DNA of 64,000 nt, taken from Microbotryum violaceum. Taxonomy: Eukaryota. Where the stretch lies: positions 620,001-684,000 of the forward strand of contig CDLV01000011.1 of the NCBI GenBank assembly GCA_001244265.2. The letters run 5' to 3'. A program made the position numbers and the translations under genes. Under the pieces are notes generated by a model, which was given only the letters and a program-made list of their open reading frames with translations, was not told the DNA's origin and did not search any database. Below, in pieces: positions 1 to 64,000 of this stretch; positions within the stretch are counted from its first letter, which is position 1; every line of letters begins with the position of its first letter.

Positions 1-746
1 GCAGATCGCACCACCTCACCAAGTTCCTCCGCCTCTTGAGCCAATATCTAAGCATCCTCCAGCCCCGAATACTTGACATCTGTCGCCATTTGCTGAATAG
101 GAACCACATCGAACAGACACCAGCCCAACACGCACTGCTGGTCCCCGCCGGCGTCTTGGAGACTCTTGAGGCTGTGAAAGATGCTGTTCGCTTGGTGTAG
201 CCTGGCTTCCACGCGTTGAGTTGTCTTGTGCACGAGCTCGCCGTATTTTTTCTTTTGATCTTGTATGCGTTTCGCCGCTCGAGCACGGTGCGTCTCCTCT
301 AACCCTTGCGCGAGTCTAACCAAAAAGCGGGACTCGGTAAAGGCTTGGGTGGTATTCGAACTCGTCTTCGTGGGGCAACCAATTTCGAGCACGTGGAACG
401 TCATGACCGAGATCAAGTGGGCTGATTTAGACAAAGGGCCATACTCCGGTGAATCCCTGCCGGTAATCACCTCGGCAGATACAGGTTGTGGAGAAAAAAC
501 GTAGAGACTCATAAGCCAGACGAGGAAAAACGTCATCGCCTGAATCGGACGAAGGACGACCTTTCTTCGAAGCGAAGGAGATGGTGTGTACATCGATGAG
601 GAAGTATGGTCGTCCTGATGAACGTCCACGTGAGACTGAAAAGACCTAGCGGCCGTCGCTGTCCGCGTGCGAAGAGCGTCGGCTGACGCAGGCTGGGCTG
701 CGGTGTCCTTGCGCACGTCATCTTCGTTGTAGGTGTAGGAGACCAT
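1..746 (-). pseudogene. Paralogue of the 5152-6771 membrane/coiled-coil gene, with an in-frame premature TAG; continues off the window edge
   Basis: YGELVHKTTQRVEARLHQANSIFHSLKSLQD...MATDVKYSGLEDA*ILAQEAEELGEVVRS aligns to YQKLVTQTTRTTAVKVEQAKDIFGSLLNLGD...LATAVKYSGLAEREFLGAQLNDLGNDVRS; homology continues past the stop at 48-50. Confidence 0.7.
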
Positions 747-2462
747 AGCCTCTTGAGGAGAGCTCAATGGGATCACTATGAATACTGGAGAACGAAACAA
801 GCTGTCGCAGTAGACTGACCTGTTTCTACTCCCCTACATTGCTCTTCCCACCTCGTCAAACTGCCGGTTCCAAAAGGAGCCCCCGACTCTTTGCCACTGC
901 AGCCGGTTACCCCCCATATGACCTGTAGGCTGCGCAGGGCTGCGCAAAGTGTGGTGTCAGTGACCGGTCAGAAGAAAAAGGCGGAATATGAGGGTTCAAG
1001 AACTTCGAGATCCACGAAGCGTCCAGCCTAGGTCAATTACACACGCCCACTGCATTGAGTAGTCTACTTATTAAAAATCTATACTGTGTCTTTTGAACCC
1101 TTGGGTTCCCTTCTAAGTTCTCCCCGAGTACGGCTCACGACGCAAAGCACTGAAATAGATATTTTCCTTTTCGTACATTGACAGGTCACAAATTTGAACA
1201 ACAATACCTTCGAGCTACGATGCACCGCATCCTTCAGTCCACCGCCTTCAAGGAACTAGCGCGTAGACTTGCAACAAGCCTCTGTACGTCCCTAGCACCT
1301 TCATCCGATTGTAAGCACGTTGAACGAGCGATACGGTCTCTAAGATATGCCTCCGTCAGCGTGCTTCGCTCCGCAGCGAGCTTGTTGTGGAAATTTGGTC
1401 TGGTATGGGCTCGATGGGACCAACTATTTCAAGCTCTTGTGGCTACGACGGTGCCTCGGCTTCCACAGCTAGTACAGCGCCGATCGTGACACGCTGCTCC
1501 AGAGTATCGGATACATGGGCAGGTTGATTTGCTCCAGAAGTCCGAGGCGTCGCTAGTAGACCTTTTGCTGGAGACGTCGAGATCACGGTGATTTTGTAGA
1601 CCTCGAAGACGGATTCGATTTCATGGTCAGGGTCAGGATCGGGGTCGTAAGGGGCCAGGCACTCTTCCACGTCGAGACTGGGTCTCAAGACAACATCGCA
1701 GCTCAGTATCGCCATGGTTCTTGCCATGTTTCCAGAATCCCACTACGTTTTCCTGGAATTGCGTTCCTTAGCATGGTGTGAAATGATAGTCAGGCGGCGC
1801 CCAATGGGAATGCTATTGACTGCGCTCAATCTTTCTATTGGTTAGCATTGCTTTCTAACGTTTCTTGGTGGCGGGTATCAGCGAGCCTGATCTAGGTGAG
1901 GTGGATAAATGCGATCTGCTTGCGGGCAGCGGAGCCCTGGCCGGCTTGACGGGGCAAACCCGCCGAGGCATGCAGGCCCCCCGAAAAATCCTCCCCCGCT
2001 CTCCCCTGCCTCAAGCCGCAGTGGGAGCAGCTGCTCACTTACGCTCCGCCCGCTTTCTCCCTCTGGCACACCGTCCGATGACACACCCAATCCATGGCAC
2101 TTCCAGCCGCAAATCTGACGACAACTGAAGACTTGAGCAAGAAGACGAGCCCTAGTATCCGAGTCTTCAAGCGCAATCATGATGGTGAGTCCGGTCATCA
2201 TCTCCGAGTCCACCCTGGAGCCGTCGCCTACCGAGGTTAGTACTGCTCTAGGCTGCTGACGTCTGGGCTGGACCAAGGCGGTGTCCGAAAGGATCATTTC
2301 GCACTGTGAGCTGTGACCTTGGGGGCTCTTATACGTGATCCTCTACGCTACGATACATACTGACCGTCGCGCGCTGGGTCACGCCGCGACTGCTTACGCG
2401 TCCCTATGCGGCAGCGTGCCGGTCGGCAGCGGCCAGGCTTGTCAGCGCGTGCCACGCCGCGC

Positions 2463-2961
2463 CGACGACGAACCGGGCCCAGCCGTGTTTTCAGAGACGA
2501 AGTGAGTGTGTCCCTATCCTCAGTTGTAAGTCATACAGACCAAGGACTGAAGAGATACTTCGTTCGTGCCTCAGTTGGATGCTCTTCGCCGCCTTCCCCG
2601 CGGTCTGTTTAGCAACGGTGTTGTGCAGCGTTCAGGAGTATAGGTGTGGGCTACCTGGGTCGCGCCGGCCGACCCCACCCTCGGACCTCTCAGTCGCCTC
2701 CGATGCGGTGATCGACTACCCAGCAGGAGTCTCCTCTCGGGGACTGAGAGGTCCGAGGGTGGGGTCGGCCGGCGCCGCCCAGGTGGCCCACAGCCACACT
2801 CCCGCGCTACACAACACCGTTGGCAGACAGACCGCGGGGAAGGCGGCAAAGAGCATCCGACTGAGGTACGCACAAAGTTGCTGTTCAGTTCTTGGTTTTT
2901 ATAATACCTGAGGCTGGGGACACCCTCACTTCTTCTTTGAAGACAAGACTGGGCGTCGTCG
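2463..2961. repeat. Long imperfect inverted repeat (hairpin 1); arms about 2463-2695 and 2742-2961, 46-nt loop
   Basis: The innermost 34 bp (2662-2695 vs 2742-2775) are perfectly complementary; pairing continues outward with increasing mismatches, e.g. cccagccgtgttttcagagacgaagtgagtgtgtccc vs reverse complement cccagtcttgtcttcaaagaagaagtgagggtgtccc. Confidence 0.95.
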
Positions 2962-2981
2962 TTGATGTTCTCGGTTTGTGG

Positions 2982-3404
2982 ACATTCTCGCGAACCGCAG
3001 CTGAACCGACAGCCCGCCGCCGCTGCTTCGACTTCGGAGACTGTAACCGAGGACCCGGTACAGCTCCACCCGATCCAATCGGCTGAGCATCTACTACATG
3101 CATGTGTGCGGTACGCTCTACAGCACCTCGTCGTCGACACCCTATCTGTTCCGATCGCCCCTTTCGCCTTAAACGACTGGGCTCGGAAAGTCGAAACTCG
3201 GAAACTCGTGGTTAGAGGCGAAAACGGCGATCGGAACAGATAGGGTGTCGACGACGAGGTGCTGTAAAGCGTACCGCACACATGCATGTAGTAGATGCTC
3301 AGCCGATTGGATCGGGTGGAGCTGTACCGGGTCCTCGGGTTACAGTCTCCGAAGTCGAAGCAGCGGCGGCGGGCTGTCGGTTCAGTTGCGGTCCGCGAGA
3401 ATGT
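2982..3404. repeat. Near-perfect inverted repeat (hairpin 2); arms 2982-3159 and 3226-3404
   Basis: Arms of about 178 nt differ by only 3 substitutions and one 1-nt indel; weaker pairing extends inward (tttcgcct/aggcgaaa) and outward to about 2960/3420. Confidence 0.97.
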
Positions 3405-3930
3405 TCGCAAGAACATTGACAAGCCGACGGCAGTGACTAGAGTCTCAGTCAAAACGAGTAGCGCGTATCGTGATCTGCCCATAAACTCGTGACGTCTTGT
3501 TCTCGAAAGATGCGCGCGCCCGGCGTGGGCTTCGAAGGTGCCGCCCAGGTTCAAAGGCGAGCCTAAGTTACTAGGATATCGCATCGGGCGGTGGAGAGGG
3601 CGTGTGCTGTGTTACACCTACCACCTGACTTGATTTCATATTTTTTGTCTCCTAAATCTTTAATAATTACTAAGATACTGATCGGGGTTCAAGTCGTCAG
3701 GACGACTCTGCACACATGTGACGGCGCACTGCCTGCCACTGCATGCATTGGGCGAGTACTTTAGAAACGCTGAACACTGAGGATCGTCCAGCGACCTTTG
3801 TGTCGCCCTTAATGAGCAATGAGCACACATTAAAAAGCGACGAAGCCCGTCAAGAGCTCCGCGGGAGCCGAATACATTAGTGGAAGCCTAGTCAGCCGGA
3901 GACGGCTAGCCCAAGCAAGAGTCGGGACTT

Positions 3931-4770
3931 CCATCTCAAGCAGAGGGCTAGCGGTGAAATGTCGGAACCCGGACACGAACCGAGGGTTATAAAGATACAT
4001 CGATCCTCATGTCACTGCAAATCTCCTGCGACCCATGCGAGCCGCTATCTGTCTCTTGCGACTCTCTTTCGGGGCCAATAGGAAGGAAGCCGGGATCCCC
4101 GGGATTTCGTCGTCCTTCGGCCAAAAAATTAACCTCGCGTCAACGACCGGACATAGCACCCAGTATGCACGATGATGACTTCCAACCGTCAGCTTGATGC
4201 GCTGTAGCTGGCAGAACAGACCAACCCGTCACAAATCACTGGCGAGCTGATTATAATGCATAGCAAAGAGAGGCCGGGACTTTTGGGAATTGGGCGCCGA
4301 ATCGCCGATCCACCCTCGTTGAAAGCGTCGAAGCGAGTCAATCAAAACCCTCGGAATAGCGACGCTCGTAGTTCTGTTCGTGGCTCCCTTGTTCTGCGCG
4401 ATGGGCTGTGTTAATATACGGATTTGAGATGTTCGAAGTGACGACTGACCGAAGTAAGCAATTGGATGGTCAAGTAGCTGAGCTCGATGACGTACCTCCT
4501 GAGGATTTGCAATTAACTGTATGCAGAAACAACCCGAAACTCTCGGTTCTATGACATCGCTCAGTAATTCCACTTGTTGATAAGAAAAGTGTGACAATCC
4601 AGCCAGCGAGCGCGAGCACGAGTTGAAAGTTACAGAGCGTCATTGTATAGAGACACGAAGGGTTAGTTCAGTTCGGGGATCGTTCAGTGGCGAGAGATTC
4701 CGACTTGGAGGCCAAAGGGGGAAAGCGGGAACATATCGACTGGGAAGAGGGTAGTCTGTTCGGTTAAATA
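3931..4770 (-). pseudogene. Decayed copy of the 37641-38680 gene family
   Basis: Colinear nucleotide similarity of 3931-4150 to 38465-38676 and of 4721-4765 to 37699-37740, in inverted orientation; no intact ORF. Confidence 0.7.
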
Positions 4771-5151
4771 CAGAAAGACGAGTGCAACAATACTGGTGCT
4801 TGATCTCCCTCTGATGTCAATCTGCGCTTAAAGCCCCCGTCGAATTGCTCGTCGTTAACATAGGGGGTGAAGCTTGATCGTTCCCACGCCGGCGACCTTT
4901 CGAAACGCTTCTAGTCACGTGACCTAAGTTGATGGAACCAGCGAAAATCACTTTTTGTATACCAGGTGAAAACGATTCCTGTCGACCCAGCAGTCCTGTT
5001 CATGTATATAGGCCTGTCAAACGTGTACGAAAAATCAGCTCAAAGCCGCCGCACCTCGCGTCACGACTGCCTAGTGCTCACGTTCATATATCCCACCAAG
5101 CCCAAGCTTGATCCCCGATGGTACTCTACATAAATTTCACCTTCCCTTACC

Positions 5152-6771
5152 TTACATCGGTAGTGTTTTGGCTCCACTGCCTCCAGTTTTGCCCCTATTC
5201 TTTACCTCCTGCAGCGTTCTCTTGAAATCATCCATGACCTTCCCTAAATGCTCGACCTCCTCGTCGACGTCCAACCCCGTCCCACCCAACTGATAGCCAA
5301 TCACACTCGCCTTATAACTCCCAACCCCATGCTTGTACTCCAACAAGGACGTCCTCGTCTCTTCCAAGCCACGATGAAGGACCGAGACGCTGCTCGCCGA
5401 CACCCGCGTGAGGTCATAGTCCTTTTTCAGTTGTCGTGCCTTGAAATTGCTCTTCGTTCCTACGACCAATGCGCCTGATTCGGAGATGAAGCGCATCAAG
5501 GGACTGGATTCTTGGCGCATCTCGTCGATCCTTCGATCCTCGCGACTAAGTTCATCGAACAACTGTCGTGCTCGATCCGACGTGCGCGTCGAAAGCGGTA
5601 TCGTCGTTTCGAGCTTGTCGAGAATCGCTTCGAGGTGGAAGTTGATTTGTTCGTAAACCTCGTTGATGGATGCGGAAAGTCGGTCGTTCTCCACCGTCGA
5701 ACGTCGGCGCCGGTTTTGCTTGTTCGATTCCTTTTCGGCGTGAGCTTTATTGATGATGATTTGGAGGCGGTCAAAATGATGAATGACCCAGGTGAGCGAA
5801 TTTATCCCCAATGAGTTGACCTCGATGAGGTTGTCTTTGAGAGATCGAACGTCATTGCCTGTGGTGAGCACGGCAGAAACTCTTCAAATTTAGCCTGGGC
5901 TTCCCGGGTGGAATTCTTGAATCTCCGCGAGCTCACCTAGGTCATTCAGCTGCGCGCCCAAGAATTCCCTCTCCGCCAACCCCGAGTACTTGACCGCCGT
6001 GGCCAGCTCCCACATCTCCACGGGGTGCAGAGCGCCGGCACTTCCGGCCGACCCATCGCCGAGGTTCAACAAGCTCCCGAAAATGTCTTTCGCCTGCTCG
6101 ACTTTAACGGCGGTAGTTCTGGTCGTTTGGGTGACGAGTTTCTGATAATCAATTTCGGCTTGAGTCGGTGATGAGCGATTGCAGCCTAATCGGATCGTCG
6201 AGCAGTAGAGGGTCGTGAGGGGTGTGAAAGATGGGGCCGAGGGTAATAGGAGTAGTAACGATTTGCCGAACGACCGAACGGAAGAGAGGCAGTAACATGC
6301 CAAACCGATGGCGCAGATGAGGGGGAGAAGATACATGAAACATGACCACACCATGGATATCCCAAAGGTACCGACTCGAGCACTCGGTCTGAGCAAAAGC
6401 AAGAGCAGTGAGCGTAATCGTCGACCCAGACCGGCAGTTGCTGATTTCTTGCTGGTGGTGGGGGCAGGTCGAGCTCTTTTGGTGGGGGTTGGTGGGGGTG
6501 CGAAAGCGAGAATTTGGTCTTGTTCCTTTCGAGATTTCTTGGAATCTTCGTGATCCTCCCAATCATCACTGTCTTCATCGCCCTCCCACGAGTCTGTCCC
6601 CTGATGCGCCCGTCGTGACTTGGTAGTGGCGCCCACAGGTGAGCCAGGACCAGCAGCTCCACCACCGCGACTGCTGCCGCTGCTGTTCCCGGGCCGAGAC
6701 GGGGATGCTCGACTAAGGCTCGACTTGGACTGACGAGCCCTGAGAACGTTCTTGGTGGGGCTCGAGGTCAT
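5152..6771 (-). CDS. Hypothetical membrane-anchored helical/coiled-coil protein (2 exons; intron 5859-5936)
   Basis: ORFs 5890-6771 and 5152-5871 are joined in frame by a GTGAGC...CACAG intron (QLNDLG|NDVRSLKDNL); disordered N-terminus, hydrophobic segment, helical C-terminus. Confidence 0.8.
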
Positions 6772-7336
6772 GTTGGGTGGCCGGTCGCGCTCGGTGAGAG
6801 ATTAGAGAGCGAGAGGCGGTCACTCGGCGACGCGCGAAGCGATCACGCGCCAATTCACCGGCAAGCGAAGCGCGCGAGCGAGCGAGCACTGCTCAATTGA
6901 GGACGTTATGGCTGTTGCCCAGGGCTGGGGCAAAGGGGGGGCGATCCCTCACTCAGGTACTCAGGCTTCGGGTCCAAAGACCGTCGCTCGGCTGAATTCT
7001 GAAAGGAGATCGATCTCAATTAGATTGAATTAGGCTAGCATAGAAGGAAAAACGAAGTAGAGTTGCGAGGCAGGTGCGCCACCGAAAGAAGCGAGACCTA
7101 GCATGCGAATGACGGGAGCAGGAGTAGACAAGACGGATCGGGAAAAGCGAGCAAGGTATAACAAACTGGAAAGAGGGAGCAAGCCGGCTACGTGGGTTGA
7201 AAGAGATGGAGACCAAATTGATGCGATTTGATGGGACGGGTACGATGTTGTTGACACGAGGGCGAATGAAACACAAGCAAGACAAGAGACGAACGACGGG
7301 ACGGAAACGGGAGACGGAGACGGACGGAGCACGCGC

Positions 7337-8001
7337 TCAGAAAGACTGAATCTTGCTGCTCGTCGTCTGCTCGGCTTCCAGCTTGGACTTGTTCTTCTCA
7401 AACGCCTCTTGCTTGCACGACTGCAGGTTCGCGCATTTGTGGTCTGTACAAAAGGAGAGAGCGACGCCATGTCAGCGAGGGAGCGCGCGACAGATTGGGG
7501 ACGAGATCACGCGACCCAGGGCAAGGTGCGCGTGCGCGGCAACTGACCTTCGGGCAATCGATGCCGTCCGCAGAACGAGGTGCTGCAGAAGGAGCAGTCG
7601 CCGACGATCCTGAGCGACGCCTGGGAGCAACGGTCCGTGGCCGAGATGTAGGCTCCGCAGCGCTTCTTGGGGCCTCCACCGCGTAACCTGAGAGGAAGGA
7701 GGGGGGGGGGGTTACGTCAGCTTACTGCATGCTGGACGGTCGCCCGAATCGGAAAGCGCCATCCCCTGTGATAGTTCGAGCCCTCAGCTCACCTCAATGC
7801 CAACCCAACAGTCATTCCAGGTTGAAGGCCATAATCGGCAAGGGCGCGTGTGTCGTCGAGCTGGCGTCCGCCAAAGACGAGGCGCTGGTCGTCAAGCGGG
7901 ATCGAGGTGCGGTCCTCGACGGCGAACTTGAGCTCGGCGACGGTCTCGATCGACGAAAAGGAGAGCGACGATCCGTGCAGGTCTCGGACGAAGAGTTGCA
8001 T
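7337..8001 (-). CDS. Ubiquitin-like domain fused to an AN1-type zinc finger (ZFAND4/Tmc1-like), 3 exons
   Basis: MQLFVRDL...QRLVFGGRQLDD...LALRLRGG-GPKKRC...RIVGDCSFCSTSFCGRHRLPEDHKC...KIQSF*; canonical introns at about 7688-7792 and 7444-7547. Confidence 0.9.
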
Positions 8002-9013
8002 CGTGTATGGGTTGGTCTAGCTTCTCTAGTGGTTGGTTGTGATGTGATGCGATGCGATGCGGCGAGAGAGTGCTGCGAACTGAGAGGTTGGGCGAGGTGC
8101 GAGTTGCGAGTTGCGAGTCGGGGTGGCAGTCGCAGTGGCAGTGGTGGCGAGAGGGAGAGGCACAGCCGAGGCAGGCGAGGCAGGCGAGGCAGGGCAGCGG
8201 CATGGCGGCACGCAGCGAGGCGCGGACAATGGAGGGGGCGGCAAGCGGCGGCGTGGGAGGGCGTGCGGTGGCCCGAGTTGTAGCGGTGTCAAACACGGTT
8301 CAGGGGTCGAGTACATGTTCGAGGAGGTAGGATGCGTTGGGAGAGGCGTCAGTACATTAAAGGGTGTAGTCGTATGGATGCGGCAGGCTCTCTGGCTCTC
8401 GGAGAACAGCGTCACTGGAACTCGGCGACGACCCGTAATCGGCCATCTCCGAGCCGGCCACGCCTAGCCGCCACGAGAGCGATGGGGCCCGTGCGTCAAT
8501 GGGACTGGTAGCCAGGAGGTGCGGCATTACAAGCGACCAGATGCGGAAGAACTTTCACATTTGAACTGACCTTTGTTGGATATGGGCAGACAGGCGAGGG
8601 TCAGACCGTAGGCGCGGGAGGGTGAGCGATAGCGGGGCGGGGAGACGGCGGACGTGGTCACGGGTGGGAGGCGATGCCGAGTGAGTCAAGCAGGCGACGG
8701 AACGTGACCGAGTGGATCGAGCGAATGAGTATCGATGCGATGGATGGATGTGTTGCTCGAGTGTGTGCTGGCGCTGAGAAGACGATGATCGATCGGAGAA
8801 GTAGTCGGCGGGTGCGGGATAAGCGCAACCCTGCCAGCGTCCGTGCAGTGGGGGCCAGTCGTCCAAGTCAAAAACACTTCAAAAGGGGGGCGACGCGTAA
8901 GCCCACGCCAGAATGTCAGAATGTTTCGCTTGACAAATTCAAATCTCGCTCAATTCCGAGCCTGGCCTCGCCGCGCTCGTTGATAAGCTCAACTACCACA
9001 TTATACTAATCCA

Positions 9014-10633
9014 ATGCAGTGCAGTCAAACACCGCTCGGTCAATGGCTGCAGCAAAATGGTGGCCAATTCCACCCCAATCTCATTTTCAAATCAGGTGCA
9101 TCTCTGCTCTCCACCTCGCACGAAGCTCGTGGCTCGTAGCTCGGCCCTCGACCCCTAACTAGCAGCTGACTCGCTTCGAGCTCCTTTAACCCAGATGAGT
9201 TCGGAACCTCGGTTTACGCTACCTCGAACTTGGGCCCTGGAACATCGACCGTGACCTGTCCCTTCTCACTCGCCATCACTCCCGCTTCATGTCGGACCGC
9301 GCTTTCCTCCTTCCTCTCGTCCCCAGCTCTGACCGATCATCAAGCGACGTGTCTCTACCTCGTCCTTCACCGCATCGACCCCACAACGATACCACCAGCC
9401 GTTGAGCTCCGTCACCAGGTCTACGTCGATACTCTCCCTACCGCATTCGATACCCCTCTGTGGTGGACGAAGGCCGAAGTCGAGCTTCTGCGAGGCACGA
9501 ACCTCGAAGGTGCTGTCGTCGATCGATCCAAGTCATGGAAAGCCGAATGGTCCAGCCTTGTTGAGCTCTTACCCGAATCCTTCAAACCTCAAGTAACATG
9601 GTCCGTACCTCACCTCCTTCTTTTCCGAATCGCGATACCCACATTTGAAGCTCATTTCTTCTCCCTCGTGGTGCCCTCTCAGGCCCCTCTACCTCTGGGC
9701 CAGCAGCATCGTCTCCTCCCGATCCTTCCCCTCCTCCCTCATCACGGGCCCCACGACCCCCGACCCGGACCCCGTGCTTTTCCCCGGCGTAGACACCCTC
9801 AACCACGCCTACGCCACCCCCATCACCTGGTCCTCGGACGTCAAACACCCTACCCATCCTTCCCTTTCCCTCATCCTCGAATCCCAAGTCGCCGAAGACG
9901 AACAGGTGTTCAACACTTATGGACCCAAAGCTAATGAAGAATGGTTATTAGGATACGGATTTGTACCCGAAGAGAATCCATCGGATTTGCTCGTATTGGC
10001 ACTTTCGAAACCACCTTCGTCAAGTTCGTCGGACACGATTCCGACCACGACGTTATCCACTACGTTGGAGATGTTGGGTCTGAATGAAGTTTGGAGGCAT
10101 TCGGTACCTCGCTCCGGAGTGATACCGAAAGATTTGTTGGACCAGATTCGATGGCTCATTGCGGGCACATGGCCAAGTTCCGAAATTGGCGAGATGCGAT
10201 TGGAAGAGATGAGCGAAGGAGGGAGGGATGTCTTCCTTGGTTATGAAGTCGAATACGAAGCGATCGATTCGTTGGGAAGTATGATCTGTTCCAAGATCGA
10301 AAAGGTCATGACTTTCGAGGACGACGAGGAAATTGTTCTGGAGAATGTCAAGGAGGAGAGGAGGGAAATGGCGAGGAGGTATAGGCGTGGTTCGTTGCGA
10401 TTCTTTCGTACGCAATCCGCGGTTGATCCAGTGGTGGACTGACCTCTCTTTCTTTGCGTGCTTCTCTATAATCAGGCCAATTGGGGATCCTGCAAGCCGT
10501 CGATGCTCATCTTGAGATGCTGATGGATAAATTGGAGGAGCGAGCACACAAGGAGGGGTACGACTTTACTACGTTGGGGAACGATTATGAGGATGACATT
10601 GATGAGAAAGAAGAGACAAATAATGAAGAATGA
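9014..10633 (+). CDS. SET-domain protein lysine methyltransferase (Rkm/Efm/SETD3-like class)
   Basis: Motifs YVDTLP..F.TPLWW...E.ELLRGTNL, YLWASSIVSSRSF, VLFPGVDTLNH and QVFNTYGPKANEEWLLGYGF; about 4 exons with GT-AG introns. Confidence 0.88.
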
Positions 10634-10852
10634 TCTTATTTTGGTAGCATGTACTTTTACTAAAAAGGCGTCAGCGGATGCTTTCCGCAGCACAGGACTT
10701 TCGCTCTTTGAAGGGCCATGATTGCGCCATGGGAAGGTGTATTTCAATTTTCAGAGTATTGCGACGCAAAAACTTCACAGGTTAAGGTAAGAGCGAGAAA
10801 ACAAACGCTCCAGGAAAGCTCAGACCGCATGCCTAGTTATCGGTGTTTCGGT

Positions 10853-13068
<2,216 letters not shown>

Positions 13069-13966
13069 AGTGAAAGGAGGATGTAGGTGTGTGTGTGTGC
13101 GTAGGGAGAAAGATACCGAGACGGAATTGTGTGGAATGAAACCAACCGAGGCGGCCGCCCAAAGATCGATGTCTGCTCTTGACCGAGACTTTTGACTCGC
13201 CTTTTTTGATCGATCAAGCTCACAGGTCTTTCGCTTGAATAGGCACTTTGCAGTTCAGCCAGTGCTATCTTTTGGCGATATGATTTCTAGCTGATCTATA
13301 CTAACATCGGCTCTCGATTCGGTTACCAATCGGAAAAAGGTCGGACTTTTCGAGCGGATCCGACCGCCCGCCAGCTACGACAACAGCCCGTGGACGCACA
13401 GACGCCGGCGACCGATCTACATCGATTAGGGGGTAGGACGATGAATCTTATCAATCAGCTCGTCGTTTGACATTTTTCTTCTTGAGACTTGTATCCACCC
13501 CAGCGCTCATTAAGATTTCTTTGCGTCACTTTCCCGCTCGTCCTCTGCATTTTTCACACATTCCTTCAACGAAATGTCCTCGGTTCAAACCGGGGAAGGA
13601 CAGCGGGTCGGGTCGGGCGTTTGGGCCGTCGGCCTTTTCAGCTCCGACTCGTAGTTGACTCGCCTTTCAACTCGATCGGGCTAATGGCTCAAGTACGTGT
13701 CACAATAGCACCACACAGTGAGCGAGCCGGATTTGACCTTTGCTAAACACTCAGCCAGACAGGTAGCCGGTGGTGAAGCGTCGTCGTACGTTCACAAGTC
13801 AGCCTTTCTCAGTGTATCCCAAGGTGGGTTGGGTGAGAGATGGCAATTTTCATGCGGACATGAGCGTAAATCAATGCAAGAGGTCGGTATAACAAGGAGA
13901 ATAAACGCGTATTGAGGTGGTGAAAGGCGTATATGATACAATCATAAACTCAGACGGACTTCAAGA

Positions 13967-16900
13967 TCAGGCCTGAGAGAGATGAGAAAATCATTCATCA
14001 GTGCTCGACGCTCAGCGTAGATACAGTTTCGAAAAGAAGGACTGACCAGGTACCGCAACAGCTTGCGATCATTGTCGCCACGCTCGAGATACTCCTTCGT
14101 GATCAACCTCTCTATCGCCTTCTTAATCATCACTGGCTGAGGCTTGAACCTCGCTTCAAGTTGCTTGATGCACTCCTGCACAACCTCGCCATACTGAGCT
14201 TCCTTCCTCCCCTTCATTATACGCACGATCGCGGCCTCGCATTGGATATTACGCGCCTCTTCCACCTTGTCGTCCGTATCACGACGTTCTTCGGGCGTTT
14301 CGACTTTACTTATGACGAGTTGCACTTTGATCTTGGCCATGGGGCTCGTGAAGTCGGCGTTGAAGGAGAATTCATCCTTGTCGCCGACTTCACGACCTTT
14401 GGGGTGTTTAAGAAGGATTTTGTGCTTCCCACATGCGAGGGATTGGAGCTGACGTCGAAGCTCGGTAGCGACGATCCCTGTCGACGAGGAGATTTGCTGT
14501 GTGTGGGGTGGGCAACGGCTCCATGAGTTATCGGTCCTTTCTCAGGCTCCACAAGGTGACTCACAGAATACGACAGCTTCTCGTCGTCATCCAGCCCTTC
14601 AAACAAGCTCAAAATGACCATCCCATGCGTCGAAACATTAAGTTCATGCGACCTCGCGTTGAACTTGGTCTTGACGTCGACATTCCCGAGGTCCGATCTG
14701 AACGTCAACTTCCTTCCCGAATGCTTCTGGTTGTAAAACTTCTCATAATACTTGATCCCGTCGCGCAAAATCTGGGGTAAGATGCACGTCGGTTCTTTGT
14801 GGTTGTAGTGCCAGACGTTGGAGCCGCAGATGATCGGCTCGAGCGAGAACGGTGGTTCGTCGACCTGTCGCGCCGTGTACCGCTTAAATTCGGCCAGGGT
14901 ATCCTCCGAAATTTTAACGTCCTTCATCATTCCTTCAGCAGCTTGGGTGAAGGCCGCACCGGCTTCGATCTTGAACTTGGCCAACATGTTGCGTTCGGCA
15001 TCGTCCGAGACGGACTTGGATGCAATCAACCGTTTGGCCAGATGCGTGTTGTAGTATTTCTCGAAACGATCCTTCTCCGTGAGGTAGCGGAACAGGGCGA
15101 TCGTCTTGTTGAGCACGTCGTCGACCTCGTCTTCGGTTTTCTATCGAGGTGACCGCGCAGTGGGTCAGCTAAAAGCTATCGCACACAAGACGCAGACCCA
15201 CTCACCCCTTTTAGCCCCTTCTTCAAATTATCATCAATGTACAACGAGATATACTCCGGCGAACTATCGTTGTCATTAACGAACAACGCAAACGCCTCGA
15301 TGATGCTCTTCTCCAACACCTTGTCGCCCGCGAACGCGTCGCGCAAGATCCGATCGAACTTGTCCTTCAAATCGAGCACGTTCTGCACCCACCCCAGCGC
15401 GGCTTTGGTCTTGGCATTGACGACGGCACCTGACGCTTCCTTGGCTTTGGCTTTGGCTTTGTCCTTTGCGGCGTTGGGGTTGGCTTCGTTCATCTCGTCG
15501 GCCTGTGCTCTCGGTTCGTCGGGAATGACCTTGAGACCGTTGTTGACCTGCTTGCCGATATCGACAATCCATTTCGAAATGCTGATCCTCAGCGCCGCAT
15601 GACCACCACTGACCCTTCCAAATAGAGTGTAGATCATCTTGAGTTCCTCGATCCGATTGTCCTGCACTAAGGTCGCCAGCCCCGAAGCTTGATGATCAAG
15701 AATCGAAGCGAGGTGGTTCGAGATCAACGTCTTTTCCAATAGAGCAACGAGCAAAGGTTCGGTCGTAGCACCGAGGTAGGCTATGGATCGTTCTCTCTCC
15801 TCCACGAGTCGTCGAGAGATGTTGCGCAAGAAAGTTGGGCAGTCGTTCTCGATCAGTGAGCGCGCGCTTTCCTCGCGGTAGAAATCGGCCGATTGACCGA
15901 GGAAAGCCTGTTCCCAAGCGGTACGGTAAGGACTGAGGCCATTGGGGAGGTCCTTGTCGCCGAGAACGGGTCCCCCTCGCCCACCGTTGGCGCTGCTCGA
16001 GCCACCACTCAGGACCGGTGTGCCCGAGCCGGTGCCGTTCGATGCGACCACGGGTAGAGGCACGGCACCCTCATCGGTCAACTCGCACAGGATTTCGATG
16101 GCCCCGTGAATCGAATGGCGCGAGACGACCTCGCCTTGTCGCTCGATGCGAATGACGTTGAGTAAAGTGTGCATGAGTTGGAATGCAACGGTCGAAGGGT
16201 CGTTCGTCGCTCGAGGCCGAGGTGGGGCGCGAGCTGCCGAGGCTCGAGAGGTGGAGGCGGTCGGTGCAGCGACGCCTTTGCCCTTTTCTTTGGTCGAGTA
16301 TAGAATGACGTGGTGGAAGAAGAGCGAGAGTCCCAAGTCCCAGATGGAAGGTAAGTTGCTCGAGCCGGTGTAGACCTTGTCCTGTGACGTCGCGAGGTGT
16401 TCACACAACTCAGTGGACACCCAGTGCTTGATACCAAGTGCTTCACACCCAGTGCTTGACACCCAGTGCCCAGGTCGAGATCTCGGGATATGAGACGTAC
16501 CATGTACTTGAAGACGTCTCTGAGCTTGCTCATAGAAGCCATGTGGTCGTCCCATACGTCCTTGACGGCGTCCAAAAAGACCTGAGCTGCGCTGGCTGCG
16601 GAAAAGTTGCCTTGGCTCGATGCGCCAGATTGATCAAGCGTGGGAGGGAACTTGGGTACGATGCGTTCGATGGTCTGGCTCTCGAGGTGGGAGGAGATGA
16701 GGTTGGCGACCGAGTTGTAGAGCGTGTGGCCCTGTTTGTGCAGGACGAGGTTGTACGCATAGCGATAGTGTTCCTCGAACGAGAGCTTGGACGCGTTGCG
16801 GTGCTGAATCTCTTCGATCGCCGTTTCGAGCTTGGCCAAGGTCGCCATCAGGTCCTGTGTTGGAGTTGAATCGAATATATCAGTAGAGATATGACGGGAA

Positions 16901-17110
16901 TTGTGACCGCTTTTGAGATCGGGAACTGACCTCGCCCGTTGTGTGCTGCTCGTGGTGCGATCCGCCGCCACATTGCCCAACCATCAGCCAAGAGTAGCCA
17001 GCTCATCAGCTGGTGTTCCTTCGAGCCTCACGATCGATTTGGGTGCTCACCTTTTTTGGAGCCCTGACTTTGCTCTTGGTCGGTCCCATCCTGGCTTTTG
17101 GGGCCATCAT
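13967..17110 (-). CDS. CUL3: Cullin-3
   Basis: NASKLSFEEHYRYAYNLVLHKQG, PEYISLYIDDNLKKG, KDRFEKYYNTHLAKRL, FYNQKHSGRKLT and the neddylation region EAAIVRIMKGRK...IKKAIERLITKEYLER; multiple introns. Confidence 0.95.
16417..16471. repeat. Intronic minisatellite, about 4 x 14 bp (acacccagtgcttg)
   Basis: acacccagtgcttg ataccaagtgcttc acacccagtgcttg acacccagtgccc inside a CUL3 intron. Confidence 0.85.
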
Positions 17111-17497
17111 GATTGCCGGTGGAGGGGCTGCGCTACGAGGCAACTAATCCTAATCCCGGTCCGAGCGCCGGCTTGGGTCGCCTATTACGCGTCCGATGTT
17201 GCACCCGGCTCGGGTATGGACTAAATTGGGATTCAGTTGATGTTGGGTGAAAGCGCAGTGGGCAGAGGAGAGCTTCGGTCACCGCGGGGTGGGGCGAAGA
17301 ACGGAATGGACGGCAGTAGTAGCTGTAGCTGGCAAGAGGCCAAAGGAGGCCAAAGGAGGCCAGGCGCCGTCTAGCGCCGTTCGCTGATCGACTCAACTGC
17401 CGAATCGCTTAACTGTGATGTCTCCTCTCCTCTCCTTCGCTGGTCGATCGCCTCGGACGTTCTGCCCGACCTCTCGTTCGAATTTTCATCGCTGACC

Positions 17498-18388
17498 ATG
17501 AGCCTCTCCTCTATGGCCCGGACAAGTCTGCGATCCCTACACTTTCAACGAGCAGCAATCGTCTCGCACTCGCCCTTCGCAGTCCACCCAACATCGTCAT
17601 GCTCGCCACGATGCTGCATCTCCAACACCGCCGTGCGCGCCATTGCCTCCACCTCGAGCGCACCTCAACAACTCCCCTGGTTCGTACAAGACGAGCCTGA
17701 ACCCTCCCCCTCCTCCTCTTCCTCCTCCTCTTCCTCCTCCTCTTCCACCTCCCCCTCACCTCCCACGATCGCCCCCTCTCGACCACCCCCAGACGACATC
17801 CCCACCTCCCTCCATCCACTGCACGACCACCTTGTCACATCACCCTTCTTGGATCCTAGATCCATCGCTTATATCGATGCCCAGTCCGCCGATCCGGGGG
17901 CAAGTTGGACCGATTGGATCGTCGTGGCTACTTTGAGGCACGGCAGGGAAAGAGGGTTGAGAGGTGCGATCGAAGGTGTTCGAGCATACGTAAGTAGACG
18001 ACGATTGTCGGATACAATCGTGGTCCCATCTTTTCAACCGAAGCACTGAACGAGACACCGCTCTATCTAACAGCTCGCATCTAATCCGATAGCACTTTCC
18101 ACAAACTCGTCGGATCGCGCTTTCGCACCTTCCCATCCGACCGTCACTGGACTCCCCAACGCCCCATCAAGGCATGTCCGATCACGCAACGCAGGCAAAG
18201 GAGGTGGATCGACGTCGACGACTGCAGATTGGGCCATGGTCGATGCGGGAGACCTGGTCGTGCATGTCATGACCGCCGACGCGAGGGAGGTGTGGGGGAT
18301 TGAGGGCTTGTGGGAAGCTGTGGGGAGGGACAATCAGAGACAGCAGGAAAAGTACGAGGCTGAGCAAGGTGGAGGGCAAAAGCTCTGA
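17498..18388 (+). CDS. Mitochondrial RsfS/Iojap (MALSU1/ATP25 N-terminal-like) ribosome silencing factor family protein
   Basis: Arg/Ser-rich presequence-like N-terminus, PWFV motif, DWAMVDAGDLVVHVMTADAREVWGIEGLW; intron about 17989-18073. Confidence 0.8.
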
Positions 18389-18936
18389 GCAGAGAAGTCG
18401 AAGAGGGTCTCGTGCAAAGTGATCTCGCGCAGCTCCTTTGCCTTTAACCGATCGCGATCGTGAGAGTGTGTACTCGAGGGAGTGGTGTCGACGTTGCATG
18501 CTCTGCCTCAGTAATCCGGAATTGATGGTTCTCCGACGCTCGGAAAACCTGGCTGAAGGAGTGATAGAACCATGTCGCAACATAACGTAGCGTTGTCCTT
18601 CAGGGGCGCGCCGAGCGAAAGCCCCTATGACTGCAGGCCGACGAGCGGGCTTCGACCGCTCCTATGCGCCTCGAATTAGTCGTAATCAGCCAAGAGAGCG
18701 AGTTTGATGCAGTAAAATTAAAGACCTTGTTTCCCTCTTTTCCGGTGTATTAGACATTCGTGATAGAAGGACAAATCGACTTGCTTGTGAAAATCGATCT
18801 GTTCCTATTTGTAAACTCGAAAATGATGATTAGGCTCGTGACTTACCGCTGACAAGTCCTCCGTCTCCCCGCTCTCCTTGGTCCTCGCCATCATTCCACC
18901 CCGTCCATCCTCAATCACCAGCGCCGTTCATCCGCT

Positions 18937-20411
18937 ATGCCTGGTGAGTACTTTTGATGGAGTCTACCAAGCTCTGTCTGTCCGTGCTTGCACCTTCCGC
19001 TCGCTTGCAGCAACGCGATGGGTGCGAGCGGGGGCAACAGCCCGTGTTCTGCTCCCTGATCGCGTCACCTTACTTGGAATCCCACTGCGGCCGTCTCGGG
19101 AAAGCCCATCCAACTCTCGCTGACATATCACCCTCTCGTTGACTCAGGAACCAACCCAGAACTGACCTCACCACCTGTGACGGGCTCATCAACCTCGGTC
19201 TCGTCCAAAGTCGCTGCACCGATCCCAGCCGCGGGCGGCCGCGCCGCGACGCACGCCCTCGCTTCTCGTCGTGAAAGCGTCACCGTCCAGGACTCGCTCG
19301 CCAACAGTGGCAGTGGCAGTGGTGCAGCCTCTTTCTCGTCTTCCCCAGAGGAGAAGAAACATGCGCTCAAGGAGTTTGCAGAAGATGGAAGGCACTTCTC
19401 CCTCGTCAGGTGAGTGGGCGTAGCCAGGCGCTTCGGGGTGGATCATGATCGGGGATCGTCGTCATCGCAAAGGACCCCAGGAACGGCCATCGACAGCTCG
19501 CGCACAATGTCCTACCGAGCGCTGCGCACCCAAGCTGACCATCGCACACACCTTACCTGACAGGAACTTTCGGTTGGCCGATATCGTCACACTCGGCAAC
19601 GGGTTTTGCGGTGCCTTGTCCATCTTCTCCTCGGCCAAGTACCTCCTCACCGCAGATCGAACCTACCTGTGGTCAGTTCATCGCAAGGCATCAGCGATCA
19701 CGTGAACAGAAACGCTTTGCTGATCCATGGTGACGTCGGCTTACAGGCACGCACTTTGGTACCCCGTCGGTGGTTTTATCTTTGATGCCTTCGATGGCAA
19801 GGTCGCTCGCTGGAGGAACGAGAGCAGTATGCTGGGGCAAGAGCTTGACTCGCTAGCCGACTCGGTAGGTCGTCACGCGTCATTTCCAATCGGTGTCACC
19901 GTGACCACATCTAACCTTGAACGAGTGCTAACTTGTAGATCTCGTTCGGTGTTGCGCCGGCCGTCGCCGCGTTCTGCATCGGCCTCCGCACACCCGCGGA
20001 CACGTTCGTCCTTACCACCTTCATCTGCGCCGGGATCGCACGCCTCGCCCGCTTCAACGCCACCGTTGCCCTCGTCCCCAAGGACGACACAGGAAAATCA
20101 AAGTACTTTGAAGGATTGCCCATCCCTTCGTCCCTTTTCCTCGTCGGCGTCATGGCCTACCTCGTCAAGAATGGGATGATCGATGGTCCTGGAGGGCGAG
20201 GTGCGGGTCTACCGGGTGGGATCATTATGCCGCTGAGGGAAGCGTTCGGAATCGACCTTCATTATGCTGCCATTGTTTGGTTCGTTTGGGCGATGATGAT
20301 GGTCTCGAAAACCCTGAGGTCAGTCGTCATTCTCTTCCTGGCTGGGCGCCGCAGCGGAGTATCGTTAACGCATGGGTTTCGCTTTGATCGTTCAGGATCC
20401 CAAAACTTTGA
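18937..20411 (+). CDS. CHO1: CDP-diacylglycerol--serine O-phosphatidyltransferase (phosphatidylserine synthase)
   Basis: HFSLVRNFRLADIVTLGNGFCG, CDP-alcohol motif FDAFDGKVARWRNESSMLGQELDSLAD, ARLARFN, YFEGLPIP, SKTLRIPKL*. Confidence 0.93.
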
Positions 20412-21576
20412 TTCTGTCCAAGACCGAACGATATTGACTGGGCTGCAGGCCATGCGCGCGCAGGTTGAGGCTCAGAGGCATGACCCGGACGTCGCCGAGG
20501 TCTTCTCTCTCCTGCTGTCGAAACGCTACACACTCTTGTACCATTACTACCCTTCTTCTCCGTTGTTCTCGCACAATACCAAAACACGTCGCTATTACAC
20601 CTCATGCCCGCCTTTTTGTAATGCGGGACTTAAGTCATCGAGTGCCGCGAGCAAGCCATCGGGAGGCCGGCCCAGTCGCTCCGTCCACGAGCACGTGACC
20701 TGAGGTTCTTCTGCAGGCGGGATGTCATCACATCCCGAACATGGCTTGGTGCTGCGCTACACCTGGGCCTGAGGAGATGTCACTGCCGGGATCCATTGGA
20801 ACCCATCAAGGATGAGCTGTACGACCGAATACGCCATTCAACTTAAAAAAACCCGTGGAACGGATGCACGAGTCTTGCAAAAGGTGGCAGCTCTGCGAGA
20901 CTCTGTGCGGAAAGTCCACTCTGCGAGCTTCTGGCGCATAGTGGCGGACTGTTCCGTGCTTAATTCACCAGCTTCTGCTCCAGGTCCATCCCTGCTTACC
21001 AGCCAGCTCAATCGCCAACCGCCTGAGTGTCCTCGGATCATGGTATTAATTGGTGGCCAAAAGGACGCAGGACGAGGCCCAAGCGGCCGCGCGGGAAGTG
21101 GGGGCGCGCTGCGTCGCATAGACCCGCCATCTCGCCCGATGAGTGACGAGGGCGCGTCGAAACGCGCGCGCCTTCCCCCTCGTTCAACTCTTTGGCCTCC
21201 TACGCCGGTCGTTAAGTGCTCTCACGAGACCTTCGAGAGACTGGTGGCGGATGGGACAGCCATCGTCCTCAAAGTTGTCTGTCCAGCCAACGTGGCGATG
21301 GAGGACCTCGGGCTCACTTGGGAATGAATCGCCCTCGTGTCCCTTTCCCTCCCGTCATAACCTTCGTCTACCTGGTTGACGTCCCCCGGCCGAACCGAAC
21401 CCTGCTCCGCACGGCGATATATATCACCCTCACTACCACGAGAACGTCTGCGATCTCCTCTGCCCCTCGGTCGCTACCTCTACCAAAGTCACGGTCTCAT
21501 TTTTTTGTGATCTCGCTTTTTTTTGTTCCGTGAACCAATTCATTCCCGCCTCCGACCTCCACACTACATCAAACGG

Positions 21577-24500
21577 ATGCTTGTCGTTCAGCGCCGAGCT
21601 CAAGGTAAGCAGCCACCCCACTTCAAAGCCACCCTGGTGATCGCGGTCTAGTTCAATGCAGCACCCCCCCCCCCCTAACTCCCACTTTCATGTGATTTGT
21701 GACTTGTAGGCATGGGTGAACCCATTGCTTCATTGAGCGCTTCCCCTAGGGCCTTTACATCAGCGCACGCCATCAAGGTCGTTGCGAGCCAACCGACGAC
21801 TCGAGCAGCCGCCGTGCGCAGCGCCCACCTACGCGCTACAACCCGCGCTACTCGACTCATTGCGACTCGTGCCGTGCGAGGCCAAGCCGTGTTCACCACC
21901 AAGGTCGCTTCGGGACCCGTCAAAGCCGTTGTCTCAACTTCTGCCAAATCCGACGCCTCGGCACTTCCCAACCCTAAAGCCGGAGGCGGTCATTTCGTCT
22001 CTGCGCAGCCTTCTATCGTTCGCTCGGCGCCTCGATCCCGAACAACACTCGCCGTCAAGACAAGATCGGTCGAAACCGGGTTCTCGACCCCTTCGAAAAG
22101 TCCCGTCAAGGTCGTCAAGCCTGCTGATGCCGCGACTAGCGGCGAAGAAGCTAGCGCTTCTACCAGGGCTGCGGCCACTTCTGCTGCTGCAACTCGACCC
22201 CGAGCTGCGTAAGTCCTCAATACAATCATGGAGACAGAGAGAAAAAAAATCAAACTTACACAGGTCAATCCTCCGCATTCAGTACCGCGACTGCGCGGAA
22301 CGTCGACCCTCAGGGTAACCCTGTCCGACCCGAAAATTCGGCCACCACAACCGAACGAGTCTTCGGCAGCAACGCCTCTGCAACAAAAATCGCAGCCGTC
22401 ATCACCACCCGAGCTACAGCTCAGATCCAGGCAATAGCTTCTTCAACGGCGCCGGCAACGACGCAGATTGCGAATTCGCCTTTTGCGAACTCGCCTCCTG
22501 TGGCGGTGGCTCAAACCCAAGCGGCGGCTCAATCGAAGTGAGTTAGCTCGGTGGGAGCGAATGGCCGCATTTTGGGTGCTGACGCAGTGAGACCTTTTCC
22601 TTCGTACAGCGAAAATACACCGAGCATTCTTTACGCGAGTCTGGCTGCTACATCATCCGAACACATCTTCAGCGGAGGACCCTCGACCCAGATCGCAGCT
22701 GTCTCTCAAGCGGCGGCCACGACAGCCGCCGTTGCTGGAGCGTCAAGCGGGGCCGCTCAAGGTAGTCCTGTACCCATCTCGGTCGTCGGTGGAGTGAGCG
22801 TTTCAGAAAGCGCTCAAGCCTCGGCGACCGTTGCCGGCGGATCCGCTCCCGCCGCCTCCTCGTCGGCCACGGCCTCGGGAAGTTCGACCGGTACAAATAA
22901 GGTCGGCAGCGGCGTTGGTCTCTTTCGCAACTTACCCCGATCGACTTCTCTCGCTCTCACCGTCCTCCTCGTCTTCGCCCTCCTCGGTCTCTTGGGCTGC
23001 TGCTGCGGGTGCTTCATCATGCGACGACGCAGGCGTCGTTCGCGCGGCAACCAGCTCGGCAGCGAGAGTGGCAGCATTCGGGAGAAATGGAATGAGAAGT
23101 ACCCTAGCGCACGAGAACTCAACGACAACGAGGTCGGAAACCCGTTCGGCGATGGTGCTCGAGTCGAAGATGACGGCGAGGACGACGACAGTATCCAGCC
23201 CGAGGCGCTGTGGCGACGCCGCTTGAACCGACTCAACAACTCGTCTGGATGGGACAGCGCGAACCCTCAGATCCAAGCGCCTCAGTCCATTGCGACGGCG
23301 GACATGACCGAGCGACGAGGATCGTTCAGCACGTGGACTTCTTTCGATGGTGTCGGAACATTTGACGAAGAGTCCGAGATGCGTGCGGGAAGTCTTCGAC
23401 AGCGACAGGCTTCGCACGACATGTCGATCTCGGGCTACAGCATCGACCCGCCCTCCGTCGTCTTCGCTGGGGAGCAGGCTCAACAAGCCCAGCGCTACGG
23501 TCAACATTTCGGCTTGGCAGCCGCTCGTCACCCCCTCGCTATGTCCTTCATCCCTCTCACACCTTCGCAATACTCGGAGCACAGCGCCGACATGACACCG
23601 ACTGGATCGCTGAGCAGTTTGCACCCTTTCACCCCGACGTCACGAACTCGCGAAGCCTTGCCGGACTTCGATCTGGTCACGCTCAGCTCCAATTCCCCTC
23701 CCGTACCCGCTTCGAGCATTCGTCCTCCGACTACGCCCGGAGCCTGGCGCTCCTCCCTCGACAAGGTCATGGGTTCGGCCATCGAATTCCTTACTGGCGA
23801 GTCCGATAGCCGACGCGGCTCGTACGGCTCGCTCGACGATCGTTACACGTCCTTCATGGCCCCTCGTCGTGCTCCCCCGACACCCAAGATGAGTGGGGCT
23901 GGGCTTGCACGCGCCAACACGATCTCGGTCCCTCCCAAAGCCGCCGCGACGATGGGCATGTTCGGTCCTACCGATCGCAGCGTCCACCGACGTTTCTCTT
24001 GCGACTCAATCGACTCAAACCCTACCGATGCGGTCGAGGTCATGACAGCCCGGCATCTCGGCTCGGCCAAGGGTGTTCGCACTTCGCTTCAGTCGGTAGG
24101 TGCTCCGAGGGCCTCGAGCGATACCGAGTCAATCAAGCCTAGTCGTACAGGTCTTGGTTTGCCCGAATCGATCGTCCCCATCGATGCGACGAGCTACAAG
24201 GTGTCTTCCACGAGCTCGCATCCTCTAGCGCCGACGCAGATCCTCGTCACTGCACCCTCCCCAGAGATGCCCGTGCGACCTTACGCTGGCTTTGCGCCGA
24301 TCGATGATCCCGAGAACGTCTCCCCCACGTCTTCGCCTCGCGTCAACGCAAGCCCCAAAGCTTTCTCGCCATCGTCGCCGAACCCTGCCGAGAACCCTTT
24401 CGCCAAACATAACGCGTTCATTTTGGATCCTCCTTCCCCTCCTCGTGAGCGATCGAACGCGTTTACGCCCTCTGCGACCAGGCCCATCTTCTCTCTCGTT

Positions 24501-25127
24501 TCACTCTTTTCGACTCGCGCCATGGTACCTCCGTCCCCTATCGTCGAGGAGGACGAGGGCTCGTCGACCTCAGGCTCGCCTTCGTCGTTGTTGCACGGTC
24601 GAGCGATCGAGTCGGACGGCAACGAGTCGAGCAACTCGGAGGAATCGCATACACCGACGATTCGTGCCCGTCGGTCTTCGGCCTCATACAGGAACGTCCC
24701 TCAAGCGTTGACCAACAAGGCCAACCGACGACACTCTTTGACCGGCTTGCCGATCGACCTCCTCCCTTCCTCTGAGCAAAGACGATCTTCGGCCTCGAGT
24801 CAGTCGACCCTTAGGACGGGCCCAACCGAACCTATTTCGAAAGCTTTGAGCGTCCGTCGATTGAGTCTCGGTGTCGCAGCCCCTTCGCGACCGTCGTCCG
24901 TAGCGATCCGTCGCTCCGCATCAGTCGACATAACCGCCGCCCGAGCCTCCGTGGTCGCCGACGAGGAATCTTCCGCTGCTTCTTCGGAAGGGAGTGACGA
25001 AGGTATTGATGAGTTGAGGTTGACGCAGCAGCAGAAGGAGAAGAGGTTCGAGCAGATGGAGAGGACGAGGAGCTTGATGGCTGAACGAAGGAGGAGGAGT
25101 GAGGGCGAGTTGGTCCCTAGGGCTTAG
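21577..25127 (+). CDS. Large single-pass membrane protein: Ser/Thr/Ala-rich N-terminus, transmembrane helix with Cys cluster, disordered tail
   Basis: Spliced ORFs 21712-22208, 22265-22538 and 22610-25127; LALTVLLVFALLGLLGCCCGCFIMRRRRRR transmembrane segment plus basic stop-transfer. Confidence 0.75.
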
Positions 25128-25610
25128 TCGAGGGCTTTCTTTCTGTATCATTGGCTTTTGGGGCTTTAAGTGAGACAGTCATTCGTTAATGTTGTTTTTT
25201 ATATATGCTCAGCTGGAATCTGAGTGCATCCCCTTCGATATGATATCTCACTTCTGGTCCTGCCGAGAATGAACGTCCCTCGGGCTCCGAATGTGACGGT
25301 ACACTCCCGAGTTAGATGTGCTGAAACAATTCGATAAAGATGCTATTGCGAAGAAAAGATACTTGAATAACGACTACAGGCCAAAGAAATTTTTTATGAA
25401 GTGCTCTAAAGAGGCCCCGTATCGGATTATCCAAGGCAGAAGAAAAGGGTTGGCTGTGCAAAGGCCCTCATGCTCAGCACATGTACAAGAACGATAGACT
25501 AAAGCTGAGAGGATCGGTAAAATTCGATGCGCTTGCTGTTGCACAGGCACACGCTTTTTGATCGAGGCGGTCCGAGTGCGCAACGGGCGCCGCGGGTCGG
25601 GTCCTCGTCG

Positions 25611-26836
25611 TCACCGGAACCGACCCCTATTCTCACTTTCACTTTGTGATGTTCTTCTCCGCAATCGACGCGCCGATAACGAAGAAGACAAGCTGGATGT
25701 ATCGGATAACGTCATCGTCGAAGAGGCGGAAGCGACGGACGAGCTCGACGCGGTACGTCGCAAGGAAGGGGCGGTGGGGAAAGCCTCATTCTCGTTCAGA
25801 TCGGCGGCGTCCGGTTCCTCCGATAGGGGCTCGATTACCGGTCCGCCGGATCTCGACGCGCTGGGACTGGTCCCCTGTCGACTCGTCGATCGCAGTTCGA
25901 ATCTTGACGATGCTTCGTCCGGTGGATGCGATCTTCGTCTTGATGATGACCGAACGAGTCGTGTTGGTGATGATGGTAAGGCCTCATCGGATGCGCTCGG
26001 TGGGGTAGGCCGGGGCGGAAGGCCGGTGGAGGTCGGGGTGACGGGGCTCGAGAAGGATGACGACGTGAACGCGGTACTAGGGGTTGCGCCGAGCGTCACC
26101 GATCTTCGCAGCCAGCGCATCGACCGTAATGGCCGGCCTAGGGACGAGAATGGGGAGGGTAATGCCGCGTCGGCGAGGGATGTGCTCGGCGTCAAAAGGG
26201 GGTCGACGCTGGATGGGGTAGGGACGCGCTGCGAAATGCACAAGTGGGGGCAGAGACAGGACGTGCCCGAGCCACGCGGCGTGTCAGCCTTCCAGCTCGG
26301 TAGTAAATGCGCTATACATAACAGTGAATGGTGTTCGTGCAAGTTTCGAAATGATTCCGCTCCAAGGGATGAACACCAAGAAGTACTGCAGCGAGCAATG
26401 ATCGCCGGCGATCCATGACGCGCGCGGTCACCAGTGGGTGAATCGTGTGGGTGCGCGCGCTTGTAAACGCGTAGCACTCGCGATTCGACCTTTCGTATCC
26501 GACGCGAATCGGCTTTACTTCGGGTAGATGTACCGCAACACTCACATGAAGTCTTCCATCGCGTCTCGATTCAGTTGTCATAAGCTCAAAAGGGACGTCA
26601 AAGTACGTGTTGGTGATGTCGCGTAGAGGGTCGCGTCGTACCCACGTCTTGGACCTCTCGAGTGCCTTGCCGCCGCCGCCGCCGCTGCTGCTCACCGCCG
26701 TGATCGACGACGAGGACGACCGAGACTTTGACGAGGAGGGCGAACAGTCGACATAACTTGTTGATCTGTTGCAGCGACCAGAGGGGGGTGTCCCATGTGG
26801 AGGAAGAGGCGGTGGAGGTGGGGCAGGGGAGGACAT
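25611..26836 (-). CDS. Hypothetical Ser/Pro/Arg-rich low-complexity protein
   Basis: Overlapping minus-strand ORFs with plausible splice sites; exon structure uncertain. Confidence 0.5.
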
Positions 26837-27729
26837 CGACTCGTGCTGGATTGCAAAAAAGAAGAGAGAGCAGGGGCAAAGGACGTCCAAGGTTATTTAC
26901 CCCGGAGTCGTTTCCGAGCAGCGCGCGCGCCCAGGCTGCGGTAGGGCTGAAATACCCGAGCACGCCGAAATGGCGAGTCAGCATCGCTTACATTGGACCG
27001 ATAAATCAGGGACAGTGTCTAAGGATTAGTTTTCCATCGTACCTGCATACACCAAGCTTGAGAATCCTCACCCGAATACTTGAAATGCCCTCACTCGGGC
27101 CCTCGGCAGAGATACCGGCTACTCCGTGCCGCTCGATCGCTCACGTCGTAGAGCAGCGGTGTCTCACTTTCATTCCACCCGAGGCAACGTCACTCCAGAC
27201 GGACTGGTGACCGAACCGATGGGCTTTGCAGACAAACAAAGCTTTGCCTGAATCAGAAGACATTGATTTTACTTAAGAGGAAACCTAACTTCAGGGCACG
27301 TAGCTTCGCCTCGCAGCGGCCCCTATGCGACCGACGCGACACCTTCATTACGCGCCAGCAGTGGGCGATTCGACGCGACGAGCAGTCTAGGAGCGCTAGG
27401 ACGCGTTCGACGCCGATAATCGAAAATGCCGTTGTGAGACATGGACCTTTAAAAATCAATCTAGACATCCCAAAGGTTCGCAGCTGACAATGTGTCAAGA
27501 CTGTCGAGACCGAGCACACACGGCCCACCTGTCCGCCCGCGCGACAAAAGGCGACTGTCAAGGTCATGTAGCGCTTATGTTGCATAACGTAGGCACCAGT
27601 CTCGGCAATTCCGTACATACAAGCTACACTACAAACATCCTCGTGCTTCTTGTATCTGCCGAGGCAGAGTTTGCCCTGCAGAACCTCCCAATCATCAAAA
27701 ACGTCTGCGCCACGGAAAGCTCCTTCAAC

Positions 27730-30199
27730 CTAGTCCTGTGCGGTCGACTTGTTCCCCGTGAGTTGCGCAGCAACGGCCCTCGCTTCTTCCTCATCCTCTT
27801 CCGAGTCATCTTCATAATGTTCGACACGATCCCATACCGCATTGTCATCCTTGACCCCAATATGATGAATGACCGCACCCGTCGGCGCAGTGATCATCCT
27901 CCCCAGATGATCCTTGACCAAAGGCCCCAACTCCTCGGACGGATAGCTCGGTGCTGCAGACATGTCGTTATCGTCTCGGTTATGTTTTTCCTGGTCCCAG
28001 GCTCGTCCTTGAATCGCGGCCATCTTCATCGCTGCTGAACGAGCTCGGGTCGCGTCAATGTCGAATTGCAGCTGTGATCGTGTGCAAGCCCATAGATCAG
28101 TTTCGATCGCGGTAGATTCATAATAAACACGCATCCTTCCCATCGTGGTAGCTCACCTTCTTGCTCCGCTCCTGCTTCGCCACTTCAGCCTTCCGTTGTT
28201 CCTCCCTCAGCGCCTTCGCCGCTTTCCTCTGCTCTTCAGCCTCAGCCCTCTCCGCCTCGAGCTTATCATGTTGCGCCTGCGTCTTCTCATTCTCGATACG
28301 CATACGCGCCATCTTAGCCTCCAGCTCCTCAGTGGTCATACGTGGTTTGGCCACACCGCCTGTCGACACTCGATCACGTGTGGGGTAGACTCGTCGAGGT
28401 GCTGGGGAACCTTTAGCGAGGAATTCTTTATTACCGGGACTCGTCTTGACGTCATCCTTGTCCTCCGCGATTGCTAGCTTGGATAATGAGAGAGAAGCTT
28501 CATCGGTTGTAGTTGTAGACGTAGTACTTGTCTGGTCTACGTTCCTGGATGAGGCATGACGATTCGTTTGTGGGGTCGATTCCGATCCGGTCCAATTCGT
28601 AACTCCGACAGCGGGAGTCTCGTTTCTCGGCAGTTGATCTGCCTCGGATTGTGAAACGCGGAGTTGATTCTCCTCTTTTGGTGTGACAGCTCCAGATCTT
28701 GGGGGTGTTCCAGTTGATGTACTCGATGTAATCGGGCCTCCTCTCCCCCTCCTGCCTCGACCACGTCCCCGACCTCCTCTCGTCGAGGCCCTCGAAGGCG
28801 TAGCAGGTGATTGTGTTGCTGCTGTCTCCGTATCATCCGTCGCCCAACGAGAAGTGTAGATACCAGCCGACAACATCGGTGCGGTCGAAGGTGACTTAGC
28901 AACCGAGTCCGTCGCAGCAGTGGCAGCAGCGACGGGCGTCGAGGGCGTCGAGGGCTTCGACCCCGAAGCCGATCGCGTTACAGGACCTTGTCGTGCAATC
29001 CTTCCTCTTGTACTAGAAGCTGATCCTCGGATACTGAACGAGGGTGGTGTACGATGTTGTGATTGCCCATCGTGTTGGCTCACTTCGGGTCCCTTTGTCG
29101 ACGATGCTGAGTCAGTTTGACCACGACTGGCTGACGACGCACCGCGTGATGCAGTTGAAGATGGGAGGGAGACGACCATCTTTTGGGGTGTTGTTGAGGA
29201 TTGTTCCGTCATGTTGCTCTGTGACTCTTGGTGGTGAAGCGAGATCGAGGGTGGTTGAGAAAGTGACGTCGACGAGGACAATGGGCTAGAAGATAACGTC
29301 GGCTCAAGTGGGGGAGATGCCACGGGTAACGACGGCTCGAAAAAGTGTTGCACCGACGTCGGGGGAGGCAGAGGTGAGGAACCTGTAGCAAGGAACGACG
29401 ATGGCACGTAGGGCGGGTATGAGTCGGCTCGAGCGAGCGGTGGGGGTGGGGGCACAATGCAACACCACAGCGAGCGCCGCTCGAGTGGGGCTGAAACCGG
29501 CGCTCGCCAGTAGTTCGGCTCGGTGTCGGACGTGGAAGCGGGATCGTGTGCCGAAGGACCGGCTGCTCTTGGATCGGCCGATGACTTGTAGAGGTCAGAT
29601 TTGTGAGGGTCCAGAGTGAGGAAGCCTAGAGTCGGCAACCCGGCTGTAGCAGTGACCGAGACCGACTCGTGGCATGAACTTGCACCAGCCGAAAGCGCGA
29701 CGGCCGAATCTTCGCGCGGGGACTCATGAAGCGAGCGAGCTTGGCCGAGGCGAGGTGGTGATTCAGGGGTATGCAACGTCAGGGGAGAAACGGCTCGTTC
29801 CCAGCGTGGATCCAAGCTCGGTAACGAATTCGCTACTGCCCTCCCCCTTTCTTCGAGGGATGAGCTCCATCGGCGCCGAACCGAGTCAGGTTCAAAAAGC
29901 ACCCCGCCGCCGATCGTGCTCGAGCTCGAGTTTATGGGACCGTCAGGCGGACTAAGGGATAACGCGGGCATGAGAGGTGAAGGGGACATGGGTAAGAGTG
30001 TCGGTCCCAAGCGTCGAGTTGGGATGGGTAAGATGCGTTGTGACCTCGTGGGACTGGGCGAGGAAGGTGAGTCGGCACCAGTCGTACGGCGTGTTGAGCT
30101 CGGTGTTCGTGGCAAAAGAGGCGACAGAGGAAAGAGCAAGCCTGGTGGGGTCGGCGGGGGTGTGGGGTCAATGCAGCGAGACATCTCTGTAGGTCGCAT
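27730..30199 (-). CDS. Hypothetical disordered protein with RG-rich segment and C-terminal coiled coil
   Basis: 693-aa ORF (RGGRGRGRGRRGRGG; EELEAKMARMRIENEK) spliced GTGAGC...CACAG to a last exon ending at 27730; the start may instead be near 29210. Confidence 0.7.
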
Positions 30200-30822
30200 G
30201 GGAGGAGGAAGGGGAGTGGGAAGGGTGAAGGAAAGAAAAAGCTGCGGCGGCGGAGGCGGAGGTCGCTTGGCGATCGGATCGAGCTCGGGAGTTCGTTAGT
30301 GGGTATCTCCTGTTCGATAAGCCGGGCGCGGTGAGCGTCGGGGAGACGCAGAGAAGAAGATGTCAACAAGCTGTATGAGATAAATTTTATATTCGTCTCG
30401 AATGAACGTCACCTGGGCCATTCGAACGTTCGCCGCCGCGAAAATTGGGTAATGTGGGGAACAAGCTTTTCGCCGATGACGGTCAGGGGACATCACCCGA
30501 ACCTACCTAACCCCTGTCCAGGAGCAGTCTCTAGGGTGCTTTAGGCGTCGACTTGTGTCACGCGTGATTTCAAAAGCTGGTAGGAGTTTCGAGGTGGTGT
30601 ATTCAGCGGGCAAGCGGTTGCACGATGGTCTCGGAGCTCGATTCGATTCGCTGGATTACGGGGGCGTGTCTGATTCCGAAACGCTCCAAAGGGAGTTGAT
30701 ACCAAGTGCCGCGCGCGCGTGGAGAATGGACCGCGGGCGTGCACGGGGGCGACAAGGGTGGGCTAACTCAGCTCTGGCTCTCTCCTCTTGCTCCCAACAT
30801 CAGCCCATTCCTTTTGCATACC

Positions 30823-32160
30823 ATGTCGACCGGCCAGATCACACTCTCTACGTGAGTTGAAGCACCAACTGCTTAGAGTGATGACGTGCAGTAGCAGTAG
30901 CAGCAGCAGTAACTGACTTGAGATCAGGTCGCACCACCCCACACCCGTTGGCGCTCGTGCTGTACGCCTCACACAGCTCCGACAACGAGACCTTCAAGGT
31001 CGAGAAGGATGTTGCCAACCGCTCCGTTCTGATCAAGAACATGATCGAGGGTCAGTCGTCTGGCGCCCATCTGCAGCTTTCACGCCCTTGACGACGACGA
31101 CGACGCGGCGGGCACGACCTGGGTCACCCACCGCAAGCCAGGCCCAGCCCAGTCATTCGCCCCACCGCACCGCACACCACACCCTCCCCGCCCATCCGCC
31201 CATGTCGCCGCCCCTTCCGACCGCCGTATGCTGACACCCGAGTCAATGGCTCTCACTCTAGATCTTGGAGAGACCGACCATCCGATCCCTTTGCCCAACG
31301 TCTCGTCCAACGTGCTCAAAAAGGTGAGCTTGCGTCGTCACCTGGACTCCTCTTTGGGCTGCTGCACCTCCTCCGGCGTGACACTCGCTGCCAGGACATT
31401 GCACACCTAGGGGAACGATTCGAGAGCAGATTCCAAATCCTCCTGGGCTGGGTCTATCGAGAGCGATGACTGATTACTCCGGGCGCGGCGGTACTCTTGG
31501 ACCCAGGTCTTGGAATGGTGCGAGCACCACAAGAAGGACATCGACCCGCCTGCCGAGGAGAACGACGACACGAGGCGAAAGATGACCGAGATCTCGGACT
31601 GGGACCAAAAGTGTGAGTGTGCTAGGACATGTCATGTCTCGCGTGGTGGCGTGCTTGCGGATGTCACATCTCGCATGATCGTAGTCGCGTTAAGCTCCGG
31701 TTGCCTAGAGCTGGCGCGTGCAGCTTCCAACGCGAGTGCCTTTCGATGCCAGCGACTGACCCGAAGCGTGGTCCTACCTCTCTACAGTCATCCAAGTTGA
31801 CCAAGAGATGTTGTTCGAGATCATTCTCGCTGCCAACTACCTCGACATCAAGCCCCTCCTGTGAGTTGCTCGATCCGGACGACCGGCGTGGCCCCTTTTT
31901 TGACGTCAGCCGCCGGGCACATTCACAGCGATGTCGGTTGCAAGACGGTCGCCAACATGATCAAAGGCAAGCAGCCCGAGGAGATCCGTAAGCTGTAAGT
32001 TGCTTGAGCTGCTGGCTTTGCTCACTGTCCACGCTTGTCGCCCGGCACTGAGCGCGGTCGATCGACGTCCCCTTCCTTCAGGTTCAACATCGTCAACGAC
32101 TTTACGCCCGAGGAGGAGGCGCAGATCAAGAAGGAGAACGAGTGGGCAGAGGACCGTTAG
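30823..32160 (+). CDS. SKP1: SCF ubiquitin ligase adaptor Skp1
   Basis: [102 protein letters not shown]. Confidence 0.97.
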
Positions 32161-32694
32161 ATTCGATCTCCGCGATGTGATCACTCGCGTTGTCGCTCGA
32201 CTCCTTTCTCTGTTCCATGTTCCCCTCTTTCCCCCCAAAACCCCCGTTTTGCCTCCCAAGCGTTTCCCCACTTTTGCATGCAGTAATCTACACCTCTTCT
32301 CGAACGGACTGGAGACGGCACCCTTTTCTTCGTCGCCGTCTTGATCTTTCCCCACCACCCCGCACCTTTTTGCCTCACTTGTCCCTTTTACCGGGCGTGC
32401 CGTACGACGCGTCGAACGTGGTCGTTCTCCAGTCATGGGTAGCAGCAGCACAGTTGTATGTAATGAAAGAAAAGGCCTCATTCTCCCCGTACGTCCTGGA
32501 GAGTTTATGGACAAGATGCGACTTGGTAAGACTGGGTCCGAGCGGGCCCGAGCGCGCGGTGTGATGCATTCACTCAGCTGAGAACTCGCTCGCGCTTGCT
32601 CCGCTGCTGCTGTGCACTCGCAAGTCGCTGATCATTGCCGACACCGACATCCCACCACGACGAAGGTCCGCCGGTTGGTGACGAAGAAACGAAG

Positions 32695-34600
32695 ATGGAG
32701 CACCGCGCGCCCGTGCCCGATCGGGTACCCGGGGAATTGGTGCAGGACCCGGAGTTGCTGCTGCAAGTGCGAGAGCATTTGTCGACGCTGTGCGGGTTGA
32801 ACGCGTTGAGGTCAGTTGGGTCTCCTCTCGGGCAGGGAGATGCATGTGATGTGCAGACCTTTGTGCAGTTGCAAAGGTTGAGCACTTGGCCATGTGTTCG
32901 TGTTACGGTGGAGATAGGTTCCCGGGTAGTCAACCCGTCAGTTTCGACTTGCAGTCGTTGAAGATGCTCGAGGAGGAAGAGTGAGTCGCGAGTCGAGGTC
33001 GGCGGAAGACCGGGGGGAAATGTACCAGGAGCTCACACGTTCCGGTGTTCGCTATGGTCTACATTAGCTTCTGGGTGTGCGAGAAATCGGATGGAGTGAG
33101 GGTCATCGTGCTTGTCGTTGCAACCGAGCAAGGACAGCAGACTTATCTCGTGAGTCCACTCGGTCCGAGTCCAGTGACTGGGTTGACAGTGAACCTTTCT
33201 CGATTCATAGGTCGATCGGAGATACGATTTCTACCAGGTGTCCGGGCTGCGATTCCCGCACCAAACAGGATTGGACTTTGATCATTCGAACACGGTCCTC
33301 GACGGCGAACTCGTCATTGATGTCGAGCCTGCAAGAGGGGTCAGTCGAGTGTCATGTGGGGCATCGTCGGAGGTAGCAAGAGACAACATTTGATGAGATC
33401 ATCTGGCGTTTGAACTCTGCAGGAAGTCCTCCGGCTGCTCCTGTTTGACTGCCTCGTCATCGACTCGGAGAACTTGATGCACAAACCTTTGCACAAACGA
33501 TACGGCGTTCGTCATCTTCCCAACTCTTTCCTTTCTTTCGTTGCGATCGTCGAGGTACTTACCTATGTATTTGATCCGCACCTCTGTTTTCCCTTCAACA
33601 GCGACTCAAGGCTTACATCATGGAACCATATGACAAGCTGCTCATGGCTCACCCCGAGGCGTGCGAGTACTTGCCTTTCGAGTGAGTTTGATCCCTCGAC
33701 CGCCGCCTCTTTCTCCGACGGTCCAGTACTAACGCAGTTTCTACTTTTCCTCTTCCAATCACGTTCCTACGTTCCATTAGAGTTCGACTGAAGCCTCAAG
33801 AACTGTCGTACGGCATAGAAGCCGTCTTCCGAGAACACGTCCCCAAGTTGCTGCACGGCAACGACGGCCTCATCTTCACCTCGGCCGAAGCGGTCTATAC
33901 GCCTGGTACAGACCCGAAAATGTGGGTAATCGACGAAAGGTGAAGGTTCACTTGAGCACGAATAATGATGATGGTGATGATTGCTGATCTCGAACGAGAC
34001 GCCTCTTCTTCGAATACGCCTAGCCTCAAGTGGAAACCGCCGAGTGAGAACTCGATCGACTTTGTGCTGCAACTCAAATTCCCCGCTCGGAAAGATAACG
34101 ACCACGAACCCGATTATACGGCCAAACCCATCTTCATGCTCTTGATGAACCACGGTCACGAAGGTTCGTTCTACTTCGACACCATGTCCGTCGATGACGA
34201 TACTTGGGAACGATGGAAAGCCTCGGGCGAACAATACGACGATCGGGTCGTCGAAGTCGTTTGGGATTTCGAGAGGCAGACGTGGAGGTTGTTGAGGTTC
34301 AGGGATGACAAGTTGGAAGGAAATTATAAGACGGTCGTGAGTAGTATCATCAAGAGTATACAACATGGAGTTGAGGAGGAGAGGTTGGTCGGGCATGCGC
34401 CGAGGATAAAGGCCGCGTGGAAGGTGAGGGCGGAGAGGAGGAGGAGGGAGGAGGAGGAGAGGAGGAGGGTCGAAGAGAAGAGGAGGAAAGCAGAATTCGA
34501 GGTCAAGAAGAAGGAGTTTGAGAGCAAGAGGGCGAAGGGAGAGATCCCGCCGCAGACGCAGGCATTGCCGAATACTTTTGCTGGGCCGCTGAGGCGGTGA
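32695..34600 (+). CDS. CEG1: mRNA capping enzyme, guanylyltransferase subunit
   Basis: FPGSQPVSF, motif I CEKSDGVR, TVLDGELV, HGNDGLIFT, LKWKPPSENSIDF, motif VI RFRDDK. Confidence 0.95.
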
Positions 34601-34815
34601 ACACAGCTTCCTCGCATGCGATTCGAAGCTTGTCGAAGATGGGATACTTGTATACCTACCTCGCCCCGTTATTTGTTGTACGATAGCTTCTCATTGCTTG
34701 TTTGAAACTCATGGGCGAGCACAGCTGCGACTCGATGTAACACGTCTCTGGGGTGTCCAATAAGAAGTGAATCAATACTGCATAGGAGTTACAACATGCA
34801 TTTGCTAAGGTAGGA

Positions 34816-37361
34816 TCATAAGGCTAATTCGTCCTCACTCGTATCTTCATCGTCTACAGGTCCTGCATACGCCTTCCTCTTCATCGCCGACGTCCGTTTG
34901 CTCCTCCCGGGTCCGCACTTTCGAACCGACAGGACGGCTCCTTTCTTGACGACCGGTCGTCTAGTTTTAGGCGACTTCGCTTGCAAAAGATCGAGCTCAT
35001 CACTCCGTTCTGAAGTCGGTGACTGTTTCCGCAGCTTTGGTCCATCCTCATCGTCGTGGCCACTGTTCTCCGACTCCTCCATAACTCTCCTCCGCTTCCG
35101 TACGATCTGGTCTTTCTTCCGTTTGCTCTCGCACCGCCGAGAATCAACAGCCCGTCTACCCTCCTGAGCTTTCTCCTTCAAAGGTGTACCCACCAACCGA
35201 ATCGGCACGAACCTTTTCCGCGAACTCATCCCCAAACTCGAACATGCCAAACCAGGTGTCGAGTCCTGGAAGTCCTCGTCACTCGAAGAGAGCTGTAGCA
35301 CTCTCGCGAGTCTCCGAGGAGGGGTCGTCAATGCCTGTCGCTCCGCAGAAGTAGACGACGGTCGATTGAGTTCGTCCAGTCGTCTTTCAAAGATGTCCTT
35401 CTCCAAGATAATCAAGCCCCTCGTCGAGCGAACATCAACGAGGGAGTCATAAGCCTTCGTCGCGGTGTAGACGACCAACTTTTCCAGTGTTGAAAGGTCG
35501 GCGGATCGAAGTAACGTCGCAAGTGCAGCGAAGGATTGGGAGGAATGCTGCTTTGCTAAAGGGAGGAGCTCGGAGGTAAGCTGATCCAGATCGAGGTCTT
35601 GTCCTTCTTGTTCGACGAGGCCGAGGATGTGGTGCGCGATCAACGAGTCGCATTCTGTCAGGCGGGCCACATCGCTCGAGCCGGTTTGCGCGGAGAGGTG
35701 ATGGTCGAGAGAGCGGAGGGCGAGCTCGGAACATGCGGCGATTACGAAGGGACCTAGACGCTGCATTGTCCACTTGCTTTTAGATGGGCTCGGTCCCGTT
35801 CCATGCATCAAGTCCAGAACGGCATCGAATACTCGTTCGAGCGCTTTATCCCGGGCCAACCGTTGACCATCGAACGTGCCTTCACTCGTCGTGATTGAGA
35901 CCATCTCGTCGTCCTGCGCTAGGAACAGAAAACCCGTAGCATGACCGACTTCGAAGGCGACTCGATCAATCACATCGCTCTTTTGCCGTTCTCCGCCTCG
36001 TTCTCCATTCAAGATGGCGAGACCGATCGCGCCCATCATTTCTCTAGCGACTCCACAAACAAGTTCGATCATCCCGCCCAAAGCCTCGGCGTCGCTGGCG
36101 TTTCCTGAGCGCAAAGCGGCTCTCTCCAGAGAGAGGAAAGGCGAATAAAAAAGCCGATCGGCAAAGGTCGACTCGAAGAGAATAGTACGGAGCGACTCGA
36201 AGTAAGTTGACGAATGGCCGTGCAAGACGGTTTGTTGCGCGAGGACATGCGCCGAAGAGGTCGGATCGGTCATGCGCAAAGCTTGGTAGTTGAGAGTATC
36301 ATAAAACCTGGGAGACTGTAGAAGAGTCTTTTACTCAGACGATATTCCACGGTGTCTCATCAGCGAACTCTCCACTTACTGCACTGCCCGCTCCCATGCG
36401 AGAACAGAGCTCGAAAAGGATTTCGAGCAGGGTGAAAGGAGGATTCTCGAGGCCTTCGAGCATAATTGAGGTGGCGTGTTCAATCAAGATCCATCTATGG
36501 GAGTCAAAAAATGTAGAATCAGATACACAGACTCGCTGGTGCACTTTTCCGATCGACTCACGGGCGACAATAATCCGGACAAGCGTCGTACCAGTCGTCG
36601 ACCAAAGTCGCCTCATCATCCCCCTCGTCCAATGCACCCTTCCGTCTCAGAGCAACGCCTTCCTCCTCACTACTATCCGACTGTTCCTCCTCCCTACAAC
36701 TCCTCACATTAGCTTCAATATTCCATCCAATCTCCCTCGCCATCATCTCGACCAAGCTCGGTACTCTACGAGTCCGGGTTGGGTTTTCTTCTTGCTCCTC
36801 ATCGTTGGCGTCCGCGACTGCCTCGAGTACGTTGGAGTAGGTTTTGATGAGATGTAAAGCCTTGTTGACCAAGTCATGTTCCCATCCGTCGAGACGACTG
36901 AGCCTGTTCCTCGCATCGAGGAGGATCGAAACGCCTCCACCCGAGCCTGTTGAACGACGAGTTCGCTTGAGACCCGCCTTCGTCCCCGCGGCGAACGATG
37001 CCGGTGCGGAAGAAGTAGACGAGGCTTGCGACGTTGTTCGACTCATGGTGATCGCTCCTCGTCTCGAATACGTCGTCGTCACTTTAGCCACGACGCGACT
37101 CGACTTGCTCCTCTTCCTCGCCGCGGCCTTTGCCATCATCGTCGTCCGACCTGACCCCTCCCATTCCTCGTCGTCGTCGTGATCCTCACTATCTTGCGCA
37201 CGACTAGCTTTCCTCTGAGCAGCTTGGGCAGCTTGAAAGGATAGCTCTCGCTGCTTGAGATGGAGATTACCAAGATCCAAAGCGAGGTTGGCCAAGGCGG
37301 CTCCGAGTTGGCGAAGGAGGCGATGTACACGCGAGAGAGCGATCACAGGATGGTGGCCCAT
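34816..37361 (-). CDS. Hypothetical fungal protein (multi-exon, helical core with disordered ends)
   Basis: Long ORFs 36558-37454, 36335-36637 and 34816-36279 on the same strand, separated by intron-sized gaps. Confidence 0.7.
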
Positions 37362-37640
37362 AGCCTCTGTTCTTATATGTAGGTCATATGAGGTGCATAT
37401 GCATGGTGTTGGGTCATGCGGGGCTTGTGGTAGCCGGAGCAAGAGGGCGCTCATCTTGGCTCGGCAGGTGTGCCCGGGTGTGCCGGCCCTTGCGCTCCGT
37501 CGCCGCGGTCTCGCGCAGTCTCGCCGCCAACAGAACTCGCCGCTACCCGGCCGCCCGTTTGCTCAATTAGGCCCGTCCCTCTGGTTTTTGACCTCACAAC
37601 GTTACTTCGGCCGGGCAACCACCGTCCCCACAGCGTTACC

Positions 37641-38680
37641 ATGTCCGAAACGGAATCTCCACCCCCGTTACAGAGAATCCCACTGCGAGTACTGATCGAC
37701 CGAAGAGAGTACCTCCTTCCCGAGATGATGTTTCGCTTCTTCGAGGTGGCTATCCGCCGGCCGGAAGCCCGCTTTTACATGGAAGCTGAGGTTATTTGGC
37801 AGGCCGTCTCCGAAAAGACGTGACGAGAGCTCAAGGCCTACGGCGAGGCACTCAGACTCTACTGCGTGCAGATTGCGACCCGCCTTGAGCAACGGTCAGG
37901 CTTGAACCTCTTCTCTCGAGAGGTATGGGCGGCCTGGATAGAATCGCATAAGTTCTATCACGGGGATCGTGGCTTCTGCAACGATTACTGGAGGGTCATC
38001 ATGTACTCTGGTTACCGTAGGTACTTCTATGTGTCCCCGCGACCTCCACAGCTGCAATCCGCTCGGACGCGGCGGACTTACACCCTTTCACTTGCGATCG
38101 CACAAGTCATCAACACCCTACGCGACAGATTCATTGCCGAATATAACGCGAAGCACCCCAAGTTCGACCCTCCTCTTCAACGATCCGACAATCTCATCCA
38201 CCGTCTCGGAGCTCCCGTCGTTTCGAAGGGATCGTGTGGTCTACTTCGAAGGCTTTGAACCAACGCCTGGTCCTGGACCCTCTGCATTCCTCGACGGCGA
38301 GCTGGACCATCTCAAGAGTAGGTCTCTGGATGCTTACCCGTGGGCCGTCACCCATGGCGAAATATCAGACTAAACCCGCTGTACGTCCTCGGCGCTAACG
38401 TGTACCTAAACAGGACGCGGTGGCATTCGCTTCGACGGTAAAGGCGTTCCCACCGACTTTGCCGTCGTAGTTGATGCGAAGTCAGATCTTTGGCCAAAGG
38501 ACGACGAAATCCTGGGGTCTGCGACTCTCCTCCCTCCTGGTACCGCGAGCGAGTCGCAAGAGACGGATAGCGGCACGCAAGGTGCTTGCACTGACTAGAT
38601 GATCGATGTACCGTTCAAGAACCTCGGGTCGTGTCACGGCTGCGATGTTTCAACCTGAGCCCTCTGCTGGACATGGGTGC
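37641..38680 (+). pseudogene. Disabled gene of an unknown family (paralogue at 3931-4770)
   Basis: ATG at 37641; in-frame TGA at 37821-37823 with the same frame open to 38258; further stops and frameshifts downstream. Confidence 0.6.
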
Positions 38681-40075
38681 CCCCACCTGTTTCCTCGCGC
38701 TTATCTCGATTGCTACCTACCCTCCGCAGCAGCATCTCCTTTTGTCCGCATGCGATCAACTTTTGTCCACTTATTGTTGTCGTCAAAGCTAGCCTACACT
38801 GTAAATATATTTCGAGGTGGGATCAGGAGCCGCTCTCGCCCCAACGTCGACGGCACCGAACACCCTTGATCTCGAGACATTTTCACAGATTTGGCTAGAT
38901 CCTTTGGGTCGGGGCGACCGCAGAGCAGTAAAGGTTCCTTGGAAGTATTTTCTTCATCCTTCCTCCTTCTGTCCCACTGCCGTTTTCGCGATTTGTAAGA
39001 AGGCTGCTCTTTGCAAGTCCTTCCTGGGGTTTGGGACGCTGGATCAGGTTGATCGTCGTTGATCGTTGCAAATCGACGAATAAGTGGCTTAGTCGGCGGC
39101 ACAGCCAGCCTCGTCGTTTCGTCAATTATACGTGACAAGTAATAGTTCCAGTCCATTCCAATCGGGTACCCGTTATGCTCTTGGCTACGAGTCCACCCCA
39201 CCAAAGGAAGGATGCTGTGGCGAGTCCGACAGATTGGTCTCGCAGCCCGGAGAGCGGACGAAGGTCTTGCGATCGATCGAGGAAAGTTTGCGCCGCAGTT
39301 CGAGCGACCTCAATTATGTCACGACGACGATGGGTGCTGACTTACTCGATCTTCGAATCGGAATTGAGCATTAGGGTCTCGGGCAAGCTGAGCATGGCAA
39401 TCGGTGGAAATTCGAATTCGTGTACCCGCATCTCAAAGAGACTTACTTCGAGCGTTGGCCCATCGAAATGTGGAATGCCCTGTGGTTAGGAGGGAACGTC
39501 TCGGCTGGCGCGTCTCCTGTCGCGCGAGGGATTTGACGCTTGAAGATGTGTATCAGTCACTTTTCTCATTTACGGTAGGCTCGAGGAAAAGACCTCGTGC
39601 ACAACCGTGACTGGTGGTATTCCCGTTCCACGAAGTAGCGATTCGGATCTCACGATCTCACACACAAGAAATGACGTGAATGTAGTAAGTACATCGAGAC
39701 TCGGAGGCGCACGATGAAGGATATCTTAAAGAGTGACATCACGTGATCAATCTAACTTGTATCGGAATTCACTCTCGAGCCTGTGAGAGACGATAGGGTA
39801 TGTCCAGTCCGTCTTGTTACAAAGCATTTGTGAGACTACCCCGCACAGACGAAGAGGGACGACGAGCGACGATCTAACACAACTTCAGACACCACAGCCG
39901 TTTGAAAGAGCAATAGTCGAAAGGTCCATACGAGTCGAAAGCAGAGAAAGCGGTAGCAGCATACAGCATGCAGCAGTAGCAGCAGTAGCAGCAGTAGCAT
40001 GTACACGATAATTAGAAGGGTGATCATGTGTCAACAAGGCAACAAAACGATCGCAATGCAGAAGGCGAGGGCTCT

Positions 40076-41556
40076 CTATGAGATCGGGATGACGTGACCG
40101 GCGGCGTCCTTGACAATCACCAGGTCGGTCGGGATCACCTCTCCTGTGTCCATGAAGACGACCGAGGTTTGATCTAACGGATCGGTGCGCACGCCTCGTC
40201 GTTCCATGAACGACCTGCGCAAAAGAAAGCGAGAAGCCGAACTCGTCAGTCTCCTCAAGAGTTGCAGCCATACGAGGTTCTTCGTTGATAACTCACCTGC
40301 CAAGAATGACAGGGAAGTACGAGTTTTCAACAAGCATTACTTGTTGCTCCACCGTCTTCTTGCCGACCTGTGTTTTGGGAACGTGGTATCAGCTCGGAAA
40401 TACCAGCTTCTGATTTGCGCATAGCCAGCGACAACCCCTGCTCTTACACACCTTGATAGGCCAGCTACCGAGGTTCGTGATCCCAGAAAAGCCGTAGAAG
40501 CCCGGTGCAGCGTCTTTCGGGATAAAGGCGTGCTGTTGAGCAAAGGCACGCGACATGTAGCATGCTCGATGGCCGGCTTTCATCTGTTGGAATCCGGAGG
40601 ATTGGGCGACGCGTCAGTCTCATGGAGCTGCACAGACCGGAGCTTGAGGGGACGAAGCAGCTGACCATCATGCGGACGTTCTCGACGGGACCAATGGATC
40701 CAATAAAAGTGCGGACGCCTAGCTGTTTGCAGTCAAGAATGGTATTCAGCAATCTCTTCTCGCTTGCGTCTCGAGGCTCAGGGCTCGATGCAGCCTTTCA
40801 AAGCGCCTAGATCCCAGCCCGACGACTGACCTGATTGTGGAACTCTTCAAATTTGACCTTGTGCTCGGGCACACTCGGAGCGATGCTCTTGGCCGTGCGC
40901 TTGCTTTTGCCGCCGATCGTGTCCTGGTCGCCGTCATCCTGGCCATTATGCGGCGCCGATCGGGCCACGCTCGGGGCTTTGGAACTCGCACTCGAGCTGA
41001 GGAGATGCATGCTCGTTCCCTCACGGACGTCACGGACAACGCCCCGGCCGTAGGAGTGGCCCGAGTAGATGGAAGAACCATCGTTGGGTTGCGAGCCCGA
41101 GGTCGACGGGGGCAGCGACGACATGGACGCGATCGAAGGCGTCGAGGTTGGGATCGAGGGTCCGGTCAAGAGCACGGTCACCTCGGCCGAGTTGGCGTGA
41201 CGGTCGGTGAAGACTTCCCAGTCATCCTCTGTAGGGAGGTGAAGGAAGGTGATGGAGCATGGGTCAGTTCCTCACATCCTCATGGTACGCGGCGTTCACG
41301 ACAAGGCCGAGAAGATCGCCGAGCCATCCGATCCAACCACGACCACTCCCGACTGCAACTGACCATCTTCGAGGGTGTAGTACACATCACACCACAGGTA
41401 CTGCAACCCAATGTCGGACCCATCGCCGTGGAGGGCCAATTTGCGTGCGGCCCTGGCTCGGATCGACTGCACCGAGTCGCCCGTTTTGAGCTTGAGCGCG
41501 AACGCATTGAGGCTGCCCGGGTGGCAGGACAGGATCGGCGAAGTAGCGTTGGTCAT
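40076..41556 (-). CDS. PB1/ubiquitin-fold N-terminal domain plus C-terminal retropepsin-like (probably inactive) domain protein
   Basis: Spliced exons give AFALKLKTGDSVQSIRARAARKL...YYTLEDEDDWEVF...VTVLL and FEEFHNQLGVRTFIGSIGPVENVRMMMKAGHRACYMSRAFAQQH...FPVILGRSFMERRGV; the start is uncertain. Confidence 0.7.
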
Positions 41557-42293
41557 CCTGCTTGGTTATCAATCGAGTTTGGGACTGAGGTGCGGCTGGT
41601 TGTATGCGAGGTGGCGGACACTGAGGGCTGCGGGCCGAGACGGAAAGGGGCTGGGGTGGTCGGGGTGGGGCGGATGGTAGTGAGTGGGCCGGATCGGGCG
41701 TACGGTGCGACCGAAGGGTGAGCAACGGCGGGGGGAGTAGGTACTGAGTAGGTCGCTCTCGAATCAGATGGAATGCGAGGTCGAATCAAACTGAAGACTA
41801 CAAATGAGGTGAGCCTAGTCGAAAGCAGGTCGATAAGTGCAGCTGGTGCGATCGTGCAGAGGCAAAAGTGTGAGCCAGCCCAAAGTGGGACAGCCGCTGC
41901 ATGCTGCACGCTGGCAGCGTCTGGCAGCATGATGACGCGCTCGATTTCTGCAGGGTGAAATGAAGCGAAAATCTTTACCGCCATGGCAGGTCCCACCTCA
42001 TTTTTTAGTACCTTTCATAGTCTGTCAAAAAAAAAGGCTGGTCGCAGCATGTCGTACACAAGGCGCCAAACTTTGTTATGTTGCCTCCACTTTCCAAGCC
42101 GATACTCACTAGTGTGCACGGCCAGAGTCATTCGATCGCCTCGCTCATCTTTAGCCTGGTTTTTGGGCGGCCCGAATGCCGAGCGGCGAGCGCTCTCGCC
42201 GGTTTGCTCGTTGTGACCTTGCTTCCTTCCCACCTTCCCACCTTCCCACCTTCCCACCCCCCACCCATCACACTCGAAGGATCAGCGCTCAAA

Positions 42294-43814
42294 ATGTCGC
42301 GGCTGCTCGAGTCGGCCTCGCTGCAAGGCCCCGCAGCGCTCGAGAAGGCGTTCCAACCCGTGGCCAACGCGCTCGGCGTGCCCAAATGGGCCGGGCTGGT
42401 CCACCTCAGCATCTTGTCGTGCGCGGCGTCCTTCTTGCTGCAGCGCATTTCTCACGTGCTCGGCCCACACCTGTTCCCCAACACTTATCCCAAGATCAAG
42501 AGGAAGCAGGATGATTGGGATCTCCATGTTGTGAGTGTCAAGCTGGCTCGTCTTGATACTGTATCGTATTGCTGTTCTCATTCAGTATTCGAATATATAA
42601 CCTCTTACGCGTGATGCATTCGGTCACATCTCTGGCTTCTGGCTCTCGCGCATTCGGATCCGGCGCCGTGACCGCCAAACACACCCCGACCTTCTACCTT
42701 CGCGAACGCTGACATACTGGCGCCGAATGCTTTCACAGGTCGGATGGGTCTTTGCTCTCATCGCCACCCCCTTTGCGTTCGACCTGATCCGCCACCCTTC
42801 GGCTGCGATCGTGCTCGACCGCGCCTACGGCTTCGGAATTGCCGAGGCGAGGCTCAACGCGTTCGCGACCGGATACTTTATCTGGGTGAGCTATCTCCTA
42901 GGTATTACATATTGGAGACACCGTGCTGATGCTCTTCAAGTCTACTCGGACTAGGACGCGATCGTTTCAGCCCAGCACATCAGCACTCAAGGGCTCGGTA
43001 AATTGATCTCGAACCCAAATGACTCGTTCCTACTACAGTCTACCTGCTCACATCTCCATTGCTCCTCTCTCGCACAGGCTTCTTCCTGCACGGTTTCGGG
43101 TGCATGCTCGCATTCCTCTTCACCCTGAAACCCTTCTTACTCTTCTGCGGTCCCAATTTCTTGATCTGGGAACTCTCGACCATGTGAGAAAAGACGAATC
43201 CACTTCGGGTCATCACCCCCACCAATGATCTTCGTACTTAATCATTCCGTTCTTCCCCGATTCTCAGCTTCCTCAATGCCCATTGGTACCTCGACAAATT
43301 CGGTTTGACCGGCTCGACGTTCCAACTTGTCAACGGCATTTTCCTTGTGTAAGAACCCGCGCGCCTGCAAACTTTTCACCCTGACAAGCGACTGGCTCTA
43401 ATTTTTCTTCCCTCTACTTCCCAGTGGCGCATACGTCGGAGCCCGCTTGATTTGGGGGACCTACAACTCGTACCAACTCTGGATGCTCTTCTTCGGACCC
43501 AAAGCCGATCCTCGAGCGGGAAACGTTCGTTATCGTAAGTCTTTCCTTAACCCCACCCACATCACGATCCACTACATCACCCCCATTCATTTAACTTCTC
43601 CTGCTACCCTCCGATGTGATTAGTCTACTGCGGCCTCAATCTCCTCATGAACAGCCTCAACTTCTTCTGGTTCCGAGCTATGGTCCTCGCGCTCAAGAAG
43701 AGGTTCGTCAAGGCCGAGCCGGGCGCAAGGCATAAGAGGATCGAGATCAATGGCAAATTGTCTTCGGGGTCGGCGGCCGCGGCGGAGAAGAAGAGAGCGA
43801 CGAAGAGGGAATGA
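42294..43814 (+). CDS. TLC (TRAM/LAG1/CLN8) domain membrane protein, paralogue 1
   Basis: DWDLHVVGWVFALIATP, AFATGYFIWD, GFFLHG, FLIWELST.FLNAHWYLDK, LNFFWFRAM. Confidence 0.88.
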
Positions 43815-44361
43815 ATCTGACCTGGGAGGGAGGAAGGTGGTGCAGAGTTATAAGATAGAAGGTGTACGGTATTGGGCAAGGGGAAAGGAAATAGACGCGG
43901 AAAGATAATGACGGAGGAGCCTCGTAAAGTGTTGTACGCCGATGCCGAAGGGCAATACCCTGCTTGAGTGGGCATGACTTTCCCAATTATTAATCAGCCT
44001 GAAGCGAAATGGCATCAGTCTTAATTATCAAGCTGGAAAAAACAACGCTAAGATCCCACCGAAGGAAGGTTTTTCTCAAGTTGAAAGTATGATTTGCCGA
44101 ATGCTATAGCGTGCCGAGACACATGATTTTGGAGAGGCCTGTTAAAGTGCATGCTGTGGCGGGTGAAGCGAAAGTGAAGCTGAGAATGCTGGTCACGATT
44201 AGAAGGGATAAAATGGGGTATCAAAGTGACGGAGCCGGGAAGTTGCGAAGACGCAGAATGACGCGGGTGGGGAATGAGAAGCTTGAAGCCTCGGTGAGGA
44301 GCTAGAAGAGCAAAAGTTGCGGAAGAGCTTCACATGGTCGACTTGCTTCGGTCCAGGATCA

Positions 44362-46593
44362 TCACTTTTTCTTCGACTTCGACTTGGGTTCTGCGTTGGG
44401 CCAGTTGTGTTCCTCGAGGAATTTCTGTACCGTATCGCGCAGGACGACCGAGTCGAGTTTTTGGGTCGGAGTCCATCCGATAAGCTTGATGAGCTTGGTG
44501 TTCGAGAAGTGGATGGGGTGCGGTTGGAGGAGGTCGGCGGGCTGGAAATGAGGCAGGGTGATTCATTCAGACGACAAGTAGAAGACTCAAATGCTTACTT
44601 CAAAGTCGACCTACTACATAGGGTGAGATCGGCACCGTCGACGAGATAGGAGGATTGGACGCTTGCAAAAGCTCACTCCACCCTTCGAGATGCTGCGATT
44701 CCGAAAGCCCAATGAAGCAATAAGGATTCCGCTTTAGCTTTAAAGTGAGACATCGGCCCATCTAATCTGATCAAGTGCTAACCTTTTCGTTGACGTCTTC
44801 GAGCACGTCCCCCATGTTGAGCTTGGCGAACGATGAGATGATGCTCCCGTGGAACCCAGCTTCGACCCCTATCGTCTCGCCGATGAGCTTGGCAATGTTG
44901 GCCTGAACCGTATCGCCATCATCAGCGAGCGTGAAAACCGCGGCCGTGACCTTGTCGCCTTTCTTGGCTGCCCCTTGCACCGTTTGAATGATGTCATCCG
45001 ACGTCAACGTCGTGGGTAGATCTTCGCCTGCGAGAGCGAGTGATCGCTCTGAGCCCTGGGACAATGCCCATGCCGCGATGGCAACCGTCGCGGAACAAAA
45101 ATCTTCAATCCATATCGTGTTGAGGGGTAGTGATTCCTTCCAGCTGTGGATACGTAGAGCCTTACACGACACTTAGCGCATCGCAAGACTGGGGGGCTGC
45201 GGCTCTCAGGACAGCTCACAGAAATTCTAGCTTTTCGCCGAGGAACCGATAGACTTCCCCAATGAGCATTCGAGGCGTCACTGGGGATTCGGAAAGCTAA
45301 GCGGAATCAGATCTGGCATGGTTCCTGATATGAAATGGTCGCATGACTCACAGCCCGTCACGGTGAATGAGCCATAGAAGAGTGCCGGTCGGACAAGGAC
45401 GAGATTGAGACTGTTCCAGATGAACACGAGGTCGGTCAAAGTTTCCGATACCGCTTGATCAGTTTGCCAAATCAACCCACCCTTTGATCAAAGCAAGCCC
45501 CCTAGCCGCCTCATGGAACCATGCCGCCCTTATACCCCAAGGCTCGGCAATCGAACCCTCCTCTCCGACCTTGGCCTTCTTGTCGCCGACGACCTTGTAT
45601 TGCGTCGCGAGCAAACGGACATAGACACCAACGTTGTGTTCGACTGCGGATTGGCCAAGAGCCAAAGCGAGTGCAAGTGTCCGCTCGACTTGGACCTGTG
45701 CGCGATTCGAAAAACCAATTTACGACGGAGGTTTCAGCTTGCGATCCGATGGGGGCAGCGAGCGATCTGCAACAGCTTCGCTGTTTCCTGGCCTTGAATG
45801 ACGCACCGAATCAGGGAGGCTAAAGTCGGCCTCGCCAGTGAAATCGAATACATAGTCGAAACCTTTCGAGGGTCCGCCGTGGGCTTCCGGCAAGGTCATG
45901 GCTCTTGTGCGCATCGCTGACCTCGAGGCACGTGGGGGAAGACGACAGCGGCAGGAAAGGGGAGGAAAGGAGGGAAGAAATGGTCATTGGTACATGCAAC
46001 CTTCCACGTGTTGGGCTGGAAATTGAATACGAAGAGCAACAACATCACTTTGCCTTCGAGCAGCCTGTTACGTCACCCCCACCTTGCGACGAGGCGGAAG
46101 CAGATGTTTCGCAACTAGCGTGCACGAGCCTCGTTTCAGCACCGCATCATCGCCTACATCCGACATCCCACCTCGCACAGTTGCCGCCAGATTCTTCTAT
46201 ATATCCCTTGCGGTGTACTCACCACTTGTCAACAAGTTCCCTTGCATGTACTCGACCCGATCGGCCTGCTTGAGTGCCTGTCGGGTCTCGGCGTCGACGT
46301 AACACGTGAAGGCCTCGGCCTGAGGGATAACGAGATACTTATCGACGACGCGAATCAACTTGGCTTGGATCTTGCTATCTTTGGTTGTTGAGTTCGTGAG
46401 GTAGGATATGAGGTGTCGTGCGCCATCGCCTCCTGCGCGGGATCGATCGCGTGGCAGGCGGCCGAAACGGTGACGTGTGGGGGAGGGGAGGTGGTGGGTC
46501 GCACGGACGTGTCAGCTGTCCATCGACGACCCCGGAACGACACAGCGCAGAGTGCAACTGACCTAGTCCACCCAAAATCAACACGGTCGACAT
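44362..46593 (-). CDS. NAD(P)-dependent epimerase/dehydratase (extended SDR-like) family protein
   Basis: MSTVLILGG, IRVVDK, EYMQGNL, FDYVFDFTGE, LNLVLVRPALFYG, LNTIWIED; many introns. Confidence 0.75.
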
Positions 46594-46874
46594 CTTGTTC
46601 AGACTCGATTGGCAAGAGGGTGGCAAAGTCAGAGATGGGGGTCGCACCAGGCGAGCAGCGAACAAGCGAGGACGAGTAGGGACGAGTCACTAGGCGCAGA
46701 GATGGAGAGGGGCGGAAAGAGGGGAGAGCGCAAAGACAGGCGCGATTCGATGAAACCGATGACGGAAGATGATCGTGACGACGCTTGGACCTCCTCGTAT
46801 TCACTGTCAAGTCCGAGTCGCGAGTTTAGTTCCATTTCCCGTCCCCCCATCGCAGACTGAGTTTGACACGCGCC

Positions 46875-48294
46875 ATGCCACTGCCGCTGATCAGATTCCT
46901 CACTCGCGGCCGGTCCACTACAGCCGGTGGCACCCCTCAAGACGTGCCGACCCCCACTTGTACGACCACCACCGTTCCAGCAGCCGGACCATTATTCGCC
47001 GGTCTCTGCGCCTTCTTCTCCAACTCTTGTTCAATCTCAACTCGTGCAGCATGGGTTCATCATGGTGGTACCTTGGCTCGAGCCGAACAAGTACCGAAGG
47101 GGATCCCGATCCATCTCTTCTTTGTCGTTGAGAGCAGACCATCGAATTGCGAGAGACGGTGAGTCTTATCCACGAAAGAGCCTCGGAGCAACATAGATAC
47201 TCTCTTCCCGCGTCGGAACCGTGCAAACAGGTCTTGAGAAGAATAAAGCCTGACAGGCAACCATTTCGTCGTACATCTCATCGCACAGCCTCGAAGCCCT
47301 CGGCCTCGAGCTCCGCGACCAACGCTACGTCTGGGCTTGCATCGATCACAAGCGCTTGCTCTCGCTCGAACAGTATCTCATACCACCTCGTCAATTGAAG
47401 AAGAACGATCCATCCACCTCGTCCCAATTGGACGTGATCCAGTGGAGGGAGATGGCAGCGCCCGATCCGGAAGAAGAAAGTGTGCAGTCCGAGGAGAACG
47501 ATCACCCCTCTCTTGGCGCGCCAAGTCCGACTTCGTCGGGCCCACACGACGATCCGACTTCAATCAAGACCCCAATTCGCTCCTTCACGTTTCCGGAGCC
47601 CGGATCATCACACTCCAGAGAGACTCCGTCCCCTCCGAAGCATTATCGACCCTCCGACCTTGACTTCAGGTTCTCTCCTGCCTCACCTTTGGTGACATTC
47701 GCTGCCGCCCAACTGATCCGATCTTCGAGTGCGACCGCGCAGTCCGACCATTCTAACTCAGCGCGCCATGAGTCTCCTGAGTATTCCTCAAGTCTATCCA
47801 GCAATTCCTCCGAGTCCGTGGAGAACTCGCTTTTCCTCAACCGAGAGAGAGGAGGTGGAAGTACTCCCCTCGCGCCTTTCTCGTCCGCAGAGGCCCGTAC
47901 GCATACGCGATTCGAGTCCGACTCCCCGGACTCAGAAACCCCCTTCCACGACTCCCAATTTGGAGGCGTACGACTTGAACAAGTCACGCTGGACGACGTA
48001 CCACGAAGTACTACGCCGCCCCTCACCCCTCCCTCATCCCTATTCTACCTCACCTCAATTTCACCCGCAAGGCCTCCGAGGATTTCCTTTGTCACCTTCC
48101 TCCACCATTTCAACTCAGTCCTACCACCCCAAGCCGAGCTAAGAAAGGGTTTGAAGGAGTTGAAGCCGGGGTACGATGGGTTCGTTGCTATTCGGAAGAA
48201 GCGCGGGGGTGAAGATACTGGGAGGGGGGATGGGTTGCAATTGCTGGAGGGAAGCGCAGTCAATCATGGGGCTAAGAAGGTTAAGGTGGAATGA
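46875..48294 (+). CDS. BRCT-like domain protein resembling meiotic telomere bouquet protein TERB2 (429 aa; intron 47159-47288)
   Basis: A phase-2 GTGAGT...CACAG intron joins LFAGLCAFFSNSCSISTRAAWVHHGGTL...HLFFV to LEALGLELRDQRYVWACIDHKRLLSLEQYLIPP; Ser/Pro-rich linker; C-terminal LKELKPGYDGFVAI. Confidence 0.7.
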
Positions 48295-48543
48295 GGGGGG
48301 TTTGAGCTTTATGGGTTCGAGAGAGTGGGATAGAGCGAGTTGGGGGGATTATCACCGGTTTCTTCCTAGTTTGATCAAATCGCTCCTGTGTTAGCTTCTT
48401 TAGAGTCTGCACTCCCGCGTTTCAATTCGTCCGACTCGGAGGCGTGGAACAAGTGAATATATCAGCTCAGCCTCCTGAGCTCTAAAATAGCTACCAATAT
48501 AAGAATCAAAATATACCAGCTCTCAATCTAAGATCCAACGCCG

Positions 48544-49909
48544 CTAGTCTACCTTCTTGCCCTGAACCGTTTTCTTCCCTTTGCCCCCCTTCGCATCCCC
48601 TTTCTGCACCCCCAAGCGCTTGTACACAGAAAGAATCATCAATCTGAACCAAGTCCAATTCAAGACTGTAAGCCGTGTAAGTCGAGAAGACAATCTATGT
48701 CAGTGACGTGCTCGAAGAGGGGGTTCAAGCTGAGCAGGCTTCGACAGCACTACAACTCACTGTTCAAAGCCAAATTCGCCGCTCTAAAGCCCCATCGTAG
48801 TTTAGGGTCGATGTTGCGTGCGTCGAGGAGGTTCCATAGGCGGTAGGTCATCAGACCACCGTAGACGATGCGGGCGCCAAAGAAACTACAAGGAGGCAGC
48901 TCGGTGAAGATTAAGTTTGAATCTTCGGGGTCGGACAGGTGAGCCAAAACGTGAAAATTGCTTACGCGGAAAGGAGTGCGAATCCATTAGCTAGTTGAAG
49001 CGTAGAACCGGTCATGTTGAGCTTATCGAGCCACCAGTGGGGGTGAAGAAAGCTGCGAGAGGTGAGATATAGTCTCAATTCAGAACTTTCGGCGGATCGG
49101 TAGGAAGAGAGATGGCAGTAGTCACGTCGTAGCACTCACATCGTGGACAGTTCCCACTGCAAGTCCGCGCTCAATTCAGTATATGACAGAAATGAATGGT
49201 TATCCCCTCTGATTCGGGCCTCGACTCACAATGAGGAACGTAGGACCGATGCCATTCAGAAAAGGGGTAAAAGCCTACGCACGATAGGAGATAGGTCAGC
49301 TACCATTCGCCCGACACAAAAGCCTCCTCCTACCTTGAAGAAGATGAAGCAACATGACGTGGCATGAACAACAAAAGGGATCCCATGCGACTTGACGAAC
49401 GCGAGCGAGACGAGGAGGTCGTACAGAAAGTAGCCACCAGAGAAGGCGAAGACGGCGCCTTCGACGGGGGCGTAACCAAAGATGGGGTCGCGCACCAGTT
49501 GAGGCGAAGGATTCCAGATGAGGTAGAGCGCTATAGGGGCCGAGATGAGAGCATGGACCCAGCCCGTCTGTAGGGTTGTCAAAGAGGCCGCTTCGGTGTC
49601 AGCTCTCCGAAAATTCCAGGGTTTGCAGAAGTGGGGCTCAACTATCACCGAGGCTAGGCTGCGCTTAGCCGGGCGACTTACAAAGTGCAGATCCCAATCG
49701 TTCCTCGTCTCCTCATCAAGCGATTTAAAGCTCTTGGGAAACAGCCTGGGCGAACAGTAGCGGGATGCGGCCTGCGCGGCGAAGAAGAAGCTACAGCCAA
49801 ATAGCGCGAGCGCGAGGTTGGGTCCTTCGGCAAGGCGGGGCACGTTGAAACGGTTGCAGTAGTATTTCGCCGCTGACGAGGTCGTCGTGAATCGGGAGAG
49901 GAAATCCAT
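48544..49909 (-). CDS. TLC domain membrane protein, paralogue 2
   Basis: DWDLHFTGWVHALISAP, FAFSGGYFLYD, FVVHA, WELST.FLHPHWWLDK, FFGARIVYG, LNWTWFRLM. Confidence 0.88.
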
Positions 49910-50509
49910 CTTTGTGACGGTGGGCGGATGGCGACGTGTTGCGTGAATGAACGTGTGTATGCAGCTGGCAGAGGGAGAGTGTGGGGGTTGACGACAACCA
50001 CGAGGACGCCAGGAAGATGCAAGGTCCTTGCTCGCGGATACGGCCAACTAACACAACCCGAAGGCGACTCAAGCTCGCTACGAGTGTGGAGTACAAGCCC
50101 AGAGGTCGTGCTGGAGGGTGTTGGAGCCCCGAGACGTGAGGGAACGGTGTGAGATCACCAGGAGCGTTCGGCGACCGCCCCGATCGAAGTCGCTCGATCG
50201 GTCGTTTCAGCGATCGACGATCGAGGCCAACGTGGGGTGCCTGAGACTTTGCTGCAAAATGCAGTTGTAACACCCGAGTGACGGTGAAGGTCAATACAGC
50301 CTGCTTGGATCAATTCATACGATTCAAAAAAACACCTACTCATTCTGCTCCGTCGCCATGCGGAATTGGCCTACCTTGGTAAATGCGTTGAAATTTCCGG
50401 CGGTCCTGGCGTTTGGCGCTAGTCAGGTCACGTGCTGCTCCTCATTTACGTTCGCACGACCACCTCCGCAGACCGAGGTGACGACGAGACGACCCCTCAA
50501 GCCCTCGGA

Positions 50510-53412
50510 ATGGATAACGCGCTCAGTCGACGGCCCTTCAAGGTCACCTTGGCTCCCACGCCGTCCTCTTCCGTCACGGCGCCCGCACGACAACTCAAGC
50601 GTATCCACGTCGCTGCAGAGGTTCTCAAGGCGAGGAAGATCTGCGCCGGCGATGCGCTCGTGATTCGTTCACGCCCCGCTGCGGCTCCTTCGACGTTGGA
50701 GGATGGCATCAGTGCGCTCAGTATCAACAAGGTCAGTGCGATACAGTCTCCCAAGACCTGCGCCCCAGCTGATCGTCCGCGACGCTGTCCGCCGCCAGAC
50801 CGAGCTACCGACCTCGCATGCTCCGGCGTCGACGGAGCCGCCCAAATTTGCTGTCGGTGTAGCATGGCCCTCGTTCACTCTATCCGCATCAGGTACGGAT
50901 CGAAAGTGCCTCGATCAGTTCATGAGTGCGAGCTGACGTGCTCCTTCTCGAATCGCCTCAGCCTCCGACTCGGCGGTCGCGGTCTCGTCGCTACTACTCG
51001 CCAACTCGGGCCTTACACTGGGAGAAGACTCGATGCTCAACACCCTCGGCGACTCGGGCCTGTCCGTCTTTGAAGCTGAGACCGTGACCCTCATCTACGA
51101 CTCCAAGGGCAAAGCCGCAAAGGATAGCTTCTTTGAAGCCTACGCTAAAGAAGTCCTCGGTGAGCAAGGATATCTCTACATCGATTTTACAGCGGAACCC
51201 CACTGATCATCCTCCCTTGGGTCCTCCCTGCAGTCGACATCAAATACGTTGCCCTTCATCACTTTGTCGAGTTGACCTTCAACGGCGTACTGCGACGATT
51301 GCTGGTTTCTTCGGCACGACCGGCCCCAACCTCGCCTCCTTTCAAAGTAGCTCCGAACCAAGTATTCCTCGTTTCTCGATCCACATCGGCTACCTTCAAA
51401 CCTCCAATCGCACCCTTACCCAAGAGAAGGGCCGCAGTAACGGCTTCAGCTGGCGCATCAACTTCGACGCCGATCGCTAGGACAGGGGACATGCCTGGAT
51501 ACGAAGCGATCGGTGGGATGCAGGCTCAGATTGAACAGATTCGCGAAATGGTCGAGTGGCCTCTGACTCGGCCTGAGGTGTTTAATCATTTTGGTACGCC
51601 ATAGTTCAAGTACTAACAGATACTGTGTTATCGTGACTACTGACGTCGTATTTTCCTGAACCCAGGTCTCCGGCCACCGAGAGGTATCTTGCTCTACGGT
51701 CCCCCAGGAACGGGCAAAACCCTACTCGCCTACTCAATCGCCCAATCGACACGCTCGACCCTCCTAAACATCAACGGGCCCTCCCTCTCCTCCGCATATC
51801 ACGGCGAGACCGAAGCTCGACTGAGGGACGTGTTTGCCGAAGCCAAGCGCAAGTCCCCCGCCGTGATCGTCATCGATGAAGTGGACGCTTTGGCCCCTAA
51901 TCGAGAGGAAGGGGGCGAGGTTGAAAGAAGGGTCGTGGCCACGCTTTTGACGCTTATGGACGGATTGGAGGAGAAGGACACGGTTGTTGACTCTGAATCA
52001 GGCGAGGAAACGAATGAGGATAAATCGAATGAGGAACGACCGAGGGTCGTCGTGATCGCCGCTACGAACCGACCGAACGCGATCGATCCTGCACTTCGAA
52101 GACCGGGGAGGTTCGATAAAGAGATCGAGATTGGTGTTCCCGATGCTGCGTCGCGGTTATCGATCTTGCGTGTGCTCCTTCGAACGACGCCACACGCTCT
52201 GGACGAGGCGACCCTCGCTTCCGCCGCTGCGCGAACCCATGGCTTCGTCGGCGCAGACCTGTCCTCTTTGGTCCACACCGCTGGTCTCAACGCGATCAAG
52301 CGTTCTTTCAATTCGATCGAAACTTCACCTACCCCAGCCAACCTCTCGGACCAAAAACTCCTCGCCTCGGATCTCGAAGCCGCCCTCCTCTCAACGCGTC
52401 CCTCAGCAATGCGTGAAGTATTCCTCGAAACGCCCAAAGTGAAATGGTCCGACATCGGTGGCCAAGCCCACGTCAAAGCCCGCCTAAGGGAATGCGTGGA
52501 ATGGCCTCTCTTACATCCCGAGACGTTCAAGAGATTGGGTGTTCGACCACCCCGAGGTGTTCTGTTGTATGGTCCTCCAGGGTGCAGTAAGACGTTGATC
52601 GCGAAGGCTTTGGCGAATGAAGGAGGGTTGAATTTCATTGCCGTCAAGGGGCCGGAGGTGTTCAACAAGTACATTGGGGAGTCGGAAAAGGGGATTAGGG
52701 AAATCTTCCGCAAGGCTAGGGCCGCCGCACCTTCGATCGTGTTCCTCGTACGTCAATCGCGTGGTTCAGCTGCTCGTCCTCAAAGGAGAAGGAGAAGTTA
52801 GCTAACCTCGATTTGCTTCTGTAAAGGATGAGATCGATGCGCTCGCACCCGCGCGTGGATCGGATGACTCGTCCGGTCCGACGGGGGATCGAGTCCTCAT
52901 GTCATTGTTGACCGAGATGGACGGAATCGAAGAGTTGAACGGCGTCATCGTTCTTGCCGCGACGAACCGACCCGACGTGATCGTAAGTCCTTTCAGGGCT
53001 GCGCATCCTCCCTCCCAGGCGGAAGGTCGCAACTTACGCTCTCTCTCTCACGCTCATCCGATAGGATCCCGCTCTCATGCGCCCAGGTCGACTAGACCGC
53101 ATCCTCTACGTCGCTCCACCCGACCTCCCATCCCGCATCGAAATCTTCCAACTCGCCTTCAATCGCATGTCCATATCCTCCGACGTCAACATCCAAGAAC
53201 TCGCTTCCATGACCGATGGGTGTTCAGGCGCTGAGATCGCGGGGATCTGTCAAGACGCGGCTTTGAATGCGATGAATGAGGATATTGAAATTGAAGCTGT
53301 GGGGAGGAGGCATTTGGTTGAGGCGGCCAAGAGTATACGGAGAAGGATCACGAGCGAGGTCGTTCAGGGGTACGAGGAATGGAGGGATCGGTCCGGGATC
53401 AGGAGTGCTTAG
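50510..53412 (+). CDS. AFG2: Double AAA+ ATPase of the Afg2/Drg1/SPATA5 family
   Basis: Two AAA modules: GPPGTGKT...IDEVD...[20 protein letters not shown], and [22 protein letters not shown]...GPPGCSKT (Afg2-type D2 Walker A)...RPGRLDR. Confidence 0.93.
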
Positions 53413-53487
53413 TCCTTAACAAGGGATGCAATGAGACGTTTTACTGCTGTGGCTTGGTATCTTCAATTCGATCCGATCCGCTATATA

Positions 53488-55170
53488 TTACCGGACTTCC
53501 TCCCCGTCCGAAGTTTCTTCCTCATCCGTCAATTCCTCTTCCATAGCGATAGCTCCTTCTCTCCAACCCTTTCTCTTTTTCCAACTCCATCCATCCCCAT
53601 TCGGTCCGATCGGTATCGGCAAGAGAACAGTCAACCAATGATATTGCCCCTCGGGTCGGAGGTTGAAGAAGACCTGCAAGTTGCGCTTCCATCCTAAGTG
53701 GTAAGGGTTGAGAAAGTTTTGACCGCGGACGGCCATAATGGTGGCGTAATGCTTGTGGTCGTACGATTCGACTGTCGTTTCGGCAACCATAACCTGCCAG
53801 AATTGACTGCGCCACGGATCGCAAGACTTGTCAGCTGCCTAATTTTGAAAGCAAAAGCGGTGATTGATGAACGCACAATGCCGTCATGACGGTCAGCGCC
53901 AGGGCGAGGACGAGGGTCATGATCCACAGCAGCAGCACAAAGTAAGTCGGCGCCCAATAAGGCCAATCCTTTTTATCGCAACGGTCCGTCTATTGTAAGT
54001 CCTACATTTGCCAAGGGTTTCGGAATGCGGATGCTCCCAGCAACTAACCAAGTCCATGGAAGCAATTGCCATCCACATTGAACCCCAGCTGTGGTACGAC
54101 ATGAACGCGCACGTAGCGGAGACATTGCATAGGAAGAGAACGAAGTAGCGCTGATTGTTGAGGCCGACGCAATCTACCGCCAGAGAAATTCACTCGTCAT
54201 TTGAGTTTCAACAGTTTAATTAAATTGATACTTACTATTGATCCAAGGACAGTGATGGTCATAACACAGGATGCACGTTTTGCACACGGAGCAGTGGTGA
54301 GTCCGCTCTGTTGAGGTTCCAACCGGACCTCGGAGGTGTCAGCCCCTAGGCCTCTCCATCATAAAAGTGTACACGGCAACTTACCTGGTTTGATCGGCCT
54401 GTGCCCGTCCTCCCTCAAAGGACATTTCCTGCACACTCTCGCTACCGCACCTCGATGGCCCTCATACGGCATAGGGCCTGGCTCCTCCGTCTCCGTGTTA
54501 ACGCCGGTCCGATCGACTTTCCTCGTAATCGCAGCGCGTTCCCTAGCGAGATTGACCTCCCTGACCGCTCTTGTGGTATATTTGTTTGTCCTGACCAATT
54601 TTTGAGACCGAACAAGGAATGCTAGAGGGGTGCATTCGAGCCAAGCGAGCAGAGGTCTCGAATCGACAAGGTTTGCTCCCTGAGGATCGAAAGGGGTTCC
54701 AGGGGGGACGGTGATGGCTTGATAGTACTGTTGGAAGAAGGATTCGAGTCCAATCTCCCTCGTTGTATCAATTCGGGTGCATAAAGTGACACTCACATGA
54801 AAACACATCATGACGACGAGATAAGGCAACAGAAAGGTGCCGAGCAGGAAGCTCGGCCAAGAGACGTTCGGTCCACGGAATTTGCTGGGATGAACTACCT
54901 GAAGAACGCCCATTCCGATGGGTATCAGATTACAGAGTCATCTGTTGTGCCTACAAAACGGCGCCTACCTCGAAGAATGTCCACACGCAGATGATGATGA
55001 TGATGATCGCCACCGTGATGAACAAAGGACCGACTGCGACGAGCGAGCAGGAAGCGGGTCAGCGGAGGGCACCACCGAGCAATGAATCTTGATGGCTTAC
55101 CTTTTCTTGTCAACCTATCGGCATTGCGCTCCATGCGCTTGCAGCATCGAAATACGCATCGCGAACATGC
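53488..55170 (-). CDS. DHHC palmitoyltransferase
   Basis: CRKC...[57 protein letters not shown]; the 5' end is approximate. Confidence 0.9.
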
Positions 55171-55934
55171 CGCGAGGCCAAGTGGGACCGCCACGACGAC
55201 GATGACAATGACGAAGACGGTTGAGCTACGTCCCCCACGCAACTCTGTGACTCGCCGAGGCCGGATGATTCAAATGCAGCTTCCAAGCTCTGAACGCGCA
55301 CAAAGCTTGTGTGGTGCACTGACGCGTCAAAGTGGGGAAGTGGGGACTCGTGCGCCGGCACTGTCGTGATCAAAAGGAGAGCCAGACCAGGCAGAGCAGA
55401 GTGACCAGAACAAGGCTCAATCGCGTCGGCTATCGGCGAGCTGCATCGTAAGCTGTCGTAATGCATCATCGCGTTTCCCAAGCCATCCGATTAGTTCTAA
55501 CTTCTCACTCTTTTCTCGCATCTGCTGATCATATACTCAGATGAGTATGCTCTTCTAAGCTTGACAACTCGCATGAGGGAACTTCGTGATGAAAGTTTTG
55601 AAATACACGATAGACCGGACAAGAGCGATACAGCTTAACACGGGGACCGACACAGATCGTATACGACGGCATGAGGAATAAAACAACGAGGGCGGTTAAA
55701 GACGAAAGCTGGGGCGGGGCGAGGGTGATACAACAGAGTCAAAGCAATAAGCGATGCGAGCAGGCGGTCGCAAGGGATGGAGGTCGCAAAGCAAGACACA
55801 AGCGGAGGGTGAGGGGAAGGTGTGTGGCGCCAAAGCCGTAGTGGCACAGGGTGGAGGAACAAAGTAACCGATACATGATGGTTGATGGTGCGGGGAAAAT
55901 GCATACATTCGATTCTGGGGGGTGTTCCGATCTC

Positions 55935-58806
55935 TCAAGCCATGACGTGGAGACTAATTTTTTCGACCATCGCACTGCGCGCGAGGACCCAAGTGAGATC
56001 TTCATCTGTTACGATGAGCACGGGCGCTTGAGAGGACGATGCTGTCGAGCTCGAGCGAACGTGGTACAACAGACCCCAGTCACCTTCGAGGTGCACGCCC
56101 ACGGTTGCGAACTTGGCGTGTGCCTGTTCAAGAAGAGCCGTGCGGGTCAAGCTCGAGCGATTGACGCGTACGACGAGGTTCGACTTGGGGTGCAGAAGCT
56201 TAAACGTGACGTGAGGTCGCTCGTGCGGTGGCAGTGAGCCGTTGACACCCGCCGACGAGGGCGACCAGAGGGATGCGGCGGAACCCGTTGAGGTCGCGGA
56301 TGCCGGCGAAGCGAGCCCCGTCTCAGCCCTCGGAGAAGCGAGAATGGTGTCGAGTGGCAAGCGCCGCGATGACGACAGCGACGACGAAGAAGACGCCGAG
56401 GTCGCTCGAGGTCGGAAATCGTGAGAGGGGCCTCGGCCAGAGGGGGTGTGGGGTGTCCCGTCTTGCGAGTAGAACGCCTCCATGCGAGTCGAAGCCGGCA
56501 AGGTCGATGCCTTGGGGGGAACGGGGAAGAACATGGGCAAGGGGACCTTGTTCGACAACGCCAGGTCGAGGTCCTTTTGCTGCTGCTGGTGCTTCGATGA
56601 GCCGAGCTCGCTCTGCGGGGTCGAGGGTGTGCTCAGATCCGAGAACGAGTAGTCGGTCGAGTCGCGGCGCGTCCATCGGCCGTCGGCACTTTGTTCGCTT
56701 AGCGATCGACTCATGATGGACGAACGCGAACTGCGCTTCGATTCAAGACTCGAGAGCGAAGCCGACTGCGAAGTATGGCCCGGGATCGGCTTGAGCGAAC
56801 CATTGCTGCCCGAACCGCGCTTCGGCATCGAAGGCCGTCGAGGTCGCAAATCCGTCGAGGGGACGCGATCGACGCGACCCGAAGAGGGGTGACGTCGGAA
56901 CGCCGCCGAGGGATCGGCCATGGGCTGCGCGTGGTGGGGCTGCGAGCTGCCCCACACGTCCTCGAACGAATACGTCGACGAAGACTTGGAGTTGGCCGAT
57001 CGATGGCGCGTCATTGCTGGCGCGTACATGGGCTGAGGCATCAGGCTGAGGCTGGAGCTGGAACCGTTGCTAGAAGGCGGGAAGGCGAAAGGCGACGTGT
57101 TCTGGGCCGGGCTCGACAACTGGAGTGGTGCGCTCGAGGCAAGGCCAGCGGGACCCGGTGCCACTAGGGAGACGAGGCTCGGCATCGGCTGCGTAACCGC
57201 GCGGAGCATCCTCGACGCCGAGAGCTGCGGTACAGGCTCGGATGGAAGGGCAGGGGCAATCTGGCTGTTGGCCGACGATCGCAAATCACCGAGGGATCGG
57301 AACGTACGCAAAAGTCCGGGTCGCTTCTTGTCGTCCTTAGACTGGGTCAAGACCTTCGAGCTCGAGCTAGCCGTCGCCGTCGTCGTCAGAGGCGACGCGA
57401 CGCGCTGCAACGCCTGGGCCTTGGAGATTGAGACGGGCGTAATGGTCGAGGTCGTTGACTCGGCGTACCCACTCGATCGCGAAGCGACTGACGCAGGGTC
57501 GACCGAAGCAGATCGATCCATCTGCGCGGGTCGGAGATGACCGAATTGGCTGCGCAAGTCATTTGACGAAGCGGCAACGCGGAGGTTCGTCGACGAGGCA
57601 TGCAGAGGCAGCCGAGGTCGAGCCTTCTGGGCTCTACCCGGTGGGAAGGCGCGGATCGTCGCGTTGGGTGAGATGTTCTCTTCGTCCTTGGCGGCCGCGG
57701 CGGCGAGGAACTGCGCGAACGAATCGCCGCCATCGTTGGGGGTGTCACCCCACGGCGAGTCAGATCTTGCAGGCGGCGTCGAGACGCTCGACGGCGAGGG
57801 GATCGAACTTCCGCTGTGGACGTCGCTCTCGCGCAGGCGGAAAAAGTCGCGGACCAACACGCTGTTCTTGACGTGATGGGGGAAGTCGAACAGGGATCGC
57901 GTGAACAGATCGAGTTCGCTGAGTCGCTCGTCGAGGATTGTCTGGCGACCGAAGAACACAGATTTTTTCGACGAGAGGCGTGGGATCGCTACCGCACTAC
58001 CCTGCTCGGACGGAAAGCCAGCCGATCTCGGGAAGGGCTGGTTGATGATTGGGAAGGCAGATGCCAGCCTGGGTGAATTGCCCAAAATGAGTCGTCAGTC
58101 AATGAACTGGGGAAAGCTCAAGCGCAACGGCTCGGGTGATCAATCACGTGGAAAAAGAAAGAACAGTGTACCTTGCGCGAAAATCTACGAATTCGCTCCA
58201 GCGTCGGAACACAGTATGGGGCTCCCTGGCATTCGCCATCGCCATCTTGCCCGTAGTCACCGAAGGTGGACGACCATTGGACGAGAAGGATGAAGCAGGC
58301 GAGAAGGAAGCATTGCAGGAGACGGGCGAGCAACCGTTGTTGACTGAGGGGTCGGGTACGGGTACCACGCGGCACGCATAATAGCAATGTCGGTCCTGCT
58401 TCGAGTGGTACGGTACGCACACGGACTGGATTGGTGGGTAGAGCCAGTCCTCAATCGTCGAGTTCGTAGGGACAAACTCATCGACCGACCGCCTCGGCGT
58501 GTCCTGCCCCAAGTTCGTGTGCTCGGCCCCATAGGAAGGATCCGCCACGGTCCTTGCCGACGAGACAGGGTGAGTCACACCCGCGGAGAGAGACGATGAG
58601 CGAGCCTGAGGACCCAAGGTGGTGGACTGCAACGAGGTCGGAGTCGAATTCGAGCTTGACGACGAAGTCGAAAGCGTCGAACGAGAGGCGTAGCTCAAAG
58701 CCGGTGAGGCCGGTCCCCCTGGCAAGCTTGACGAGAGGTCCAGCTCAGTGGTGGTCGGGACCGGATCGAAAGCTGGCAACAGCCGCGACGTCGATTGTTG
58801 TTGCAT
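55935..58806 (-). CDS. PX domain - long disordered linker - PB1 domain protein
   Basis: PX: CYYACRV...HTVFRRWSEFVDFRARLASAFP...IPRL...ERLSELDLFTRSLF...VRDFF (intron about 58070-58171); PB1: VTFKLLH...LIVTDEDL...KISLHV. Confidence 0.82.
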
Positions 58807-61800
58807 CTGGTAAGACTGGGTGAAGTGAGCCCAAAAGTGGAACAAGCCCAAAAAGACGCAGGATGAGTGGGCTGCTATCATGGCAATTGGTCCGGAGCTC
58901 AACGAACGGGCGCCGCGCGCTCGGGACCCGATCAAATGACAATAGTGTGCACTGACCATGTCGAGCGGGCCGGACGTAGATCGAAAGGGGACGAGTACCC
59001 TGGTAGATAGAGGAAGGGTCCACTCGATCAAGCGACGTCGAGGGTGAGCTGGGTCGAAGATCAAGCGCAAGGGGTTGCCGATCGACCTCCTGAGAATCTC
59101 GATCGTTGATGGTGATCGCTCGATTTTTTTATTTTATTTTTCAATTTAGCGCGGGTCGAGCCTGAAAGCGCGCATGAAAGGAATGACACGGTCAGTAACA
59201 ATACTCGACTGAGAGACAACGCATAGTATATGAGTGGTGTATCGTGTGTATGACGCTGTCTGCAAACCACTCAAATCGCCAAGACGGCGTGGCAAGGCAG
59301 CCTGCGGCAAAAGGGGCGACGAGGGTGAGGCGCGGAACGGAGGCGACGTTGAGCGACACGACCGCGACTGGCGAGGCCACCGACGGGCCTACGCACGATC
59401 GCAGATCGAATCTAAAGTACTCCCTCGCCATTCAAGCTCAACCAACATGCCGACACCTAGTGACCCGACACGTGCCCAGGCTGGCCAGGTGCACATGGAT
59501 ACCCCCCACACGTGCTCGAAACACTTGTCTTGCGTCCCAGCGCGTGATGCCGTACGTCCACGGTTCATCCTCGGCGCCGTGAACGCGAAACCGACGCGCG
59601 CTCGGTGTGGGGGGGCCCTGCGCGGCTGAGAGCTCACTCACGACTTTGAAACGAGCTGCGGCACACGCGGCCGTGAAGGAGGGCTGTATGGAGGGGCAGA
59701 CCGATCAATGACTTTGACGTATGGATGTGTTGATTGTCGCGGGGAGTGCGTCAAGGTCGAGTGGATTCGACAAGAGGTGGTGCCGTGCAAGGTCGAAAGG
59801 GAATGTCGAAAGGGAGACTGAGCGGCAACGGTCCTCACGCAGTCCTTGCTTGAGACGCGCCGCTGCCTGCCGCTGCGGCAGCCCGTTCGCACCCGTGAGG
59901 CCGTGAGGACTGGCAGGCGCTGGTGCCGACGACGCGTCCCCGCTTGGCACTATGATGTTCCTCACACGACTCTCAAAACAACAACAACAACGAAAACTGC
60001 GGTCTCCCCTGTTCTTTTTGCCTTTTCCAGCACACGAAATCTCTCCTCGGGTATCATCCCTGTGCACTGTTCTATCTAGGGATATATCGCTACAAAGAGA
60101 CTCCTGGGTGATCCCCCCAATATGAATGTATGCATTTGGCGATCGCCGGCCGATGCGTGAGCCGCCGAGCGCGCCTGGTGTTGCCGATGGCAGCCAATTT
60201 TCGTAAGCGCCAGCAGGAGGGCCGAATGTGAAAGGAGCTCGAACAGTCGGCACGTAGAAAGTGTTGGACTGACGTCACTATAGAAACCTACGACTCGGGA
60301 CATGATCGAACACGGGCACCAGCCTGGGGAACCTAAGATGGGCAGCGATTCGAAGATGGTTTCTTGGGCGCTAGGTTGCGCTGATCCGCTCCATCGTTTC
60401 TCCACAGCTCTGGACGCTTCCGGCGCCTACCCGCAAGTGACACGCCTCAAATTTGGGGTCCTGACGGGCTAGCCGAGTGTCCACCCTTGTCACCGAGGAA
60501 AAAAACTCCGAGCCTCCCTGCAGCTGTGAGACGGCAATGAATCTGTCCACGGGGATGTATCAATCACATTGGGCTCTGGCGACCGGAGCTGTAGAAGTCA
60601 ATGCTCGAATCTGTGTCGTGGGAGTTGCATCTAGGATTACGGACTCCTGACTTCTTTTCTTCAGTGCGGCCCCTTTCTTGGCCTAGCAGACTTGTCAAAA
60701 AGCTTGTCGTCTGCTCTCTTCTAACGTGACCAATACACGTTCTGTAACGAATAGGCCACGAGATTTTGAGCGGCTCCGGAAGTGTTCTCCAGCGGCCGCC
60801 CGCCGCCTCCTGGTGAGAGGACTTGGGCGGCGCGTCAACGGGTGAGACATACCAACGCTGCTCGAGGTTCTGAATCGTGGGGCGGTGAGGAGTGCTTGAA
60901 CCCCTAACCACGCAGATGCAGAAAGTCAGCTCATGTTCGAACATGAGCTTTCAATCCAAGACATTCTGCGAAGTCAAGATATCTACGAAGGAGGGGATGG
61001 CAGCTAGGAACCGTCCGCGTGGACCTAATCGCGCCAATCTTGACGGTACGGTTTTCACCCCTGTGTTAGGTGAGCGTCGCCGTCGTACCTAGCACAATGT
61101 ATTTTTCGCGAACTTTCCTCGAAATCCGGACTCGAAGGAGTAGAAGTCGGAACCGTAGCCGGACTCGAAGCAGAGGTGCTCCGTAGATGGAGTTAAGCGT
61201 CAGACGTCAGCCGTGAACCCGACGTCAAAGTCGAATCGCTGAAGAGAGAGCTAACCGTCAACCAAGTCATGGTTCTATGGCTGACTATTGAAAGGATAAA
61301 GCTTGTAGCATGAGGGATTGAGTTGCGTGATACGACAGCGAAGGATATGAAGCTTGTATGATTGCGACAGGCCTGGGATAATCGGCGACTACGCCGAATC
61401 GAGGCGCTTCGTGACGCAAGTAATAATATTTCGGAGCGGGTGAAGGTGAGTTCGAGCCGGTCGAAAAATTATAAGGAGGCTGTTTAGAAACACGCGGTCT
61501 GCTGTGCGATGCGATATGGCTTGTATAATCTGCCGTCTTAAGATGTGTCGCTCAGCTTGAACCCAAGAGGTGGGCTGGGAGAGTCAGAGCGAGAGACAAT
61601 CATCCAGGAGACAAATCGATGTTGCAAAATCGAACTCAGCAGGAATACATCGCGCTCTGCAGACGGTCAACTATATGGCCTGTTGCAGATCACAGCACAC
61701 GAATTCCGTGCGGTTGAGGGTCGCGCGTGTAGTACCTGAATCCCTGACAGAGAACGCCGTTATTTGGAGCTTGACAACGAAGTGCAAGCAAACGAAATCA

Positions 61801-62814
61801 TGGCATAGCTCATGAAATACATCGCTTAACCAATTACGGCTTGCAGAATTGACACAGTACCGAAGCAGGAGCGCGTTGTTTACAGATCATTCATAGCACC
61901 GCTCAGTGGCAGTCCGCAATTCGATCCAACAATGCCGCTTGAGTGTCACGATATGCACAGGCTCGCGAGCGGAGAGGCTATTTACACCTTGAGAGGTGTG
62001 CGACAAGTCAATTTATAATTTTAGTCGTTGTCTTACCGAAGCCTTTACCGAAGACGCATGGCTCACGGGGCGCTACATTGCGCTCGAGCATGAAAAAGCG
62101 GAACTCTTGTTGCCACCTCGACGGCGCGCGGCCCGGGCTGCGCAATTGGAGAAGAGAAACGGTGTGCGTGAGGAACGTCGATCACCGGCCGCTAATGATT
62201 ATTTCGGAGCATAAGCTCAGTTGTGATTGTGCGGTGGATCAACATTAGACTCTCCTATCTGGCGCGCGTGCGGGGTACCTCGGCATTCACATCCAGGCTG
62301 GGAAGCCCCACTGCATTTCTTTTTGAGGGACTCGGATGAGGTGATGAAAACGTTCGTAGCGCAAAGGATGGATTGTCAGGCTCGTGAGAAGTAGTCATTA
62401 TGTAAGAATTTTGCACCGATGGAAAAGGTGAACAGGAACGAGATGCATCCACCATCAGAATGGAGGCAGCCCGGTGACCGGCTGGTACCCACAGGCTGGC
62501 CGGCACACTTTCAGAGCATTGCAATAGTGCGGTTTGCACAGTGACATGGGAAAGCCTGATGAAAGTCTGCAAAAAGTCATCTTAGAGTTCGCAGTTGGCT
62601 CTCTGCGCCGGGACTTCATTTATGCAGCTGGTAATATGACCAGCTAGTTCGGTCCCACATGTGATAAAGGAGGCTTGTAGAGGCAAAATGTGTAGTGGCA
62701 GCTTAGTGGGGCTTAGTGGCCGGGGAAAAACCGGGCACGTCGCGTCGACGTCCCTAACTCGTTGTACAGACGCCGTACGAGTCAGTACACCCGCCGCCTC
62801 TTCTCAGCTCTGTC

Positions 62815-63800
62815 ATGAATTATCGACGTCTGAACAAAGTCTCAACCTTTGGCGACTTGCTTCATAGCATCTTCCCGCCCGGCCGCGAGATCATCAGTGG
62901 CCTCCTTGCGAATTCGACGTGGTCGCCTGACTCACTCCTAACATACGTATTGCAGCGCCCGCCTGGCGAGCGACTCCCTGAGAATCCTTTGGCTTTTGCG
63001 CTCTGCGACCCAAACATCGTCGACCGAGCACCGAGCACTGTCGGCTCTCGAAAGTGGGCTAGCTCGAGAGGGTCTTTCGCACGATTCCATTCTCCCGATC
63101 GAAGCGACGAGCAACGTCCACGTGTTCTACACCCATGGCGGCCTTGACCCTCGGCAATCACAACAACAGCAGTGGGCACGCTTGGACGGCTTCTCGACTA
63201 TGTTCCTGCCGATTCTGATGCAATTGATGCAATTCGTCGGTGGATCCGCAGTGTTCGAGCCCTCAATGCTGACGGAATGCCTCGGGCAGCCACTGCACTG
63301 GCTGGCAGAGGGTGGGGGGGGCGTTGTTCAATGTTGCCCTTGGCGAAAACCATCGTCAACGAGAGGATGAGTACCCGGTCTTCAGAACTTCTCTCAGCTT
63401 GGTTCTCGAATCAACCGCAATTGAAAAGCTTGAGCTCCTTTACGAGCACGAGGCAGCTTCGAGCGTTGACGAGGGGATGTCACCCTCGCCAGCCCCTGGT
63501 CGCGGAGGGCTCATCGACATGCGCATCCTCGATGCTCAGGGCAAAGACCAAACACTGGAAGAGGTTTCAGCGATGGTGGCACAAGTGAGCTATGAGTGGG
63601 GGAAAGAACGTCAAGCTCAGTCTTCTCACTCGTGTTTACTTTTCGGTACCTCGGTAGATGTCACTGCATATTCTGCACGCCGCTCACGGACGTTCCGGAT
63701 TGTTCTATGCGGCGCTTTATTTCATTGTTGTCGAGCTTGGTGAGTCCGGTCCATGCCTTTCCAATGTGGACTCGGCCCGCAGCTATGGTACACAGATTTT
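62815..63800 (+). pseudogene. Probable frameshifted gene relic
   Basis: Chain of overlapping protein-like + strand ORFs switching frame (one switch at a G run near 63311-63320), followed by GTGAG donor sites; no recognisable family. Confidence 0.35.
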
Positions 63801-64000
63801 TGACGAGCTGTCTACTGACATCGCCAACTTCGGTCATGGATGGGAAGGCGTTCCTCTTGTACGACACCTTGGACTCTGCTAAATTTTGCGAGAGTGCGCG
63901 GGCGGGAAGTCCGATATATAAAGTCGAGGTGAACGAACCGAGGTCGCAAAAAGGGAGCACCAGGAAACCACTTGAAAACGTGAAGCGGGTGATCCTCCCG

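Follow-up and report, generated by a model that had tools for sequence, protein, structure and literature searches.

Introduction

Endogenous genes whose long hairpin transcripts give rise to small interfering RNAs (siRNAs) have been documented in flies and in budding yeast (PMC10317233; bioRxiv 10.1101/2019.12.12.873604). In wild-type Naumovozyma castellii, of the siRNA reads that map to siRNA loci, 74.1% are reported to come from palindromic loci (bioRxiv 10.1101/2019.12.12.873604), and for the hairpin RNAs (hpRNAs) of Drosophila a loss of RNA-seq signal inside the stems has been described (PMC10317233). The smut fungus Microbotryum lychnidis-dioicae is reported to possess one Dicer, two Argonautes, and one RdRP, all of which are expressed (PMC4469406). 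A literature search that covered few subscription papers returned no description of a long-hairpin siRNA gene for Microbotryum or for basidiomycetes.

This article examines a palindromic locus within a 64-kb stretch of Microbotryum DNA (the window, which denotes the whole stretch that was analysed). The locus is spliced, apparently single-copy, autosomal by the naming used in M. saponariae, and traceable over three species, and for these reasons it provides a clean test of whether fungal palindromes persist by selection on RNA or by mutation alone. If no small RNAs arise from it, it would be a decayed gene of an ordinary kind that carries a nested insertion. We hold it to be likely that the locus has a two-part architecture, consisting of an old hairpin and a younger insertion.

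Locus Layout, Samples, and Copy Number

The hairpin unit sits between two genes, on the strand opposite to both.

48-763, minus strand: gene A, distantly paralogous to gene B.
5152-6771, minus strand: gene B, which encodes a 513-aa protein, is convergent with the hairpin transcript, and serves as the synteny anchor.

The two genes form a tandem pair of paralogues that share 36% identity over 64 aa, and gene B has no Pfam family above the cut-off. Its product differs from BQ5605_C012g06907 of Microbotryum silenes-dioicae at 7 of 513 residues, and further orthologues are found in M. intermedium and M. saponariae (g08746). The DNA is accordingly that of a close relative of M. silenes-dioicae. The two long abutting hairpins described in an earlier note on this DNA are both present and lie far beyond chance, although they differ in kind, the first being an old duplication and the second a probable insertion. 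When all 64 kb were scanned in 600-nt segments, those over the hairpins scored 618, 480, and 292, against 56 for the next best and a median of 24, and the folding of both strands that the note had proposed as a check gave z-scores of -20 to -53 relative to 20 shuffles each. The hairpins show no relation to each other, nor to genes A or B.

The stretch from 1000 to 5200 is present in 20 of 24 listed public runs (7 studies), and four of the 24 were examined for contigs over the locus. X17 is taken as an RNA run on the strength of five splice joints, and run X20, which yields unspliced contigs at a depth of ~3, was used for single-nucleotide polymorphisms (SNPs) only. The strain in DNA run X14 shows 17 differences over 1000-3023; one X14 contig extends from 1000 through hairpin 1 and into hairpin 2, a second covers the hairpin 2 loop, and a third runs from 3363 outward. 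Since these contigs run through hairpin 1 and over the hairpin 2 loop, an assembly fold-back artefact, which the earlier note had listed as a refuting outcome, is unlikely, albeit none of them spans the whole stretch.

At 85% likeness, X14 depth over the arms of both hairpins is at or below the single-copy level, and no loose contig ends occur at the arms except for one short match near 2471. The repeat at 4165-4228, by comparison, exceeds a depth of 1300. Hairpin 2 is therefore no young multi-copy MITE, there being no raised arm depth in X14 at 85% likeness of the kind that many dispersed copies would give, and the MITE alternative is left without support in its high-copy form. It remains the case that hairpin 2 has transposon-like ends, and two abutting hairpins would have the look of a linearised rod-shaped circle; but against a multi-copy fold-back or MITE family, an assembly artefact, or a DNA copy of a rod-shaped viroid-like RNA stand the arm depth, the 20 of 24 runs that carry the stretch, the spliceosomal intron and its inverted copy in hairpin 1, and the Rfam results, and we judge this whole group of explanations very improbable. 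Rfam 15 gave no match in the window at gathering score and seven at E up to 10, with no ribozyme among them; the sub-threshold matches to miRNA precursors reflect generic hairpin shape. A viroid- or obelisk-like origin was set aside on account of the spliceosomal intron, the synteny, and the lack of a ribozyme.

No second copy of the hairpin arms occurs within the 64-kb window, and at 85% likeness the contigs of DNA runs X12 and X14 yielded no paralogue or target, while protein searches returned syntenic orthologues only; these target searches covered DNA of at least 85% likeness and proteins outside the range of 196-333 aa. Metagenome scans gave no matches and a viral scan 0 loci, an Atlas search of the locus produced leads only, all at or below 0.90, and Pfam searches over frames on and around the hairpins gave no family above cut-off.

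Structure of Hairpin 1

Hairpin 1 has the extent of about 500 nt that was first ascribed to it and is made up of the following parts.

2465-2698, plus strand: hairpin 1 left arm, with a perfect core at 2662-2695.
2699-2738, plus strand: hairpin 1 loop, 40 nt.
2739-2962, plus strand: hairpin 1 right arm, as aligned to the left arm.

Of the 234 columns in the alignment of the arms, 192 match, 32 mismatch, and 10 hold gaps. Hairpin 1 had been characterised as a perfect core decaying outward, of which the core, 34 bp in length (2662-2695 / 2742-2775), is real and the decay pattern is weak, a run of 34 or more being borderline against chance (P = 0.056). Only ~30 of its 21-mers have a perfect complement. 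An inverted, decayed copy of the gene’s third intron remains in the right arm, and the duplication that made hairpin 1 thus took place in DNA. Within the right arm, 2894-2905 is AT-rich relative to both the left arm and the M. saponariae right arm, and on the minus strand it resembles a TATA box.

Transcription and Splicing

All of the splicing evidence comes from one run (X17) of one study, from which the transcribed features are as follows.

1995-2184, plus strand: exon 1, from an X17 contig (which starts at 1995) and a splice joint; it contains the ATG at 2094 and corresponds to residues 1-28 in the M. saponariae model.
2185-2277, plus strand: intron 1, GT..AG, joint in X17.
2278-2305, plus strand: exon 2, from an X17 contig.
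2306-2414, plus strand: intron 2, GT..AG, joint in X17.
2415-2501, plus strand: exon 3, the 3' part of which begins the hairpin 1 left arm; 2416-2444 pairs with the remnant at 3416-3433.
2502-2574, plus strand: intron 3, GT..AG, joint in X17, entirely within the hairpin 1 left arm.
2094-2911, plus strand: spliced open reading frame (ORF) of 180 codons through both arms, from the ATG at 2094 to the stop at 2911, with all three splices in frame.
3356-5151, minus strand by its introns in 4406-5151 and putatively so in the intron-free part 3356-4405: RNA contig continuous with gene B (X17, 3453 nt), ending inside the hairpin 2 right arm.

In X17 the plus-strand contig ends at 2695 and the gene B contig at 3356, and among the contigs listed none covers 2696-3355, a gap that taken alone proves nothing. 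Both ends coincide with the edges of 31-mer stretches common to the arms, which hints that both hairpin arms are present in the RNA pool.

The gene B contig contains two minus-strand introns, 4406-4495 and 5014-5081 (X17 joints, GT..AG). The region 3356-5151 is a candidate long 3' UTR of gene B, and the convergent transcript appears to reach into hairpin 2, with the proviso that a contig may cover two units and is no proof of a single transcript. Both introns lie downstream of the gene B stop codon, the nearest at 70 nt from it, and gene B RNA with introns in this position might be a substrate for decay. The AT-rich stretch 3630-3680 could hold a 3'-end signal on either strand, and the X17 contig runs across it. 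The repeat at 4165-4228, which lies within the candidate 3' UTR, is a degenerate piece of a highly repeated sequence (contig depth 1318 vs 25 in X14), the family of which extends past 4228 with a tRNA T-loop-like stretch that is absent from the window. Another dispersed repeat is represented by two inverted copies, at 3931-4147 and 38467-38676, that are 73% identical; the latter comes after a broken-looking reading frame at ~37640-38300, and a further copy, located elsewhere, matches 4046-4087.

Orthologues, Age, and Decay of Hairpin 1

The 180-codon ORF has an annotated orthologue in M. silenes-dioicae, BQ5605_C012g06908, which adjoins g06907, the orthologue of gene B, and differs from the ORF at 6 of 180 residues and by an alternative acceptor. 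A longer-protein search gave one match among 284 candidates, M. saponariae Chr6-3g08747, which likewise adjoins the gene B orthologue (g08746). The breaks in Chr6-3g08747 fall on or close to the three intron positions, but beyond exon 2 it continues in another frame. Both syntenic gene models contain both arms of hairpin 1.

It might be supposed that the unit is a protein-coding orphan gene of 180-190 aa that happens to hold an inverted repeat, given that the reading frame runs unbroken through all three splices between ATG 2094 and stop 2911 and that this frame is open and annotated in M. silenes-dioicae. The frame is lost in M. saponariae, however, the proportion of changed residues does not differ significantly from that of gene B (6/180 vs 7/513, Fisher p = 0.11), and the ORF product has an Atlas model with a pTM of 0.19 and no Pfam family. 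We regard a coding orphan as a far-fetched reading; the ORF probably makes no functional protein, and BQ5605_C012g06908 and Chr6-3g08747 are probably mis-annotated hairpin transcripts that take different frames through both arms.

The M. saponariae evidence is read from a predicted protein in back-translation rather than from DNA. The order found in it is the left arm, the reverse complement of the window’s loop with ~75 nt more, a spacer, the mirror parts, and finally the right arm. The model is self-complementary, with a score of 127 where none of 30 shuffles exceeded 71, and the self-complementarity of the inner extension was equalled by 0 of 2000 shuffles; the informative columns are compatible with pairing in 41 of 42 cases over core and loop and in 41 of 52 in the extension. 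As judged from this gene model, in which both arms occur, hairpin 1 is older than the split from the M. saponariae lineage, and its 40-nt loop, which has counterparts on both arms there, is probably the remnant of a longer stem. We infer that hairpin 1 is at least as old as the divergence of the sister species M. saponariae and M. lagerheimii, a divergence that has been put at 3.0-4.4 My with a calibration that its authors call not robust (PMC6581054). The right arm of Chr6-3g08747 is split at window position 2814 by ~165 codons of unrelated sequence.

Within the core, two residues separate the window from M. saponariae, a Pro to Leu change in the left arm and a Val to Glu change in the right, at paired positions next to each other; one complementary 2-nt change would explain both, which is no more than suggestive, as the partner bases are wobble positions. 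In the window lineage, two changes would restore pairs, that at 2771 being well polarised and that at 2806 ambiguous (a CpG site); under an assumed chance of 7% each, this is weak evidence (P ~0.25 for one, 0.03 for two). The M. saponariae right arm resembles the window’s left arm (4/79 vs 7/70 incompatible columns), which raised the idea that the entire hairpin is inverted in one species relative to the other; this was set aside, protein data being unable to separate it from faster decay of the right arm.

Much about the arms is in keeping with a neutral relic, that is, a dying lineage-specific gene whose DNA palindromes are made and repaired by template switching, with low transcription and no meaningful siRNA. 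Mutation alone has been described as able both to create and to repair stems by template switching (PMC8794818). Wobble pairs show no strand bias (10 G-U vs 9 A-C), and X14 SNPs are as dense in the hairpin 1 arms (4/458 nt) as in the flank (13/1566 nt; Fisher p = 1.0), all four arm SNPs turning a Watson-Crick pair into a mismatch or wobble. The arms differ from each other by ~14% substitutions, which resembles the divergence of 10-14% to M. saponariae in the arm regions and, on these sequence comparisons, roughly equals the expectation for neutral decay since the species diverged; an excess of divergence in the intron over exon 4 was not significant (p = 0.20). In each of the two lineages, moreover, the right arm seems to have received an insertion. 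Set against this, the three introns are still spliced, and the gene models of two other species place introns at the same sites or close by, the core is paired in both lineages, and a transcribed long stem would likely be cut by Dicer, useful or not. We consider the neutral relic possible, if less probable than a hairpin-RNA locus.

Hairpin 2 as a Probable Insertion

The features of the second hairpin and its borders, none of which is assigned to a strand, are as follows.

2966-3415: hairpin 2, a 450-bp fold-back with TGT...ACA ends, arms of ~210 nt, and a loop at 3178-3207.
2962-2965: left TTGA, a 4-bp direct repeat and candidate target-site duplication (TSD).
3416-3419: right TTGA, the second copy of the 4-bp direct repeat.
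3416-3433: displaced outer remnant of the hairpin 1 right arm, from the empty-site alignment; it holds the 9-bp closing pair.

The arms of hairpin 2 (2966-3177 / 3208-3415) are long and near-identical, as had been noticed from the sequence, although the identity is unevenly spread. The outer 35 nt carry 4 substitutions and a 5-nt gap, the inner 18 nt by the loop carry 5 substitutions, and the 159 nt of the near-perfect middle (3001-3159) carry 1 substitution and a 1-nt gap (outer vs middle, Fisher p = 0.003). Imperfect ends around a near-perfect middle fit a template switch that overwrote the hairpin 2 interior. As many as 200 of its 21-mers have a perfect complement. The termini at 3402-3415 and 2966-2984 can each form a small stem-loop with a 5-bp stem, the right one being perfect.

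The earlier note saw no obvious target-site duplication and read the two hairpins as successive inverted duplications. The first statement has to be revised, as TTGA occurs at 2962-2965 and 3416-3419 beside the TGT...ACA ends, and the second is probably wrong for hairpin 2, which bears the marks of an integrase-type insertion within a hairpin 1 arm. TTGA is the sole direct repeat of at least 4 letters among 156 boundary pairs scanned; by simple arithmetic, such a repeat would be expected by chance in ~5% of cases for any of ~12 symmetric registers and in ~0.3% if TG...CA ends are also required. When the element and one TTGA are deleted in silico, the right arm of hairpin 1 continues and pairs with 2416-2444, with two deletions. 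The empty site thereby accounts for the 9-bp closing pair (2436-2444 / 3417-3425), which had been proposed to close a T-shaped fold. The pair is present and forms in the plus-strand minimum free energy (MFE) structure, but its like was equalled by 248 of 20000 random window pairs, and on this reading the T-shaped closure is the leftover of an interrupted arm and no designed fold.

On this layout of repeats and arms, hairpin 2 is probably an insertion into the outer right arm of hairpin 1. The alternative, that it was generated in situ by a second inverted duplication of the gene’s downstream sequence, with TTGA as switch-point microhomology or chance, can point to the lack of a second hairpin 2 arm copy among X12 and X14 contigs (85% likeness), to a 100-codon stop-free plus-strand frame that the left arm continues, to a fifth terminal base that misfits the Ginger consensus TGTNR, and to the fact that the direct repeat straddles the deletion junction of the arm. 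It has to contend with a 4-bp repeat exactly at TG...CA ends in symmetric register (a rough chance of 0.3-5%, depending on boundary freedom), with a hairpin 1 arm that resumes beyond the element, and with the want of any credible homologue of the hairpin 2 frame, and we think it improbable. The frame 2941-3240 was compared with 1.84 billion proteins and gave two matches, neither of which was counted as a homologue: one is a retrotransposon-type polyprotein, matched over part of its integrase region (30% identity, E 5.7e-08) and at most a doubtful homologue, and the other is repetitive sequence.

TGT ends with 4-bp duplications mark Ginger transposons as well as the ends of Gypsy LTRs (PMC2836005). 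Hairpin 2 is not filed as a Ginger because it fails on termini, which are not TGTNR, on target, which is not of a Ginger-preferred kind, and on integrase, of which none was found.

A Proposed Hairpin-RNA Model

The locus is a candidate palindromic hpRNA locus and behaves like one as far as it has been tested. In the model considered here, exon 3, intron 3, and exon 4 of a spliced plus-strand gene would have been copied in reverse just downstream, before the M. saponariae split. Transcription of the unit persists, as observed in one run, with three introns spliced out as far as the left arm, and the transcript would cross the 40-nt loop into the right arm; the mature RNA would then fold into a stem of ~124 bp with the 34-bp perfect core, from which the inverted intron copy would bulge out. 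Template switching or gene conversion between the arms may keep the core paired. The 450-bp TGT...ACA element, to go by its ends and flanks, would have entered the outer right arm later, duplicating TTGA, and a template switch between the 18-nt inner and 35-nt outer imperfect repeats probably created its near-perfect interior or restored it. Dicer would cut the stems into putative siRNAs, and hairpin 2 would give a near-perfect stem of ~200 bp to any transcript crossing it. As no second copy was seen, these siRNAs would be expected to have as their main targets the hairpin transcript that gives rise to them and the long convergent RNA of gene B.

The proposal that this is an endogenous hairpin-RNA locus finds real support for hairpin 1, in the spliced transcript, the presence of both arms in the M. 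saponariae gene model, the unconserved frame, and the RNAi genes of M. lychnidis-dioicae (PMC4469406). The expression of those genes, together with the palindromic loci of N. castellii, leads us to expect siRNAs, the production of which from this locus we rate as slightly more probable than its opposite. Of the readings considered for the locus as a whole, the likeliest, at even odds, is a palindromic hairpin-RNA locus whose transcript supplies Dicer and whose effects fall mainly on the locus itself. A selected function seems doubtful; the lack of a G-U bias, the equality of arm and flank SNP densities, and the fact that no second copy or target was seen all speak against it. A more ambitious and quite unlikely proposal is that anther smuts have Drosophila-type hpRNA genes that derive from lineage-specific spliced genes and have been kept for millions of years, that the right arm collects different mobile-element insertions in two lineages and turns them into siRNAs, and that the convergent neighbour is tuned via the hairpin in its long spliced 3' UTR.

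Comparison With Known Systems

With respect to the way in which its stems may have formed, the locus resembles the template-switch stems described in PMC8794818 in having perfect stretches bounded by imperfect repeats and matched changes in both arms; those described there lie in structured RNA genes, and the tract here would be ~160 nt long. Hairpin 2 shares its TGT...ACA ends and 4-bp TSD with Ginger1, Ginger2/Tdd, and Gypsy LTR ends, and its inverted arms fall within the 40-270 bp range given for Ginger1 (PMC2836005). It departs from Ginger, as characterised in that source, in that both of its ends read TGTTC, where TGT fits TGTNR and the fifth base fails; in that the empty site is GTTGAC, TTGA being neither the CCGG/CCGT of Ginger1 nor the RTATAY of Ginger2; and in that no integrase was found (Pfam, frames scanned), no further copies were seen, and the element is almost all palindrome.

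Among siRNA-producing loci, the palindromic loci of N. castellii are likewise fungal inverted repeats with hairpin transcripts in a host with Dicer and Argonaute (bioRxiv 10.1101/2019.12.12.873604), the machinery here being that reported for M. lychnidis-dioicae (PMC4469406). The present locus differs from those loci, as they are described, in its basidiomycete host and in a spliced precursor with an intron in one arm. The hpRNA genes of Drosophila (Nmy, hp-ODox1/2) differ, by the account of PMC10317233, in having homologous target genes and arms derived from elsewhere, whereas no homologous target gene was found here among the sequences searched and the arms come from the host gene itself. 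In other respects the locus resembles these genes. Hairpin 1 is a long inverted repeat able to form a stem; its transcript is spliced and mRNA-like, with three GT..AG joints (X17, one run); and it encodes no conserved protein, the frame being different after exon 2 in M. saponariae and open in M. silenes-dioicae. As in the Drosophila genes, a spliced primary transcript carries a long inverted repeat made from a piece of a gene, transposon-type sequence is present in the locus, and the stems stand without RNA-seq cover (PMC10317233).

What the first reader, a model, noticed from the sequence alone, without database searches (positions are those of the whole stretch)
46875..48294. Candidate fungal homologue of the animal meiotic telomere-bouquet protein TERB2
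Seen: the spliced protein has a BRCT-like N-terminal domain, LFAGLCAFFSNSCSISTRAAWVHHGGTL...HLFFV...YVWACIDHKRLLSLEQYLIPP, then a disordered linker and a short C-terminal motif LRKGLKELKPGYDGFVAI. Knowledge, recalled from memory and needing verification: human TERB2 begins MFQGQRGWFCGSVSQDLRQFWVAEGGTI...VALGHFILPP (TERB1-binding domain) and ends with the MAJIN-binding segment FLGELHDFIPGTSGYLAY. Both ends match in order and spacing. The TERB1-TERB2-MAJIN complex is generally described as metazoan. Inference: basidiomycetes may retain a TERB2/MAJIN-like telomere-to-nuclear-envelope tether, pushing its origin back to early opisthokonts.
Basis: partly seen in the sequence, partly recalled or inferred. 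Interest (0 to 1): 0.85.

Follow-up and report, generated by a model that had tools for sequence, protein, structure and literature searches.

The report
Orphan fungal BRCT adaptor, weakly TERB2-like
This is a real, spliced and transcribed anther-smut fungus gene for an uncharacterised protein with an ordinary BRCT docking domain at one end and a small conserved motif at the other; its layout recalls the animal meiotic telomere protein TERB2, but the tests run here do not show that it is a TERB2 relative.

Summary
It is identical to MVLG_04666 of Microbotryum lychnidis-dioicae, and a public contig carries the spliced form.

The protein belongs to a small family: 16 hits among 1.84 billion representatives, and all 13 named members are Microbotryomycetes. 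The family shares three parts:
- an N-terminal BRCT fold (pLDDT above 90);
- a long Ser/Pro-rich linker;
- a C-terminal helix and beta-hairpin, G-[LVF]-x4-H-G-x2-G-[FW], followed by a basic tail.

Evidence for TERB2 is weak. There is a sub-threshold Pfam hit (13.6 bits; cut-off 27), a best structural match in the ESM Atlas (TM 0.77 against 0.69-0.73 for ordinary BRCTs), and Glu385/Leu386/Pro388/Phe393 spaced like human D191/F192/P194/Y199.

Evidence against is stronger:
- Foldseek puts XRCC1, PARP4 and Rev1 BRCTs first. TERB2 ranks 32 for this protein and is not among the rows listed (to rank 50) for a second member.
- Six PDB sequence searches never find TERB2.
- None of 8 C-terminal fragments hits the TERB2 profile.
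- The Pro is confined to two Microbotryum species.

MAJIN and TERB1 partners could not be searched. My reading is an orphan two-ended BRCT adaptor, with TERB2 orthology at about 0.12.

The parts
46875..47158 (+). Exon 1 (Met1 to the first two bases of codon 95)
   Evidence: The translation matches the first 94 residues of P0003. The X6 contig covers it from 46836.
47159..47288 (+). Intron of 130 bases with GT..AG ends
   Evidence: sequence. table 5: one contig of run X6 skips 130 bases with GT..AG ends.
47289..48294 (+). Exon 2 (third base of codon 95 to the TGA stop)
   Evidence: 100% identity to P0003.
46986..47394 (+). N-terminal BRCT-fold domain, residues about 38-130, interrupted by the intron
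   Evidence: AlphaFold2 pLDDT is 89-97 over residues 41-130, with beta-alpha-beta-beta-alpha-beta-alpha order. Foldseek finds 27 PDB hits at E<=1e-3; all of the top-ranked rows shown for this model are BRCT domains. G64, G65, F41 and R95 are invariant in 17 family members.
47395..48069 (+). Ser/Pro-rich disordered linker, residues about 131-355
   Evidence: pLDDT is mostly below 50. Over residues 136-355 the composition is Ser 21% and Pro 13%, and the protein has 15 [ST]P sites. Alignment across genera is poor.
48076..48129 (+). Conserved hydrophobic C-terminal helix region, residues 358-375 (P-R-I..F..HF.SVLPP)
   Evidence: Helix 362-369 in the model. It is aligned across most family members. 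It is covered by the HMM match to P0011, HMM positions 5-52.
48139..48195 (+). Conserved C-terminal beta-hairpin motif, residues 379-397 (L-R-K-G-L-K-E-L-K-P-G-Y-D-G-F-V-A-I-R)
   Evidence: Strands 383-389 and 392-397, with block-mean pLDDT 78-79 over residues 381-400. The same hairpin appears in the P0012 model, strands 214-219 and 222-227. The strict motif is in 9 of 18 family proteins and the core motif in 11 of 18.
48193..48291 (+). Basic, NLS-like C-terminal tail, residues 397-429 (RKKR ... KKVKVE)
   Evidence: There are 3-6 Lys/Arg in the up-to-14 residues after the motif in all 11 motif-bearing proteins. The NLS or DNA-binding role is inference.

Best explanation
The gene encodes an orphan nuclear adaptor protein of a family so far seen only in Microbotryomycetes. 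It has two separated interaction modules joined by a long flexible Ser/Pro-rich linker. The first is a canonical single BRCT domain at the extreme N-terminus. The second is a C-terminal hydrophobic helix plus a beta-hairpin (G-[LVF]-x4-H-G-x2-G-[FW]) followed directly by a basic tail. The most likely working is a two-ended tether or recruiter. The BRCT domain docks on one nuclear partner, either a phosphoprotein or another BRCT-type domain. The C-terminal helix and hairpin dock on a second partner, and the basic tail supplies nuclear import or non-specific DNA contact. Shown: the gene, its splicing and transcription, the fold, and the family-wide conservation of both ends. Inferred: nuclear location, partner binding and the tether role. 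The resemblance to animal TERB2 is best explained at the level of the BRCT superfamily plus a similar modular layout, not as orthology.
For: Gene and transcript. Family: 16 proteins at E<=1e-3 among 1.84e9 representatives, with the N-domain matched at or near the protein start (start residue 3-34) in all 14 hits beyond Microbotryum. The ten looked up are all Microbotryomycetes, and names an eleventh. BRCT fold: pLDDT above 90 in two independent models. Foldseek top hits are XRCC1 BRCT2 (E 2.2e-5), PARP4, Rev1 (TMt 0.75-0.77), TopBP1 BRCT6 and Crb2. The family profile against PDB sequences gives RAP1 BRCT 0.015, Lig4 0.039 and Rev1 0.065. C-terminal module: it aligns across genera. An HMM from the three Microbotryum sequences scores P0011 at 18.8 bits, P0010 at 11.4 and P0012 at 9.3, always at the C-terminus, against 5.4 for the best of 294 shuffled or reversed controls. 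The core motif lies in the last 45 residues of 11 of 18 proteins against 1.5% of shuffles, and a basic tail follows in all 11. The hairpin is predicted in both models.
Against: No partner, localisation or phenotype is known, so the tether role rests on domain logic. Pfam BRCT models do not reach their cut-offs (best is BRCT_2 at E 0.018, 4 of 17 members), so BRCT membership rests on structure prediction. The one Pfam hit of the window protein is TERB2, and the ESM Atlas puts a TERB2 cluster first by structure, so a more specific relationship is not excluded. Three of 17 aligned members (P0016-P0018, 141-177 aa) lack the C-terminal module; they may be truncated gene models, which was not checked.
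Confidence: 0.6

Rival explanations
1. It is a true, highly diverged orthologue of animal TERB2. The N-terminal domain would bind a TERB1-like telomere protein. The C-terminal motif would wrap a MAJIN-like inner-nuclear-membrane protein, with the basic tail contacting DNA, tethering meiotic telomeres to the nuclear envelope.
For: TERB2 (PF15101) is the only Pfam family hit by the window protein, in register with the start of the profile (residues 43-70 against profile positions 3-30; E 0.065). A TERB2 cluster is the best structural match in the ESM Atlas (TM 0.77 over 89 residues; other rows 0.69-0.73). Human TERB2 6j07_A is a Foldseek hit (E 1.3e-3, TMt 0.61) with the highest identity listed, 22%, tied with Pol lambda. 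The layout parallels human TERB2: N-domain 1-107, a poorly conserved linker, a MAJIN-binding segment 168-207 and a basic patch 214-220 needed for DNA binding (Dunce 2018, passages). Glu385-Leu386-x-Pro388-x4-Phe393 has the spacing of D191-F192-x-P194-x4-Y199, the salt-bridge and wedge residues of the MAJIN interface. Tyr124-Leu-Ile-Pro-Pro128 sits where da Cruz 2020 place the [F/Y]xLxP motif at the end of the TERB2 N-domain.
Against: Every sequence signal is below threshold (13.6 bits against 27). Across the family TERB2 hits 4 of 17 members, the same as BRCT_2. Six PDB sequence searches, with one protein, the exon-1 product and four profiles, never return a TERB2 chain at E<=10, although 6J07 and 6GNY are solved entries. 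None of 8 C-terminal fragments hits PF15101. Foldseek ranks TERB2 32nd for this protein, and TERB2 is not among the rows listed (to rank 50) for P0012. Pro388 occurs only in M. lychnidis-dioicae and M. saponariae; it is Ala in M. intermedium and His elsewhere. The Tyr-x-x-Pro ending varies even within Microbotryum, and the aromatic residue is generic to BRCT ends (Rev1, RAP1 and Lig4 alignments). The fungal domain is a canonical BRCT, whereas TERB2's is described as a three-stranded sheet with six helices (Wang 2019, passages). The family was found in one fungal class only, and reviews place TERB1/2-MAJIN in metazoans.
Confidence: 0.12
2. It is a DNA-damage or replication scaffold derived from a Rev1-, XRCC1- or PARP-type BRCT domain. 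The BRCT would read a phospho- or poly(ADP-ribose) mark or pair with another BRCT. The C-terminal motif would recruit a repair enzyme.
For: The closest solved folds are XRCC1 BRCT2, PARP4, Rev1 and TopBP1 BRCT6. Rev1 gives the highest TM (0.75-0.77) and 20% identity for P0012. Lig4 and Rev1 BRCTs are among the best PDB sequence hits. That most BRCT proteins act in the DNA-damage response is established knowledge, recalled.
Against: This is a more specific version of the best explanation with no extra evidence. No repair-enzyme domain or known repair motif was found (Pfam). The phosphate-pocket residues were not established; Ser49 is Ala in 2 of 17 members.
Confidence: 0.2
3. It is a reduced Rap1-like telomere protein that kept the N-terminal BRCT domain and lost the Myb and RCT domains.
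For: Human RAP1 (8rd4_D, 7oz0_A) is the best PDB sequence hit of the family profile (E 0.015 and 0.12). Rap1 clusters appear among the Atlas structural rows (TM 0.69-0.73).
Against: The RAP1 alignment is carried by the last BRCT helix plus low-complexity sequence. There is no Myb or Rap1_C Pfam hit in any of 17 members. The C-terminal module is about 40 residues of helix plus hairpin, not a helical RCT domain.
Confidence: 0.04

Closest known systems
Animal TERB2 (Pfam PF15101; PDB 6J07 with TERB1, 6GNX/6GNY/6J08 with MAJIN)
   Same: Both have a BRCT-type fold of about 100 residues at the extreme N-terminus, a poorly conserved linker, a short hydrophobic C-terminal partner-binding segment and a basic C-terminal patch. 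The spacing acidic-hydrophobic-x-Pro-x4-aromatic is shared in the Microbotryum protein. There is a sub-threshold Pfam hit and a best Atlas structural match.
   Different: It is below the Pfam cut-off, and there is no reciprocal hit in six PDB sequence searches. The C-terminal module is not recognised by the TERB2 profile (0 of 8). The fungal domain is a canonical BRCT rather than the three-strand, six-helix form described for TERB2. The linker is about 220 residues against about 60. Pro is not conserved in the family. The fungal motif is predicted as a self-contained hairpin. Partners are unknown, and the family is seen in one fungal class only.
Single BRCT domains of Rev1, PARP4, XRCC1 (BRCT2) and TopBP1 (BRCT6)
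   Same: These are the best structural matches (Foldseek E 2e-5 to 3e-4; TMt up to 0.77). They share the Gly-Gly turn and the Trp-containing last helix.
   Different: None of the catalytic or other domains of those proteins is present. Identity is 12-20%. Pfam BRCT models stay below their cut-offs.
RAP1/TERF2IP N-terminal BRCT domain
   Same: It is the best PDB hit of the family sequence profile (E 0.015), it is an N-terminal single BRCT, and it is a telomere protein.
   Different: The fungal family has no Myb or RCT domain, and the match is confined to the last helix plus low-complexity sequence.
Fungal bouquet adaptors Bqt1/Bqt2 (fission yeast) and Ndj1 (budding yeast)
   Same: They are the known fungal proteins that link meiotic telomeres to the nuclear envelope (review passages). 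This is the role the novel reading would give to this family.
   Different: The reviews state that they show little sequence similarity to TERB1/2-MAJIN.

Membership tests
TERB2 (PF15101) | Score at or above the Pfam gathering cut-off (27 bits) | tested here: not met
   Scores are 13.6 bits (P0003), 13.2 (P0004) and 10.8 (P0005), covering only profile positions 3-30/31 of 207. 4 of 17 family members hit at E<=10, none at the cut-off.
TERB2 (PF15101) | N-terminal domain specifically closest to the TERB2 N-domain (the TERB1-binding fold) | tested here: inconclusive
   A TERB2 cluster is first by structure in the ESM Atlas (TM 0.77). Foldseek against the PDB ranks 6j07_A 32nd for P0003 (E 1.3e-3, TMt 0.61, 22% identity), and 6j07_A is not among the rows listed (to rank 50) for P0012. 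No TERB2 chain appears in six PDB sequence searches.
TERB2 (PF15101) | C-terminal MAJIN-binding segment (human 168-207, with D191 salt bridge and F192/P194/Y199 wedge) | tested here: inconclusive
   The same spacing is seen in Microbotryum (E385, L386, P388, F393). However, Pro is present in only 2 of 11 motif-bearing proteins, 0 of 8 C-terminal fragments hit PF15101, the C-terminal profile finds nothing in the PDB, and the Atlas gives no usable hit.
TERB2 (PF15101) | Basic patch at the C-terminal end | tested here: met
   There are 3-6 Lys/Arg in the up-to-14 residues after the motif in 11 of 11 motif-bearing proteins. Human TERB2 has five basic residues in 214-220. This is a low-specificity feature.
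TERB2 (PF15101) | [F/Y]xLxP motif at the end of the N-domain, conserved in all taxa (da Cruz 2020) | tested here: not met
   The window protein has Y-L-I-P-P, but M. saponariae has Y-L-V-P-S and M. intermedium has Y-R-I-P-H. Other genera keep only the aromatic residue.
TERB2 (PF15101) | MAJIN-like and TERB1-like partners in the same genome | not testable with these tools
TERB2 (PF15101) | Meiosis-specific expression and telomere or nuclear-envelope localisation | not testable with these tools
   A spliced contig shows transcription in run X6, but the condition of that run is unknown.
BRCT domain superfamily | Beta-alpha-beta-beta-alpha-beta-alpha fold matching solved BRCT domains | tested here: met
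   Two models have pLDDT above 90 over the domain. There are 27 and 20 PDB hits at E<=1e-3, and all of the top-ranked rows shown for both models are BRCT domains.
BRCT domain superfamily | Conserved Gly-Gly turn after helix 1 and Trp in the last helix | tested here: met
   G64 and G65 are invariant in 17 of 17 members. Trp110 or an aromatic residue is present in most, and it aligns to the same helix of Rev1, Lig4 and RAP1.
BRCT domain superfamily | Pfam BRCT models at the gathering cut-off | tested here: not met
   The best is BRCT_2 at E 0.018, in 4 of 17 members, below the cut-off of 27.3 bits.
BRCT domain superfamily | Phosphopeptide-binding pocket (Ser/Thr after strand 1, Lys in helix 2) | not tested
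   Only the alignment was inspected. Ser49 is Ala in 2 of 17 members and Arg95 is invariant. No structural superposition was possible.

The most novel reading that the evidence does not exclude
The Microbotryomycete family is a surviving fungal branch of TERB2. Its BRCT-type N-domain would hold a telomere-bound partner, and its C-terminal helix-hairpin-basic module would wrap a MAJIN-like inner-nuclear-membrane protein. The animal meiotic telomere-to-envelope tether would then predate the split of fungi and animals, and TERB2 itself would be a derived BRCT protein.
Probability: 0.12. Interest if true: 0.85.

Novelty: new member of a known kind. Interest (0 to 1): 0.35.

Why it matters
Reviews describe telomere-to-nuclear-envelope adaptors as functionally conserved but unrelated in sequence between yeasts and animals, with TERB1/2-MAJIN confined to metazoans. 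No adaptor for basidiomycetes turned up in the papers seen here, and none was specifically searched for. A fungal TERB2 would move the origin of the animal complex back to early opisthokonts and give a tractable yeast-like system (Rhodotorula, Sporobolomyces) in which to study it. The evidence here does not reach that. What it delivers is:
- a defined, expressed orphan BRCT family with a sharply conserved C-terminal hairpin, which is a clean handle for partner fishing;
- the side observation that the TERB2 N-domain itself groups with BRCT folds.

Tried and rejected
- **Own genome.** No genome is held for this window, so MAJIN (PF15077) and TERB1 could not be sought.
- **RNA runs.** No RNA holder is listed for the stretch. 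Only contigs could be laid. X1 gave low-depth pieces that say nothing about splicing.
- **Binding test.** Complex prediction of the N-domain (36-135) against the C-terminal region (350-405) of the same protein gave no verdict (score 0.00; controls not run). It is not evidence either way.
- **Last word-indexed protein search.** The search with a 16-sequence alignment led by the 237-aa member was meant to reach animal-sized TERB2 proteins. Low-complexity words swamped it: 8000 candidates were scored and only 3 family members returned. It therefore says nothing about wider distribution.
- **ESM Atlas on the C-terminal 54 residues.** No usable feature hit, and the structural rows at TM 0.35-0.51 are meaningless for such a short piece.
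- **Getting a TERB2 sequence for direct alignment.** Six PDB sequence searches at E<=10 never listed a TERB2 chain.
- **Earlier notes of this scan.** Nothing on this genome and nothing on TERB2.
- **Literature.** No paper holds both 'TERB2' and 'BRCT', and none holds 'MVLG_04666'. The nine papers with TERB2 + MAJIN + fungi were seen as a listing only, and none is about a fungal homologue by title or abstract start. One search was badly posed: it did not require TERB2 and returned nothing relevant. Supplementary alignments of da Cruz 2020 and Dunce 2018, which would show TERB2 conservation column by column, were not available.
- **Considered and rejected.** Spurious ORF: rejected by the spliced contig and by conservation at 83% and 45% identity in two other Microbotryum species.
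Full report
**The gene**

The sequence at 46875-48294 (+) reads as two exons, 46875-47158 and 47289-48294, separated by a 130-base GT..AG intron. The joined product is 429 aa. It is identical to P0003, annotated as hypothetical protein MVLG_04666 of Microbotryum lychnidis-dioicae p1A1 Lamole.

One contig of public run X6 covers 46836-47157 and 47288-48500 without a single other difference and skips exactly the intron. The X6 word share of 0.85 equals what remains of the query after removing the intron and the uncovered 5' flank. The run is therefore most simply a transcript assembly, though its kind is not on record. The gene is real, spliced as proposed, and transcribed in at least that sample.

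**The family**

Orthologues exist in M. saponariae (83% identity) and M. intermedium (45%). A profile of these three, scored against 1.84 billion representative proteins, gave 16 proteins at E<=1e-3 and 5 at E<=1e-10. In all 14 hits beyond Microbotryum the N-terminal domain is matched at or near the protein start (start residue 3-34).

The ten hits looked up are all hypothetical proteins of Microbotryomycetes: Rhodotorula, Sporobolomyces, Rhodosporidiobolus, Phenoliferia, Meredithblackwellia and an unnamed Microbotryomycetes species. An eleventh is named.

The 17-sequence alignment shows a common plan:
- a domain of about 100 residues at the very N-terminus, with invariant F41, G64, G65 and R95;
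- a poorly alignable linker of roughly 60-250 residues;
- a hydrophobic segment (P-x-I-S...L...L-P-x-V-L-P);
- a variable spacer;
- a sharp motif, R-x-G-[LVF]-x4-H-G-x2-G-[FW]-x-V-x-R, followed by Lys/Arg-rich residues.

**Is the C-terminal conservation more than chance?**

An HMM was built only from residues 350-429 of the three Microbotryum proteins. It scores Phenoliferia P0011 at 18.8 bits, and Rhodosporidiobolus P0010 and P0012 at 11.4 and 9.3 bits, each at the extreme C-terminus. The best of 294 shuffled or reversed family sequences scores 5.4 bits; P0014 (5.4) and P0013 (4.4) do not exceed that.

A regex for the core, [HP][GSR]x2-3G[FWVY], matches within the last 45 residues of 11 of 18 family proteins, against 276 of 18000 shuffles. 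The stricter form matches 9 of 18. In all 11, the up-to-14 residues after the motif hold 3-6 Lys/Arg.

The misses are:
- M. intermedium, which has Ala in place of Pro/His;
- P0006 and P0019, which have degenerate motifs;
- P0009, whose longer cluster mate P0020 has the motif;
- three short proteins of 141-177 aa that lack a C-terminal region altogether.

**The structure**

AlphaFold2 with the family alignment gives pLDDT 89-97 for residues 41-130, with the order strand-helix-strand-strand-helix-strand-helix. The linker has low confidence. There is a helix at 362-369 and a hairpin at 383-389/392-397, with block-mean pLDDT 78-79 over residues 381-400. A second member, P0012 of Rhodosporidiobolus lusitaniae, gives the same domain (pLDDT 90-98) and the same terminal hairpin at 214-219/222-227.

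| Foldseek vs PDB | Window protein | P0012 |
|---|---|---|
| Hits at E<=1e-3 | 27 | 20 |
| Leading hits | XRCC1 BRCT2 (2.2e-5), PARP4, Crb2, BRCA1, PTIP, TopBP1 | PARP4, Rev1 (TMt 0.77, 20% identity), TopBP1 BRCT6 |
| Rev1 | TMt 0.75 | TMt 0.77 |
| Human TERB2 6j07_A | rank 32, E 1.3e-3, TMt 0.61, 22% identity | not among the rows listed (to rank 50) |

The N-terminal domain is therefore a canonical single BRCT domain.

**Testing the TERB2 reading: signals in favour**

- Pfam's only hit for the window protein is TERB2 (PF15101). It aligns the start of the domain to the start of the profile (residues 43-70 against positions 3-30), but at 13.6 bits against a cut-off of 27 (E 0.065).
- In the ESM Atlas, the structure search with residues 36-135 puts a 97-member TERB2 cluster first (TM 0.77, 89 residues aligned), ahead of ordinary BRCT clusters at 0.69-0.73. 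The feature search ranks it seventh at 0.83, a level the tool calls a lead only.
- The layout matches what Dunce et al. 2018 report for human TERB2 (passages read): an N-domain of 1-107, a poorly conserved linker, a MAJIN-binding segment at 168-207 and a basic patch at 214-220 needed for DNA binding.
- The residues they single out at the MAJIN interface are a salt bridge from D191 and a wedge of F192, P194 and Y199. These have the same spacing as Glu385, Leu386, Pro388 and Phe393 here.

**Testing the TERB2 reading: signals against**

- Across the family, TERB2 is hit by 4 of 17 members and BRCT_2 also by 4 of 17, all below cut-off.
- Six searches of PDB sequences never listed a TERB2 chain at E<=10. 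They used the whole protein, the exon-1 product, the 3- and 17-sequence profiles, a profile of the N-terminal half and a profile of the C-terminal module. The 17-sequence profile returned RAP1 (0.015), Lig4 (0.039), Rev1 (0.065), Mdb1, Brc1, MCPH1 and Pol lambda BRCTs.
- Eight C-terminal fragments from eight species gave 0 hits to PF15101.
- The Pro that makes the Microbotryum motif look like the human one is present only in M. lychnidis-dioicae and M. saponariae. It is Ala in M. intermedium and His in the other genera, so it is unlikely to be the ancestral state of the family.
- The [F/Y]xLxP ending that da Cruz et al. 2020 find in all TERB2s (passages) is not kept even within Microbotryum. 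Its aromatic residue is shared with Rev1, RAP1 and Lig4.
- Wang et al. 2019 describe the TERB2 N-domain as a three-stranded sheet with six helices (passages). That is more derived than the textbook BRCT predicted here.
- The family was found in one fungal class only, with no bridging sequences.
Its second clause, no conservation of the C-terminal motif, is not met.

**What remains open**

The partner test is open: no genome is held and the large protein searches were exhausted. The last of them was swamped by low-complexity words. No TERB2 sequence could be obtained, so no direct alignment or profile-profile comparison was possible. The condition under which the transcript was seen is unknown.

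**Reading**

The simplest account of all results has two parts. First, TERB2's N-domain is itself a BRCT-type fold: it appears among BRCT hits. That explains the weak Pfam and Atlas signals at superfamily level. Second, this fungal family is an independent, lineage-restricted BRCT adaptor with its own C-terminal docking module.

I take it to work as a two-ended nuclear tether or recruiter (confidence 0.6; the fold and conservation are shown, the mechanism is inferred). True TERB2 orthology keeps about 0.12. A DNA-damage scaffold is a more specific form of the main reading (0.2). A reduced Rap1 is unlikely (0.04).

**Literature**

| Paper | What I saw | What it says |
|---|---|---|
| da Cruz 2020, PMC7227075 | passages | places TERB1/2-MAJIN in metazoans |
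| 2026 review, PMC13522668 | passages | yeast adaptors show little sequence similarity to TERB1/2-MAJIN |

No paper in the library holds both 'TERB2' and 'BRCT', and none holds the locus tag. I found no report of a fungal TERB2 in the listing, for which I saw titles and abstract starts only.

Noticed in passing
not in the window; PDB 6j07_A and the ESM Atlas TERB2 cluster: The human TERB2 N-terminal domain groups with BRCT folds. It is hit by this BRCT model in Foldseek (E 1.3e-3, probability 1.00, 100 of 107 residues aligned). A 97-member TERB2 cluster tops an otherwise all-BRCT structural list. Wang 2019 describe the fold without naming BRCT, and no paper in the library holds both words. TERB2 may be a derived BRCT protein.
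   Followed up: partly
window 49259-50047 (-): An ORF downstream on the opposite strand carries a TLC domain (TRAM/LAG1/CLN8, E 1.4e-7, above the cut-off), so it is probably a ceramide-synthase-like membrane protein.
   Followed up: no
window 51644-52798 (+): An ORF with strong AAA ATPase matches, two stretches (E 1.1e-64) plus AAA_lid_3. It is probably part of a two-ring AAA+ protein of the Cdc48/NSF type.
   Followed up: no
window 46836-48500 and beyond: The spliced X6 contig is 2665 letters long and runs on for about 1130 letters past 48500, far beyond the stop at 48294. Either the 3' UTR is very long or the assembly merged this transcript with that of the convergent downstream gene.
   Followed up: no
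P0009 and P0020 (Sporobolomyces salmonicolor): Two gene models in one 90% cluster differ in length (365 against 495 aa). Only the longer one carries the C-terminal hairpin motif, so the shorter model probably has a wrong 3' end. The three short family members P0016-P0018 (141-177 aa) may be truncated models too.
   Followed up: partly
window 47395-48069 (+), linker residues 131-355: The protein carries 15 [ST]P sites, most of them in the linker. One P-S-P-P-K stretch is conserved in all three Microbotryum species (P208, S209, P211, K212). This looks like a target for proline-directed kinases.
   Followed up: no
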